Shown: in pieces, positions 1 through 64,000 of the stretch
Layout of the letters: each line of letters opens with the position of its first letter
Numbering within the stretch: position 1 is the stretch's first letter
Assembly: GCF_006345805.1 (NCBI RefSeq)
Contig: NC_042997.1
Span: 46,376,001-46,440,000, forward strand
Source of the DNA: Octopus sinensis
Lineage: Eukaryota
DNA: 64,000 bases
Direction of reading: 5' to 3'
The notes under the pieces: generated by a model
Told to the model about the DNA's origin: nothing
The model's database searches: none
What the model saw: only the letters and a program-made list of their open reading frames with translations
Translations under genes and position numbers: made by a program

Positions 1-61
1 CAAGCAGTGACCATAATAATAATAATAATAATAATAATATAATAATAATAATAACAAGAAC

Positions 62-195
62 AACAACAGAATGAGAACCCAGGTTCGAAATTTCCCCAAG
101 ACACCTGATGAAGGCTGGAGGGTGTACCAGCTGAAATGTTGTGTTAACAACAAACAAGATGAGGACAAATATCCGTCAAATGTAAATAATGTAAA
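62..195 (+). mobile_element. Penelope-like terminal repeat fragment with degenerate minimal hammerhead motif (100-145)
   Basis: GACAC-CTGATGA-A-GGCTGG(agggtgta)CCAGCT-GAAA-TGTT-GTGTT. Stem I is GACAC/GTGTT and stem II has 6 bp. Stem III is disrupted (GAAATGTT where GAAACGTT is expected). Adjacent to an (AAT)n tract. Confidence 0.55.
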
Positions 196-299
196 TAGAG
201 TCCAGATTTGATGTATTTTCTAACAATGGTTAAGTGTGGGTCTGGTGACTCTGTGATCAAGAATTTGACATGAAAAGTTTGCAGCCATCAATGAAACAC

Positions 300-760
300 A
301 TTGGTTAATTTTGTGATGGTCTGGGGAGCAATTTGGAGCAATAGTCGGTCAGAGCCGGTGGAGTGTGAGAAAAATATAAACTCTGATAAATGCGTCCATA
401 TTGCAGAAAGGACTCCTTCCAATCTTCTCCAGTGGCGAAACGTTTAAAGATGATTCTTTATTTATGGAAGATTCGGGCTCCTTGTCACTCAGCTAAAAAG
501 ATCCAAGATTGGGTTGGATGAGAATGGCATTAAAAAGCTTCCATAACTAAGCCAGTCAACAGATATGAATTCCATTGAACACCTCTGGACAGGTCACTTC
601 ATAAAAAGAACAACAAAACTTACTCAAAGCCAGATCTTTTGATATTACTGCGTGAAGCTTAGCAAGAAATTCCTGAAGAGAATATTCGTCATCTGATCAG
701 TAGCGTGCCTAATAAGGTCCTTACATTGAAAAATGCAAAGTGTATGTCTTCTAAATAATT
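300..760 (+). pseudogene. Tc1 (DD34E-type) transposase C-terminal relic
   Basis: Frameshifted translation gives VMVWGAIW, LFMED-(G)APCHSAK and SQSTDMNSIEHLW, which are Tc1 catalytic-domain motifs. Confidence 0.8.
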
Positions 761-851
761 TTGAATATGTAATTTCAAGTTTAAATAAATTTTAAAGATT
801 ATAAGTCTATCTAATTCTGTCATATCTGTGTGTGTGTGTGCTTGTTTGTGT

Positions 852-895
<44 letters not shown>

Positions 896-1537
896 TGATA
901 TGATATTATACGACTATAAGGAAGTAATGTAGTCGATTATTTCGATTCTGGGAAAGGAAGAAAAAGTAGGAAGAGAGGAATTCAAACGTAAAAGAATATA
1001 GGTCAGCTAAACAGAGCAGGACATTTAGCCGGTGCCTTACCGTTTTTGCCAATCTACCACCCTAGTAACTATGGCAATAAGGATAAAATAATAAACAAAA
1101 ATAAACAACAATGCTAAGATGGGGTGGCTATTGCCCTTTCTAATATGGATTAGGAGTAAATAACATTAATGAATGAAAAAAAAAATGTAATAAAATACGG
1201 TTTCTGGAAATATCAAAAAAGAATTACTGTAATTATCTACATTTACGAGATGACTGACATTTTCCTTACCAAGTGACATACAACTTATGTTCCTATTTCT
1301 GGCAGCTTGCATTAAAATGCTAACTGTGTTACATATCTTGAAATAAAATATTCCATCAACGACATACATTTCCACGTAGCACAGAGACTGTCTGTTTCCA
1401 CTGTCTCCATCTGTAAATAACTCCACAGAGAAGTATTTGATGGGTTAAACATTGCTATTCGCCTTATTGATAAAGCCGATACTGTAAAAAAAAACACGCC
1501 GCACACAAACGCACACACAGAGACAAACACACGAATG

Positions 1538-1549
1538 TGTGTGTGTATA

Positions 1550-1606
<57 letters not shown>

Positions 1607-1814
1607 TATATATAATATATATAATATATATATATATCTGTGTGAGTGTGTGTATGTAGTATCAATGTATGTATTTATACATATACAGATATACATGTAC
1701 ATAAGATATATATATATATATATACAAATACATATATATATTCACAAATATATTTTTATATGTATAAAGGTATAGATACATATATGCACAAATATACAAA
1801 TATATGTTTATGTG

Positions 1815-1870
<56 letters not shown>

Positions 1871-2010
1871 CAAACATACATACAATATATATATGCACAA
1901 ATGTACAAATATAGGTTTATATGTATGCATATATATATATATATATAGATAGATAGATATGCACAAATATATAAATATATGTTTATATGTATGTATGTAT
2001 ATATATATGC
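1538..2010. repeat. Compound (TA)n/(TG)n microsatellite block
   Basis: Directly visible; it accounts for the spurious YI-repeat ORFs. Confidence 0.95.
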
Positions 2011-3184
2011 ATATAAGTAGATGAAGAATGAATTACCATATCTTGATTATTAGTTACACTTGTCTCGATATCATTCCGTTTCTAACGCCACTGTGCCTAT
2101 ATATTTCACCATGAAAGTTTACGCAATGTATGCGATTGGTTATATTGAAGCGTCACTTGATCAGATTAGCATCTGCCTAAGTCACCAATCTGTTGGCTGA
2201 AGGAAGCTTTTCTCGGATAATAATTTGACATATACTCCACAGGTCAACGACAACGTAATTTTAAAGAGCTGTTGTAAGATACTTAAACAGTTCAATGTAT
2301 TTAGTTAGCACTGTTTGAAGTTTAGTAATGCCAATTGGGCAGGCTATGAACTACTAGCCAATCCGCAGACTTACAGATACATTAACGAGCAATTATACTC
2401 TCATGATGTTAAGGAACAGAAATACTTAGAATATTAATATATTTTATTATAGAACCGTATCGTTTCGACGTAATATTCACGATAACGTCAATCGGCAAGG
2501 TCATGAAATGGTCAGCTAACCTAAACGTCAACATTTCCCCTAACATTTTCCCTAACATTTTCGAGCTCCATAAATTGAGTATAAAGGCAGTATTGACGTC
2601 GATTGTTCTTCTCTAATTCGTTTCTCTCTTTCTTTCCCTTTGTCTGTCTCTGTGTCTGACCGTCTCTCTCAGCCTCTTGCTCCATTTCTCTTCATCTTCT
2701 TTATCTCTTGAAGGGATTGGCTATGGTCAGTTCGCTACCAAATTTGGATGCCTAGAAAACGCAGTATTTCATGACAACGACCTTAGAGCCCAGTCTGAAT
2801 CTGAGAGATCAAAGAAGAAACCAAGGCTCCCTGGCAGTTCGATGAAATTCCTTTCATACAAGATTGAAAACTGCATTTCTAACTGCCCACCATTAGCTAG
2901 TTTCTAGCTCTGTGGTGCTCTCCAGATATTTATAGATATGGTTTGCTTGCATTAGGCAAGATAAATTAATATTTTTGTTAGAAGACGAGCTGGGGCGCTG
3001 TGACATTGAAACTTTGCCAAGAGGAAGTGTTTCAGCGTCACAGTTGAGTTAAATTCTATGGAAAATGTTTGTATTGTCTTTTGTATTGGAATAAATATAT
3101 GGTAGTAGACTTAATTCATCAGGAATTTATCTACTGCAGGAAATATTCGTCAAATTACATTTTGTGGTCGGTCGTTGTTGCTTA

Positions 3185-3400
3185 TGAGGTGGAGCTGAAA
3201 AATTCCTGGCTTTGAGGATAGCGTGAAATCTTGGTTGGAAGCCCAAAATTCTGAGTTCTTCTACAGGGCTTAGAAAAACTGAAGGAACGCTGCAATAGGT
3301 CTGTGAATCTGAGAGGGAGATGCTTTTAATTAAATCATAATTAATTGATCCTCCTGTATGTTCTTTTGCTCAACGCCAGGAACCTTTCAGCTCTTCCTCG
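3185..3400 (+). mobile_element. Mariner-derived MITE / deletion derivative
   Basis: Imperfect TIRs TGAGGTGGAGCTGAAAAATTCCTGGC / GCCAGGAACCTTTCAGCTCTTCCTCG with TA on both sides. The interior resembles a mariner C-terminus (VKSWLEAQNSEFFY..LEKLKERC). Confidence 0.75.
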
Positions 3401-4058
3401 TATGCTGCTATTGCGTGGACTACGATGACGACAAATTGGACAGACTCTGATCGACTATGCTCTATCCGTGACCACCCTGTCTTTTTCCTGTCTACAAGGA
3501 AGACAGAACCACACTACTGCGTCATTTTCTATGCCGTTTTAGTGTGACATGAAGGAGATTCGGCGGCTAGTTCTAGCAAGTCGAAGAAAGCCACCAGGTA
3601 GTGGTTTCGTCGTTGGTCGCTCCTGTTTCGTGAGCATGTATTTCAGAAGACGGATAAATGGGAAGTTTTGACTTTCATACTCTTCTCAATGTCATTTAAA
3701 TTTTGAAGCCCCTTAGTCATGTTACAAACTCAACTCGTTAGAAATTTAATTCTTTCTATGCTGAGTTTGCAAAATATAAGAATTCTTGATATTTTTACTC
3801 TAACTATTTATATAACTTACATCACATTTTTTTGGTTTATTTACAGCTTTGCTACAAGTAGTCACCGAATTTTTCTGCATTTCTGATGGCGACTATGACA
3901 GAAGAGTGTCTACATCTGTAACTCGGAAAGCTTCGTTCTAGTCCTTCGTCGATATTCAGCAAAATATTTAAAAATACTTATATGCATTCATGGATGCATG
4001 CAAACATACATACATACATACATACATACATACATACATACATACATACATACATACA

Positions 4059-4092
<34 letters not shown>

Positions 4093-4116
4093 CATACAAA
4101 CATGCCTATAAAAATA

Positions 4117-4350
4117 TGCTTCCTTCTCGAGCCATGACAGGCACACAAGAACCGGTTACTCGGTTTCAGTGTCGTGTATATTCCCCACCTCGAAGGGACG
4201 TCTATCAGTCGCAGGATTGCTCATTTTTGCCAGTTGAGTTGACTAGAGCAACGTGAAATGAGAGAACATGACGTATCACCCGGTCTAGGAATCGAATCCA
4301 CGTTCATACGGTCATGAATCCTCATCCTAACAACTAAGACACGCTCCTCC
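4117..4350 (-). mobile_element. tRNA-derived SINE with V-domain-like core
   Basis: Reverse complement has a B-box-like GGATTCGATTCC and CTGGCAAAAATGAGCAATCCTGCGACTGATAGACGTCCC. Related to the copy at 48738. Confidence 0.65.
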
Positions 4351-4795
4351 ACTATATACATATACACATACGTAAATATATGATCTGCATAAAAATCTAG
4401 AAAACCATGTCTGCATGAGTGTGTGTGTGTGTGTGTGTGTGTGTGCACGTACACGCAGACACTAAGCCTCGCGCTTATTGGTTAGAATATTGCATGCATC
4501 CAAGAACATAATTTCGTTTAGAGTAGACTAATTTACAATTCTCCAAACACATTCGAGTAGAAGTATGATGTATCTAGACGAACGTAGTCACACAATCATA
4601 CGCATACACATATGCGCAATATATACACACACATATGCATACGTCAGCCAATCAAGATACTCACAAACCTCAAGAGCTGTCTTCATTTAAACAAAAGAAA
4701 CTTGTCACACTGTTTGTGACCAGCTCGAATTCCACGAAGGAGCAATAAAACATAAATAAATCTCAAAGAAGCATGTAAACATACAGGCATGCATA

Positions 4796-5356
4796 CAGGG
4801 TGTTCAAAAAGTCTCTCCGCAGTGAATGTTTTTCATCCTGCGCATGCGCAACTTGGCTATCATTGCATGGGCGGCCGGGTGTCAGCCATTGTCCCTCAGT
4901 CCGTGTGTACCCTTCAGCGTGTCGACATACTAACCATTGAAGGACGAACGTTTTTAGGTGAATGAGTGTTTCGAGCTGGAAACAAACACACAGATAATGT
5001 GAAACGGAAGTTCAGTGAAACATTTCCAAATACTTTTGTTCCACATCGTGACACTCTGTGCGGGATTTGATAAGAAAATCTAGAAACACAGGCTCGAAAA
5101 CCATTAATGAACTTAAAAAACGCAATCATAACCTTCAAACGGTCCATACCGTGTCGGATTCTCCAAGATGTATTTCAAAACGTGTGTAGAAGTGTCAACT
5201 TATGTATTGAAAATTAAGGACGACACTTTCAAAACCTCTTATAAATTTTTTAAAGTCTTGTAAAGTCTAATCTATTCTTTATTAGTCTTATACCATCTTA
5301 TAAATATTTATTTTGTAATATAATACTTATTGCAGAGAGACTGTTTGAACATCCTG
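4796..5356 (+). mobile_element. Internally deleted Tc1/mariner-superfamily element (rosa/DD41D-like N-terminus)
   Basis: TIRs CAGGGTGTTCAAAAAGTCTCTCCGCAG / CTGCAGAGAGACTGTTTGAACATCCTG-like, with TA flanks. The N-terminal HTH-like segment (LTIEGRTFL..KRKFSETFPNT..PHRDT) is fused to a C-terminal segment (KTINELKNAI). Confidence 0.8.
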
Positions 5357-5643
5357 TATAATCAGACAGGAAGACTAATGAATCCAAGCATGTCATCAAG
5401 GCTTGATATGTGAATTTGACTCATAACTGCATTATCTAAAGATTCTTACGTGCAAAAGTATTCTCTGAGCATTCGGATGCAATGATACTGAATGAATGAC
5501 ACCCCTTCCGAAGCGCTATAAGTGTGATTTTTGAGCCTGTAAGAGATATAGTGACGCAACTATAAACACACACACACACAACACACACACAAACACACAC
5601 ACACACACCCACCCACACACGCACACACACGCACACACACACA

Positions 5644-5684
<41 letters not shown>

Positions 5685-5832
5685 TCTCTCTCCAAAACTC
5701 CGGCTGAGTGCTAAACACCCCACAGTAGTTTTAATGTATTACTATGTAATATCCTTTTTATATAAGTAGTAGGGTAGTGTAAATCAACCAGAGAATCGGA
5801 CGTCGCTTTTTCACTTTCTTTCTTTCTTTCTG

Positions 5833-5907
<75 letters not shown>

Positions 5908-6239
5908 CTCTCTCTCTCACTCTCCATCTCTCTCTAACTCCCGCCCTCCCACTCTCCTCCTCCCCCCTCTCTCTCTCTTTTTCTGTGATTAGGGGCAATT
6001 TGGTACGTTGCGGTTTTGAACATTTCCTCATCGTTGGATCTATTTCTGTATAAATCTGCATTCGGATTGTTGCTATAGAGGTAAAAAGTTACATTTATCC
6101 ATTGCAAATGTTGCTGTTCTTGTGCATGTATCTCTAGTGACATGCGTTCCAGTGCAGCCCTCGTGGCCAACTCATTGATACCTATACTATTTTGTTTTTG
6201 TGTGTGTTTGTGTCCCTGCTTATGCCTCCATTGGAGGGG

Positions 6240-6720
6240 AGGGGTAATTTTCCAAATATAGTGTTGCAATTGTTATTGAGGTTTTTGCCTGATCCCATGT
6301 TAGACCTGGGTGACCATAACTCCAAATAAAGACCTTCCCTTCGTTAAAAATGTTATCTTAATTTTGGTTAACGCATCTAGAATCGCCTTATCCAGTGTCC
6401 TTTTTATGTACAACATTTTTAATTTGAAGGAGGTTTGGTTACTATTTCTAGTTGGTAGTCTGTTAAGGTAGAAATAATTCTCATAACTCGAATGCTATTG
6501 AAGTGGTGCTCTGTAATGCTTTGGAAGTGACAAAAGCTCTTCCAAGTGATTGACTTTTTAATACAAATAATGTGTTGGATGGAAATTGTTGTGGCAATAA
6601 ACTACAATTGCGATGTCTAATTTGTCTTTCATTAGTTTCATTTTGTAAATGGTTTGAGGGAGATTGCTTAAGTGCATTCTGTTATGATCCACTTTTATAT
6701 TTAATTTTGTGTCATTTGAA
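6240..6720 (-). pseudogene. Possible decayed Tx1/L1 ORF1-like relic
   Basis: With stops and frameshifts the reverse strand reads ..ELFLP*..KITFLTKGRSL-WSYGHPG, reminiscent of ILFLPTY..VMLEGRPPKCHRC..GH in the ORF at 61160. Weak, by-eye match. Confidence 0.3.
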
Positions 6721-7732
6721 AAATCGAAGGCTCACATACAAATAGCATAGTCTCTTATGGACCGCAGATATTTGAGTAGAAGTGTAGAGTCATTCATGTA
6801 GTTTACCGTAGAAAACTATAATTATAAGATAGTATTGTATTTGGAGTATTTCCAGTAGTTTCATATTTCGAGATCAAAACACGAGCTTCTAGTTGGTGAA
6901 AACCACGCATCGTTTCGATTTTCAATTCATAGAAGTTCTCTTCACTGACGCAGTTAATGTCCTTTGAAAAGCTAGAATGTGATAACACTCCTTTTTCCAT
7001 GTACATTATATTATGCTTACAGGCCGCAGCTCACTTCAATATGTCAATATTTATACCATAACTATTTGATTTGTTCGTTTCGTAGGAGATTTCTTCAAAT
7101 ATTACAGTGTGAATATAGAAACATTGAGAATCTACTTTTGGTAATATGTTCATTTTTACAAATGTACGATCGTTATTTTCATTTATACACTACATTCATT
7201 TATACACATTATGTTCAGTTGTGTATTCGTACATTATGTTCAGAGTGACATTTGTACGTTGGATACATTTGGTCGCCATTTCTTCAATGCTTTGTTCTTC
7301 ACTCTTTCTCCTCATTTTCTGTTGTGATGTTTCTTTGATATATATTTTCCATTGTTTGTTGCGTCCATATTTATATATAGATCAGTTGTAGTTCTTTGGG
7401 TAGAATAACGTTACTGGCAAACGTAGACTTGTTCTCACTTTGGGTTTTAATAATAACTGTTGTTTCATCCGACCTACATTACTATTGCCATTTGCAGAGA
7501 TAAATGTTATAGGATTTGCTCATAATTTCTCAGGACTCATAGATCTATAGAAAAGGACCACGGGAAAACGGACACACATACATTCACACCAGTATGTGTG
7601 CGCGCGCAGGCGTTTATGCTAGCAGTGCTTGTGTGTGTGCGTGAGAGCAAGTGAATAGTGTATGCGTGCGGGTGTGGTTGTTCGCTGTAGAAATATAAAT
7701 CTGGAAAAGGTGTAAGAGAATTATATAACCTT

Positions 7733-7833
7733 TATCTATCTATCTATTTAGATATCTATCTGATCTATCTATTTATCTAATCTATCTATCTGTTTGTCTG
7801 TTTGTCTGTCTATCTATCTAATCTATCTGTCTG

Positions 7834-7886
<53 letters not shown>

Positions 7887-7907
7887 ATCTTTCTATCTAT
7901 CTGTCTG

Positions 7908-7975
<68 letters not shown>

Positions 7976-7978
7976 ACT
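7733..7978. repeat. (TCTA)n/(TCTG)n tetranucleotide microsatellite
   Basis: Directly visible. Confidence 0.95.
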
Positions 7979-8472
7979 GTCTGTTTGTCTGCCCGACTAT
8001 CTCTTTCTCTACATGCAGGTATACAGCAGCTATTTGTATACAAATATACATGCATATGTAGGCGCGCGCGCGTGTGTGTGCACCGAAGTATTTTCAAAAT
8101 ATATTCAGATATTAAGAGGCAAATGAGAGGCGATCAGCATTACAACAATAATACTCGATAAGGCGCCGGTGTCTAAGAACGGGAGAACAATTTGTGATCT
8201 CTGTTTCTCACGGTAATTTGTTATTCGCTACACTGCACGAAGCGTAAAGGAAAGAAATTAACTAATTTCTCTCTGTTATTGTATACTCATATTCCTAATT
8301 GTGAACTTCAAAGCTAGCTCCTTTTAATTTCCTAATTAGTGGCAATTAACGTAAAAGATACCGTAACTGTCCGAAAGGACTGGCGATGCATTTTAATGCT
8401 AATTTCTTCAAATTATCCATGTATAGAACTGAAACTTAATACCAATAAATCAAAACCGTGGTCAGATGACTG

Positions 8473-8511
<39 letters not shown>

Positions 8512-8516
<5 letters not shown>

Positions 8517-9075
8517 TCTCTAGTGTCAGCTCAGAGCTCTGGCCATGCTGATGCACCGCCGTTTTGCTACACTGTTATTACTAAGAGCCTCCTCTAATAT
8601 GTGGCACTTAGTGAAGCATAGAGTTTGATATAGCTACCCTCATTTGTACCTCTTGCCCTGAGGTAGGTTCATCTGGGACTCTCGACAGGAAGAGGTCCAG
8701 CTTTGATTTAAAAACCCCTACACCTACTTTGTACAAGTTCCTCAGACTCTTTGGGAGAATATTAAAAGCTGTGGACCCTTAAAACCCAGTCTGTTGCAGT
8801 GATTGGTCCTGAAGCGCGGTGGCATTGCTGGGACCTTTGGCACTATGCAGTGTCGTCCCGTTCTGGCATTGCTGTAACTTTCAATGCCAAAATTTGGCAC
8901 AATTCCTTCCAGGATCTTCCAGATATATTTTATTGCATACCACTCCCGTCTTCTCTCCAGGGAGTAGAGTCTTAGCTGTTTCAACCTTTCCCAGTAGCTG
9001 AGCTTTTGCAAAGAGACGATCTTTGTGAATCTTCTCTAGATTGTTTCAAGGCCCGCTGTTAATTTCACACTGGTG
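8512..9075 (-). mobile_element. CR1/L2-group LINE 3' fragment including 3'UTR
   Basis: ORF 8742-9011 reads LSYWERLKQLRLYSLERRREWYAIKYIWKILEGIVPN, typical of a CR1-group ORF2 C-terminus. The 3' end abuts (TA)n. Confidence 0.85.
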
Positions 9076-9454
9076 AGTAACCATAGCTGTGAGAAGTAAT
9101 CCAGGCGGCTGAGGATGAACAAGGCACCGACATAACCACATACACACCGAAAAAAATCAGTGGCAAGCGCTACAAGGGCATTTTCACATATATAGTTTTA
9201 GTGTGTGGCTTTTCTGGTCTAACATTATGCAATATTTATCAGGAACAGTGATGTTGGAATTCAAAATCTTTAAACCTATTATCTGTTGTTATTTATTTAT
9301 TTATATATTTATGTTGCAATCATAACGCTCCCTCCTATTACACAGGGATATATTACATTCAACACATGTATGCGTAAATTACATAGGACCATGATACATA
9401 CATACATGCATACATACATACATACATACATACATACATACATACATACATACA

Positions 9455-9488
<34 letters not shown>

Positions 9489-9519
9489 CATACATACACA
9501 CATCCATACATAGCGAATC

Positions 9520-10100
9520 CAAACAAAGAAGATCATAAGCAGTCGTCTGAAAATGTCATCATGGTTTTATCTAACGATAAGACACGATGTTGTAGCTAGG
9601 ACACTCTATAATGAAATCCATCAGAAGGTTAACCCCGAGAACAAAGAAATAAGAAACCACAGTAAGGTAGAAGCCATAGCCACTTATAATAAAACGGAGC
9701 ACTGGTGGAATGTCTGAGTGAAAACCTCCATAAAATGTAAGCACAACAGATCTGCTATAAGGATTTGGGACAGAGAAATGAAACTGTGTACAGTTGTAGA
9801 AATTAGCTGTCCAGCAAATGTAAACATAAAGTTGAAGCGCAGTGAAAAATAGAATACGTACGCTGAACTGTTGAGATATCTGCAGTTGGAATATACCTGA
9901 AGTATTGTGGCCCTGGAATATGTAACACTCTGCCTAAATACCGATCTTGAGAAATTAAGTTTTTCAAAGCCTAAATACCAATCTTGAGAAATTAGGTTAT
10001 TCAAAACCAGAAAGAAGAAATATAATTCGAAGACAAAAGATCCAATCCATCACTGGAACTGTAAAAATCTGTAAAACTTTTCAGAAGTTTATCATATACA
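9520..10100 (+). mobile_element. RLE-type non-LTR retrotransposon 3' fragment (restriction-like endonuclease domain)
   Basis: Degenerate translation IISSRLKM..RHDVVARTLYNEI..KHNRSAIRIWDREMKLCTVVEISCPANVN..SITGTVKICKTF has the RHD and (P)D..E RLE pattern. Confidence 0.7.
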
Positions 10101-10369
10101 TATATATGGGCATGTCTAGATATGCAACTATATGCATGAGAATACATACAGATAACAAAACATACAAATATGCACATATACATACACATATACATACATA
10201 CATACATACATGCATGCTTGCATACATACATACATACATACATACACATACATACATACATACATACACACATACAAAAATAACCTGTTGTTGTTGTTGA
10301 AATTCCAATGATCTTGGAAAATGGCTCTTTCTCTACTGCCAAGAAATCATATGTGTTTCAGTAAGGCTC

Positions 10370-10788
10370 TGCACATAACTCTAGTAACACAGGAATAAAT
10401 AGATGAAAATGTTCATGATTACATAATCCCTAAAATTTGGTCTTCTTATTCCCCAGTTCTCAAACAGTAGACATGTGGAATACTATTGAGAGAGAGGTCA
10501 ATGAAAACACCCATAACACCAAAGATTCTTTGAAAGCTGGCATAGTCAGAGTAATGTCCAAAATGAACCAGAACAACTCGATTCGAGCATGTGAACGATT
10601 TAGATCTCATATCGAACCACCTGTTGAGACTGAAGGTGGCTTTATTGAATAACATTATAAAAAAAAGGTTTATTCTTATCCTCATAGCATTTTTTGATAA
10701 ATAAAGTTGTTATCTGTTATCATATATCTGCTTTTTGTTTATTAAAAAAAAAACATAAATCTGTCCTCAGATTTACTCAGCTCCATGT
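10370..10788 (+). mobile_element. DD37D (maT)-like transposase 3' fragment with right TIR
   Basis: Reads WSSYSP..MWNTIEREVNENTHNTKDSLKAGI..RACERFRSHIE..VETEGGFIE*, followed by a TIR-like end at ~10760-10788. Confidence 0.75.
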
Positions 10789-10911
10789 AACGTACGTTTT
10801 GTGGGGACGTAGAACGAACCCATTTTCTCAGTTATGCGGAGATGATTAAAGAATTTGAGACAATTTCAAGACGATTTCAAAACACACACACACACACACA
10901 CACCACACACA

Positions 10912-10952
<41 letters not shown>

Positions 10953-11499
10953 ACCACACACACACACACACACACACACGCACATAGACATAAATCTGTT
11001 ATCCATCCATCCAACTATCTATCTATCTATCCATGTATTTATCTCTCTTTATCGGGCATTCTTACAGATTATACTCTAAAATAAAGGATATTTACTTTAT
11101 TATTTAAGTAAATCTAATTTTATTGTTCGTTGGATAAAGTCTAGTTAATATGATAATAGAAAATAATTTGCTCGACATTTATGCGCATTATTATGTAGAA
11201 GAAATAAGAAGAACAAACCTCCTCCCCTCTCTCTCTCTCTCTCTGTCGTCCACCCCCCCACACACACACAAACACACATGCGAATCCAAGACAGAAAAGT
11301 TAAGAATCTCAAGAGAAACAAAAATCTAAGAGTGACAGGCGTGACAAATCGATTTTCTATTAATTACTATACAGATGCATGTCCGGTGTAAATATTTCGC
11401 TATTCCTCAACGGAAGTATGTCCGGAACGATCATTTTAATGAGTTTTTCTTGTGTGACATGACAAAACCATTAGCATGTAGAATCTTATCTCTCCCTCT

Positions 11500-11537
<38 letters not shown>

Positions 11538-11670
11538 TTCTTTATATTCACTCGCTAAAACTTAACGTAGTATTTTCTATGCTTTTTCTCTTTTTGTGCT
11601 TTCACTAAAAGATGAAACAGATTCATATTCATTAGTTGACTAAACAGATATACAATTTACAATTTCACAC

Positions 11671-11720
<50 letters not shown>

Positions 11721-12064
11721 ACAATTACATGTATATCCATAGGTGTTGTTGCTAAGTGGTCTAAATGCACAACGGTTTCAAGTTTCGATGGTCCTCGTGC
11801 ACGCTTCGTCAAGTTTCGATAGTCTACATATGTATGTATGTATATATGTCTCCGTGTACGTATGTACGCATGTACGTATGTATCCATGTATGCATATCTG
11901 TATGTCATTATTCAGTTTATTTAAGATTTCTTGCCAAAAGAGAAAGAGACGTTCTCTAACCAAGATCCTGGAATTTCGACAGAGTATTTTTGCATTTATT
12001 ATATGTCAGATTGTATGTGTTGTTCTGTATGTTTATATATATATACATATATATATATATAATA

Positions 12065-12140
<76 letters not shown>

Positions 12141-12183
12141 GTTTTGTATATATGCATATATTCTATTTTATTAACATATATAT

Positions 12184-12226
<43 letters not shown>

Positions 12227-13325
12227 TATGTACTTTTAATGATAAAATTCTGGTAAGTTTGAGAGAATTTTACAGGTCTAGTGATATATATGTGTGTGTA
12301 TATATATATATTGCCTGTTATATACATTATATTATTTTTGTAATTTACTTCATCTTTACTTTTTAATTGTCATTTTAATTTTAACTTTTCTATGATATGC
12401 AATTTTCAAGATGGTGTAATTTAGTTGTTCATTTTTAATCGATAAAAGGTTTTTTTTTAATTCTAATATTTCATGTATAAGCATGTATATATATATAGTG
12501 CTATACAACTTTTCCCCCTTCCTCCCTTATTTTTCTTTTTCTTTTTCCTTTTTTTTCTCTCTTCCCTTCTCCAAACACACAGACACCAACACACGCACAC
12601 ACACACACACGCACACACACACACGCACACACACACACACACAGACACACACACGCACCTCCACAAAACGATCATAAAAAGTGGAAAGAATTCTTAAACC
12701 CAAAAAAGCATTTGACCATTCTCACAATGATAAAAGGAAATATAATTTATGGCCTGCCTCCCCGCCACCACACACACACTCAGTGACACTGTGAAGTGGT
12801 CAAAGCTGAAATTCCTTTTTTGTCCTAAGGCCTTAGAACCCCCTTGGAGTCAATATTCTGTCCAGCAGACCAAAGAAAATTCGTTTCTTCTTCCCTCTCC
12901 CTTCCCTTCATTCGCTTTAGCATTCACCCCAGATACAAACACACACACACACACACACACACACCACACACACACACACACACATACACACACACACACA
13001 CCACACACACACACACACACATACACACATGTTCTCTATCTCACTTTCTCCTCATCCATCATCCTATTGTACTCTCTTATATTCCTCCCCACCCACTACG
13101 AAACTCTATAAAATGGTCAAAACCTTTCACACAGGAACTTAGTTTGATTTGAAAACCCCACTAGAATGGGAGAAAGCGCTAATGGTCTAAGTGATATGAT
13201 ATGTATATAAAAAATGTAATATATAAATAAAGATCTGTAAATATAAGCCATCCGATCTTCTGAGTACCTCATTTCTTCTAATATATACGTGTTATTATAT
13301 ATAAATATATATATATACATATACG

Positions 13326-13358
<33 letters not shown>

Positions 13359-13378
13359 TATATATATGTATTATATAT

Positions 13379-13409
<31 letters not shown>

Positions 13410-13536
13410 ATATTACATATATATATATGCATATATATTCATATACATATACATAAATACATACACACACATATGTACGGATATTTATATACATATGTAT
13501 TACATCTTATATGATATATCTCATATATCGCATATA

Positions 13537-14750
13537 CGAGCACGAGAGATATTCATTATACATTTTCTCTGACCCACTTCCGGTTCTTGCAGGAAACAGA
13601 ACTTGTACAGGTATGATTATATATGTCTCTACTTGTTACATTCTAAATTGCAGCTTTCCGCTAAAATACGTTGTCTATTACGGCTGCTGAAGTGCACTAA
13701 GGTGTTATAATGGACGTAGCTTTATATTGATGAGTGAACAGGTTCTTATACTTAAAACGTACACCAAAAGAAACTTTTTGTGAGATGAAAGAAATTTACG
13801 ACTCAGTGAAGCACTGGCATCGCCTGTTTAAATGCGGTCGGACATAGGTGGAAACTGCACCTATTCCTGAACGATTCCGCCATTGATGATGACACCATCC
13901 AAAAATCTGAAGTCTCTTTTTTTGAGTTTCACTGCATGACTATTCGACAACTAGCGCAAGAAGCGACGATCAGTGTACGTTTCCTGGATAAAATCATTCA
14001 CGACTGTTTTCAGATGCTGAAGTTGTCTGCACGATGGATTCCCCGGATGCTCACACCTTTTCAGAAGTAGGAATGTGTCAAGCACTCTCAGACACTTGGC
14101 AATGTGCCAAGAAGACGAGGACTTTTTCCCCAGACTTATTACACGGGATGAAACATGGGTGCATCACAATGATCCTGAGACTAAAGCCCAGTCGAAGCAA
14201 CGGAGAAGTATGATAACTCACCCCCTATAAAGAAGGCCCTCAGCAGGCAAGGTGATGCTCACAGTTTTTTGGGATCAGTGTGGAGTAGTGATGATGGATT
14301 TTCTGGCAAATATAACCGCAATTAATTATGATTCTCTGCTGCAGAATTTACGAGAGGCCATCAAAGAAGAGAGGCGTGGCATGCAGATGAAAGGAATCCG
14401 TTCCCTCCTAGACAAGGCTCCAGCTCACAATGCGCATGTTGCCCAGATGGAAGCATACTCCTGCGGCCATGAAATCCTTCCACATCCTCCTTACTCTCCC
14501 GATCTCGCATCACCTTTTTTCAACCATGAAAACTTTTTTGAAAGGGAAGCACTTTCCGAAGTAAAGTTTTGGCCCCAGACTCAACCTACCCACTTCTACA
14601 GATGAGGTCTTCACAGCTGCAAAAAAAACGATGGGAGAAGTGTGTCACCATTCATGGTAGCTATGTAGAGGGACGAGTAATTATGCCAAGTTTCGCTTAT
14701 TCCAGTCCTTGTGTAGTGGGTCAGAGGAAATCTTTAATGAGTAACACTCG
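13537..14750 (+). mobile_element. Near full-length defective mariner (DD34D) element
   Basis: Motifs LSARWIPRMLT, ITRDETWVHH, VMLTVFWD, LLDKAPAH and LPHPPYSPDLA. TIR cores TTTTCTCTGACCCAC / GTGGGTCAGAGGAAA with TA flanks. Multiple stops and frameshifts. Confidence 0.92.
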
Positions 14751-14756
14751 TATTTG

Positions 14757-16930
14757 TGTGTTTTATTAAGAATCCATTCATAATAATAATTTTTTTAAGT
14801 AGTGTTGGTTTGCCACGTGGATATAGTTTTTAGTTCCATTTATTCTATTTCTCCATTCATAATTTTAAATGACGTTTGATTTCCATGGCGCGTATTCTTT
14901 TTATACATAAGTTATGTTTCTATGGTAACGTAATTTTCGTTTGATTTTTTTAACGGCTTAGAATTTAATTTCACTTCATAATTTGAAACTGACTTGTAAG
15001 TATGTATTTTATTTCTCCTTATGTCATATTGTTATTTTTTATATTCTGGTTAATTACGATGTATTTAATGTTGTTTTTATTGGAGTGTTTATGTATGTGA
15101 GATTGGTGGAGTGATGTGTGCGTTTTTTAGTTGTATAATTTATTTATCTGTATGAGTGTGGGTGGTGTAAATATTGTTGTATATATCGAGTTTAGTGAGT
15201 ATGTATATGCGTATATGTGAGGGAGTATATGTATCTGTTGTGTGTGTGTGTTTTGCGTTGTGTGTGTGTTTGTGTGTGAATGTGTATATGGGTTGTTATA
15301 TAGGTTTGGGGATGTATGTGTTAATTTGTCTGTGTGGGGAGGGAGTGGGTTTTTGGTGTATATTGAGGTTTATAAGTTAGTATAGGTAGGTGTGAGTGAG
15401 GTGGGTATTTGTATAAGTCGTGGGTCTGTGGTTTTACGTGGTGTATTTGTGTGTGAATGTTTAGGTTAGGGGGATTGCTATATAGGTTTGTTATAGAGTT
15501 TAGCAAAGGGAGATTTTATCGTTATATGTTTTTTGAGTTTTGGTTTATCATGTTTTTTTTTAGGGAATTCGTGGTAATTTGTCTATTTACGATGTTGGTG
15601 TTTTATTACATTGTTTCATTCATAATTTTTGAGTGGTGTTCGTTTTGCCACGTGAATATTATTTTTAATTCCATTTATTCCATTTCTCCATTCATAATTT
15701 TAAAAGATGTTCGTTTCCAGAGCGGGAATACTTTTTATACATATGTTAAGTTCCTTGGTAACGTAATTTGTTTGGTGTATATGTTGAGGCTTATATATAC
15801 TTGTGGGTGTGGGTGAGTGGGTGGGTGTTGTATTTGTTATGGGTGTGTGGTTTACGTGTGTGTATTTGTGTGTGAATGTATAGGTTAAAGGGATTGCTAT
15901 ATAAGTATGTTATAGGGTTTAGTAAAGGGAGGTTTATATCTATGTTTTTGTGAGTTTTAGTTTATCATGGTAGTTTTATAAAAGAATCCATAATTTTTTA
16001 AAATAATGTTGGTTTACCGCGTGTATATAATTTTTAATTCCATTTATTTCTCCATTCATTATTTTAAGTGAGGTTTGCTTCCATAGCGCGTATTCTTTTT
16101 ATACATAAGTTATGTTACTATGGTAACGTAATTTGGTTTGATGTTTTTAACGGATTAGAATTTAATTTTACTTCATAATTTGAAACTGACTTGAAAGTAT
16201 GTATATTATTTCTCCTTATGTCATATTGTTATTTTTGATATTCTGGTTACTTACGATGTATTTTATATATCGTATTATGTGTAATAATGTTGTTTTTTTT
16301 GGAGTGTTTATGTATGTGGGATTGTGTGTGAGTGCGTGCGTATTTTGGTTGTGTAGTTTGTTTATCTGTATGAATGTGGGTGGTTAATATTGTTGTATAT
16401 GTCGAGTTTGGTGAGTATGTATATGTATATGGTGTGTGTTTTACGTATGTATATAGTGTGTCGTTTTTTTGTTTGGTTTATGTGTGATGGGTTTGCTATT
16501 TAGGTTTGGGGATGTATGTGTTATTTGTCTGTGTGGGGTTGAGTGGGTTTTGGGAGTATATGTTGAGGTTTATATGTATGTATAGGTATGTGTAAGTGGG
16601 GTGGGTATTTGTATATGTCGTGGGTGTGTGGTTTACGTGTGTGTATTTGTGTGTGAATGTTTAGGTTAGGGGGATTGCTATATAGGTATGTTATAGAGTT
16701 TAGTAAAGGGAGATTTTATCATTATATGCTTTTATGAGTTGGGTTTATCATGGTAGTTTTGTTAAGGAATTCGTAGTAATTTGGTCTATTTGCGAGTTGT
16801 CTGTGTTTTATTGCATTATTTCATTCATAATTTTTAAGTAGTGTTCGTTTTACCAAGGAATATAATTTTTAATTCCATTTATTCCATTTCTCCCGTCATA
16901 ATTTTAAGTGATGTCCGTTCTAGAGCGGGA
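14757..16930. repeat. G/T-skewed higher-order tandem repeat (long+short units, ~1.2 kb period)
   Basis: Anchors: AAGAATCCAT at 14768/15982, TTAGGTTAGGGGGATTGCTA at 15461/16661, GTGTTTTATT at 15598/16803. Line 15421-15480 has 23 G versus 3 C. Confidence 0.85.
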
Positions 16931-17354
16931 ATGTGGGTTGTATGTGTGTGTGAGGGAGTATGAATAAGTATTGTGTTGAAGTATTTAGCTATTTTATTTA
17001 TTTATCGTTGCCTAGACGTTTTTATGTGTATGTATAGGGATATATATATATAGGTGTGTGATTTAGTGTATGCATTTAGATATGGTTATATATAATTAGT
17101 TATATGTGTATGGGTGTATATATAGTTTATTTTTTGTTTTGTTTTATATTTTATATTTTATATTTTATATTTTATATTTTATATTTAATTGTTGATAGGT
17201 TTATTTTAGTTTATATATTGTTTATATATTGATTATATATGGATTATATATAGGTTATAAATAGATTATATATTTATATTTTTTCATTAATACTTTAATT
17301 ATTTTAAAATTATTATTTTTATATTTTAAAATATTGATATTTTAGATTGGAAGT

Positions 17355-17396
17355 CCACCTGAAGATTGTCGATCAAGACAGAAACAATTGTAGTGG
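17355..17396 (+). ncRNA. Minimal type I hammerhead ribozyme motif
   Basis: CCAC-CTGAAGA-T-TGTC(gatcaa)GACA-GAAA-C(AATT)G-TA-GTGG. All core nucleotides are present, with a GUA triplet and a self-complementary ACAATTGT stem III. The 10.1-11.1 pair is U-A, not G-C. Confidence 0.7.
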
Positions 17397-17579
17397 CGGT
17401 TTTTTTGACTTTTATTAAATTTTATGTATTGATTAAGTCTTTCCTTGTTTGTTTTGCAAAATAGTGGTTTTGTCTCTAATAATATTATATAATATTTTAT
17501 ATAATGGATTTAATTCCTAAATCTGATTTTTTTCCCTGTAAATTTGGATTTATTCCCTAATATTATATATATATATATG

Positions 17580-18808
17580 CAGGGATTGGACAAAATAATG
17601 GAGGAAATACCTTAAAATCTCAGACAACTTTATTTTAATATGGGGTAGGTCCACCTTTGGCAGTAATTACAGCTTGAATTCTACAAGGTATGAACTCGTA
17701 CAAGGTTTCAATTGTTTCCAAAGGAATGTTTGTCCTTTCTAAAACAGTCTCCAGTTCTTGTAGTGATGATGCTGGAGGATATCGACTCCTTACTTGTTTT
17801 TTTAAAATGCACCATAAATGTTCAATAATATTGAGATCTGGGGAATGTGGTGGCCAGGTAAGAGCGTCAACTTCCCATTCAGTACCAACTTTAGCTGTGT
17901 GAATTGGTGCATTATCAGCCTGAAAGATTGTGTTTCGCTCCGGAAATAGTCCCGCAAGCATACGTTGAATTTGATCAGATAAAATGCTTAAATAGTATTG
18001 ACTATTAATTATGCCATGAAGGGAAACCATTGGGCCGGCGGATTTCCAAGATATAGCCACCCACCCAGATCATCACAGATCCTCCTCCCTGTTTAACAGA
18101 TGTTAGACGGCAGTCTGGGGCAAATGCTTCTTTTGGCTGTCTCCACACGTATACTCGGCCGATGCTCGGAAATAAGGTAAAAGATGAATCGTCCAAGAAA
18201 ATAACATTCTTCCACTGCTCTAGGGACCAAATCTGTGGGTTTTTACTCCACTCTAAACGCTTTGCAACAATTGTTTTTGAAAGTAGTGGTTTTCTGATTG
18301 CAGCTCCCGGCGAACAGTTTTTATGGAAACTGGGTTCCCGAAGTGGTCTTTAAACTCTGCAGTAATTTTTGGAGCTGTACTTTTTTTATCCTTTCTAACA
18401 ATTCGTATAAGATTCCAACGGTCCCTTTCTAAAAGTTTTTGTTTTCTTCCGGAGTTTTGTTTCGACGAAGATGTTTTTCCCTCTTTCTCAAAAGCTGTCA
18501 TTACTTTCGAGACAGTACTTCTTGATACACCAAACATTTCGGCTGTTTTCGTTGCGCTGGCGCCTGCCATATAAACACTAACAATTTGACCTCTTTGAAA
18601 GTCTGATAGATCTGTCATTTCAATGAATTTTAATTACCTTTTTCTGATGATATCTGAAAAGAAACAGTAATTTTAGCAAAACATATTAAGCAACACTAAT
18701 AATAAATCAAAAAAGCATAAAAATAAAGAAGCTTTTGTTGGTTTTATAGATATTTCAAAATTACGATGCTGTGATGCTAGGTATTTCCATTATTTTTTCC
18801 AACCCCTG
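17580..18808 (-). mobile_element. Full-length defective Tc1 element
   Basis: TIRs CAGGGATTGGACAAAATAATGG / CCATTATTTTTTCCAACCCCTG. Fragments MTDLSDFQRGQIV..FGVSRSTVSKV, DDSSFTLF, GGGSVMIW, FQADNAPIH and WPPHSPDLNIIEHLW; frameshifted. Confidence 0.95.
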
Positions 18809-18883
18809 TATATATATAATTTCAATACAAACTGATGTATTTCGTTCATTTTTCTCAGTATTTTCTGTATGTAAAATGTTTTT

Positions 18884-19690
18884 AATATTCTTTGGCTTCA
18901 AGGCGGCGAGCTGCAGAATCGTTAGCAGGCCGGGCGAAATGCGTAGCCGTATTTCATCTGCCGTTACGTTCTGAGTTCAAATTCCGCCGAGGTCGACTTT
19001 GTCTTTCATCCTTTCGGAGTCGATAAATTAAGTACCAGTTACGCACTGGGGTCGATGTAATCGACTTAATCCCTTTGTCTGTCCTTGTTTGTCCCCTCTG
19101 TGTTTAGCTCCTTGTGGGAGGTATTCGGGGTCGATAAAATATGTGCCAGTTAAAAACTGGAGTCGATCTAATTGACTTACTCCTCCCCCTGACTAGCTGG
19201 CCTTGTGCCAAAAGTTTGAAACAAATATTATTTGGCTTCAAGGCAGAATTGTTAGTGCTTAGCAGCATTTCGTCCGTCTCTATGTTCAGAGTTCAATTTC
19301 CAGCGAGGTTGAATTTGCTTTTTATCCTTTCAGGACGGTTAAAGTAAGTACCAGTTGAGCACTGAGGTCGGTGTAATCGACTTCAACCCTTCCTGAAACT
19401 TGCTGGTCTTGTACCAAAATTTGAAACTAATATTCTTTGGCTTCAAGGCTTTAAAGCAGTGATCTGAAAGAATCGTTATTGCATCGCAAAATTGCTTAGC
19501 GTCATTTTTTTCCCACTTCAAAGTCTCACTTCATATTCGGCCGAGGTCACCTTTATCTTTGATCGTTTCGGAGTCGATAAAATAAATACCAGTCATGTAC
19601 TACGGGGAATATGATAGATTTCCCCTCTCATAAAAGAATTGCTGGCTCTGTGCCAAATTTGAAGCCAATATTCTCTGGCTTCATCAAGGA
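18884..19690 (+). mobile_element. SINE family A: young copy (18901-19115) plus a degenerate tandem array
   Basis: AGGCGGCGAGCTGCAGAATCGTTAGC..GAGTTCAAATTCCGCCGAGGTCGACTTTG.CTTTCATCCTTTCGG.GTCGATAAA core. The central domain resembles the MetaSINE type from memory. Units are separated by a shared AATATTCTTTGGCTTCAAGG junction. Confidence 0.8.
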
Positions 19691-20554
19691 ACACGCAAAT
19701 TCTTGTAAAATAAATCGATGTAGAATTTATTTTAAAAATTCGATGCCAAAAGAGTCAAGTTTTGTACGAAAATTTCGAAATCACGATGCCCAGTTAACGT
19801 TTAAATTGTATTTAAACACAAAGCAATATTTAAGGTAAGGTTGGGCATGTGTACGTCCACGTGATAAATTACATCATGTCAAGCATGATATAATAAATAA
19901 CAGATAAGACTTGTATCAATAATTTTACTTCTACTCTGCTTGATGAAATAAGTGCTGGTTCTGCTGTAGTCCAACAAGATCGACTTTTTTTTTTACGTAT
20001 ATTCATTTAGAAATGAAGAGTAGTATCTAAAGTGTTTTCCATTATCATATCAGAATTTCTGGCAAAGATGCTGAGGTTAACGAATTAACAGTTAATTTAA
20101 ATTGTTGATATCTGGCAGTTGTCGCAACGTGTTGGCAGAGCCAGAAATTTTATCAAAATGGAGTTATATGGAGAAGAAAAGTGTGGATAAAGGCTGGATA
20201 AAGTAAAACAACTGCAGGGTGAATCTTAAGGGGGTGAAAAGAAAGAGATGGGAATAAATTTACGTGTATCGTGTAAATTGTGTTGAGAAGAAGACTGAAG
20301 TACTCACATTAATACATTTGTAGTAATGGAAAATATAGAGGGTGTCTTTGCTCGATGATAGGAGAAATAATGGGAGATATGTGTACTCGTGACTGAAGGA
20401 ACTGATTTAATAGTGTCTATTTTCTGTCTAGAGATGATATTCGATGAAGAGAGAAAGGATGAGGAAGAGAGTGAGTAAAAGGGAGTGAGGAAGAGAGTGA
20501 GTAAAAGGGAGTGCGGAAGATAGAAAGAAAGAAAGACAGACAGACAATATTGGT

Positions 20555-22440
20555 TTCAAATTTTGGTACAAGGCCAACAATTTTGGGAGAAGGAGCAAGT
20601 CGATTAGATGAACTCCAATGCTCAACTGGTACTTATTTTATCGATTCTTTAAAGATGAAAGGCAAAGCCTACCTCGGCGGAAATTAGACACAGAATCTAA
20701 AGATGGACGTAATGTCACAAGGAATTTTGCCCGGCATGGTAGCGATTCTACCAGCTCAGAAACAGACAATATTAACATTTCACATTCTTGATTTAATTCA
20801 TACAAAAAGTAGTGCACGAAAGTTATTTACTCAGACATCATATCATTGATTTATATCTTGAAGAATCGGAAGCTGTGACGTCGTACGCTTTATGTAAAGT
20901 TTGACAATAAATGGATATGGGTTTCAATTTCTATACAAATCTAAGCTGTCTTTATGGTTTACCAGCAACGAACGACCTTATAATACTCAATACTAGGACC
21001 ATATTGATAGATGAATGGCGGTGATGATGCTGTGATGCAATTGTGTTGATGGTTATTTCTAAATATAATCCAGAATCACAAATTTCCTCTTCCAGTACTT
21101 CATTGATACTTTATTTTATCGATCCTAGAACGATAGAAAAGAAACTCGACAATGAACAAATATATAAATGTTTCAGTCATTTTACTGTGGCCATACTGGA
21201 GCACCGCCTATAGTCGAGCAAATTGACCCCAGGACTTATTCTTTGTAAGCGTAGTACTTATTCTATCGGCTTCTTTTGCCGAACCACTAACTTACGGTAA
21301 CCTAAACACACCAGCATCGTTTGTCAAGCAATGTGGGGGGGGGGGGCAAACACAGACACACAAACATACACACACGCACACACACACACACACACATATA
21401 TACATATGTGTGTGTGTGTGTATATACATATAGACGACGGGCTTCTTTCAGTTTCCGTCTACCAAGTCCACTCACAAGGCTTTGGTCGGTCCGAGGCTAT
21501 AGTAGAAGATAGTTGCCCAAGTTGCACGCAGTGGAAGTGAACCAGGAACCATGTGGTTGGTAAACAAGCTACTTACCACACAGCCGTTTGTTGCTGTACC
21601 GATGTTGGCATCCTAATAATAATGATAAACCTTTATACTATAGGCACGAAGCCTGAAATGTTGGGTAAGGGAGATATTCGATTACAGCCATTTTAGTATT
21701 CAACTGCTTCGTAATTCATCGACCCGCAAAGATAAAAGGAAAAGTCGACTTCGGTGAAGTTTTGAAGTCAGATAATAATGCCGCTAAAGAATTTGTCCGG
21801 CGTGGTAACGATTCTACCAGATCGCCATCTTAATAATAATACAAACAAACGTTTCTACAAAAGCACAAGGCCTAATATTTTGGGGGAGGAGAATGGTCGA
21901 TTCCATTGACCCCAGTGTTTCACTGATACTTAATTTATCACCCCGAAATGATGAAAGGCAACGTCGACCTCGGCGGAATTTAGACTCAGAATGTAAAGAT
22001 GGGCAAAATGCTGGCAGCGCTTTGTCCGGCGTGGTAACAATTCTCTCAGCTCGCCATCTAAATAATAATACAAAAAATTATTTCAAATTTTGCCTCAAAG
22101 TCAGCAAATTTGGGGATAGGGATTAAGGTGATTACATCGAATCCAGTGCTAAAGTGGTACTTATTTCATCGAGCCCGAAAGGATGGCGGTCAAAGTTGGC
22201 CTTCACCGAATTTGAACTCAGAACGGAAAGTCGGACGAATTGCCACTAAACACTTTGTCCGGCGTGCTAACGATGTTACCAGCTCGCCGCAAAGAAACTT
22301 GAGTGAAAATCATCAATAATAATCCTTTCTACTATAGCCACAATACCTGAAATTTGGGAGAGTGTCTAGTTGACCACATTGACCCTAATGCGCAGTTGAC
22401 ACTTATTTTATTGGGTCAAGAAGGATGAAAGGAAAAACCA
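20555..22440 (-). mobile_element. Cluster of degenerate SINE family A copies in tandem
   Basis: Repeated GTACTTATTTTATCGA..GATGAAAGGCAAAGTCGAC..GAATT..CCGGCGTG(G/C)TAACGA at ~20620, 21700, 21930, 22160 and 22400. Confidence 0.75.
21169..21585 (-). mobile_element. SINE family B (tRNA-like head, internal microsatellite, CR1-like tail)
   Basis: Reverse complement: GGCTGTGTGGTAAGTAGCTTG..CCACATGGTTCC..CTATAGCCTCGG.CCGACC..GCGGTGCTCCAGTATGGCC..TGACTGAAACA. Confidence 0.88.
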
Positions 22441-23227
22441 ACGGACTACAAACCATATACTTGTTGAAGAATAAGCAGTCTCGCCTTCTGTTTGATTATT
22501 AGTATTTCCACCAGTAAATTTCGTATATCTTTTTCTGAATCGTCTCGCCGAAATCTATTCTACCAGCGATACTTGCTTTTTCGTTTGTTGAGCTTATTCT
22601 GTCGCTTTTAGGTGTTTGTGAGTCGGTATATTGTTTGTTGGTGCGATAGTAGTAATCGTGCATATTCTTTGCATGTTGATGCCTATGTTTCATTAAATGT
22701 TTATTGTTTCTCTGTATGGGCCTGTAGTTTATGATGTTTCTCTGCGGGGGTTGTTTTCAATGTTTGGGTGTAAAAGGTTATGTCTTGAGTGATAGGAGAT
22801 GATTGCAAAATATGGTTTCACCCTCAAAATCATCTCCTTCTACCTTCCTATACTGTTAACCGAACGACAGAGACGGCGTGATATTGAAAAGAATTTTTAT
22901 GTTCGAATTATTCTAAGATTTTGTCCCGCAAGAAAATAGGAAGTAGAATAAAATCAACAAAGCAGACCCCTGTAAAATGAAAACAAGTTTAAAAAACACG
23001 CGGAGCTTCCAAAACAATATTCAACTTCTGCAATAAATAACAATGTTTATATAACTTAATAATAATGTTATATAATTTAATAATAATGATTGGTTGACTG
23101 TTTAGCGGAGGCCAGTAATTTTCGTGGGAAGAAGTTAGTCCAATTAATCGGCCCCATTGCTGTATTGGTACTTATTTTATCGACCCAAAATCAAAGGAAG
23201 GCAAGGTTCTCGCTGCGTGATATGAAT

Positions 23228-23355
23228 CTTGCAACTTAACCATATGGTTCCGGGTGGTTCTGCGTGGTACACTAGGCAGTGTCTTCCAATATAACCTCAT
23301 GCCGACCCAAACCTTGTTAGTGAATTTGGTAGACGGAAACTGAAAGAAACTCAAC

Positions 23356-23403
<48 letters not shown>

Positions 23404-23660
23404 GTGTGTGTGTCTGTCTGTCTGTGTATGAGTGAAGCATCGGTTGTGTATTTGTGTGTGTGTTTTTGTGTCCACCACCATCGCTAGAGATCTGGTTTTG
23501 GTATTTTTACGTCACTGTAACATAGCGGTTCGTTAAAAGAGGCGATAGTATAAGTACCAGACTTTAAAAAGTTAACCCCTGAAGTCAGTTCATTCAACCA
23601 AAAAGTCTTGAAGGCTGTGCTCCAGCATGGCTACAGTCTAATGCCTGAAAGAAACAAAAG
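23228..23660 (+). mobile_element. SINE family B, diverged copy
   Basis: AACCATATGGTTCCGGG..GGTAGACGGAAACTGAAAGAAAC, microsatellite, then GTGCTCCAGCATGGCTACAGTC. Confidence 0.75.
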
Positions 23661-23747
23661 ATTAAAAAATGATAAAAGTGGGAAGAAATGCATCCGATGC
23701 ACAAACGTTTGTACCAGTTCGCAGCATTAATAATAATAATAATAATA

Positions 23748-23807
<60 letters not shown>

Positions 23808-24311
23808 TACCTGAGCTAAATATATAACTGAGCTAAATAACCTAATATACGCAGCACACTGAGCTAAATAACCTAATATACGCAGCAGCCACTGCAGCCA
23901 CAAAAGAAGCTGGATACTCACCCAAACCCGCCCAAACAGGAGTACCACCACCCAAACAAACCCTGTGGATAAATAACATCCAAAGCAAAATAAAAAAAAT
24001 TAGAAAAGACCTGTCGATTCTTAATGAAATCAGCAAACAATCAACGCTACTGAGCAACAAAAAGAGAAAAAAATACTCCGCAAATATAACATCACAGAGA
24101 AAGATTTGCCTGAAATAAAAGAAAAGCTGAAGCAAGATATCCTTGCCAAAGCACAAAGGATCCGCCGGTACAAGAAACGCCAACGCTTCTTTGAAGAAAA
24201 CAAAAAGTTCAACTCTAACCCCCAAAAGTTCTACCAAGAACTGGGAAAAAATAAAATAGAAGTCACTGCAGCACCAACGGCAGAAGAATTGGAAGAATTC
24301 TGGGGAGAAAT

Positions 24312-25427
24312 ATGGTCGGCGAACGAACCACAAAAAAAAGGAGTATCAGAATAACAAACTCGGCATCTGAACAACTTTGGACCCCCATAACAACTGAAGA
24401 GGTTACCCAGGCACTGCAAAGACTAAGCAACTGGAAGGCACCTGGGTATGACAAGATCTCCAACTTCTGGTTGAAATATCTAACAGGAATGCACAAAAAG
24501 CTGGCTGAAAACTTTAACAAAGTACTAGCAGAGCCAGAGACAATGCCTGAATGGCTCACGAAGGGGAAAACCATCTTAATTCCCAAATCAAATGAAACAG
24601 AAAAACCAGAAAACTACAGACCAATAACCTGCCTCCCTACTATGTTCAAGGCATTTACTGCAGTGATATCACAAAGGCTGAACAAGCACCTGGACGAAAA
24701 CAAACTGTTCCCAGAAGAGCAGAAAGGATGCCGCAAAGACTCATATGGCTGTAAAGATCAACTAATGATTAATAAAGCCATAACTGAAGACAGCCACAGA
24801 AAGAAGAAAGGCCTCAGTATGGCCTGGATTGAATACAAAAAGGCGTTTGATAGCATCCCCCACACATGGATCCTCGAAACACTAGCCATTAACAAAGTAG
24901 CACCAACAATCATAAAATTCATAGAGCACTCTATGAATAAATGGCAAACAGTCCTACACCTCCAAACAAAAGAGGGACTCATGAAAACCAAAGACATCCC
25001 CATTAGAAGAGGAATATTCCAGGGAGACACGCTCTCTCCACTCCTTTTCTGCTTGGCACTGTCACCTCTATCTGATATGCTAAATAGAACTGGATGCGGA
25101 TATAAATGTTACGGCAAAACGATCAGCCACCTTTTATATATGGATGACCTAAAACTATACGCTGCAAATGACAAACAGCTGGAAACACTATTAAAGACAG
25201 TTCATGGATTTACCAAAGAAATAGATATGAAATTTGGATTAGAAAAATGCGCCAAAGTAACCCTGAAAAGAGGAAAACTAGTTAAGAGTAACAACATCAC
25301 ACTAGATAAAACCAATGAAATAAAAGAATTAGACCAAAGCCAAACTTACAAATACTTAGGAATCCATGAACTAGATAAGACACATCACACACAAATGAAA
25401 GAGAAAATAAAAAAAAGAATATTATAG
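24312..25427 (+). pseudogene. Dong/R4 ORF fragment: reverse transcriptase domain
   Basis: 371-aa open frame with a full RT motif set including YMDD; bounded by frameshifts in A-runs (~24345, ~25420). Confidence 0.92.
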
Positions 25428-25581
25428 ACGAGTTAGATCAATACTAAACACAGAGCTCAATGCTAAAAACAAGATAATAGGTATCAACACTTTAGCTGTC
25501 CCAGTTATAAGTTACAACTACAATATCCTTAACTGGGCACGAAATGAACTGACCAAAATAGATAGGAAAACAAGAAAAATA

Positions 25582-26637
25582 ATGACAGGATCTAGGATGC
25601 ATCACCCAAAATCTGACATAGAAAGACTATATATACAACGTATAGAAGGTGGTAGAGGCCTTATACAGCTGGAAAACTACTATAAAATAACCACCATAGG
25701 ACTGCAAAAATATCTACTTCAGAAGGAAGGAAAACTGATCCAGATAGCGGCAAAACACGAGCAAAACAAAAAACTGTTCTCAGTATTTAAGGAAGCTGAC
25801 AAATACAAACAAGAAATCATACCACCTAATAAACACGAAGAAGAAGAAGAAGAAGAAGATGAAGAAACAACAAAAGCTATAAAACAAATGAAATCCAAAC
25901 TAAAAATAGAACAGCAACGAACCATGATAAAACGATGGCAAGAAAAGCCCCTTCATGGTAAATACTGGACTAAACTAAACGCAAAAGAAATAGTCAAAGA
26001 AAACTCCCAGCAATGGTTGAGAAGCTCAGGACTCAAAGCAGAAACAGAGGGATTTTTAATTGCAGCACAAGACCAAAGCCTCCCCACCAGAAATTACCAA
26101 AAACATGTAATGAAAAGAAACATTACAAGTAACTGCAGAATATGTGGAGATGGACAAGAAACAATAAATCATATTATCTCTAGCTGCCCAGTCTTGGCTA
26201 AGAAGGAATATATTCACAGACATGACAGAGTTGGAACCTACATACATTGGAAGCTATGCCAACATTATGGAATAACAACAGAAAAAAGATGGTATAGGTA
26301 CACACCAGAAAAGGTCACAGAAAACGAGAAAGCAACCATACTCTGGGATATGCCGATACACACAGATAGAGAAATTAAGGCCAACAGACCAGATATAGTT
26401 GTCAGAGATCATGAAGAAAAAAAATGCTTTCTAATTGATGTATCAATACCGGCTGATGACAACGTGTCTCTAAAAGAAATGGAGAAACTCTCAAAATACA
26501 AAGACCTGGAAATAGAGGTAACTAGAATGTGGAATCTGAAAACAGAAACAATTCCTATCGTTGTAGGTGCATTAGGCATGATAAAAATATTCAGACAAAT
26601 ACATAACAAAAACACCAGGACTTACAAACACATATAA
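25582..26637 (+). pseudogene. Dong/R4 ORF fragment: C-terminal zinc finger + restriction-like endonuclease
   Basis: MHHPKSDIERLY..GGRGL, WLRSSGLKAETEGFLIAAQDQSL, CCHC, RHD, PD..D and KYKDL. Confidence 0.92.
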
Positions 26638-26844
26638 CATACAGAAAATTGCACTACTAGGCACTGCACACATCCTAGGCAGAACACTTTCCATACAATA
26701 ACCATCAGAGCATCACAACAAATCACAGCACATACCCAAGGCACACAGAGCTGTGCTCGGTAGTGAAGTGAAAGCACGCTATAAAAATAAAACTACTGAA
26801 TGATAATAACAATAATAATAATAATAATAATAATAATGATAATA

Positions 26845-26876
<32 letters not shown>

Positions 26877-26877
26877 G

Positions 26878-26914
<37 letters not shown>

Positions 26915-26915
<1 letters not shown>

Positions 26916-27423
26916 TTAGTATAAAAGATGGGCTGCAGCAAATATTCTGCTCTTGGTATAAAAGATGAGCTACAGCAAATATTCTGCTCAATACCACAGA
27001 TTTGCTTGTCAGTTGTTTGACCGTAACCAGTTGAGCATGTCCCTTAGTGGCTGACGATATGTGCATCTCTGATCACGAGCAGAAGTAGTGGGGGAGCATC
27101 ATAGCCATGTGTTGAGAGGGATTCTTTGGGGTTTGAATAATTCACCTCTGGAAACATGGGTAATTCTTTCAACATTCCTAAACAACCCCTATTCAGGGAC
27201 CTTTTGAGCGGGATGGGCTACTCAACCTGAAGAAATTTCTAACTGGGCCCCACCTGCAAGGTCATGTGCTGTTTATCTTGATATGAGATCACCATGTCGC
27301 GCACATATGGTTCTGATGCATGTGCCTAGTGTACCCTTATCAGACGTGTAGTCATGATGGGTATATTGGGCTCCGTATATTTTACTCCAGTGTCACTTTG
27401 ATGGCATGAACTGCTCTTTCACT
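26915..27423 (+). mobile_element. Noncoding interspersed repeat inserted in (TAA)n with an (AAT)n tail
   Basis: About 510 bp with no long ORF, ending CTCTTTCACTC-(AAT)n. It has a 37-bp duplication at its 5' end, and an inverted partial copy lies at 29754-29849. Confidence 0.7.
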
Positions 27424-27424
27424 C

Positions 27425-27466
<42 letters not shown>

Positions 27467-27692
27467 GAGAAGAAGAAGAAGAAGAAAGAAGAAGAAGAAG
27501 AAGAAGAAGAAGAAGAAGAAGAAGAAGAAGAAGAAGAAGGAAGAAGAAGAAGAAGAAGAAGAAGGAAGAAGAAGAAGGAAGAAGAAGAAGAAGAAGAAGA
27601 AGAAGAAGAAGAAGAGAAGAAGAAGAAGAAGAGAAGAAGAAGAAGAAGAAGAAGAAGAAGAGAAGAAGAAGAAGAAGAAGAAGAAGAAGAAG
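27424..27692. repeat. (AAT)n followed by a long (GAA)n microsatellite
   Basis: Directly visible. Confidence 0.95.
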
Positions 27693-28235
27693 ACAGCTGC
27701 TGGAAGTGTTCTTTGTTACTCTGACCGGTCGGCAGCCGAAGACACAGAAACACTAATACAACCCAGTAGGAAAACTGAAAAATAACTCTCAAAAACTGGA
27801 ATGTCTACAATTTCTTGTAAGTATTTTAAATTTCCCTCAAAATAAGTTTAGAAACTTACGTATCTACAGTTTTCGAACGCACAAACGATCGGATTTAAAA
27901 ACTATATCTACAACTTCTGTGAATAACTATCCTTTCTTTTCGAAAATGTTAACATCCCTTTTATTGCAAGAACACTACAGTATTCTCTGTTCGGACATAC
28001 AAACGATTACATTCAGAAAATTTTAAAACTTTAAAATCTTAAATTTTCTGAAAAAATTTTACCTTTCTTTTCTCCCTGACTAATCGAATATGTAAACATA
28101 TCTGTTTTTGCAACACAATTAAAAGCACGATAAAAAAATAAGAAGGTAAGCACCTGCCAATATATACAAACTGCACAATTACTAAAGCTAAACCACAGTA
28201 AAATGTATAAAAAGAAAAGAAAGATTTAAACATAG

Positions 28236-28281
<46 letters not shown>

Positions 28282-28284
<3 letters not shown>

Positions 28285-28770
28285 TGTGTCAATAGCCTGC
28301 TGGAGAAGATGTTCTCCTGGGGCTACAAGCTACAGTAACATATGGTGGTTAACCATATTTAGATGGCAAATATACTTCACATTGTCGTGTAGTTACTGTC
28401 TATACCTCATTGAGAGATTTATTATTGCTTGTATACACTTTGTCAAGATCAGTGACGAAAAGTCACTGGAAAAAGGATATAAATATTTGCATTGGGACCC
28501 TTCCATCGAAAACCGGTGATTGTCGTGCGCTGATGACGGGTCAATGCCCAGAAACTGCAGTCCGTGCGTATCACTTAGGTTGACGAGGGAAGGATGACCT
28601 CCCTTTGCAAATACCGATAGGGCACAGAAAGTGAGTCAATAGCCAGCTGGAGAAGATGTTCTCCTGGGGCTACAAGCTACAGTAACATCCACCCTTAGTG
28701 GTTAGCCATATTTAGATGGCAAATATACTTCACATTGTCGTGCAGTTACTCTCTATACCTCGTTCAGAGA

Positions 28771-28774
<4 letters not shown>
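28282..28774 (+). mobile_element. Hammerhead-bearing 347-bp unit present as ~1.4 tandem copies (candidate retrozyme / PLE pLTR)
   Basis: Direct repeats 28282-28421 and 28629-28774 flank a unique segment carrying an HHR. (TA)n lies on both sides. Confidence 0.75.
28515..28575 (+). ncRNA. Type I hammerhead ribozyme motif
   Basis: GGTGAT-tgt-CGTGCG-CTGATGA-C-GGG(tcaatg)CCC-A-GAAA-C(TGCA)G-TC-CGTGCG-t-ATCACT. Intact core, GUC triplet (cut after 28562), palindromic ACTGCAGT stem III, and an extended stem I with an internal loop. Confidence 0.8.
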
Positions 28775-28809
<35 letters not shown>

Positions 28810-30372
28810 TTGTATCAGTAATTAAAAACAGAACAAGGGGAATTGCTTCTTTCGAAGACCAAGGTTAGCGCTCTCATTGATCGCTAGTAATAGTAAACAC
28901 ATTTGACCCTCTGCTGAACCCAAGGGTCTAAGGCTTCTTTTGTCCCCTGATAACACAAGAATGCGAACGCCCATTGTTGATCCCCTTCTCACCATCTGCT
29001 GAAACTCTTTACAGACCTGTGGAATTTGTTCCATTCACCAAACTGTTTCTCTTCCTCCTATTATTCCCCCAAAGGTCACATATTCATGATTATCTCAATT
29101 ACAAAACAAAAGTAAAAATAAACAACATTTAATAATACCACATAGTAGTAGGAGCAAAGGTGGCGGATTTAAATGGGGTTAGCCGCGACGATACAGTTCA
29201 AAGCACTATTGGTGGTAACAAACGATGACGAATGCTGTAATAGCAAGATTGAAGTGACTGTAACAGTATTAATTGCGGAATCGTCAATAGTAGCAGAGAA
29301 AACAACCGTCTTTACATCTATCACAGTACAGGGCTCAATACTAATAATTTCAATGTAGCACAAATATGTCTTAGGAAACAAAAAGGAAAACTTCAACAGT
29401 ACACCAAATCACTTTCCTATGGTCAATATGGAAGCGCGTCTCTCAGGGGAGAGTCAGTCTGGGGTCGAAAATTCAACCACTGACACAAATTCTTCTCTGA
29501 ATAAGAACCTGGATGGTCACTTGAACGGGAACTGCACCAACTCGAGCCCTCCAAATCCACTACCACATCCACCACAGAAAGAAAAATGTAAGAGGATCAA
29601 ATGGAACCAAGAAGAGTTTACAGAAGTAATATATGAATATTGATATGCATTAGGTAGACTATCTGAAGAAAAACACACTACAGACATTTATCAAATATGG
29701 AGAACACGATATCAAGACGCAAGAATATATTTGGACGAAAATAAGTTAGCAAATGGTTAAGGTCAACCAACTGACAAGCAAATCTGTGGTATTGAGCAGA
29801 ATATTTGCTGTAGACCATCTTTCATACCAAGACAAAACAATGTATATGAGCATACGCAGTGACCATAATATCTTGGCACAAGCATTTTATAAACTCAGAA
29901 AATATAAAGATTTGCTAATCGAAATCGAAAAGATGTGGCATCTCAAGACAGTTACAATATCAGTTATTGTAAAAGCACTTGGAATGATCAGTAAATGAAA
30001 ATTATTTAAGAATGATGCCTGATTTACCATCCATACAGGAAGTGCAAAAGAGTGTCTTAAAAGGTACGTTTTGAGAAGAAGATTGTCGCTGTGAATTGTC
30101 TTTCCTTTTCCTTCCTTTTATTTTATTTATTCTTTTATTTGTTTCAGTCATTTGACTGCGGCTATACTGGAGCACCACTTTTCCACATCTTCAGAAATAT
30201 AAGACTCACAGATAGTGAAATAATTGCTATCAAGCATGCAGTGGAAAATGACCTAAATATAAGAGAGAAAGGATATGAAGAACCAGACCAAGCGAGCTAC
30301 TCTCCAATAGTCTCAACTGAAAGACTGCCATTTGACTAGAACCTGTAAACGTCTGGAGAAATAAATTGTAAT

Positions 30373-30530
30373 GAGGAGTGGCTGTGTGGTAAGTATGTTG
30401 CTTACGAACCACATGGTTCCAGGGTCAGGCCCACTGCGTGGCACCTTGGGCAAGTGTTTTCTGCTATAGCCTCGTGCCGACCAAAGCTTTGTGAGTGGAT
30501 TTGGTAGATGGAAAATGAATGAAGCCCGTC

Positions 30531-30571
<41 letters not shown>

Positions 30572-30798
30572 TGTGTGTGTATATATTTGTGTGTCTGTGT
30601 TTGTTCCCCCCCAGCAACGCTTGACAACCGATGCTGGTGTGTTTACGTCCCCGTAACTTATCGATTCGGCAAAAGAGACCGATAGAATAAGTACTAGGTT
30701 TACAAAGTATAAGTCCTGGGTTCGATTTGGTAGACTAACGGCAGTGCTCCAGCATGGCCACAGTCACATGACTGAAACAAGCAAAAGAGTAAAAGAGA
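30373..30798 (+). mobile_element. SINE family B, full length, inserted in the Dong relic
   Basis: GGAGTGGCTGTGTGGTAAG head through to the CAGTGCTCCAGCATGGCCACAGTCACATGACTGAAACAAG tail. Confidence 0.9.
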
Positions 30799-32518
30799 AC
30801 TTGAAAAGATAGCGAGAAAAGTGGTGGAGAATCAATATTGAAGAATACACAATTAATGGAGAACATAGAGAGTCTATGATAGAACTGAAGCAGAAAATCA
30901 TGAATAAGCTTGCAGTTTTAACACACGCCAATATACATGATAAAGAACCACTTCGTAAGCTCTCAAATACAATCCAAAATAGAAAACAAATTAAAATTGG
31001 AAACTTTGTAACAAAGGAAATTATACAAGAATAAAAACCAAATATTAATGAATTAAATAAAACTATTTATGCTGCTGCTAAGACAATTGAAACGAGTTGT
31101 ATGCCTCTGAAAAGGCAAAGAAATACAAACCTGGGAAGAATTCCAAACTGGGAAAGTGAAAATGAAAAAGAGATTGAATTAATGAGAGGTTAATTATCAA
31201 TATTGAATTAACTAATCTGTGGAAACGATGTAAAGACCAGAAAAGGAAGGAAGATGGAGAGAATACATAGATTCTCACCAAGAGAAGAACTGCTTTCAGC
31301 AAACAAAACAAAGCAACATAAGTCCAAGTAAAATTTCAATGAATATGGTTTTGAGAAGAGAAACACATTTTACAAGCAAAATACGCTGTTCACATCCAAT
31401 GCGAAAACATTCTACAGAGAAATAGGGAATGAAAAAGTAACCACCTCCTTACCATGGGAGAAGTTGAAAACTTCTGAAAAAGTATCTGGAGTGATGGAAA
31501 GACTTACAATGAAAATGTAGACTGGGTTAGACGCAAAGAAGGATCCTACCAAACTTACCAGAACATGCACGGGAAGATATCACAGTAGCAGAACTAAGGA
31601 TGACACACACGAAGGCTCATAAGTGGAAATCCCCTGGTAATGATAGGGTTCCAAATTTCTGATACGCCTTGCTTCCGTGCGACACGAAAAGTTAGTCCAG
31701 TTGTTCAATGAAATTAGAAGAGGTCGTACGAAAACACCTGATTAGTTAGTTATCTACTCCTGAATTATAATGAAACCAAATTTCCCCAAACTATCGGCCC
31801 ATAACATGTCTGTCAACCACGTATAAAATTTCCACTTACATCATCGTGGAGAAAACATACGATATTTTCCCCACTGACCAAAAACGGTGCTGACGAGGCT
31901 CATATGGATGCAAAGACCAACTCTTAATCAATCCCATGATCCTTTAGAAGTGTTATAACAAATGCAGATATCTTAGTTCTGCATGGATTGATTATTAAAA
32001 GGCCTTCGACAGCATACCGCATTCACGGGTCTTGAAATCGCTGGATATCTGCAAAATTTCTCCTGTTTTCAAAATTCCTGAAGCACAACATGTCAAAATG
32101 GAATACGAATCTCCAATTATAACACTGATGGAGTACTAACCATGAAAAATATTAGTATCAACTGCGGCATTTTCTAAGGAGGTTCACTTTCACCTTTAAT
32201 TTTCTGCACAGCCCTTATATCCCTTAGAACTGAACTTAACAGAACAGGGTATGGATATAAAATTGGCGACAAGAAAATAAGTCATCTGTTTTATAGGAAT
32301 GGTTTAAATCGCTATGGCAAAGACGATAATGAGTCTGAAAGACTGCTGCGTACTGTGAGAGTATTCAGTGATGACATCGGTATAGAATTTGGTCTAGATA
32401 AATGTGCTAATGTTACTTTTCAGAAAGGGAAATTGAAGACCTCACATTCATTGGTGTTGGATGTTGACACAAATAACTCGAACAGGATCAAACTTACAAA
32501 TATCTCGGAATAAATGTG

Positions 32519-32680
32519 GGCTCTGGCATTCAACATGCAAGTCTGAAAGTGAAGACCAGGCTCTGGCATTCAACATTCAAGTCTGAAAGTGAAGACCAGG
32601 CTCTGGCATTCAACATGCAAGTCTGGAAGTGAAGACCAGGCTCTGGCATTCAACATGCAAGTCTGAAAGTGAAGACCAGG
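32519..32680 (+). repeat. 40-bp minisatellite x4 inside the Dong relic
   Basis: GGCTCTGGCATTCAACATGCAAGTCTGAAAGTGAAGACCA four times, with only 2 substitutions. Confidence 0.95.
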
Positions 32681-33404
32681 AAAGGCTGGTACAGAAGAGT
32701 TCGAGCAGTCCTAAAATCCGAGTTAAATGCTCGTAACAAGGTGTTAGCTATAAATTCCTTAGCAGTTACGGTGATTATTTACAGTTTCGATGAGTTGAAC
32801 TGGAATATGAGCGAAATAAGGAAGATTGGCAGGAAAATCCGTAAGCTGCTGACCTGCAATAAGATGCACCACCCAAAGGCAGACGCAGGTCATCTTTACC
32901 TTCCCCCAGCACAAGGAGGGCGAGACTTGATCCAATTTGAATTCTACAAATCCACCACTGCTAACAAATGGTACAAGCACCACCCGGAGGCTGTAACTGA
33001 GGGAGAAAATATAACTATTGTTTGGGACTTCCCATTATGTACAAACAGGACCATCAAAGCAAACAAACCGGATATTGTTGTTAAAGACCGAAACAATAAA
33101 ATATATTTATTGATTGACATGAGCATACGCCGGGACCATAATATCTCGACAAATAAATTTGATAAGCTCAGAAAATATACAGATTTGCTAATCGAAATGG
33201 AAAAGATGTGGCATCTTAAGACGGTTACAATACCAGTTATTGTAAGAGCACTGGGAATGATCAGTAAATGAAAATTATTTAAGAATGATCCCTGATTTAC
33301 CATCCATGCAGGAAGTGCAAAAGAGTGTCTTAAAAGGTACATGTTGAGAAGATTGTCGCTGTGAATTTTCTTTTCTTATCCTTCCTTTTATTTTATTTAT
33401 TCTT

Positions 33405-33812
33405 TTATTCTTTTATTTGTTTCAGTCATTTGACTGCGGCTATACTGGAGCACCACCTTTAGTCGAGCAAATCGACCCCAGGACATATTCTTTGTAAGCC
33501 TAGTACATATTCTATCGGTATCTTTTGCCGAACTTCTAAGTTAAGGAGACGTAAATACACCAGCATCGGCTGTTAAGCGATGTTGGAGAGGGGGGGGGGA
33601 CAAACACAGACTCACAAACATATACACACATACATACATATATATACATATATACGACGGGCTTCTTTTCAGTTTCCGCCTACCAAATCCACTCACAAGG
33701 CTTTGGTCGCCCAGAGGCTGTAGTAGAAGACATTTGCCCAAGGTGCCACGTAGTGGGACTGAACCCGGTACCATGTGATTCGTAAGCAAGCTACTTACTA
33801 CACAGCCACTCC
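33405..33812 (-). mobile_element. SINE family B, full length
   Basis: Reverse complement of the family B consensus, ending ..CTTACTACACAGCCACTCCT. Confidence 0.9.
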
Positions 33813-36800
33813 TATGCCTATTGTTTACTTTTTTATTTTTTATTTTTTCCTTTTTTCTCTATCACATGACTTTGTAAATGAACAATCTGGTGTGTTTATT
33901 TTACTGGCTTACCAATGTATACAGTACGTTTCTCTGCCCTTGGTGTCGGGAAGACTCTCGGCAAGAAATTGAAACAGATTTGAAAGAAGATGCCTCGAAA
34001 GGATGAAATGCATAGTCGACATCGGCGTAATTTGAGCCCAGAACACAAAGACAGACGAAATGCCGTTAATCATTTTGCGCGGGGTGCGAACGATTCTGAT
34101 AGCTTGTTAATAATATTAAATGTTTCTAAGTTGCAGGCAGGGCCAGCAAGGGGATATCAGATCATCTGGAGGAAATAGTTAAAAAGAAATTTTATTTATA
34201 CTCCTGTTACACTGATTAAAATACTTCAAGAAACGACAAGTCGCATGTCTCTCCACGTCAAATATAAAGAATAATAATTATAATAACGATATCTACGAAG
34301 TTTGCAGTATTGATCTTGCATTCGTTTACACATCCAATTCAGCTCTCTAACTTCACTTCACTGCCGAGGAAGAGAAAGTCACCGTGGTAATATAATTAGA
34401 TGCATGAAACAAAATATTCATCGATGGATTTGAAAGAGAATTATGGAACAAAAACTCCCGATATGTTAATTTTAATGATAAATTAACAACAGCCAAAGAA
34501 ATGGTGAATTTCGATTAGACTGGCCTTAACCTGTCACTGTCAAACTCTTCCATTTTTCCAGTCATATATTGACGTGTATATGTTTGTGGCTGGATGTGGA
34601 GTGAAGGTTACGATCAGTCTTCTCAAATGTGAGTTATTATTGTTATAAATTGCTGGTATGAAGTTTAATAGCTTACAGCCAAAAACAAATTACACACATA
34701 CATACACGCATACATACATACATACAAACATACATACATACATGCATACATATATGCATGCATGCATACATACATACATGCATGTATGTTTGTAAGATAG
34801 GTGACTGATAAAGAAATTTTCTAAGGAAGAATTGTAGACTGAATCGTTATTTTCTTTTTTCTTAAAGTCTGTGAGGAGATGAGGAGAATGGCAGAAACAG
34901 CAAAGTGATGGACAATGTCCTCTGTTCAAATACGGCCGGGTGTGACTTGCTATACTTTCGGCCTAGACTTCATCTTTCATAAGTCTAGGGTTGATGCTAG
35001 ACGTGCACTGGAGGCAATTCAGTCTAATATTACATCTACCCATCAGATGTATGGCAGCGTATTAAATTCGAAAAAAAGGGCACAATTTATTATTCATAAG
35101 GGTATTTTGTGGCTCATACTATAGTATTCTGGATGAAATATTTTATTTTCTGCATTTAATTTCTTATCGCTGTGTTTAGAATACTACTGGGTCGGGATTT
35201 TTAGAACAAGGAAGATTTGAAGTATTTTAATCCCCGTCGGATTGTTGTTATGATATATAATCTTAGATCAACTTTGATTAATAAGACAGAAGTTCAAAAG
35301 CAATAGAACGGTGACGATGCCATTTCTTTCTCTTTCAACCTTAAACTATATGTTCAAATGTTTCCTTCCTTTCTTATGAGTGTAAGGTGATTTATAAAAT
35401 GAATTTGGTCTCTATTTTCAGCTGATAAGTATCAGTAAGATAGTGGACGATGTTTAATCACGTATACCTATACTTTGTAAAAGGTAACAGCTCGTAAAAT
35501 TAACCAGATGATCAGGAAGTATTATGGGAATTCATGCAGCCACCATAGGTCTCCTTTCAGTCGAGCATTCTTTTAGATTTCGATTTCTTCTCCTTGTTCT
35601 GGATATTCACTTCAGTTACCAACTAGTCATTAAGATAAAACAGGAATATCAAAGCTTTCCATTTTACTCGGGAAAGTTTAAGGCCTTAGCCTAAGAATGT
35701 TTCGAGCGAAAGGGTTTATTCTGATAGTCAACATGGATCTTCAACATGGAAAACCTAACAAAATACTGGAGCGTAGTTAGTTTCGACATTTTAAGTTAAA
35801 CTGTACCGAGACTTTTGGTTCTCATTTCATATTAAATGTGCTACGGTATCATTTTCCAGTGACTATACTCCTCTGCTACAAAGTTGTGTTTTCCTTTTAG
35901 GTGAGGAATTAATATTTTGCATAAATTAGTTTAGCAAATGCGACGTATTGGCAATAGTTCAAATTTGCTGTGATGATTTGATTCCTGATTGAATACCATT
36001 TATTTGTTCTGGTGAAAATCATGAAATGATGGCGATAAGAATTAACTTGCCCAGACATAAATGTATGCACCATTTTGAGGAAACTCCGCTGTTAAACGAT
36101 AAGTTGCCAATTGACAGAGTCAATTTTGCGAGAAGGAAGAATCGTTTAAGTCAGGGCCAATTATCGTCCCTGAGAAAACTGAGAGGCAAAGCTGGTAGTC
36201 ATGCCATGTGGACTTAGACTCTAAAGGGTTGTAACGAAATTCTGTAGGAATCCTACTGATTCCACCATCAAAAGCTCTTAAGATATAATACTTCTGACAT
36301 AAATGCAATAAGTTGGTGAAGGGCGAATATTGTAGAGCGGTACACACCTCAATATTTTACTGAACGTAAACAGCAATGGGGGTATGTGAAAGGTAAAGTT
36401 GATTTCAGAGGGATTGAACTCAGGACGTAAAGGCATGAAACTAAATTGCTCAGGTCATTTTGCTTTGCATTGCCTGAGACAAAATAAAATGAAATTGAAA
36501 TACAGTAACAAAATACAGGGAAAAATCCTGAATTAATCAAATATTTGAGAAGAAATTATTCTCCGATTGTAATTACACACACACAAACATACAAACTAAA
36601 CTGTGAAAGACGGAGATACAGAAAGAAAATAAAAGATTTAAATTCTAAAACAGAATGAGAAAAGCAGAAACGAAAAATAAACAAAATGAATGAAGAAAAA
36701 AAAAAAGCTGTTGAAAGAAAAATCAAAGAAGAAGCAAGTGAATGTGATGAAGAAAGCGAGAAAATGAAAACTGTAAAACGTGAAGACAGTAGAAACTTTA

Positions 36801-37388
36801 AAATAAAGGGAAAAGATGAAAGAGAGAAGGAGAGTGAAAGACGATGAAAAGGAAAAGAAAAAAATAGGGAAAAATAAAATGATAAACAAGAATTAGAAAA
36901 GTAAGGCAGGCACCAACAAAATGAAAAAGAAGACCAATAACAGTAAAACTAGCTTAACAACTAATGCAATTGATAAATTTATTGACCCATGTGAAAGATG
37001 CTAATGACTTCACTACATGAAAACACTTCTGTCATTGAGAAAAACAGAGAGAGAGGGGGAGGGAGAGAGAGAGAGAGGGAGACAGACAGAGAGAGAGAAA
37101 GAAGAGAGAGAGATTGTGAGAGAGAAAGGGCAAAGAAAGAAACAGATAAAGCAAAGTATCTATCGATCTCTAACAAAAACAACTCGATGATGATGATGAT
37201 ACTGGTAATGTAAAAGAGAAATATATTATGTGTGTGTGTGCGTCTGTACACACACACACAAACACACACACACACACACACACGCGCGTGCGCAAACAAA
37301 AATGAAACTTGTTTAGATTCACAATACAGTAACATTGTGTATAGAAACGACAATAGAAAGAGCTGATATGTAGATCTTATTGCTATAA

Positions 37389-37760
37389 CAGAAGCGTTAG
37401 CACGCCGGGCGAAATGTTTAGCGGTATTTCGTCTGCCGTTACGTTCTGAGTTCAAATTCCGCCGAAGTCGACTTTGCCTTTCACCCTTCGGGGTCGTTAA
37501 GTTAAATACCAGTTACGCACTGGGGTCGATGTAATCGACTTAATACCTATGTCTGTCCTTGTTTGTCCGCTCTGTGTTTAGCCCCTTGTGGGTAATAAAG
37601 AAATAGATATTTCGTCCGTCCTTACGTTCTGAGTTCAAATTCTGCCGAGATCAACTTTGCCTTCCATTTCTTTCGGAATCGATAAACTAAAGTATCAGTT
37701 GAGCACTGGGGTCGATGTAATCCATTTCTATGAAATTCCCGGCCATGCGCCAAAATTTGA
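37389..37760 (+). mobile_element. Two tandem SINE family A copies
   Basis: CGTTAGCACGCCGGGCGAAATG..GTTCAAATTCCGCCGAAGTCGACTTTGCC..GGGGTCGATGTAATCGAC, repeated. Confidence 0.85.
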
Positions 37761-38130
37761 AATCATTAATATTATTCAAGTTTGTATTGGTTCCCGAAAG
37801 TTTGTTAAATTTTGTTGCAAGTAATTTACTTACTGTTCTAAATATTTGTTAAAACATAGAATAAGGGTAATACTTCACTGATAGGTGAAGGAGGTTGCTA
37901 AACTAGTTCTTAAAGTGTACACGTTTTTGATATTATATTTGCTTTTGTCTGCATTTTCTTGTTGGGAATCATGGCGACAGTAACGCCCAACGAGGTGGAA
38001 GCACAAAATCTTTTTATAGCTCCACCAATTTGCATGAGGACAAAACAGCAACATCAATAACAGCAACGGTAACAAGAACAACTGAAATGAGAGCAACAAC
38101 AACAGTGGCATTAGAAATAACAGCAACAGT

Positions 38131-38310
38131 GGAGGCGCAATGGCCCAGTGGCTAGGGCAGCGGACTCGCGGTCGTAAGAACGCGGTTTCGATTCCCGGTC
38201 CGGGTATTGTGAGTGTTTATTAAGGAAAAACACCAAATTACATGTGGTTCTGGCTAGTGGGGGTGAACCCCGCTGTACTATTTCACCACAACATTCTCTC
38301 ACTCATTCTT
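38131..38310 (+). mobile_element. tRNA-derived SINE (family C)
   Basis: A box TGGCCCAGTGG and B box GGTTTCGATTCCC. There is no 3' acceptor-stem partner and a SINE body follows; related to 48991. Confidence 0.75.
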
Positions 38311-39280
38311 TCTACTTCTGTCACAAAGCAGAGGAACCATGTTGTGACCCACTATGGTGTGGTAAACTTTGAGACCTAGTCTAATTGTAATCGTGCCACA
38401 TGGAAACCAAAAGACGAATGATCACAATAAGCGGTCAGTTACCCTACCCTAGTCGTTACCACTCCCAATGTAGGATTCCTCACCATCCAGATGACAGGCA
38501 CAGCTGTAAGACGCATTACGGATCTATAGCAATTGGAAGGGCGTGACCCAACTGAAATAAACATTAACAACTGTGTGACGTGAAGGCTAAGGAGAAAGGA
38601 AAGTGTCACCTCTGGATTTTGCAAATGACCACTATACTGATACGTAACTGGACAGAATAAATATACAATCTATAAATGTCTTTGAATAACCAGTTGTTCA
38701 TCTGGGGAGGCCTTGAAATCAATATTACCATCTGGGGACTATGTGTGACCCAGTGATAAAAAAACTGAAAAGAGGTCTGCAATCAAATAAATTTTACTCT
38801 ACACTTTGCAACTGAATCAGTGGAGGCAAGGATGCCTCTCATTTACTTGACAATTTATGCACCACATTGCAGAAATCACAATGTAAGTGTATGTCAAAGC
38901 AAACTGTTACACTGTTGTGCCATTGAATTAGAAATAATGCCCAACTTTTTATGCTCGGGTAACCCTACAGCTTCCAAGAGCACAACTGTATTCACTTTTA
39001 CTTAGATAAAATGACAAAATTGTGGGTGTTAAGTCCCCATGGAGGGGTCTTTCTAACTTTGTAAGAAGATGAAATTTTATAAATATTACTTTATTTGTGT
39101 CTAATATCTATGGTTATAATTTCATCAACAGCAAAAATATATGAATTGTCATGGGAGTTATGGCCCTTATGCATAGAATATAATTTCCAAATTTCATAAA
39201 GATCCATTCAATACTTTTGACCTAGTTTTGGATCATAAAAGAAATGACTAAAATTGGGAGTTAAGGCTCCCATTAGGGTG

Positions 39281-39349
<69 letters not shown>

Positions 39350-39364
39350 AATATATATATATAC

Positions 39365-39440
<76 letters not shown>

Positions 39441-39782
39441 CATATATATAGATAGATATAGATATAGATATAGATACACACACACAAACACACACACACA
39501 CACACACACAGATACACAAAGATAAATTAATAGATACAACTGAGTGGGCAAACAAAAATATGAGACACAGCCTAGTGCTTTTTTATGTTGATAAGCCTAG
39601 TACTTATTGTATAAGTTTGTTCTTGTGAAACCAGTAAGTTTTGTGGATGTAAATAAATGAACAGCAGCTCTGAAGCAGTGATGAGGGCGAAACACAGACA
39701 CAAAGACACACACATACACTTACATATATACATATATATACGATTGATTTGTTTCAGTTCCTGTCTACGAAATCCATATATA

Positions 39783-40875
39783 TTGTTGTTGGCATCCTTT
39801 TTCTCTCGGGAGACAATGGAGTTGCGCATAAAATAATCTAGTCCGGCTTTTACATTTCATGTCCTAATACATCTCCTGCTGTGGCTGTGTAGTCCTATCC
39901 TCCCTCTGGCTGGTGCCGCAAATGTAGCGAAGACTTTGCCTGGCTGGTTGTAATGTCATACTTTCTTGTTGACGTCTTTTCTTGTCTTTCCATTTCTCCT
40001 CTCTCTCTCTCTATGTCACTCCTTTGTGTTCCCTCTTTTACGGTACGTCGCCAATCTCCACGGTTGCTGGCAACTGCTTCCCAGTTGGTAATATTGATGT
40101 TGCAGGCATTCATGTCCCTTTTGCAAACATCCTTGTATCGTAAGAACGGTCTTCCTACAAACCTAGTGCCCCTAGCAAGCTCTCGTTGAGTATGTCCTTG
40201 GGGATTCTGCCATCTTCCATACGGCTAACATGTCGAAGCCATCTCATACGTCTTTGTGTGAGGAGTGTAAACATGCTTGGTATTCCTGCTTGCTTGAGGA
40301 CATCTTTGTTGGGGACATGATTCTGCCATTTGATGCGTAGGATTTTCCGGAGGCAGCGCAGGTGAAAGATTTTTAGGCGACGTATGGCGTCGTATGGCGT
40401 GTGTATGGTGTAAAAGTCTCACTTCCATACAGTAGAGTTCTAAGTACACATGCCTGGTAAATCTTCATTTTTGTGGTCTTGATCAGCTTATTGTTGTCCC
40501 ATGCCCGTTTGGAGAGTTGGGCCATCACATCAGCTGCCTTGCCAATGCGTATATTGAGCTCAGTATCAAGGGATAGGTTGTAGGTGACAGTAGAGCCAAG
40601 ATAGGTAAACTTCATCTCCTCCTGTAGTCTGCGGTCTCCAATATGTATGTTTGGGATAGTCGATGTAGCCTGACCCATGGTGTTGGTCTTCTTGAGGCTT
40701 ATAAATAAGCCAAAGTTGCCACATGCTTGCTCAAAACAGTTGATGAGCCTTTGTAGGGCTTCTTCTGTGTGTGATACCAGAGCGGCATCATCAGCAAATA
40801 GCATCTCCTTGATTAGGACGCTTCTGATTTTGGTCTTGGCACGCAGACGCAAGAGATTGAACAGTTTCCCATCAC
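39783..40875 (-). mobile_element. RTE-clade LINE 3' fragment
   Basis: [48 protein letters not shown], and a 3' end CCATTGTCTCCCGAG..GGATGCCAACAACAA. Confidence 0.92.
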
Positions 40876-40935
40876 TGTATGTATGTATGTATGTATGTAT
40901 GTATGTATGTATGTATGTATGTATGTATGTATGTA

Positions 40936-43880
40936 TGGTAGAAGGGGAAAACTGTGATACTTGGTTTGATGTTACCGGCACATCTCTCTATGTGCTTACT
41001 TAAATGAATAGTCCGTATTGAGGGAATCGGATCTGCTGTTTATGTAGAGTGTCTCTATGTCATACACGTCTGTCTTATATAGTTATGTTCACAACCCGAG
41101 CAGGTTATTACATAATTTAGATTCTCAGGTACAAGTGAGAGCTGGTTTTAATTGTGAACCTCTCTCCTTGTTTGAAAATAGAATCTGAGCATTCAAGTAG
41201 GTTAGGGCATGTTCCACAGTTTGGGCGTCTACATTTTTAACCGTTGGTTTCGTTGTTGTTGTGTAAAGCCTCGCGTTTGTCAGACGTCTCTTTAGCGATT
41301 TGTATTGCTTTTAGTATTTGATGAGTTTGTATATTTTCAGGATGTTGTTCTTTTTGGGTCTCTAGTTAGTAAAGGAAGATTTTTCACAATAGTGTTGTAT
41401 GTTTCATAGTTTCTAGGGTTTGCATAATAGTGTTTTGAGAAGAGGTGTGGTGTTATGTTTTGTTGTCCTTAGTGTTTTTATGTATAATTTTTTGGCACGC
41501 TTCGTCTATAAGTAAGGGAGTATATTGTCTTTCAGTTAGTGTTGTTCTGAAGTCCCGAGTAGTTCTATCAGACACTATTGTGCAAATCCTTTTTGCCAAA
41601 TTAAAGGTGATAGTAATTTTGATGTGTTTCGAGTTGCATGTGCTAAAAAGGTGATAATACTTCGAGTCCGTTGGTTTATGAGAGACGCCAGTTATTATTT
41701 GGCTGTTGACTTTTTATCATAATATAAAAAAATGGGAGCTGTTCTTTGCTATATTCCATTGTGAATTGAGTGTTACGGTTTATATCATTGTGTGTTGATT
41801 TGAATTCCGAAAGTTTATCAATAGTCTACTTCCAAATGATAAAGCAGTCATCCCGGTATCTTTTCCAGTTTTCTCTTATATAATGGTGAAATGGATAACC
41901 ATGTTTTTACAGTGACACTTCATATATGGTGAATTCAAAATTACCCATTATTAGGTTCGCAATAACCGGGGCTGCTTTCGTTCCCATCGCAAATGCTCAT
42001 TTTTGACGATAGTAGGTGTCATCAAATAGGAAATAATTGTTCTGAAGAATAAACTTCGAAGATTCAATAATAAAGACCTGATTTATGCGTTCCGTTTGTT
42101 TCGTAGTTTACAGAATCCTTTTGGGGACATAACTTTCGCAAGCCAAGAGGAGGTCGAAACTGACATTTCAGAGTTCTTTGCTTTGAAACAAAAAGAGTTT
42201 TACATTGATGGGATTAAAAAAGCTTGCAAATAGATGGAAGGAAGTCGTAGATGATCATGGAAAGTACATTGGTGATTAAATTACAATTAAATATAACATT
42301 TGATCATTTGTTTTCTTTATTCAAAATTCGGACAGAACTTATGGGATGACCTGATAGATTTTTCCATTCTAAATTGTTGAGGCTTGAATTAATTTTTCGT
42401 TCATGGAAATTATATGGGAAATTTTGGATATGGTCACTGAAGTTATCTGATGTATTATTCCTACCTTTAGGTGGAAGATTCTGTTTTTAACCAGTGACTC
42501 ATCTTCGTTGGGTTGGGGGTAAGTTTTAATCCTTTAGCCAGTATACTGATTTTTGTTGCTGAGAGAGTTTTCTTTGATAAATTTGTTACTTTGGGCTTCT
42601 GTAAGTTTTATTCCAACGAGCGTCTCTGTTTCTCTCCACTCGGTCTAAAAAATGTTTACTGTAATTTGGTTGGTAAAAGTTATCAGTATTATTATTGTTA
42701 TTATTCATTATTTTGGGATTGCTGGGAGGTTGGTGTTGCTGCCTGGGTAAATTGGTTGGAAGTACGTGGTTCGGGTTTCTTCGCTAGAATATATTTTTGG
42801 GGTGCTTGATTATGTTTTGGGATGTTGAGGAGTTGGTTGTGCTGTCTGAGTAAGTAGGTTTTAAAATCCTAGGTTGACTTTCTTCGTTGAGTGGAAGAGG
42901 AAGTCCTTTGGACGTTTCTTGTTGCTGGGGAGAAACAATTATTCCTAACCCTAAGTAAGTTTGTCCTATAATTTCTTATTAGTGAGTTGTCCCTATTACT
43001 ATATTGAGAATGGTTTACTTCCAGGTGAGAAATCAGTTTTGTGTGTTTGTGTTCTTTTGAATGTTTATAGTTTAATGTAGGTGGACGGGTATTTGTTTCT
43101 GTAGATGTACTTGTTCTAGATTTTTTTCAACAAGGAGTTATCTGAGATATAGTCTCTTTTAATCTGGATTTCGTAACTAAGGAAAAAATTAACACTGTTT
43201 TCTCACGCATGCAGAGAACACATTTTTTCCGGCTCACAGCTGCCTTTCCATAGTTTTATAACACTTTCCAAAAGTTGGTGATCAGCATGTTTTATGAGTT
43301 CGGTGTGCATCTATTCATCGATCGATTTATATTTTTGTTCGTTATTCGAGACTCTGAGTTTAAGTAACTCAATCTCTATTTTCATTCTTTCTAGTTTTAA
43401 TTTCTCCCTAAGTTTTCTTTGTTGTTCAGGTTCTTCTGGGATTAGTTTCATTTGTATTTTTTGTGTGATAGAATTAATGTTGTTGAGTTAATCCATTTTT
43501 CATATGTTTCTGCCTTATTATAATTTTTTATCAAAACGAAAATTTTCTAGAATTAAGATTTTTGGACCAAATACGATTAATGTGGCTTTTTATTAAACAT
43601 GCTGACATTGGTATATTTTCTTTATGGTTTAGGTATTTGGGGGATGATTCATTTTAATTGAGAGCAATGTTATGCATAGGTCGTTCAAATTTTGACTAAC
43701 CGTCTCTGTAGTTTCTCTTCTCAGTTTCTTCTCAGGTGCGATAATATATTCAATCGATTTTGTTAGAGTAACTAAATTTGAGTTAATTTCTTTTAATTCA
43801 TTCAATATGTCCTCGTTGGTAATTTTATCCGATGTGTTTGTGGTAGGTTTCGGTGGTATTTTCCGTTCCACGTGTGGTAA
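40936..43880 (-). mobile_element. Decayed Penelope-like element (RT + GIY-YIG-type endonuclease)
   Basis: Reverse strand: VTNLSKKTLS..LAKGLKLTP (42515-42590), AMGTKAAPVIANL (41952-41990), WKRYRDDCF (41841-41867), HKPTDSKYY, CRRPNCGTC and YVITCSGCEHNYIRQT (41068-41113). Confidence 0.88.
42108..42354 (+). mobile_element. Mariner 3' fragment with right TIR nested in the PLE RT region
   Basis: TFASQEEVETDISEFFALKQKEFYIDGIK..RWKEVVDDHGKYI; TIR GAACTTATGGGATGACCTGA + TA. Confidence 0.8.
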
Positions 43881-43987
43881 ATAGTAGAAACAGAAAGGGA
43901 GGAATTTCGATTATCCTCACCAGTTGAGTTGTAATATAAGAAATTAAAGGAAAATGCACAGATTTTACGAAGTTTTAATATAATTTA

Positions 43988-44019
<32 letters not shown>

Positions 44020-44031
<12 letters not shown>

Positions 44032-44390
44032 GGCAGTTTGTTTGTGCGTGTTTCTGTGTGTCTGTTTGCTTGTACCTTCACCCTGACTACGGCTTTCAAC
44101 CGATTCTGATGAAACTTGACACACACATAGCCCAATGTCATAATTCAAAACTAACGCAGCGAAAATTTTGAAAAGTTCCCCCAGTTCTGAAAAAAATCGA
44201 TAAATTCGACATGGGGTCCAGAATCAGAAACACAAACTGTCTAGGGGACGCAACTCCACCTTTTTTAACTAAAAAAAAAATTACCATCATTTTTTTCCAT
44301 TTTTTTTGCTATTTTTTGGCTATAACTCTCTAAAAATGCTTTATAGTTATTTCCTTTACAAACCTGAGCAACGCTGGGCGATACTGCTAG
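44020..44390 (+). mobile_element. Non-autonomous Helitron
   Basis: 3' end CCTGAGCAACGCTGGG hairpin followed by ..ACTGCTAG (CTRR) then T. The 5' part has TATAAACGG..(GTTT/GTCT) repeats and AACCGATT..GAAACTTG, as in Lep1/DINE-like Helitron derivatives. Confidence 0.75.
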
Positions 44391-44400
44391 TATATATATA

Positions 44401-45162
44401 AAGTTTTGGTGAGTCTCGCTCAATTTCCTGTGGATTTTCAAGCCCCCATATCCGAACGTTATGCCTATTGCTTTGCTATTCAAGTGAAATGTCGCCTCAT
44501 CACTAAAAATGATTTTTGTCTATAGGTTATCATTATCTTCCATTTATTGCTGGATATTCTCACACAATTCAAGTTTCGTTCCATTATCTTTCGGCTGAAG
44601 TGTTTGGATTAATTGCAGCTGGTAAGGCTGAAACGTTATCTTTCGGCTGAAGTGTTTGGATTAATTGCAGCTGGTAAGGCTGAAACGTTAGGTGTTTGTG
44701 TAGCTTCTTGCAAACTGTGCTTCTGGGTGGAGGTGTAATTCCCGGCTATCTCTTCATATTGACTTTTTCTTCTAACTCGATCAATAACTTCCTCTGAAAC
44801 TGATGGTCGGCCAGAATGTCCCTTTCTCTGATCACAGATACACCCTTTCTGACTAAAATCATTGTGGACATTGGTGTAAGTGGAATCGTATAATACTTGA
44901 GTCTGAAAGCACGTTGCAGGACCACAAGACTGTTTAATCTTGCAAACTACAGTACACACCAACTGTGTTGCTGTGGGGTGGCGGCCATTTTCAGATTTCC
45001 TTCCACCCCTGTGGTTTTCCTATCAAAGATATCTAATAATCTGAAAACAAAGTGAAATAACTGTTGTTCGAGAATCGGTTCACAACATGTTTATCAATTT
45101 ATTTGAATTAATTTAAATATTATAACATCGTGAAATCAGGGAGTGTTTTTGTGGACAACATG
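44401..45162 (-). mobile_element. 5' half of a rosa/DD41D-like Tc1/mariner element
   Basis: [62 protein letters not shown]. TIR-like end GAAATCAGGGAGTGTTTTTGTGGACAACATG + TA. Contains a 52-bp duplication. Confidence 0.82.
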
Positions 45163-46266
45163 TATATCGTAAAACCTCTTACATAATACACATTATGTTC
45201 TTAAACTGTAAAGCTTTTATCGCACCTACTTTTATTTGCTTAAGTAATAATACAATAATGTATGAAGACATTTACAGATACAAAATGTTGGGGGCGATTA
45301 TGACTGAAATACTTTTGACTTGACTATTCTATCAAGATGAACATTATGTTACGCGTGTTTCCGAAACTGTGCGGACTATCAAAGATAATCTTTAGAATTA
45401 ATTAACTATCGTTTGCAGCTACATATTTCTTTCAAGACGTGGAAACAGACTAAAGTATGTTGATGTACCAGATAATAAATTCATGATAAATTTGCTCATA
45501 GATTCCTCTGTTGTAAAGCACTTTCGATTATTATTGAGAAGTATTTTTTGTTATCTTAGGTTACTATTGGAAATAGTAAATGTAAGTGACATTCTTATTT
45601 TTCCTGTCATAATATTGTCTCTATAGACATGCTAATTTGCGGATTAAAAGTGCTTAAAAAAAAGTTAATGGTAATCAGAAATGGTAAATTGGTTTAGAAT
45701 TCACATTGGAGACATTTCAGTTTCAATTTACGTTGTTAGCAAACGTTAAAAAAAGCAACAGATTACTTGTTATTTAAGGATCAGCCATGTGTATTTAATT
45801 TGTTTGCGAATAACTGAACCTGACTATAATTGATAGTTGATTTTTGTTTAGTTGTCAGATTTGTTGTATTTTTACTATGTAAAAGTACGTAAAATTCTTG
45901 TACAACTTCTCTGTGTTAAACACAACATATTGATTGCAAATAAGTTAATGATAATTGCATACACAAAATTTCACATGTTGGATAATGTGACGCATTGTTA
46001 TTCTCTGCAGATTGTTTTGCCAAAGTGACGCCATTATGCATGTAGCTAAACTATACGTGAATAAGATTTATTGTGATTTACGAAAGACTAGGCGTTCCTA
46101 GAATCGAAGGCATAAATTCGTAAAAAAGCAATAATCTAGTTGGAACACGTGACTTCATTATCCCAAATATCTTCCGAAGCACCTAAAATATACGATTAGA
46201 AGCACAACATTAATTATCTGATGTAAAGCATAATATAATTGTATATATGTATGTGTGAATGTATAA

Positions 46267-46318
<52 letters not shown>

Positions 46319-46489
46319 TTAAATATATAAATATATATATATAGAGAGAGATATAGATATAAGTATATATATGTGTATATATACATACATATATGTATGC
46401 ATGTATATGCAATGAATTTATACATTTAAGAATAGTCTGACTTAGTTCCCCCTCACCCACCATGTATATATATATTGTTGTCTTTTTTT

Positions 46490-46666
46490 GTGCCTTGCTA
46501 TTTAACACACTCACCGATACAGTTTCTATTCATTTCTTTATTTTTTCTAAAATTGTCGCTGCGTCTTGCAGCCTTCTCGATAGTTGTTGACTCAGTCCGT
46601 TCTCTGAGCTTGTTTTTGTTTGTTTGTTTGTGTGCATGTGTGTGGTCAGTGTGCGTGCGCATACAC

Positions 46667-46697
<31 letters not shown>

Positions 46698-47115
46698 TGT
46701 ATGTATGTATGTATGTATGTATGTATGTATGTATGTATGTATGTATGTATGTGCATGCATGCATGCGTGTATATGCATATAGATATGTATATATGTTTGT
46801 ACGTGGGTGTGTGCACATTTATATTCTGCATATTCATGTGTTTGTGGTTTGTGTGTTAGTGTTTCTGTGTTTTTTTTTTGTGTGTGTATGTATTTGCATG
46901 TGTGCATATGTGTACATCTGCCCCCTCGTGTGTATGTTTTTGTGTGTTTTTGTGACTATGCACGTGCGTCTGTTATGTATGAATATTTGTCACCATATGT
47001 GTCCCTGTGTGAAGTGTACATGTGTGTATATGGTTATGTGTTTCAGTCTATATTTGCGTATGTATGTATGTGTGCGTGTCTGTTCATATCCATATACCTA
47101 GATACATATACACAT

Positions 47116-47212
<97 letters not shown>

Positions 47213-47460
47213 CGTACATACATACATACATATATATATGCATACACACGCATACGCATACATGAATACACATACATACGTGCTTACATACATATGTGTA
47301 TGCACACGCACATGCGCAAAAGCAGAATGAACGCAGCTCACAGAACAGAAAGAGCCAACGACTATTGAAAAGGTTGCAAGACGCAACGATACTTTCAGAA
47401 GAAATGAAGAAGTGAATGAGTGGAAACTGAATCGGTGAGTGTGTTAAAAGATAAGGGGCA
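46490..47460. repeat. Diverged inverted repeat (~125-bp unique arms 46490-46612 / 47335-47460) around microsatellites
   Basis: TTAACACACTCACCGATACAGTTTC..GCGTCTTGCAGCCTTCTCGATAGTTGTTG is the reverse complement of CAACGACTATTGAAAAGGTTGCAAGACGC..GAAACTGAATCGGTGAGTGTGTTAA. Confidence 0.8.
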
Positions 47461-48132
47461 AAACGAGAATGACTGTCCCTAGCTACAACAAAATAAGTTT
47501 CAACACACGAAGTCACATAAAGAATCTTGCAAACCAAACCCCAAAATGAAATCGTGTGTCGTATAGCCAGATGGAGACGATGTCTCCTGGGAGTGAACAA
47601 CAGTAGCATTCGCCCCAAAACGAGAGTGCTACATTAGGTTGTCAAAAAATCGTTACTTTATATATATTTGTGTGTGTGTGTGTGTGTGTGTGTGTCTGTG
47701 TGTGTGTGTGTGTGTGTATGTGTATCTGTATACATACGTATATATACTGCCTATCGCGAAGTTCATTCTCTTGCAAAACCACGAGAGAAACTCTGAGTTG
47801 AAGATAACGTCATATATATATATATATATATGCATAATTATATATGCATTATGTATGTATATATATATACATACATATATATATATATATATGCATACAT
47901 ATGAATTATGTATTATGAATGGATTGTGTGTATATTCGTGTGTGCGTGCGTGTCCATGTATTCCGGCTTCCAAAACAACAATTGAAAACGCAAAGAAAAT
48001 TTAGTTTCATTCGACCACATTCAATATTATTTCTAAACTGCAGCCATCATGCAAATACACACACACACACATACATTCACACACACACTTGCATATGCGT
48101 ATACATGCATATATACATGTATATATGTATAT

Positions 48133-48179
<47 letters not shown>

Positions 48180-48225
48180 ATATATATACATATATATATG
48201 TATATGTATGTAGATATATATATAT

Positions 48226-48265
<40 letters not shown>

Positions 48266-48737
48266 TATAAAAATATATATATATATTATATTATATTATA
48301 TTATATATACATATGTGTGTGTGTGCATATGCATGCGTACGTGTATGGTGCAGGTATGCTGCATTCGAATTCATTCAATTTCACGCCTTCTCAAAAAGCA
48401 ATAACGTACATGTTTAACTACCTATTTATTTGTAAAAGAACTTTTTAAAACAATATATTGAGAATAAAAGTTCAGAAATAAAACAAAATGTGGTTTGAAT
48501 TGCAAAGTAAAAAGGAAATGAAAAATACGAAATCATAGTAAAACAAACAGAAAACTACACAAATCCTTCTGCAGCCGGGAACGGTATCATTGAGTAACGC
48601 TGATTTAGGATATATTATCGTATCTGGTTGGCAATGAAGTTCGGTGTGGTTATTCATCATACGTGGGTTCGTCTTCGGATAACAAGATCGATCTTACATT
48701 CGTTTGAACGAACTTAACAATGCATATGTATATATGT

Positions 48738-48985
48738 AGGTGCGTGGCGTAGTGGTTAGGGTGTCAGCATCGTGGTCGTAAGATTGTGGTTTCGATTCCT
48801 GGACCGGGCGACGCGTTGTGTTCTTGAGCAAAACACTTCATTTCACGTTGGTCCAGTCCACTCAGCTGGCAAAATTGAGTAACGCTGCGATGGACTTGCG
48901 TCCCATCCAGTTGGGCAACACATACGCCATAGAAACCGGGAAACTGGTCCCATGAGCGTGGTTAGGCTTCAAAAGGACGCATTTA
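48738..48985 (+). mobile_element. tRNA-derived SINE with V-domain-like core
   Basis: A box TGGCGTAGTGG, B box GGTTTCGATTCC and CTGCGATGGACTTGCGTCCCATCCAG. Confidence 0.8.
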
Positions 48986-48990
48986 TTTGA

Positions 48991-49283
48991 GGAGGCACAT
49001 GGCTTAGTGTTTAGAGCAGCGGTCTCACGGTCGAGGGATCGCGGGTTCGAATCTAAGACCGCGCGATGTGTGTGTTTATGAGCGAAACACCTAAGCTCCA
49101 CGCGGTTCCGGCAGAAGGTAATGGCGGACTTCTGACTTTTCGCCACAACTTTCTTTCACTCTTTCATTCTGCATCTTGGAGTTCTCCTGAGACGGACCGG
49201 CGCCTCGTCCAGGTGGGGAACCTATATGCCAAGGAAACCGGGTAAACGACCCTTATGAGCCAGGCATGGCTCGAGAAGGAACA
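48991..49283 (+). mobile_element. tRNA-derived SINE (family C)
   Basis: TGGCTTAGTGT..GGGTTCGAATCT head; tail GAGCCAGGCATGGCTCGAGAAGGAAC followed by (TATG)n. Confidence 0.75.
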
Positions 49284-49286
49284 GAC

Positions 49287-49318
<32 letters not shown>

Positions 49319-49564
49319 GTATGTATGTATGTATGTATGTATGTATATATGTATGTATGTATGTATGTATGCATGTATGTATGTATGTATGTATGCATGT
49401 ATATATGTATGTATGTATGTATGTATGTGTATGTATGTATGTATGTATGCATGCATGTATGTATGTATGTATGTATGTATGTATGTATGTATGTATGTAT
49501 ATATGTATGTATATATGTATATATGTATGTATGTATGTTGTATGTATGTATGTATATATGTATG

Positions 49565-49598
<34 letters not shown>

Positions 49599-49676
49599 TG
49601 TATGTATGTATGTATGTATGTATGCATGCATGTATGTATGTATGTATGTATGTATGCATGCATGTATGTATGTATG

Positions 49677-49707
<31 letters not shown>

Positions 49708-49804
49708 GTAAGTATGTATGTATGTATGTATGTATGTATGTATGTATGTATGTATGTATGTATGTATGTATGTATGTATGTATGTATGTATGTATATATG
49801 TATG

Positions 49805-49838
<34 letters not shown>

Positions 49839-49868
49839 TGTATGTATGTATGTATGTATGTATGTATG
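49287..49868. repeat. ~580-bp interrupted (TATG)n microsatellite
   Basis: Directly visible; source of the 200+ aa HTYI/MYVC pseudo-ORFs. Confidence 0.97.
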
Positions 49869-50293
49869 AGTGCAGATTTGTATGTTTTGCTGTATGTATG
49901 ACTTCAGATGCATATCTACACATGCTCATATATACTTAAATGATAAACTTCTGGAAATTTTTACAGTTCCCAGAATGAACTGGATCTGTAGTCTTCGAAT
50001 CAGCTTTCTCTTTTCGGTTTAGTGAAGCCTAATTTCTCAAGATTGGTATTTAGGCAGTGTATTACATATCCCATATATACATATGTATGTATGTATGTAT
50101 GGATGTATGTAAGTATGTATGTATGTATGTATGTATGTATGCATGTATGTTTCTCTTTTGTTTTTAATCGTTTAAATTCTTTCTCTGAAGGAGTTGGTTT
50201 GTAACAAGATGCATAATTCCATCTTTGGTAAATAGCGAAATCAATGCCTCGTACTTAGGTATATAGATACATATATACATACATACACACACA

Positions 50294-50360
<67 letters not shown>

Positions 50361-50474
50361 CGTATATATATACATATATATATATACATATATGTATTTA
50401 TGTATGTATATGTATATATATATATACATTTACACATACATATATTTGTACATACATATGTATATACATATGTG

Positions 50475-50505
<31 letters not shown>

Positions 50506-50529
50506 GTATACATATATATACATATATTG

Positions 50530-50580
<51 letters not shown>

Positions 50581-52292
50581 ATATAAATATATATATAGAT
50601 ATCTTCGAAAGCTATTCTATGTATTATATTCGAGAATGTAACAGGCGTACGGAAGTAACACTCAATACATATTGGTGGAGTTGTATTTATTAACAGCTTG
50701 ACTTAGCTTCTGGTCTTAATTAAGTTTCTTAAACGTGAAAGCAAGTCGAGCACTTCGGTTGCTTGCAAGCAAAGTGAAGAAGAGTAAAGTAGCTTCTTTA
50801 TTGCAAAGATAACTTAATCCAGCCGGCTGTCGCACAGATAGATGGATGCACTCCACGTATTAAAGCAGGCGGAATATTAATGTAACTCACTCATAAATTT
50901 ATAGTATTTGGTGCGTCAGTTGCATCAGTGCTGAAGGCATTGTGTAATGAAAAATGGCTTCTGTATTAGAGAACGGAGAGTGTTTATCGTTCGATTTTCG
51001 GATATGGTAATGTATGTGTAATAACGTAGCGACAACAGATGGCTGGTAAAGGCAGAAGGCAAGGTGAAATGCTAATGTCGGTGTGTGGTACTTGGCTTAG
51101 ATGTCTATAGTGTTTTTGTTGGATCACCGAGCAGTTGGAATACATGGGGTAGTAACTGTGCGAGTAGCGAGGTTATCGAATTCAATGCCTTCAAAGGTAT
51201 CAAAAGAGAAATATGTTTTTCGTTGTGGTTTTCATAGGAGACTTAAGATGACAAATTTACTTTCACCTAGAATCTGCTGTGGCTAAGTCATCTCTACTTC
51301 GATGACCACAACTGTACATCAGATTGTAAACACTTCTCACCACCCTGTGTCTTAAGCACGGACGAAGGTGAACCACCAATTGGAGTGCTTCAATGACTAA
51401 TGACGTTAATATCGTGCCTGCTTCGACAGGTAGAAACTTCCATCTATTACCTGTTATCACTGTGTTATGACTACAGCAACGTGATCTATTGTCAAATGGG
51501 AGTTGTCTCCCTGCAATAAAGGAGCTTCCTTTGTTCTTTATTTTGCTTTCGAATATTTCCGAAGAGTTACACAAGCCTTCATTCCAACGAAAATTTAAGT
51601 AACATCACAATATATGCTAAACATTTACTCAGTATACATACATATGTGTGTGTATGTGCGTGTGTCTACCAACATACATATGTTATATCATAATATCATT
51701 TATATACACGCTTATGTATCATAGACGTACAAACACACGAACACACACACACACGCATGCACACGCACGAACACACACACACGCATGTACATACGTATTA
51801 TATGACAACGTAATTTAAAAAAAAACTATATGAATGTCTCCTATGATAGTTAAACTAAGGCGAGACAACAACTGCAAACCTTTATATGAGAACTTACGCT
51901 AAAATCGACTTAATAAAAATAGCAAAGGCACTAGATATTATACGTTACCTTTTTTTAAAGCAGAAGAGTACTATAGGGTTTATAGTCCCTGTGATTCTCA
52001 AAGACAGAAAGTAAGTTTTCATGAATAGTCTATTGAAAATAGATTTAACCAAATTTCCAGAAGGAAATTTGGTTAATGTGTCTTTCCTCCTCAAAGAAAG
52101 ACACATTCGGGTATAGAATACCCGTTATACGCAAAACACAAATGAAGAGCTTTACACAACTCACATTTTACTGCAGTATCTGATGGAAAGTAGAAATATT
52201 GAAACAATTAGTAAAAAACCCAATACAAATCGTCTTGATCGCGCGTGTGTTTGTAAGTTTGTGTATATATATTTAAGCATAAGTATATGTAT

Positions 52293-52325
<33 letters not shown>

Positions 52326-52871
52326 ATGTATATATATATATGTATGTATATGTATATATGTGTGTGTATGTATGTATGTTTATCTGATGTTTGTGTGCAT
52401 GTGTGTGTATGTGTGTGTACATGCACACAAAGTGAAACTCGTAAATTAATTCAATATTTGTGAAAAGATAACCACGACAAGAAAAGTGTAATAAACTAAT
52501 TCAATATTTAAGAGCAGATTATTCTCTAAACAGAATCGGTTATGACCTTCGACAGAGTATTTAAGCAAACAATCGAATTTCAACTTAGTCGTGTCTCATC
52601 ACCTCTGGTACAGTTACTAACGCAGCTCAGTTAAAAATGTCTCTGCTGCTACGACGGTTGATGCCCGTTTGATTTTGACACGTAACTACACTTATTACTC
52701 TAACTATAAACGCTGATGATTATCTTCAAATCTGTTCCTCTTTCGCAAGCTGCAATATCAATGTTGCTATTGATTTCTACCCCACATTAATTCGTTCTTG
52801 TATGATTTCTTATTCAAATTGTTTCTCTAAACAATTGGAATATGTTACTAATATACAAAAGGCACTAAAGT

Positions 52872-53075
52872 GGTGCGTAGGCAGAATCGTTAGCACGTAT
52901 ACCTAGCAGCATTTTGTTCGCCGTTACGTTTTCAGTTCAAATTCCGCCGAGGTCAGCTTTGCCTTTCATCCATTCGAGGTCGATAAAATAAATGCCAATT
53001 GAACGCTGGGGTCGATGTAACCAATTTACACCTCACCCGAAATTGTTGGCACTATGCCAAAAATTGAAATCAATA
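52872..53075 (+). mobile_element. SINE family A copy
   Basis: GGCAGAATCGTTAGCACG..GTTCAAATTCCGCCGAGGTC..GTCGATAAAATAAA. Confidence 0.8.
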
Positions 53076-54397
53076 TACAAAACACTGCTGATTTCTCTTT
53101 CACAAGGTTCATGAATCCAGGCTCAGTAAAAGGAACGAAAATGGAATTTGTAACATTTTCTAGGCTGTAATTGAAAATTAATTAGTCAATCGAAGATCGA
53201 AACCTTATCGAACACACAAGGAACATACATTATACAATGAAGAAAAGGTTCTTACTAGTATTGAAAGCTGGACGGACCTTGTTGCACTAGATTCACGGCA
53301 AAATATCCGCTGGCCATTTAGGTATTTATATGTTTCTACATTTATTTATACAGCTATTCACGTACGAATATATAATTTATGCCTTTCTGCGTGCGTACAA
53401 GGATGTGTGTGAGTTTATACATCTTTTTTCCACCCCTCTCTTCTTTCTCTCTCTCTCTCTCTCTCTCTCTCCTTGCATGAAAGCGTATAAAAGTGAAGTG
53501 TGTACTCTCTTCTTGCAGAAGGAGAATGTTATGTTCCCCTACATTTGAAATCCCTAAAACAAACAAAATAAATTAATGTCAAAAATATTGTTTACCATAA
53601 AATTTTAATTAGCTATTAAAAATATTTGTATTAGAAAAAAAATTAACATTCTCACCACTACCTGAAACGTGAAATGCAGTTATCTATTTATTTCTGAAGC
53701 TAGGAACATCATCCAACGTCATTGATAATAAAGAGAACAACACGAAGCGCTTCAGTTTAAAAAATCGCTTCAAAATTCACGTCAGAGGAATTTATGGCCT
53801 TGCAGAAAGATTATAGTTTTGACAATATTTGACGCATGACGAAGTAAATAACAAGTTTTCCCTCAATCATGTGGTTCTAGGTTTGATCAACTTGCATGTT
53901 ACCTTGAGAAACTGTCATTTACCGTGAAATTTGCGTGTGAAATTGGGTAGTCAAAATCCGTATGGAAGCCTGTATTTGATGACTGTTCATATAACGCGAA
54001 GACGCAGGCTTATTATAAACTATGTAAAGAAGAGTAGATACCGATTGAATATTATGTCGTAAGTACAAGGGCTTACTGAGTGCTTATACAGTGGGAATGT
54101 AGTTCCATAGAACTAAAATTTTAATTTAAAAAAACTGACAAATTCAATCTGTCTAGCAGTTGTTTGAAATGTTAGCCTATTCTTCAATCTAGGTGTTTGG
54201 AAACGTGATGCATAACTTTTCTTTAAACTTTCTAATTTGATTATAGATTTGTTTTTATCCTATGTTACTTTCATAGAAAAGTTCGGTAAGAATTATTCTT
54301 AACTTGATTGACCAAACTTCGCTGAGATACTTGTATATAACTTATGAACTCATAATACTCTATTATTGATGCAGGATATTACCCACCCATAGGGGGT

Positions 54398-54605
54398 GCG
54401 AGCCAGCAGAATCGTTAGCGCGACGGGCAAAATGCTTAGCGGCATTTCGCTCGTCTTTACGTTCTGAATTCAAATGCCACCGAAGTCAACTTTGCCTTTT
54501 CATCCTTTGAAGGTCGATCAAATAAATACTATTTGAACACCAGAGCAAATGTAATCTACTTACCATCCCCTCAAAATTGCTGACCTTGTGCCAAAATTAG
54601 AAAGA
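54398..54605 (+). mobile_element. SINE family A copy
   Basis: GAGCCAGCAGAATCGTTAGCGCG..AACTTTGCCTTTTCATCCTTTGAAGGTCGAT. Confidence 0.8.
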
Positions 54606-55811
54606 ATATTGTCTACCCAGCTCTTCCTCTTTTCCTATTTACAAGGCTTCGATTTGAAATAATCTAGATGTGTGAGATGATTAAAGCCTATTGCTTGTCG
54701 AAATATTCTCTAACACTAAACGTCCAGTGTGATATGACAGCGTAACATATAACTAAGACATTATCGACCTAAACAGTTTTGATATCAATCTTATACGTCA
54801 GAATGGTGAAAGCTGTAAAGATAGAAAGATGCCACTTAATAGAACGGATACAACATTGTAAACAGCATCGGAACGAATGATAAGAAATAAGCAAAAATAA
54901 AATAAATAGATAACATAAATGAAATGACGTGTATTTCGTAGTTTTGCAATGTTTTATTCAGCTCCCCCTGTGAGTGTGATCAGAAGATGATTTAGAGTTT
55001 CATTGGTTTCATCTATAATTCAAAAGGATTGCTCAGTCATCGATGGATGCCTATGCTCATCAGAAGTCAAGTCACTGACACAATCATAGATTGGCAGAAT
55101 ACTACACGTAGTTTTATCGTTTAGTGGCATCGATTTAATTTCTTTCACCAAAATTCCATAGAACAAACGTGATCGACATGTAAGAGAATCAATAAATTTT
55201 CGTTTAATATTTATTCACCCTCTCACTAAAGCGATAAATAGATCCAACTGATTGAGGTGTTTTGTGATCAGAGGTATCCAAAAACTGCTATTACGTATTT
55301 ATTGATTCAAGACGAAGCTGTATGAAATTTGTGACCTTCAAGCCGTGTTTTTGAGGACATTGAAAATAAAGCAAGCAATTTACAGACAGGAATCGAACCT
55401 ACACTGCAGGCTAAAACTTACCAGCAATTTACCACCTACACTATCGGACTGGCTCCGCACACTTTATGGTTATATGTACTATTTTTTCCCATCATGCTAA
55501 TTTTTAAATGAATAAAAGGTAACAGTAAAAATCAATATTTTTATCACGTGATTCACAAATGTGTTTGTAATTAAAATTATAGGCGTTGTGCCAATGTGAG
55601 AAATCATAATTAGAATTTTGATTTTATTTTCTATTATAACAATTCATCATGCCAGTACTTTAAATCACACACGCTCGCGCCTGCGCCTACATTCATATAT
55701 ATGAATAAACCGTTTTAGCTGTGCACAATCAAACACAAACGTATATATACATACACACACACATATATATACTTGTAAATGCAGATATTGTGCAAATATA
55801 GTGTTCCGTTG

Positions 55812-55854
<43 letters not shown>

Positions 55855-57647
55855 TATGTATATTTGAGTCTCTTTGTTTGCGGTAAGCTTTCATTTTCGG
55901 GACTAAGTTCTAGGTGTTTTCATTTCCCCAATACAAATCATTCCAGTTTAGTGGGAAATAATATTTTGAAAAGCATGGACGCGCCCGAAACTTCCATTGA
56001 CACATATTTCTCTTTCTTATTGAAATAGTTCTGTGTGACAATTCATCCTTACAATAATCATCTACATCAGTATCCCGATAATATTATTCATCGACACAGC
56101 CATCATCCTCATCAACATCACTGTTGTTACTTTAATCATCATTTCAATCATGATGGTCATGATATACATCAAATTTCCATCAGCATTCGTTTTTCTTTTT
56201 AAGGTAGAGGAGAGGCAGTGACTGAGATTAATTCTATGAAATCAGAGACGCCTCTGAGAGAAGTGACCTGGCTTCAATGCTTGCAACAGACAAAACTCCG
56301 ATAAAAGTACCAAAGAACGGAGTGGTGTTAAATCGAGCCCGGGACCCGATCTACTAAGCCCTTACTATCCTCATCGTTATCCATTGTCATCATCATCGTC
56401 ATCATCAACATCGTCGTCGATTATCATCATGGTTACCATCATGAATCATCATCATCATCATCATCATCACCACCACCAACAACAACAACAACCACCATCG
56501 TCGTTATCATTGTTATCTTCGTCGTCATCATCGTTACTTTCCTCCTCTTCTTCCTTCACTTCCTACTGTTCATCATCTTACACATCATCATCATCATCGT
56601 GATCATCTTCATCTCGGTCGTCTTTTCACTGGTCGTCAAACTGACCATCGTTATTGTCGTTATCGACATCGTAGTCGCTGTTATGACCTTCATAGTATTC
56701 ACATCTTAGTAAACAGCTCTCTCTTAGATTGTCTTATGAATAAAACATGGTGAGTGCGTGATAAATCTGTTAACTGAGCACATTGCACATTTAACAGTGA
56801 AGAAGAGACGGAAAGAGAGAGAGAGAGAGGGGGGCACAGAATGAGAAGGAAAAGAAGAAGGAGAAGTGAGGGCAAAGGGAAAATACTAAACAGGAAAGGA
56901 AGAGAAGTGAGAGAGCAATAAATAAATAATGAAAGCGAAAGAACTGGGATGAAGAAATTCTAGTAGAGTTTTCGAACGGAACTTGGGATTGTTTCTTATT
57001 ACCAATATCAGCAAATGTACTTATCTCGACACAGCTATACACACACACACACACACTACGCACACACGCACACACGCACACGCGCACACACGCACAGGCA
57101 CACGCACACATACAAACATACACACACACAAACACACACACACACACACACGCAAAAGACATAAAAAATGACTTTATTTCTAAATAAGATTGAGGACCTA
57201 TAGTCACATGTTTCATAAATACATTTGTATGTCTATGTGCGTATATATATGCACACACACACAGACACACGCACAGACGCACACACACACACAAACACAC
57301 GCATATCATATATATTTATATATATGTATATGAATAATATGCATAAATATATGTACATGTGTATGTATGTATGAATGTATGCACGTGCGTACGTGTGTGC
57401 ATGTGTGCATGTGTGTGTGTCCAAACATGCAAAAGTTGCATAAAGCTCCATGCTGTTAAACTGGTTATACGCTAACTGGTTATTGGCAGACAATCTTTTA
57501 CTGTGGCTTATGGAAAATTGTTTGAGAGACAGAACGAGTTCTGTTTTCCGACACAATACTTCTAACATGACACTGAGTGGAAGTGTACGTAACCACTTAG
57601 TATTCTGTAATTTTGCTTATAACCTATACGCCTTATTATATATTTCT

Positions 57648-57709
<62 letters not shown>

Positions 57710-57712
<3 letters not shown>

Positions 57713-58860
57713 TATATACATACGTATATGTACATACTTACATCTATATGTATATATATGCATATGTGGGCACAGGACGTCATGAAACGTGTACAAAAAA
57801 TATAAAGCACGAGTGCATGGGACATGAAATATTCTTTCGAACAACGAAAGACACAAATGGAAAACAATGACTGTTTTTCTAATCTCGTATTTCGAGAAGT
57901 TAACAACAAGATACACTTTCGATAAAACAGCTGCTCCCGCAAAGCAAATTAAATAAAATTTGATATTTTGCGGAGGGTCAAAATAGGTGGCATAAATAGA
58001 ACAGTGAAAACAAACTGGAAGGGTTGCTAAGCCTAAACTAGGTTGTGGTATCGAACGCGTAAATTAAGCTAGGATAGGAGACAAACAAGAACATGTCTGC
58101 CTTGTTCCAGTAACACTGGAGAGAAAGAAAGATGTCCGATGGTCACGTGGGAGCCATGTGAGTAAGGGAGAGGGAGTGAGGGAGAGATTGACAGAGTAAT
58201 AGGTTAGAATAGTGGGAGAAGGGGAGGTAAAAGAATAAGAGAGAGAAAAACGAAAGAGTAATAAGATCGTATAGAGTGCACATCAGAATAATTAAGATAA
58301 AACTTACTTGGAAGAGGATGCGTGGCGATCAATCATATAATAATATAAATAATATATATATGCATATATACATATGTATACGTACATACATCTATACGTA
58401 TATATTTGTGCATATGTGTGCATAGGGCGTCACGAAACGTGTACAAAACATACGAAGCACCAGTACATGGAACATGAACTATTCTTTCGAACAACGAAAT
58501 ACACAAAGGAAAAACAAAACAACCATAAAGACCGACTATTCATCAGTTGTTAGTTGTTTCTCTATCCTCGTATTTCGAGCATTTAACAACAATATACGCT
58601 TTCGATGAAACTGTTGCTCCCGCCAATCAAATTAAATAAAATTTGTGACTTTGCGGAGGGTCAAAATAGGTAACATTAAGCGGACAGTAAAAATAAATAG
58701 GAAGGCCTGCGAAGCCTAAACGAGGTTGTGGTGGTGAACGCGTTAATCAAGGTAGGATAGGAGACAAACAAGAACATGTCTTCCTTGTTCCAGCTACATC
58801 GGAGAGAAAGATGTCCGATGGTCACGTGAGAGCCACGTGAGCAAGAAGGAGGAGTGACGG
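57710..58860. repeat. Diverged tandem duplication, ~650-bp period
   Basis: Shared blocks such as GAAACGTGTACAAAA, TATTCTTTCGAACAACGAAA, TTTGCGGAGGGTCAAA, GGATAGGAGACAAACAAGAACATGTCT and GATGTCCGATGGTCACGTG occur twice. Confidence 0.9.
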
Positions 58861-59019
58861 AGAGAGCGATATATATATATATCAACACCCATACACCATC
58901 ATCCACAGACGCTTACGTTTACACACGCACATATCCACACGTCGAATTCATTAGCACCTCTCTCCACACACACACACACTCTTACATATACACACGCACG
59001 CGAACTTTCGTTTTGGGAT

Positions 59020-59240
59020 CACCAGTACTTTATTATCTCCCCTTCTTCCTAGCACCCTTGTCAAACTATTTTCGCCAACTAGTCCTTCCCTTCGAAACAC
59101 GCATTGAGTCGAACCAGGGGCAGCTGATGAAGGGGAATTTTCCTTGTAGTGTTTGTCCTGTACTCTGTTTTTTCGTTGTTAAAAAAGTCCGTTTCCTTGT
59201 TTGTTTTTATGTTTCCGTTTCTCGTTGTGTTCTACGTTTA
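59020..59240 (+). mobile_element. Probable Penelope-like terminal fragment with partial hammerhead halves
   Basis: CCCTTCGAAACAC..GAGTC..CAGCTGATGAAGGGG followed by a T-rich tail; stem I cannot be closed. Confidence 0.4.
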
Positions 59241-59256
59241 TTTGTGGTGTCCTGTA

Positions 59257-59316
<60 letters not shown>

Positions 59317-59387
59317 TGTATATATACATATAGATGTAGGTATGTAAATATATGTATGTATGTATATGTTTTATTTGTTAAATTGTT

Positions 59388-59427
<40 letters not shown>

Positions 59428-59732
59428 CATACATACATACATACATACATACATAAATATATGTATCAATAATAATAAAAGGCTAAAATTTAATTAATTA
59501 ATAATTAATAATTTTGCCAAGTAGTTCGGTACGTTAAAATAAACTTTTTAGGTAAAATCATACAAATATTCTATAAATACAAACATAATTATAATAAGAG
59601 GTCAGCTAATTGCTTCGCCACGCACCGAATTTAGAAATAGGTGTTAAAATGCCCTTTCTACTACCATAGAATATTTGTATATATATATATACATTTTAGA
59701 GAGAATTAAATTTAAGTTTATATATATATATA

Positions 59733-59884
59733 CTTTATTTTAAGCAGCAGAAAATTCAACAAAATCTGTTACTCTGAGTTTCTCGTTGCCGTTCATCAGA
59801 CAGTTCATCAAAACTGTCTGATGAACGGCAACGAGAAACTCAGAGTAACAGATTTTGTTGAATTTTCTGCTGCTTAAAATAAAG
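59733..59884. repeat. Perfect palindrome: 73-bp arms, 6-nt loop, HHR-like motif on each strand
   Basis: 59733-59805 is the exact reverse complement of 59812-59884; the loop is CATCAA. Confidence 0.95.
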
Positions 59885-59953
59885 CATATTACTCTACCAC
59901 TGGTATTTGACTACTCTTTTTTCCACCTTGTTTCACATTTATGTGTTTACTCC

Positions 59954-59990
<37 letters not shown>

Positions 59991-60060
59991 ATAAAAATGG
60001 TAAGACAACAAAAGAATGAAAGAGACCTCGATATTATGTAAATAGAGGAATTTATCTGTT

Positions 60061-60321
60061 AATGTAATATGTGGCAATTATTCGGTAGTCATGATAAAAC
60101 TCCGAGTTTCAGATGCCGAGGTGGAAAACCACGCCGCAGTCTCTCCAGTTATCCGGCCATCGGAAAAAAGGAAGCTTCTATGCAGTTGCTGGACATGCTA
60201 GAAGTAGCAATTTTTTTTCCGATGGCTGGACAACTAAAGAGATGGCGGCGAGGTTTTCCACCTCGGCATCCGAAACTCGGCGTTTTATCATGGTTGCCGA
60301 ATAATTGTCACATATTACATT
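60061..60321. repeat. Imperfect inverted repeat (~109-bp arms, ~43-nt spacer) of a hammerhead-bearing repeat
   Basis: 60061-60169 pairs with 60213-60321 with about a dozen mismatches. Cores are CTAAAGA (60234, +) and CTGGAGA (60148, -), each followed by GAAACTCGG.GTTTTATC. Confidence 0.88.
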
Positions 60322-60401
60322 TACATATATATACTCTTTTACTCTTTTACTTGTTTCAGCCATTTGACTGCGGCCATGCTGGAGCACCGCCTTTAGTCGA
60401 G

Positions 60402-60443
<42 letters not shown>

Positions 60444-60478
60444 CGCAGGAGTGGCTGTGTGGTAAGTAGCTTGCTAAC

Positions 60479-62699
60479 GGTTGCTTCTGCGCATGTGCGA
60501 GTCAGTGTTGTGTTTGGCACTGAAGCGGTGAAGACGTGCTATTGAAAACTTTGGAAGCCCCATGTAAGGTAAGATTCTGTTTTCTGGGTCCAGTGGGAGT
60601 TTTTGTTGAGAATTGTTTTTTACAGGCAGGAAGTCCTACTGGATTCAGAATTCTGATTCTGCCGACATGTGGCAAATATATTTTTCTCGCTGAGAAAATT
60701 TTTGGGGGCGTATCTGTCCTCGATAAATTGAGTAAATAATTTTCTCACCTAATTGTGAGAATTGTATTGTGCTGTGAAGAACTTTTATGAATTGTGAAAA
60801 CTACTACTTCGCAAGAAAATTATAAAAATAAGCCACTATTGGATTACCTTTCGGACCCATTTTTGTGGAGGTTGTGTTGCAGTTGCGGCGTTCCAGGTTA
60901 AACCCAGGCCGGGAGTACCGCAAGGCCAGAATATTTTTGCTGTGTTTTTTTTCTGTTTATTAACTTTCTTTTGAACTTCATTTAACCCCCCCCCCCCCTT
61001 TTGTTTTTTTTCTTTATTGCGACTTTCCGTTGATTTCCTCCCTTCTGTTGTGCTTTCTCCTTTTTGTTTTTTCAAAAATCTATCAAATTTTATTTGGACT
61101 TTTGAACTTTTTTCTTCCTGCTTTTTGAGTTTAATTTGAATATATTTAAAAAAAAAAACATGGCAATGAAAAATAACAAAATTTTGGAGTGGGAAATCAT
61201 ACCACCTAAAAAGTGGTTAAAAGACCGTGAAGATAGGACGGTGGTGTTGAGAACCTACTCCAAGGCACTTGACACCATCGCCTTATTCGAAAAGACGGCA
61301 ATTGAGGAGGAGTTGGAAGAGTATTTGCCAACAATTAAATTCATTTCCAGGGGTGTCAAATATGCAACGGTGTGGTTGCTATTTGACACCCCTGAAGAGG
61401 CTTGCAAATTTGCTAGCAAACCCTTGGAGGGTAAGGAGATCTTATTCCTGCCCACGTACAAAAAAAAGAAATTGATGAAAGCTTGGATCTGCGGACTGCC
61501 ACCCGACATAGAACCCGACGGGATAGAGGAGACTATCCGCCGGGGTCTGGGTGACAGCGAAACTAAGCTCCTCAATGTAAAAGTTCTTCCTGCGGCTGCT
61601 TGGGTTGGGTCAAAAGCAATTTTGACCCTGTGGGCCCAATCAGCCAATCTGGTTCTTCCAGATTTTTTGAAAATGGCCGGGTGCAGGTACCCGGTGATGC
61701 TTGAGGGTCGCCCCCCTAAGTGTCATCGGTGCTTGGAGTCCGGCCACATAAAGAAGAACTGTCCTCGGGAACAAAATAGGATCCCGGAACAGTTAAGTAA
61801 AACCCCTCTAGAAGAGGGAACGATAACGGCCGAGAAAGCAGAGGACTCCTCAAACAGAGGCCGAAAGAGGAAGGTGAGCAACAATGGGTGCTCACCAAAG
61901 GATAATAGGGATGAGGAGAGGAAGGCGAATCTTCCAGCCACGGAGGAGACGCACCCTCCCTCAGTTGAAAAGGGAAAAAAAAGAAAAAGAGGAAGGAAAA
62001 ACGGGACATTACCGGCTGTCAGTGTAGCACCGGAATGTCCCGGAACTACGTCGGTTGGGGTTGTGCCACCGACAAGAGAAGGAATACCGTTGGCGGGAAC
62101 TGTACCGCCAACGAAAGAACTGAACGTATTGGTCCTCTTCTATAGAGGAGGAGAAATTGAAAAAGTGATGGAAGAGCACTACAAGGGAGCACCTTTAGCC
62201 TTCACACAGGACCCCGAATGGCCTCCGCAGGTAGCTGTGGAGGCCGTGGCGTTCGACGTGACGCTTGGGCTAAAGGAGCTCAATGAAGATTATAACTTGG
62301 TCCCGGGCGACGCGAACTCGGAACTTGATTATGTTCTGAGGGAGGCGTGGTTGATGGTGGAGGGCGCGGGCACAAGCTATTTCGAGGACGATATGTAATA
62401 TTAGTAATGGACTTAAGTCCAAAAATTGAAAAATTGTAAGATGATTAATACCTCGTTCTGTATTAATAATGGACTGCTAAGTCCAAAAATTGGAAAAATT
62501 GTAAGAGGTTTAATACCTCGTTTTGTGTTTATCCTTAAAAAGAGCAATGTTTTAGAGAAGCGAAAGTCGGCGGGCGCTTTTTGTCTTCTCCCATCCTTAT
62601 CATCCTTCTTTCATTATCATTCACCTCATTAATGTCCTCGTCCAGCCCGCAAAGCTAACTTAATCTGTGTACTGCCTTTATGGCAAATGTTTTGAAATA
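60479..62699 (+). mobile_element. ORF1-only Tx1/L1-like retroelement (candidate HAL1-type non-autonomous element)
   Basis: Single intact ORF1-like CDS with ~680-bp 5'UTR and ~300-bp 3'UTR ending TGAAATAAA. TSD AAGTAGCTTG at 60464-60473 and 62700-62709. No EN/RT sequence. Confidence 0.75.
61160..62398 (+). CDS. Intact 412-aa Tx1/L1 ORF1-like nucleic-acid-binding protein (RRM-like + CCHC zinc knuckle)
   Basis: ATG at 61160. KAWICGLPPDI..DFLKMAGCRYPVMLEGRPPK-CHRCLESGHIKKNC (CX2CX4HX4C, 61721-61762); basic RGRKRK and KKRKRGRK clusters; GC-richer than the flanks. Confidence 0.88.
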   Translation: MAMKNNKILEWEIIPPKKWLKDREDRTVVLRTYSKALDTIALFEKTAIEEELEEYLPTIKFISRGVKYATVWLLFDTPEEACKFASKPLEGKEILFLPTYKKKKLMKAWICGLPPDIEPDGIEETIRRGLGDSETKLLNVKVLPAAAWVGSKAILTLWAQSANLVLPDFLKMAGCRYPVMLEGRPPKCHRCLESGHIKKNCPREQNRIPEQLSKTPLEEGTITAEKAEDSSNRGRKRKVSNNGCSPKDNRDEERKANLPATEETHPPSVEKGKKRKRGRKNGTLPAVSVAPECPGTTSVGVVPPTREGIPLAGTVPPTKELNVLVLFYRGGEIEKVMEEHYKGAPLAFTQDPEWPPQVAVEAVAFDVTLGLKELNEDYNLVPGDANSELDYVLREAWLMVEGAGTSYFEDDM

Positions 62700-63890
62700 A
62701 AGTAGCTTGGTTATCAACCATATGGTTCCGGGTTCAGTCCCACTGCGTGGCATCTTGGGCAAGTGTCTTCTGCTATAGCCTCGGGCCGACCAATGCCTTG
62801 TGAGTGGATTTCGTAGACGGAAACTGAAAGAAGCCTATCGTATATATGTATATATATATATATGTATGTGTGTGTATGTTTGTGTGTCTGTGTTTGACAA
62901 CCGATGCTGGTGTTCGGCAAAAGAGACCGATAGAATAAGTACTGGGCTTACAAAGAATAAGTCCCGGGGACGATTTGCTCGACTAAAGGCGGTGCTCCAG
63001 CATGGCCGTAGTCAAATGACTGAAACAAGTAAAAGAGTATATATATGTAAATATATGTATGTATATATATACAAATACACGAATGGACAAATATGTGTGT
63101 TCCTTTATATGTTCACCTCAGTCCATGCTATCAGAATCTTTTTTTAAGTACAAACTCTTTCATATTCCTAACACATTTTCCACACTTTTAAAATTCAACA
63201 AAATTGAATAAACTGCAAAATACTGTGGCCGACTGAATTTACATTTCCTCAATATAATATGGAATGTCAAAGCAATATTTTCGCAGAAACACATCCATAT
63301 TGATTTCTTTGCTCACGTGGGAGTTCACACATGTCCGTTTATACAAGCAGGTTAGATTGTAGATTATTAGATTAACAGATGACAAGCAAAGCTAGAATCG
63401 GCAATAGTCAAACATGTATATATGTATTTATACGCACAGACTCGCCCTGATGCGACCTAATGCTATTGGTGCAGGGACCGTATTTAGTGCTTGTATGGAA
63501 ATAGCGAAACTTTGACAACGTCTTTTAAATTATTCGTTCCTGTATTGCTTATAATTTCCTGCATAAGTAGTATATATTCGGTTGTACTTTCTATACTTAT
63601 ATTTCGAAGTCTATTATTATTGTTGATGTCATGGTCGTTATTGCTTTAGCTGTTGTTTTGATTATGGATAACAAGCAGTTATTCATTACATTACACTAAA
63701 AAAATAAGCGTATAGCTGTAAATGTTCAGATAGGAGGCAAATACTAAGAGAAACGTACAAATGAATCTACAGGGGCCCGAAGGCTTCTGTCTGTTATATC
63801 CATGTAAGATATTCTGAGACATACTTTGAGGAGGCAGTGAACTAGACTTCACAGAATAACTAACACACGCACATACACATGCGTGTATAT

Positions 63891-63929
<39 letters not shown>

Positions 63930-64000
63930 CTCTTTACTCTTTACTCTTTACTCTTTTACTTGTTTCAGCCATTTGACTGCGGCCATGCTGGAGCACCGCC
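63930..64000 (-). mobile_element. SINE family B 3' tail, truncated by the window edge
   Basis: (CTCTTTTA)n-CTTGTTTCAGCCATTTGACTGCGGCCATGCTGGAGCACCGCC. Confidence 0.85.

What the first reader, a model, noticed from the sequence alone, without database searches (positions are those of the whole stretch)
28282..28774. Candidate retrozyme: 347-nt noncoding unit with a near-canonical type I hammerhead, integrated as ~1.4 copies
Seen: ~140-bp direct repeats 347 bp apart (28282, 28629) enclose an HHR with intact CUGAUGA/GAAA cores and a GUC site (cut after 28562). It has a palindromic ACUGCAGU stem III and an extended stem I with an internal loop. The rest of the unit has several hairpins (GGAGAA/TTCTCC, ATATGGT/ACCATAT, CAGTGAC/GTCACTG), no ORF and (TA)n on both flanks. 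A diverged fragment of the same repeat lies at 47554-47610. Established: metazoan non-LTR retrozymes are short tandem units with type I HHRs that give circular RNAs, and Penelope pLTRs carry minimal dimer-cleaving HHRs. Inference: a more-than-unit-length insert whose ends do not coincide with the cleavage site fits reverse transcription around a 347-nt circle. I do not recall such a family described in cephalopods. Deviation: C/A mismatch at 10.1-11.1.
Basis: partly seen in the sequence, partly recalled or inferred. Interest (0 to 1): 0.88.

Follow-up and report, generated by a model that had tools for sequence, protein, structure and literature searches.

The report
Octopus hammerhead-ribozyme retroelement (retrozyme) copy
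This is a real, non-coding, ~347-base mobile element from an octopus genome that carries a self-cleaving hammerhead ribozyme motif and sits in a (TA)n microsatellite as 1.4 copies; it is a new, cephalopod member of the already known "retrozyme" class rather than a new kind of thing.

Summary
A 493-nt insert (28282-28774), 1.42 copies of a 347-nt unit, lies between two (TA)n tracts. It carries a type I hammerhead (HHR) motif at 28515-28575 with an intact core and a GUC site (cut after 28562). The window is octopod. A 352-nt relative in Octopus sinensis (76% identical) keeps all 13 core bases and all 29 HHR pairs, 7 by compensatory changes. Both units fold into strongly structured rods (z -5.2 and -7.0). 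The unit has no meaningful ORF, and no RT or GIY-YIG remnant lies in the flanks searched (both strands to the right, plus strand only to the left). All three insertions abut a TA-rich microsatellite. They have different, circularly permuted ends, and their 3' junctions fall at A/U-rich microhomologies. The O. sinensis copy adds an inverted partial copy, the signature of Penelope-like element (PLE) insertions. Best reading: a non-autonomous non-LTR retrozyme mobilised by PLE machinery. Templating by a circular RNA fits but is not distinguished from a multimeric linear RNA. Rfam's hammerhead models do not score it, probably because of a mismatch at the base of helix II that both full copies share. 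Self-cleavage and circles are untested. It is a new member of a known kind, of moderate interest.

The parts
28238..28281 (.). Left (TA)n microsatellite, the target-site flank
   Evidence: Read directly; repeat family D1.
28282..28425 (+). Arm X: the partial upstream copy, unit positions 1-144. It carries a 6-nt deletion relative to X' and the O. sinensis copy.
   Evidence: Direct repeats D2 and D3; blastn 89% over 150 nt; alignment A2.
28426..28628 (+). Segment Y: the unique part of the unit (positions 145-347), which holds the hammerhead
   Evidence: Aligns with O. sinensis L001:7546-7745 at 85% column identity.
28515..28575 (+). Type I hammerhead motif. Helix I is 6 bp, then a UGU/U internal loop, then a 5-6 bp distal helix. 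Core CUGAUGA. Helix II is GGGU/GCCC with a CAAU loop and a C.A mismatch at its base. Then GAA, then helix III A-C[UGCA]G-U, then C17. The predicted cut lies between 28562 and 28563.
   Evidence: Sequence; descriptor scan with 0.033 chance hits per shuffled window; 29 of 29 pairs kept and 7 compensatory against O. sinensis; 0 of 13 core bases changed against 15 of 50 non-core; homodimer fold forms an 8-bp intermolecular ACUGCAGU helix III.
28500..28592 (+). Extended helix I 'rod' (CUUCC...GGAAG) that closes the rest of the unit onto the hammerhead
   Evidence: Consensus fold of the window and O. sinensis copies: helix 1 has 17 pairs, 5 of them compensatory; circular MFE folds.
28629..28774 (+). 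Arm X': the second copy of unit positions 1-146. It ends at GAGAUUUA, directly against (TA)n.
   Evidence: X continues ...TTTATTATTG, whereas X' continues ...TTTAATATAT.
28775..28810 (.). Right (TA)n microsatellite flank
47361..47663 (+). Old, degenerate second insertion of the same family, about 0.87 unit (from Y position ~35 through X position ~120). Its hammerhead core has decayed (CTGATGA has become AAAGATAA). It ends next to TATATATATTT(GT)n.
   Evidence: Local alignment score 87 against a null of 31 +/- 5.7, maximum 55; the best-kept part scores 47 against a maximum of 24; nhmmer E = 0.026 for the core part.

Best explanation
The insert is a copy of a non-autonomous, non-coding retroelement of the metazoan 'non-LTR retrozyme' kind. 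It belongs to an octopus family with a 347-352-nt unit.

Shown by the sequences:
- The unit carries a type I hammerhead motif on the + strand.
- Its catalytic core and all its helices are conserved, with compensatory changes, between this genome and Octopus sinensis.
- The rest of the unit folds into a conserved, highly paired rod that grows out of helix I.
- Copies are dispersed, lack coding capacity and abut TA-rich microsatellites.
- They are circularly permuted pieces of 0.9 to 1.4 units with different ends.
- Their 3' junctions fall at A/U-rich stretches of the unit. One copy has an adjacent inverted partial copy.

Inferred mechanism:
- Transcripts that contain two hammerheads pair through the palindromic helix III (ACUGCAGU) to form the active double hammerhead, and cut after GUC.
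- Unit-length RNA may then be circularised by a host tRNA ligase, as shown for mussel and axolotl retrozymes.
- A Penelope-like element's GIY-YIG nuclease and RT nicks (TA)n.
- The exposed TA-rich DNA end anneals to an A/U-rich stretch of the RNA (unit positions ~83-152) and primes cDNA synthesis.
- Because the template is circular or multimeric, synthesis can pass the starting point. This gives more-than-unit-length inserts with an intact (uncut or religated) cleavage site.
- Priming from the second strand gives the inverted partial copy.

I put about even odds on circle versus linear multimer as the template.
For: Hammerhead motif:
- Present, and unlikely by chance: 1 observed against 0.033 per shuffled window.
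- The O. sinensis relative L001:7427-7832 is 76% identical over 417 nt.
- It keeps 29 of 29 HHR pairs, 7 of them with changes on both sides. Controls with slid partners pair in 32-47% of cells.
- 0 of 13 core bases differ, against 15 of 50 non-core HHR bases (P about 0.01).
- Loop 2 (CAAU) and the helix I internal loop (UGU/U) are invariant.

Whole unit:
- The consensus fold has 71 pairs, 11 of them compensatory.
- Circular MFE is -110.1 kcal/mol (z = -5.2) for the window unit and -112.1 (z = -7.0) for the O. sinensis unit.
- The predicted homodimer is 8.5 kcal/mol better than two monomers and uses an 8-bp intermolecular helix III.

Non-coding and unattached:
- The longest ORF is 77 aa, without homologues.
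- Pfam finds no RT or GIY-YIG in the three + strand frames of 26640-28281 plus 28811-31700, or in the three - strand frames of 28811-31700.

Architecture:
- (TA)n lies on both flanks here and on the O. sinensis copy. The old copy at 47361-47663 ends at TATATATATTT(GT)n.
- 3' junctions fall at unit positions ~146, ~120, 83 and ~152. Each is an AU-rich microhomology.
- The O. sinensis copy has a 103-nt inverted partial copy, 97% complementary and 13 nt away, next to the upstream partial copy.
- That is the arrangement Craig et al. 2021 describe for PLEs, along with a (TA)n insertion bias (PMC8557442).

From the literature:
- Metazoan retrozymes are 170-400-nt type I HHR repeats, including 350-390 bp in mussel.
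- An axolotl HHR with a 2-bp helix III and a mismatch at the base of helix II cleaves mainly as a dimer.
- RtcB circularises the RNAs (PMC7229834).
- Penelope families are recently active in Octopus vulgaris (PMC13282606).
Against: - No Rfam hammerhead covariance model reports the motif, even at E <= 10 on 81 nt.
- The 10.1-11.1 pair next to the core is a mismatch (C.A here, U.U in O. sinensis). In canonical hammerheads it is a conserved G-C, so activity may be weak or dimer-dependent.
- This locus has a single hammerhead. On its own it cannot release a unit-length RNA, and no array with two or more hammerheads of this family was seen.
- Only two full copies and one decayed copy were available, so covariation rests on two sequences, and the structure was derived from them.
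- No PLE ORF or pLTR was available for comparison, so the link to PLEs is architectural only.
- No RNA data exist: expression, cleavage and circles are untested.
- X and X' differ by 5% and one indel, so this copy is old and probably inert.
Confidence: 0.78

Rival explanations
1. This is the same element, but the template was never a circle. A linear read-through or multimeric transcript from a tandem source locus, or RT template-jumping between two RNA molecules, gave the partial-tandem product. This is how PLE pseudo-LTRs are usually discussed.
For: PLEs with ORFs, which are far too long to be retrozyme-type circles, show the same partial-tandem plus inverted structures (PMC8557442). Every insert seen here (1.42, 0.87, and 1.13 units plus an inverted piece) can be cut from a linear multimer. 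The cleavage site inside the insert is intact, as expected for uncut RNA.
Against: In the species examined experimentally, retrozyme RNAs accumulate as abundant circles, the predominant form in mussel (PMC7229834). The unit is a compact, strongly paired rod, like those circles. No multimeric source array of this family was seen in about 130 kb of octopus DNA.
Confidence: 0.4
2. It is only a truncated terminal piece (pLTR region) of an autonomous Penelope-like element, not a separate non-autonomous family.
For: It has a hammerhead with a palindromic helix III, a partial-tandem arrangement, an inverted partial copy and a (TA)n target. All of these are PLE traits. In Xenopus, retrozyme consensus sequences are homologous to PLE pLTRs.
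Against: Both the X-to-Y junction and the Y-to-X junction are conserved in two independent insertions in two genomes. The 347-352-nt sequence therefore closes on itself with no room for an ORF. Pfam found no RT or GIY-YIG in any frame searched around the insert: all six frames to the right, three on the left. A PLE copy truncated at its 5' end would retain the 3' part of the ORF. The hammerhead has the canonical helix sizes (6 bp, 4 bp, 2 bp plus tetraloop) of retrozyme HHRs, not the minimal PLE type.
Confidence: 0.1
3. It is a SINE-like element mobilised by a microsatellite-targeting LINE, for example the restriction-like-endonuclease LINE whose ORFs lie 1.6 kb upstream. The hammerhead would be a passenger.
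For: LINE ORFs sit at 24312-26637, and related fragments flank the insert. From my own knowledge, some Dong/R4-clade LINEs are known to target microsatellites. Octopus genomes are rich in unclassified SINEs.
Against: The unit shares no sequence with the LINE or its 3' region: blastn and nhmmer of the unit against the whole window find only the family's own copies. The 3' ends of the inserts are not fixed, unlike SINEs that copy a LINE 3' tail. The partial-tandem-plus-inverted architecture and the type I HHR are PLE hallmarks.
Confidence: 0.07
4. It is a chance hammerhead-like motif inside a local tandem duplication produced by slippage in a microsatellite.
For: Rfam's hammerhead models do not match. 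The fold of the isolated 81-nt motif is not better than shuffles (z = -0.37).
Against: The same unit, with the motif, occurs in O. sinensis with compensatory changes and an untouched core. A third, decayed copy lies 19 kb away. The chance expectation is 0.033 per window.
Confidence: 0.02

Closest known systems
Metazoan non-LTR retrozymes (Cervera & de la Pena 2020, PMC7229834), especially the Mytilus galloprovincialis 350-390-bp family and the axolotl Rtz_353 / HHR_Amex2
   Same: A short non-coding unit (347-352 nt) with GC below 50%. A type I hammerhead with a 6-bp helix I, a 4-bp helix II, and a 2-bp helix III capped by a tetraloop. A mismatch at the base of helix II, as in HHR_Amex2 (U.U). 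A predicted dependence on dimers. A highly self-paired predicted circle. The host is a mollusc.
   Different: Seen here only as inserts of 0.9-1.4 units with one hammerhead each, not as long tandem arrays. The inserts lie in (TA)n microsatellites with microhomology junctions, and one has an inverted partial copy. Neither feature is described for retrozymes in the parts of the 2020 paper that I read. There is no sequence similarity to known families that I could test. Expression and circularity are unknown.
Hammerheads in the pseudo-LTRs of Penelope-like elements (Cervera & de la Pena 2014, PMC4209133; Craig et al. 2021, PMC8557442)
   Same: A type I hammerhead with a palindromic helix III that implies dimeric action. 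Partial-tandem insertion, an adjacent inverted 5'-truncated copy, and insertion bias for (TA)n microsatellites.
   Different: There is no RT/GIY-YIG ORF. The unit closes on itself in about 350 nt. The hammerhead has canonical helix sizes and a long helix I. PLE min-HHRs instead have a long helix II, a short helix I and a single bulged base after A9. A typical PLE-type minimal hammerhead pair does occur elsewhere in the window (59770-59847), and it looks different.
Newt satellite 2 and Schistosoma Sm-alpha hammerhead repeats
   Same: Repeats of about 330 bp with type I hammerheads that have a weak helix III and act as dimers.
   Different: Those occur in long tandem arrays, and their core-proximal G10.1-C11.1 pair is intact. 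They are different phyla with no sequence relationship.
Plant LTR retrozymes (Cervera et al. 2016, PMC4918200)
   Same: Non-autonomous, hammerhead-bearing, give circular RNAs, and depend on an autonomous retroelement.
   Different: Plant elements carry type III hammerheads in true LTRs, with a PBS and PPT and 4-bp TSDs, and are mobilised by Gypsy elements. Here the repeated arms are not fixed LTRs: the repeated part is 144 nt in this insert and 48 nt in the O. sinensis one.

Membership tests
Hammerhead ribozyme, type I | Conserved core C3-U4-G5-A6-N7-G8-A9, G12-A13-A14, the A15.1-U16.1 pair, and H17 (not G) at the cleavage site | tested here: met
   CUGAUGA at 28530-36, GAA at 28551-53, A28554-U28561, C28562. 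The O. sinensis copy is identical at all 13 positions.
Hammerhead ribozyme, type I | Three helices around the core, with helix I open and helices II and III capped by loops | tested here: met
   Helix I has 6 bp, an internal loop and then 5-6 bp. Helix II has 4 bp and a CAAU loop. Helix III has 2 bp and a UGCA loop.
Hammerhead ribozyme, type I | A Watson-Crick 10.1-11.1 pair (normally G-C) adjoining the core | tested here: not met
   C28537 faces A28550, and the O. sinensis copy has U.U at the same place. The published precedent for a mismatch here is axolotl HHR_Amex2, which is weak as a monomer and efficient as a dimer.
Hammerhead ribozyme, type I | Match to the curated covariance model (Rfam Hammerhead_1 and related hammerhead families) | tested here: not met
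   No hammerhead family is reported at the gathering score in the window. None is reported at E <= 10 on 651 nt, on 81 nt, or on the O. sinensis copy.
Hammerhead ribozyme, type I | Covariation supporting the helices | tested here: met
   29 of 29 pairs are standard in both sequences and 7 have changes on both sides. Slid controls have 0-2. There are only two sequences, and the structure was derived from them.
Hammerhead ribozyme, type I | Site-specific self-cleavage giving 2',3'-cyclic phosphate and 5'-OH ends | not testable with these tools
   This needs in vitro transcription of monomer and dimer constructs.
Metazoan non-LTR retrozyme | A short (about 170-400 nt) non-coding unit with GC below 50% that carries a type I hammerhead | tested here: met
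   Units of 347 and 352 nt with 43% GC. The longest ORF is 77 aa, without homologues.
Metazoan non-LTR retrozyme | Occurs as head-to-tail tandem copies (dimers up to long arrays) | tested here: inconclusive
   Only 1.42, 1.13 and 0.87 units were seen, each with one hammerhead. An unrelated 425-nt hammerhead family in O. sinensis L002 does show about 1.7 tandem units.
Metazoan non-LTR retrozyme | No LTRs and no coding capacity (non-autonomous) | tested here: met
   The repeated arms differ in extent between insertions (144 nt against 48 nt), so they are not LTRs. The Pfam frames searched were negative. PBS and PPT were not searched for specifically.
Metazoan non-LTR retrozyme | The predicted circular RNA is stable and highly self-paired | tested here: met
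   Circular MFE z = -5.2 (window) and -7.0 (O. sinensis). The consensus fold has 71 pairs, 11 compensatory.
Metazoan non-LTR retrozyme | [quoted passage not shown] | not testable with these tools
Metazoan non-LTR retrozyme | Coexists with autonomous Penelope-like elements in the same genome | tested here: inconclusive
   No PLE ORF was found among the window's larger ORFs or in the flank frames searched. Published annotations report active Penelope families in Octopus, and a PLE-type minimal hammerhead pair lies at 59770-59847.
Autonomous Penelope-like element (or its pLTR) | A single ORF with an RT and a GIY-YIG endonuclease between the terminal repeats | tested here: not met
   The 203 nt between X and X' hold no such ORF. 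There is no RVT or GIY-YIG hit in the + strand frames of 26640-28281 plus 28811-31700, or in the - strand frames of 28811-31700.
Autonomous Penelope-like element (or its pLTR) | Insertion architecture: partial tandem, adjacent inverted 5'-truncated copy, microsatellite target | tested here: met
   Partial tandem here. Partial tandem plus a 103-nt inverted copy in O. sinensis. (TA)n at all insertions. Compared with the description in PMC8557442.

The most novel reading that the evidence does not exclude
Octopus genomes may harbour several retrozyme families, some recently active. Candidates are this 347-nt one, a 425-nt one whose arms are 100% identical in O. sinensis, and a minimal-hammerhead one at 59.8 kb. 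They may use (TA)n microsatellites as landing pads, through microhomology-primed and twin-primed reverse transcription of circular hammerhead RNAs. If so, their permuted inserts would be a direct genomic footprint of circle-templated TPRT. The families could make up a sizeable part of the 'unclassified SINE' fraction and be a source of abundant non-backsplice circRNAs in cephalopod tissues.
Probability: 0.25. Interest if true: 0.65.

Novelty: new member of a known kind. Interest (0 to 1): 0.4.

Why it matters
Retrozymes are the only known route to abundant circular RNAs in animals that does not use back-splicing. How they are copied back into DNA is still a hypothesis.

This octopus family adds a cephalopod example. 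I found no paper describing hammerheads or retrozymes in cephalopods.

More usefully, the insertions carry a clear Penelope-type signature: a (TA)n target, a partial tandem, an inverted partial copy, and variable 3' junctions based on microhomology. That gives sequence-level support to the recent proposal that animal retrozymes are non-autonomous passengers of Penelope-like elements.

It also suggests a simple genome-wide test. The distribution of insert ends around the circular unit map should distinguish circular from linear templates.

For annotation, it means that some octopus 'unclassified SINE' or 'unknown' repeats are ribozyme-bearing elements.

Tried and rejected
1. Rfam, at the gathering score on the whole window and at E <= 10 on 651 nt, on 81 nt and on the O. 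sinensis copies, gave no hammerhead hit. The only strong hit (MIR904, E about 1e-10, in L001) is an artefact of the 103-nt inverted repeat.

2. I tried to find other copies through the unit's spurious ORFs:
- Exact look-ups found nothing.
- The word-indexed protein search found nothing.
- The full HMMER search returned a bacterial repeat protein and a low-complexity protein, both matches by composition only.

3. Exact look-ups of two TE ORFs from the window to identify the source genome found nothing on record.

4. The RT ORF search gave only relatives at 57% identity or less, from many organisms. Two of their ENA contigs (L003, L004) share no repeats with the window, so they are not octopus.

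5. Pattern scans of the metagenome and prokaryote genome collections, with the hammerhead and with the X head, gave 0 matches.

6. I considered that both window insertions start at the same unit position, which would have implied a defined RNA 5' end. I rejected this because the old copy extends about 190 nt further upstream.

7. I considered that the 425-nt hammerhead family in L002 is related to this one. I rejected this because the local alignment score is 44 against a null of 40 +/- 6.

8. The isolated 81-nt hammerhead is not unusually stable on its own (z = -0.37). The signal is in the motif, the covariation and the whole-unit fold, not in the energy of the short motif.
Full report
**What is there**

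The window is AT-rich (36% GC), rich in microsatellites, and full of transposon remnants.

At 28282-28774 lies a 493-nt block between two (TA)n tracts (28238-28281 and 28775-28810). It has three parts: arm X (28282-28425), a unique segment Y (28426-28628), and arm X' (28629-28774).
- X and X' are 347 nt apart. blastn gives 89% identity over 150 nt, with a 6-nt indel. The ungapped blocks differ at 7 of 137 positions.
- Homology begins exactly at 28282/28629 and ends at 28421/28774.

**The hammerhead**

Y contains a type I hammerhead, read directly from the sequence:
- distal helix I GGUGAU (28515-20)
- internal loop UGU
- proximal helix I CGUGCG (28524-29)
- core CUGAUGA (28530-36)
- helix II: C-GGGU-[CAAU]-GCCC-A
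- G12-A13-A14 (28551-53)
- helix III: A-C-[UGCA]-G-U
- C17 at 28562, followed by CGUGCG-U-AUCAC(U)

This is the architecture Cervera & de la Pena 2014 give for canonical metazoan type I hammerheads. They describe a 6-bp helix I, a 4-bp helix II, and a 1-2-bp helix III capped by a small palindromic loop, which makes the ribozyme work as a dimer (PMC4209133).

Checks on the motif:
- A descriptor scan finds one good hit in the window, against 0.033 per shuffled window.
- The one departure is the mismatch next to the core, C at 10.1 facing A at 11.1.
- No Rfam hammerhead model reports the motif, even at E <= 10 on 81 nt. By that curated test it is not a member. The identification rests on the motif, its conservation and its context.
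- A homodimer of the 72-nt motif is predicted to be 8.5 kcal/mol more stable than two monomers. It pairs the two ACUGCAGU segments into an 8-bp helix III, the classical double hammerhead.

**Origin and relatives**

The spurious ORFs of the unit have no true homologues.

A gag-like ORF at 61136-62398 has only two homologues in 5.8 billion proteins. Both are from Octopus sinensis (63% and 78% identity). The window is therefore octopod, though its own genome is not in the collections.

I fetched the two O. sinensis loci, 67 kb in all, which share many repeats with the window.
- One of them, L001, contains a copy of the unit at 7327-7832. It is 76% identical over 417 nt and has a 352-nt period.
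- A profile search finds no further copies in the window or in the four loci fetched, two of which turned out not to be octopus.
- The 'fragment' at 47554-47610 proved to be the best-kept part of an old copy of about 0.87 unit at 47361-47663. Its hammerhead core has decayed.

That makes three insertions in about 130 kb of octopus DNA. This suggests a high copy number, but it is not a measurement.

**Conservation**

Between the window and O. sinensis hammerheads:
- All 13 core bases are identical, while 15 of 50 other positions differ (P about 0.01).
- All 29 pairs of helices I-III and the helix I extension are standard in both sequences. Seven changed on both sides, for example G-C to A-U at 1.5/2.5 and at 10.2/11.2.
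- Structures with slid partners pair in only 32-47% of cells and have 0-2 such changes.
- Loop 2 (CAAU) and the helix I internal loop (UGU/U) are invariant, as expected if they make the tertiary contact of type I hammerheads (inference).
- The central GC of loop 3 becomes CG, so ACUCGGGU is still self-complementary, with two G.U pairs.
- The mismatch at the base of helix II is U.U in O. sinensis. It is shared by both full copies, not damage in this one. Axolotl HHR_Amex2 has the same feature and cleaves poorly as a monomer but well as a dimer (PMC7229834).

Over the whole unit:
- The consensus fold has 71 pairs, 11 of them compensatory.
- The circular MFE is -110.1 kcal/mol (z = -5.2) for the window unit and -112.1 (z = -7.0) for the O. 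sinensis unit.
- Both fold as a rod that grows out of helix I, as described for retrozyme circles.

The caveat is that there are only two sequences, and the structures were derived from them.

**Insertion architecture**

All three insertions abut TA-rich microsatellites.

Their ends fall at different positions of the unit:
- This insert starts at X position 1 and ends at X position 146.
- The old copy starts at about Y position 35 and ends at about X position 120.
- The direct part of the O. sinensis copy starts at X position 37 and ends at X position 83.

Each 3' junction lies where the unit itself is A/U-rich, so the junction is a microhomology with (TA)n. Examples are GAGAUUUA|AUAU and CCAUAU|AUAU.

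The O. sinensis insert also carries a 103-nt inverted partial copy, 97% complementary and 13 nt from the direct copy. The 3' end of that inverted copy (unit position ~152) abuts (TA)n on the other side.

A partial tandem, an adjacent inverted 5'-truncated copy and a microsatellite target are the structure Craig et al. 2021 describe for Penelope-like elements (PMC8557442).

There is no coding capacity in or next to the insert:
- The longest ORF is 77 aa.
- Pfam finds no RT or GIY-YIG in the + strand frames of 26640-28281 plus 28811-31700, or in the - strand frames of 28811-31700. The - strand of the left flank was not scanned.
- The LINE ORFs 1.6 kb upstream are an RVT_1-type LINE with a weak C-terminal nuclease-like hit. 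They share no sequence with the unit.

**Other hammerhead elements seen**

A relaxed scan found two more hammerhead-bearing short elements in (TA)n tracts.
- Window 59728-59889: a 78-nt perfect inverted pair. Each arm carries a PLE-type minimal hammerhead.
- O. sinensis L002:1030-2237: an unrelated 425-nt unit, about 1.7 tandem units plus about 1.1 inverted units, with 100% identical arms. Its 3' junctions are again at TA microhomologies 60 nt apart in the unit.

Such insertions therefore recur in octopus, and at least one family is young.

**Mechanism**

Shown: the anatomy, the conservation, the non-coding nature, and the target and junction pattern.

Inferred:
- Transcripts with two hammerheads cut themselves through the dimeric form.
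- Unit-length RNA is circularised by a host ligase, by analogy with mussel and axolotl.
- A PLE nuclease and RT nicks (TA)n.
- The TA-rich DNA end primes on the A/U-rich third of the RNA.
- Synthesis on a circular or multimeric template overruns the start.
- Second-strand priming gives the inverted piece.

The data do not separate a circle from a linear multimer or template jumping. I give them about even odds.

This particular copy has one hammerhead and arms that differ by 5% (JC 0.053). Using the O. vulgaris calibration in PMC13282606, that is roughly 7 million years if the arms were identical at insertion. The copy is probably an old, inert insertion.

**Comparison and novelty**

It works like, and fits most testable criteria of, a metazoan non-LTR retrozyme (PMC7229834). 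Its hammerhead is closest in design to axolotl HHR_Amex2, and its unit size is like the mussel family.

It fails two hammerhead criteria: the 10.1-11.1 pair and the Rfam model. Tandem arrays were not seen. Cleavage and circles were not testable.

It is not an autonomous PLE, but its insertion signature supports the 2026 proposal that animal retrozymes are PLE passengers (10.64898/2026.07.22.740005).

Full-text searches found no description of hammerheads or retrozymes in cephalopods. Octopus TE papers list active Penelope families and hundreds of unclassified SINE families, but no ribozyme elements.

Verdict: a real feature and a new member of a known kind. It is of moderate interest, mainly for the clean PLE-type, microsatellite-targeted junctions.

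Noticed in passing
window 59728-59951: A second hammerhead-bearing short element inside (TA)n. Two 78-nt arms form an inverted repeat, 99% complementary with a 6-nt spacer. Each arm carries a PLE-type minimal hammerhead, CUGU-CUGAUGA-A-CG[GCAA]CG-A-GAAA-CUCAGAGU-A|ACAG (plus copy 59818-59847, minus copy 59799-59770). The plus copy runs on to ~59951. (TA)n lies at 59716-59732 and 59952-59990. It looks like a twin-primed PLE-type insertion.
   Followed up: partly
L002 (O. sinensis CM016865.1) 1030-2237: An unrelated 425-nt non-coding unit with a hammerhead: CUGAAGA core, long helix II, palindromic helix III ACCUGCAGGU, GUA site. It is present as about 1.7 tandem units on the minus strand plus about 1.13 inverted units. 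The arms are 100% identical (201 and 160 nt), and (TA)n lies on both flanks. This is a very young insertion, so the family was probably active recently. The local alignment score against the 347-nt unit is at null level.
   Followed up: partly
L001 6920-7171 and 7839-8175: Next to the O. sinensis copy lie two further (TA)n-flanked perfect or near-perfect inverted repeats: 90-nt arms at 100% and 168-nt arms at 97%. They are possibly more head-to-head insertions into the same microsatellite. No hammerhead was detected in them.
   Followed up: no
window 24312-26637 (+), 32669-33271 (+), ~29.9-30.1 kb: LINE ORFs with RVT_1 and zf-RVT, plus a weak, sub-threshold C-terminal hit to the L_protein_N nuclease family on the 32669-33271 fragment. 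This suggests a restriction-like-endonuclease LINE, possibly of the Dong/R4 type reported as abundant in octopus. The best database relatives are only 57% identical or less. There are several fragments around the retrozyme, but no sequence is shared with it.
   Followed up: partly
window 61136-62398 (+): An intact 420-aa ORF with a zinc-knuckle-like motif. Its only homologues in the protein collection are two Octopus sinensis proteins. The DNA is 80% identical to L002:16398-17662. This is probably the gag-like ORF of an octopus-specific retroelement. It served to identify the taxon.
   Followed up: partly
window 14252-14605 (+), 17635-18618 (-): Tc1/mariner transposase fragments (DDE_3, Transposase_1 and HTH_Tnp_Tc3_2 hits).
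   Followed up: no
window 28530-28562: In the monomer MFE folds, core bases C3-U4-G5 pair with the CAG of the helix III loop region, an inactive alternative fold. The dimer fold frees the core. This could act as a switch that limits self-cleavage of monomeric or circular RNA. It is a prediction only.
   Followed up: no
L001 7382-7490: The Rfam MIR904 hit (53 bits, E about 1e-10, below the gathering score) is an artefact of the long hairpin formed by the direct and inverted partial copies. It is not a miRNA gene.
   Followed up: yes

What the first reader, a model, noticed from the sequence alone, without database searches (positions are those of the whole stretch)
60479..62699. ORF1-only Tx1/L1-like element with an intact protein, inserted into the tRNA-like head of a SINE
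Seen: a family B SINE is split in two by a 2.2-kb insert with duplicated AAGTAGCTTG (about 15 bp allowing mismatches). The insert encodes one uninterrupted 412-aa protein (RRM-like region, CCHC knuckle, basic clusters, extra C-terminal globular segment). It ends in TGAAATAAA about 300 bp after the stop, leaving no room for ORF2. It is the only long intact non-microsatellite ORF with its own start and stop in 64 kb of decayed repeats. Established: half-L1 (HAL1) elements carry only ORF1, and Tx1-clade LINEs often target specific multicopy sequences (tRNA, snRNA, other repeats). Inference: this is a young non-autonomous retroelement supplying its own RNA chaperone, borrowing an RT in trans and possibly targeting SINE heads.
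Basis: partly seen in the sequence, partly recalled or inferred. Interest (0 to 1): 0.82.

Follow-up and report, generated by a model that had tools for sequence, protein, structure and literature searches.

The report
ORF2-less LINE copy inside octopus SINE
A 2.2-kb piece of a LINE retrotransposon that kept only its first gene (an intact RNA-binding protein) sits inside a SINE in an octopus genome; two older relatives elsewhere also lack the reverse-transcriptase gene and also start with the same SINE fragment, so this is a small parasitic family, similar to mammalian half-L1 elements, with an unexplained tie to the SINE.

Summary
A SINE is split at window 60473/62700 by a 2.2-kb insert flanked by AAGTAGCTTG. 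The insert carries an intact 412-aa ORF (61160-62398) and has no room for ORF2.

The protein's first ~205 residues are two RRM folds plus a CCHC knuckle. Its distant homologues are ORF1 proteins lying directly upstream of endonuclease/RT ORF2s in octopus and marine LINEs of the L1/Tx1 group. The insert ends with the same 3' signature as those LINEs (GCCYTTRTGG...AATAAA).

A decayed Octopus sinensis copy (L002) has the same 5'UTR, ORF and 3' end and also lacks ORF2, so this is a family and not a one-off deletion. dN/dS between copies is 0.22-0.48.

All three copies begin with SINE bases 1-~36 joined at the same point. However, L002 has no SINE remainder after its 3' end, so "targets SINE heads" is only one of two live explanations. 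The other is a SINE head carried at, or repeatedly added to, the 5' end.

Three claims are unsupported: the "globular" C-terminus, the "tRNA-like" head, and "only long ORF". Tx1 versus L1 placement is unresolved. This is a HAL1-like variant of moderate interest.

The parts
60442..60473 (+). 5' part (head, bases 1-~33) of the split SINE
   Evidence: Matches the first 32-34 nt of six uninterrupted SINE copies. It is 0-1 differences from their consensus.
60464..60473 (+). Upstream copy of the target-site duplication AAGTAGCTTG (possibly extending to 60478 with mismatches)
   Evidence: Exact 10-bp repeat of 62700-62709. The following CTAAC matches SINE consensus CTTAC at 4 of 5 positions.
60474..60488 (+). 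5' junction segment CTAACGGTTGCTTCT. It contains 10 nt (AACGGTTGCT) absent from the L001 and L002 copies and looks like a partial second copy of SINE bases ~29-38.
   Evidence: Three-way alignment A1, columns 88-100.
60489..61159 (+). 5' UTR (~670 nt) starting TGCGCATGTGCGAG. It has conserved blocks and an A-run just before the ATG.
   Evidence: Aligns to L002 15741-16437 (p-distance 0.29) and to L001 9489-10000 (0.44).
61160..62398 (+). Intact ORF, 412 aa plus TAA: ORF1-type protein
   Evidence: It is 63% identical to P0001 (O. sinensis LOC115225585) and 74% identical at nucleotide level to the L002 pseudogene copy. It has 50 distant homologues, several of them ORF1s of complete LINEs.
61187..61717 (+). 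Two RRM-fold domains (aa ~10-186)
   Evidence: AF2 with a 30-sequence alignment gives pLDDT 85-97. Foldseek against PDB hits tandem RRMs, E ~1e-4, prob 1.0. hhalign to the RBD_ZCCHC3 region of a fish LINE protein gives E 3e-5, prob 72%.
61721..61762 (+). CCHC zinc knuckle (C188, C191, H196, C201)
   Evidence: Invariant or near-invariant columns in the family alignment. Pfam zf-CCHC E 0.0066, below cut-off. 18 of 30 family members hit zf-CCHC.
61856..61999 (+). Linker with two basic clusters (RGRKRK aa 233-238; KGKKRKRGRK aa 271-280), low-confidence/disordered
   Evidence: Translation; pLDDT ~45-55.
62000..62395 (+). C-terminal 132 aa specific to this family; origin and fold unknown
   Evidence: Conserved only in L002 (56% aa identity, dN/dS 0.77). 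No hit in the protein database, to other ORF1 C-termini or to ORF2 in any frame. pLDDT <50.
62399..62699 (+). 3' UTR (301 nt) including a ~62-nt tandem duplication (62399-62467 / 62461-62532, 87.5%)
62674..62701 (+). 3'-terminal LINE signature GCCTTTATGG...AATAAA; end of the insert
   Evidence: The motif GCC[CT]1-3TT[GAT]TGG occurs 9 times in 397 kb, 8 of them at or near LINE-type 3' ends and 7 followed by AATAAA within 12 nt. L002 ends with the related TTGTCTTATGGATATTTGAAT.
62700..62709 (+). Downstream copy of the target-site duplication
62700..63035 (+). Remainder of the split SINE (from SINE base ~24 to its tail)
   Evidence: 72-80% identical to other copies over 330 nt. The first 177 nt of the rejoined SINE are 6.2% from the consensus.

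Best explanation
The insert is a member of a small, old family of ORF2-less derivatives of an octopus L1/Tx1-group LINE. It keeps the LINE's 5'UTR, its ORF1 and its 3' terminus. ORF1 has two RRMs, a CCHC knuckle, basic linkers and a family-specific C-terminal tail. The endonuclease/RT gene is missing.

Inferred mechanism: a Pol II transcript ending at the terminal AATAAA is bound by its own ORF1 protein. An ORF2 protein supplied by a related autonomous LINE then copies it by target-primed reverse transcription, probably recognising the conserved 3' terminus. The window copy inserted into a resident SINE, nicking between SINE bases 23 and 24 and producing a 10-15-bp duplication.

Every known copy begins with SINE bases 1-~36 fused at the same point to TGCGCATG. 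The SINE head is either the preferred target or, more likely for the two copies outside the window, a 5' module carried by or repeatedly added to the RNA. Such a module could arise by template switch to SINE RNA or by transcription from a SINE-embedded source copy.

Shown here: anatomy, homology, family membership, absence of ORF2, purifying selection between copies. Inferred: trans-mobilisation, the polymerase, and the reason for the SINE head.
For: ORF1 homology:
- 50 distant homologues cover aa 11-270.
- P0056 lies directly upstream of an Exo_endo_phos+RVT_1 ORF (L004).
- P0008 lies directly upstream of a decayed ORF2 with endonuclease and RT similarity by tblastn (L003).
- L005 and L006 hold ORF1+ORF2 units in tandem.
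- The ORF2 of these relatives is collinear with human L1 ORF2p (E 2e-27).
- Fold: tandem RRMs plus CCHC.

3' end: the same GCCYTTRTGG...AATAAA terminus as those LINEs.

Family, not accident:
- L002 15704-17766 aligns from the SINE head through the 5'UTR and the whole ORF to a related 3' terminus only ~100 nt past its stop.
- L001 carries a third, 3'-truncated copy.
- No ORF2 similarity lies beside the window or L002 copies.

Selection: NG86 dN/dS is 0.22 (window-L001), 0.23 (L001-L002) and 0.48 (window versus the L002 pseudogene).

Insertion: SINE continuity in six intact copies, plus the flanking repeat.

SINE-head link:
- Same junction in 3 of 3 copies, with no homology upstream of the head.
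- The heads differ from each other by 12-21%, against 29-44% for the adjacent 5'UTR. Binomial P = 0.05, 1e-4 and 0.02 for the three pairs.

Precedents: HAL1 (PMC5753468); Tx1-clade target preference for other transposons and recurrent 5' addition of small-RNA heads by template switch (PMC4494074).
Against: - Only three copies could be examined, one of them truncated. No genome-wide census was possible.
- No autonomous partner sharing the 5' or 3' UTR was found. The closest ORF1s of complete LINEs are only 25-33% identical.
- Similarity of the 3'UTRs outside the short terminal motif is not above shuffles.
- There is no evidence of transcription or of recent movement.
- If the TSD is really 15 bp with 3 mismatches, the insertion is old. 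The intact ORF then argues for selection at this locus, meaning a gene rather than a parasite.
- The window copy's SINE remainder and L002's lack of one are not explained by a single simple rule.
Confidence: 0.68

Rival explanations
1. Site-specific homing. The element and its unknown Tx1-like partner insert specifically at bases ~24-38 of this SINE. Each copy is an independent on-target insertion, and the L001 and L002 copies lost the downstream SINE part later or by target deletion at insertion. This is a sub-hypothesis about the SINE link and is compatible with the main explanation.
For: - 3 of 3 copies are joined to the SINE head at the same position, and the unit always starts at the SINE's own first base.
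- The heads are much closer to the SINE consensus and to each other than the adjacent UTRs are, as expected if each came from a different resident SINE.
- The window copy has both SINE halves and a TSD.
- Related octopus LINEs look target-specific. L003 is flanked by (ATT)n on both sides. L005 and L006 are head-to-tail arrays.
- Tx1-clade elements are known to prefer particular transposons, snRNA genes and microsatellites (PMC4494074).
Against: - L002 has its own recognisable 3' terminus followed by (GT)n and non-SINE DNA. No SINE remainder lies downstream on that strand.
- The L001 and L002 heads share A9C and the same TTCC junction, which six ordinary SINE heads lack. A single shared substitution is only weak evidence of common descent.
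- The window junction carries 10 extra bases.
Confidence: 0.3
2. Exapted host gene. The window ORF is a domesticated ORF1-derived gene, like L1TD1 in mammals, kept intact by selection at this locus. L001 and L002 are dead paralogues or retrocopies of it.
For: - dN/dS is 0.22-0.23 over dS 0.75-1.0.
- The ORF is intact inside a SINE that is 6.2% diverged. Survival by chance at that age is ~2%.
- A 15-bp reading of the TSD implies ~10% divergence since insertion.
- It has a family-specific C-terminal extension.
- P0001 is annotated as a gene in O. sinensis.
- L1TD1 is a precedent (PMC4161310).
Against: - Purifying selection between copies is also what active retroelement lineages show.
- No exact or near-identical protein is annotated in any octopus proteome in the database.
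- The other two copies are dead.
- The C-terminal region evolves almost neutrally against L002 (0.77).
- There are no expression data.
- The 10-bp perfect TSD allows a young insertion.
Confidence: 0.15
3. One-off event. This is a single full-length LINE copy that lost ORF2 by a local deletion after insertion, or a processed retrocopy of an ordinary host mRNA.
For: - Only one copy exists in the 64-kb window.
- The 3'UTR contains a local tandem duplication, so the region has been rearranged.
- AATAAA at the end would suit an mRNA.
Against: - L002, a copy diverged by 26%, has the same ORF-stop-to-3'-end layout without ORF2.
- The protein is a LINE ORF1 homologue.
- It has a LINE-type 3' signature.
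- There is no poly(A) tail.
Confidence: 0.05

Closest known systems
HAL1 (half-L1) elements of mammals
   Same: A non-autonomous LINE derivative that encodes only ORF1p and must use ORF2p from an autonomous relative. It arose by loss of ORF2 while keeping both ends, and forms families that persist (PMC5753468, citing Smit 1999 and Bao & Jurka 2010).
   Different: HAL1 derives from mammalian L1. From general knowledge, mammalian L1 has a type II ORF1 (coiled coil-RRM-CTD, Transposase_22) and a poly(A) tail. Here ORF1 is type I (two RRMs + CCHC). The 3' end is a specific motif plus AATAAA with no A-tail. The host is a cephalopod, and every copy carries a SINE head at its 5' end.
Type I ORF1 proteins of L1/Tx1-group and other LINEs (Khazina & Weichenrieder classes; ZCCHC3-like RNA-binding domains)
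   Same: At least one RRM immediately upstream of a CCHC knuckle (definition in PMC4120745 and PMC5203782). The family profile aligns to the RBD_ZCCHC3 region of a fish LINE ORF1-ORF2 protein.
   Different: No Pfam RBD_ZCCHC3 or RRM model hits the protein directly. There is one knuckle only. An extra 132-aa C-terminal tail has no detectable relatives.
Tx1-clade target-specific LINEs and their dependants (Tx1-Mar/SINEU in crocodilians; Keno, Kibi, Koshi)
   Same: These are APE-type LINEs with preferred targets that include other transposons and microsatellites. Their dependent elements repeatedly gain small-RNA-derived heads at their 5' ends by template switch, sometimes with short homology at the junction (PMC4494074).
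   Different: The dependants described there are short non-coding SINEs; here the dependant encodes ORF1. Tx1 membership of the octopus LINEs was not tested. The head is from a SINE, not from an snRNA.
L1TD1 (domesticated L1 ORF1 gene of mammals)
   Same: An ORF1-derived, RNA-binding protein gene without ORF2 (PMC4161310, PMC11925450).
   Different: L1TD1 is a single syntenic host gene with expression data. Here there are several dispersed, mostly dead copies with retroelement ends, and no expression or synteny data.

Membership tests
LINE ORF1p, type I (RRM + CCHC) | At least one RRM fold | tested here: met
   AF2 with alignment gives pLDDT 85-97 for aa 10-205. Foldseek's best PDB hits are tandem-RRM proteins, E ~1e-4.
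LINE ORF1p, type I (RRM + CCHC) | CCHC zinc knuckle immediately downstream of the RRM | tested here: met
   C188-X2-C191-X4-H196-X4-C201 starts 2 residues after the second RRM. These columns are invariant or near-invariant. Pfam zf-CCHC E 0.0066, below the gathering score.
LINE ORF1p, type I (RRM + CCHC) | Homologues occupy the ORF1 position upstream of an EN/RT ORF2 | tested here: met
   L004, L003, L005/L006, L013.
HAL1-like ORF1-only non-autonomous LINE derivative | ORF1 present, ORF2 absent between ORF1 and the element's 3' end | tested here: met
   The window has 301 nt from stop to end. L002 has ~100 nt. No EN/RT similarity is nearby.
HAL1-like ORF1-only non-autonomous LINE derivative | Several copies share both termini, so it amplified in this form | tested here: inconclusive
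   Two copies share the 5' and 3' ends (window, L002). The third is 3'-truncated (L001). A genome-wide census is not possible with these tools.
HAL1-like ORF1-only non-autonomous LINE derivative | 3' end shared with an autonomous partner LINE | tested here: inconclusive
   The terminal motif GCCYTTRTGG...AATAAA is shared with octopus L1/Tx1-group LINEs. The rest of the UTR is not similar above shuffles, and no close partner was found.
HAL1 proper (mammalian L1-derived) | Type II ORF1 (Transposase_22) and poly(A) tail | tested here: not met
   No Transposase_22 hit. The element ends GAAATA/AA with no A-run.
Tx1 clade of non-LTR retrotransposons | RT-domain phylogeny places the element (or its partner) in Tx1 | not testable with these tools
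   The element has no RT. The relatives' ORF2 is closest to human L1 ORF2p among solved structures, but no Tx1 reference set was available. zf-RVT also hits an unrelated LINE in the window just below its curated cut-off (27.3 vs 27.5 bits), so it does not mark the clade.
Tx1 clade of non-LTR retrotransposons | Sequence-specific insertion | tested here: inconclusive
   3 of 3 copies are joined to the SINE head at one position, but only the window copy has the SINE remainder downstream.
Processed retrocopy of a host mRNA | Poly(A) tail, single parental intron-containing gene, no TE-type termini | tested here: not met
   No A-tail, a LINE 3' signature, LINE ORF1 homology. A parental gene could not be searched for.
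tRNA-derived SINE (SINE2), for the host repeat | Head recognisably tRNA-like | tested here: not met
   ARAGORN finds no tRNA in the window. Rfam finds nothing at gathering score and no tRNA hit at E<=10 on a 4%-diverged copy. Box A/B-like motifs are seen only by eye, so a tRNA origin remains possible but is not demonstrated.

The most novel reading that the evidence does not exclude
A long-lived lineage of coding, ORF2-less LINE derivatives is mechanistically coupled to the most abundant octopus SINE. Either it homes into bases ~24-38 of SINE copies with the help of a Tx1-like partner, or it repeatedly captures the SINE's 5' head as its own 5' end. The intact window copy is then either still mobile or has been retained by selection as an ORF1-derived RNA-binding gene.
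Probability: 0.25. Interest if true: 0.62.

Novelty: new variant of a known kind. Interest (0 to 1): 0.45.

Why it matters
ORF1-only LINE derivatives are well documented in mammals (HAL1), where they show that ORF1p alone can sustain a parasitic lineage on another element's reverse transcriptase.

A cephalopod counterpart would show that the strategy is general. This one is built on the other main ORF1 architecture (RRM-RRM-CCHC), has a stringent-type 3' end and carries a SINE head. It would also give a handle on which octopus LINEs are active.

In passing, the work turned up tandem arrays of L1/Tx1-group LINEs. In O. vulgaris these carry an open 1132-aa ORF2 and a 503-aa ORF in the ORF1 position. 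The octopus LINE paper I read reports intact full-length candidates only from RTE and Dong (PMC9115989).

The constant SINE-head junction offers a concrete case for testing how chimeric 5' ends of retroelements arise: by targeting, by co-transcription or by template switching.

Tried and rejected
- Pfam and PDB sequence searches of the protein gave only a sub-threshold zf-CCHC hit.
- Single-sequence AF2 was useless, with pLDDT 34.
- An exact-protein look-up of the window ORF and of the 371-aa RT ORF found no record, so the source assembly and species could not be pinned down.
- The C-terminal 130 aa gave no hit in the word-indexed 5.8-billion protein set.
- The C-terminal region (last ~117-132 aa) showed nothing against family C-termini by phmmer/BLASTP, and no similarity to ORF2 in any frame, which rejects an ORF1-ORF2 fusion by deletion.
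- Whole 3'UTR alignments were not above shuffles: window versus the L003 LINE gave 61/300 shuffles at or above the observed score, and window versus L002 gave 532/1000. Only the short terminal motif is used as evidence.
- A search for a TSD around the L002 copy found nothing convincing.
- An attempt to define an empty site for the L001 copy from the local ZNF-gene duplication failed. Only its 3' break at ~10976 was found.
- I first read the shared substitution (A9C) in the L001 and L002 SINE heads as proof of co-descent. I downgraded it: with 12-15% diverged heads, my rough hand estimate of the chance of one shared change is about 0.2.
- A Pol III transcript from the SINE head is rejected as the source RNA. 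There are 26 T4+ runs on the sense strand, the first at 60580.
- A metagenome scan for the element's DNA gave 0 hits.
- tRNA detection on the SINE gave nothing.
Full report
**What is there.** The window is octopus DNA. Its abundant SINE and every close relative of the ORF come from Octopus sinensis, O. vulgaris or O. bimaculoides.

At 60442 a SINE begins (GGCGCAGGAGTGGCTGTGTGGTAAGTAGCTTG). It breaks off at 60473 and resumes at 62700 with AAGTAGCTTGGTTATCAACCATATGGTTCC.... Six uninterrupted copies of the same SINE in the window and in locus L002 run straight through this point. The 2.2 kb in between is therefore an insertion.

AAGTAGCTTG is repeated exactly on both sides. The next five or six bases are CTAACG upstream and GTTATC downstream, against a consensus of (C/T)TTACC. 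They agree only partly, so the duplication is either 10 bp and perfect or about 15 bp with three mismatches.

The insert has three parts:
- a ~680-nt leader;
- an ORF from ATG 61160 to TAA 62396-62398 (412 aa);
- 301 nt of trailer ending ...GCCTTTATGGCAAATGTTTTGAAATA, with AATAAA at 62696-62701 overlapping the duplication by two bases and no A-tail.

An ORF of this length does not arise by chance. The longest in 100 shuffles is 172 aa, or 313 aa in random sequence of the ORF's own 50% G+C.

It is the longest ORF in the window but not the only long one. A different LINE at 24312-26637 has ORFs of 371 aa (RVT_1, E 2e-31) and 351 aa.

**What the protein is.** Direct Pfam and PDB sequence searches give only a sub-threshold zinc knuckle.

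An exhaustive HMMER search of 1.8 billion representatives finds 50 homologues, all covering residues ~11-270. Those whose source is named come mostly from cephalopods: O. bimaculoides, O. sinensis, O. vulgaris, Argonauta hians. Others come from unnamed Logan, ENA and JGI assemblies, including a marine metagenome.

With a 30-sequence alignment, AlphaFold gives pLDDT 85-97 for residues 10-205 and shows two beta-alpha-beta domains. Foldseek's best PDB matches are tandem-RRM proteins: hnRNP A1 UP1, Hrp1, Sxl, IMP3 RRM12 (E ~1e-4, probability 1.0). C188, C191, H196 and C201 form the knuckle, and these are the most conserved columns of the family.

This is the definition of a type I LINE ORF1 protein: at least one RRM immediately upstream of a CCHC knuckle (PMC4120745, PMC5203782).

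Genomic context confirms it:
- In a marine metagenome contig, the homologue P0056 is followed 10 nt later by an ORF with Exo_endo_phos and the start of RVT_1 (L004).
- In O. sinensis, P0008 is a 615-aa ORF1 followed by a decayed endonuclease/RT ORF2 (L003).
- In O. sinensis L005 and O. vulgaris L006, ORF1+ORF2 units are repeated head to tail every 5.28 kb. In L006 the ORF2 is open for 1132 aa.
- The ORF2 of these elements aligns collinearly, from endonuclease into RT, with human L1 ORF2p (E 2e-27).
- Fish proteins homologous to the L006 ORF2 carry RBD_ZCCHC3_1st/2nd + CCHC in front of EN-RT. The octopus family profile aligns to that region (hhalign E 3e-5, probability 72%).

Whether the clade is Tx1 could not be tested without RT reference sets.

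The last 132 residues are a different matter:
- they have no homologue in the 5.8-billion-protein set;
- they show no similarity to the C-termini of related ORF1s;
- they show no similarity to ORF2 in any frame;
- pLDDT is below 50;
- they evolve almost neutrally against the one other copy that has them (dN/dS 0.77).

'Globular' is not established.

**It is a family without ORF2, not an accident.** Two further copies were recovered through annotated O. sinensis proteins.

L002 (CM016865.1) aligns at 74% nucleotide identity from the start of the leader to the stop codon. It has four in-frame stops and two frameshifts. About 100 nt after its stop it ends in TTGTCTTATGGATATTTGAAT, the counterpart of the window's CTGCCTTTATGGCAAATGTTTTGAAAT, followed by (GT)n. 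It too has no room for ORF2, and no ORF2 similarity lies beside either copy.

L001 (CM016886.1; protein P0001, 63% identical) has the leader and the first 281 codons. It is cut off at ~10976 by a rearrangement.

The window's 3' end carries a signature, GCC[CT]1-3TT[GAT]TGG, followed within a dozen bases by AATAAA. In the 397 kb I hold (both strands) this motif occurs nine times. Eight of these are at or near LINE-type 3' ends: L003, two in L005, two in L006, a truncated copy at window 37581, one in L002, and the insert itself. Seven of the nine are followed by AATAAA within 12 nt.

Beyond that motif the trailers are not alignable above shuffles, and no autonomous element sharing the leader was found. 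Leader, ORF1 and a LINE-type 3' terminus with ORF2 missing is the architecture of mammalian HAL1. HAL1 is a non-autonomous L1 derivative that encodes only ORF1p and arose several times (PMC5753468).

**Selection and age.** Nei-Gojobori dN/dS values are as follows:

| Pair | dN/dS | dS |
|---|---|---|
| window - L001 | 0.22 | 0.98 |
| L001 - L002 | 0.23 | 0.75 |
| window - L002 (pseudogene) | 0.48 | 0.39 |

The protein mattered for the propagation of the lineages that gave rise to these copies, and the family is old.

The window copy itself is bounded in age by its host SINE, which is 6.2% from the SINE consensus. About 5% of substitutions in this ORF would create a stop. At 6% neutral divergence the chance of remaining open is therefore ~2%, and at 2% divergence it is ~29%.

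Two readings follow:
- The insertion is clearly younger than its SINE. This fits a perfect 10-bp duplication.
- The ORF is kept by selection at this locus. This fits a 15-bp duplication with three mismatches.

I cannot decide between them. The first is the simpler.

**The SINE head.** All three copies are preceded by SINE bases 1 to ~36, joined at the same place to TGCGCATG. Upstream of the head the three loci are unrelated:
- window: ...GCTTGCTAACGGTTGCTTC|TGCGCATG
- L002: ...GTTTGCTTCCAC|TGCGCATG
- L001: ...GCTTGCTTCC|TGTGCATG

The link is therefore real. The heads are also much more alike than the adjacent leaders. They differ at 4-7 of 33 positions, where 10-14 would be expected from the 5'UTR distances (up to 18 from synonymous-site distances). 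The binomial P values, using the 5'UTR distance as the expectation, are 0.05, 1e-4 and 0.02. The heads were therefore either acquired separately from contemporary SINEs or conserved.

Two explanations remain.

(a) Targeting. Each copy landed in a SINE at the same site, as Tx1-clade elements do with other transposons, snRNA genes and microsatellites (PMC4494074). The window copy has both SINE halves. The apparent target specificity of the related LINEs also fits: L003 sits between (ATT)n tracts, and L005/L006 form head-to-tail arrays.

(b) A carried or added head. The RNA starts with the SINE head, either because a source copy sits in a SINE and is transcribed from there, or because the reverse transcriptase switches at the element's 5' end onto SINE RNA at a short homology (GCTTGCTT) and copies to its first base. 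Recurrent 5' addition of small-RNA heads of exactly this kind is described for Tx1-dependent SINEU elements (PMC4494074).

L002 favours (b). It has its own 3' terminus and then non-SINE DNA, with no SINE remainder downstream.

The window's extra GGTTGCTTC looks like a remnant of an element-borne head joined to a resident SINE. That would mean both processes operate.

A Pol III transcript from the head cannot be the template. The sense strand has 26 runs of four or more T, the first only 140 nt in.

ARAGORN and Rfam do not recognise the head as a tRNA, so 'tRNA-like' rests only on box A/B-like motifs seen by eye.

| Part of the interpretation | Outcome |
|---|---|
| ORF1-only derivative of an L1/Tx1-group LINE | Supported, and strengthened by a second copy with the same layout and by the shared 3' signature |
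| 'Tx1' | Untested |
| 'Young' | Not settled |
| 'RT borrowed in trans' | Inferred |
| 'Targets SINE heads' | One of two live explanations of a real and constant junction |

The closest known thing is HAL1. This differs in ORF1 type, in its 3' end, in host phylum and in the SINE-head 5' module, so I file it as a new variant of a known kind, of moderate interest.

A genome-wide census of copies and their flanks would settle most open points. I could not run it because no octopus assembly is searchable by DNA here.

Noticed in passing
L006 2623-7456 (O. vulgaris OX597840.1) and L005 (O. sinensis CM016867.1): Head-to-tail tandem arrays (period ~5.28 kb) of complete L1/Tx1-group LINEs. In L006 the ORF in the ORF1 position (503 aa) and ORF2 (1132 aa; Pfam on its homologues shows EN, RT and zf-RVT) are both open. 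The octopus LINE paper I read (PMC9115989) reports intact full-length candidates only from RTE and Dong.
   Followed up: partly
L003 9724-9778 and 15349-15380: The L003 LINE (ORF1 615 aa plus a decayed ORF2) is flanked on both sides by (ATT)n. This suggests a microsatellite-specific insertion of the kind known for Tx1-clade Kibi/Koshi.
   Followed up: partly
window 24312-26637 (+); related fragments at 31540-33286 and in L002 9004-10782: A different LINE with ORFs of 371 aa (RVT_1, E 2e-31) and 351 aa (zf-RVT just under cut-off). By eye the C-terminus has a Cys/His motif and a PD...D/ExK-like stretch, so it may be an R4/Dong-type element with a restriction-like endonuclease. This was not tested.
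   Followed up: partly
window 37581-37604: An isolated 3' end of the L1/Tx1-group LINE (GCCCCTTGTGGGTAATAAAG) with no ORF2 similarity upstream. It is probably a heavily 5'-truncated copy.
   Followed up: partly
window 60050-60332: A large inverted repeat (120-nt arms, 87% complementary, 43-nt loop) immediately upstream of the split SINE. It looks like a MITE or foldback element.
   Followed up: no
window 60316-60406 vs 62973-63063: The tail of another SINE copy lies in reverse orientation just upstream of the (TA)n tract and the split SINE. The split SINE is therefore bracketed by inverted SINE tails (91 nt, 87%).
   Followed up: no
window 62399-62532: A ~62-nt unit in the insert's 3'UTR is duplicated in tandem (87.5% identity). 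L002's 3'UTR is only ~100 nt, so the window's longer trailer is partly a local expansion.
   Followed up: no
window 60489-60502; L002 15741-15754; L001 ~9489-9500: The leader of all three copies starts with TGCGCATGTGCG / TGTGCATGCG, a near-palindrome. From memory it resembles NRF1-type promoter sites. It might mark an internal Pol II promoter.
   Followed up: no
L002 10001-36638 (protein P0002, 'K02A2.6-like'): This annotated O. sinensis gene model is a chimera. Residues 83-128 are the first 46 codons of the decayed element copy, preceded by its translated leader. They are spliced to integrase (rve) exons of an LTR element kilobases away.
   Followed up: yes
L007-L012 (Logan contigs from SRR11869384-94; protein P0007, 30% identical): A sister-family ORF1 (294 aa, 253-1137) is followed by 566 nt with no endonuclease similarity. 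It has a TTCATTTATGG...A10 end at ~1520, so it is possibly another ORF2-less unit. In contrast, the P0004 contig (L013) runs into an ORF2 start. The species is unknown.
   Followed up: partly
L001 3012-4292, 16500-17300, 10976-11195: The L001 copy lies in a cluster of C2H2 zinc-finger genes. Its 3' truncation point coincides with a segment also found downstream of the two ZNF genes (4858-4978 and 17873-18081).
   Followed up: partly
window 17635-18618 (-) and 14252-14605 (+): Tc1/mariner-type transposase remnants (DDE_3, HTH_Tnp_Tc3_2).
   Followed up: partly
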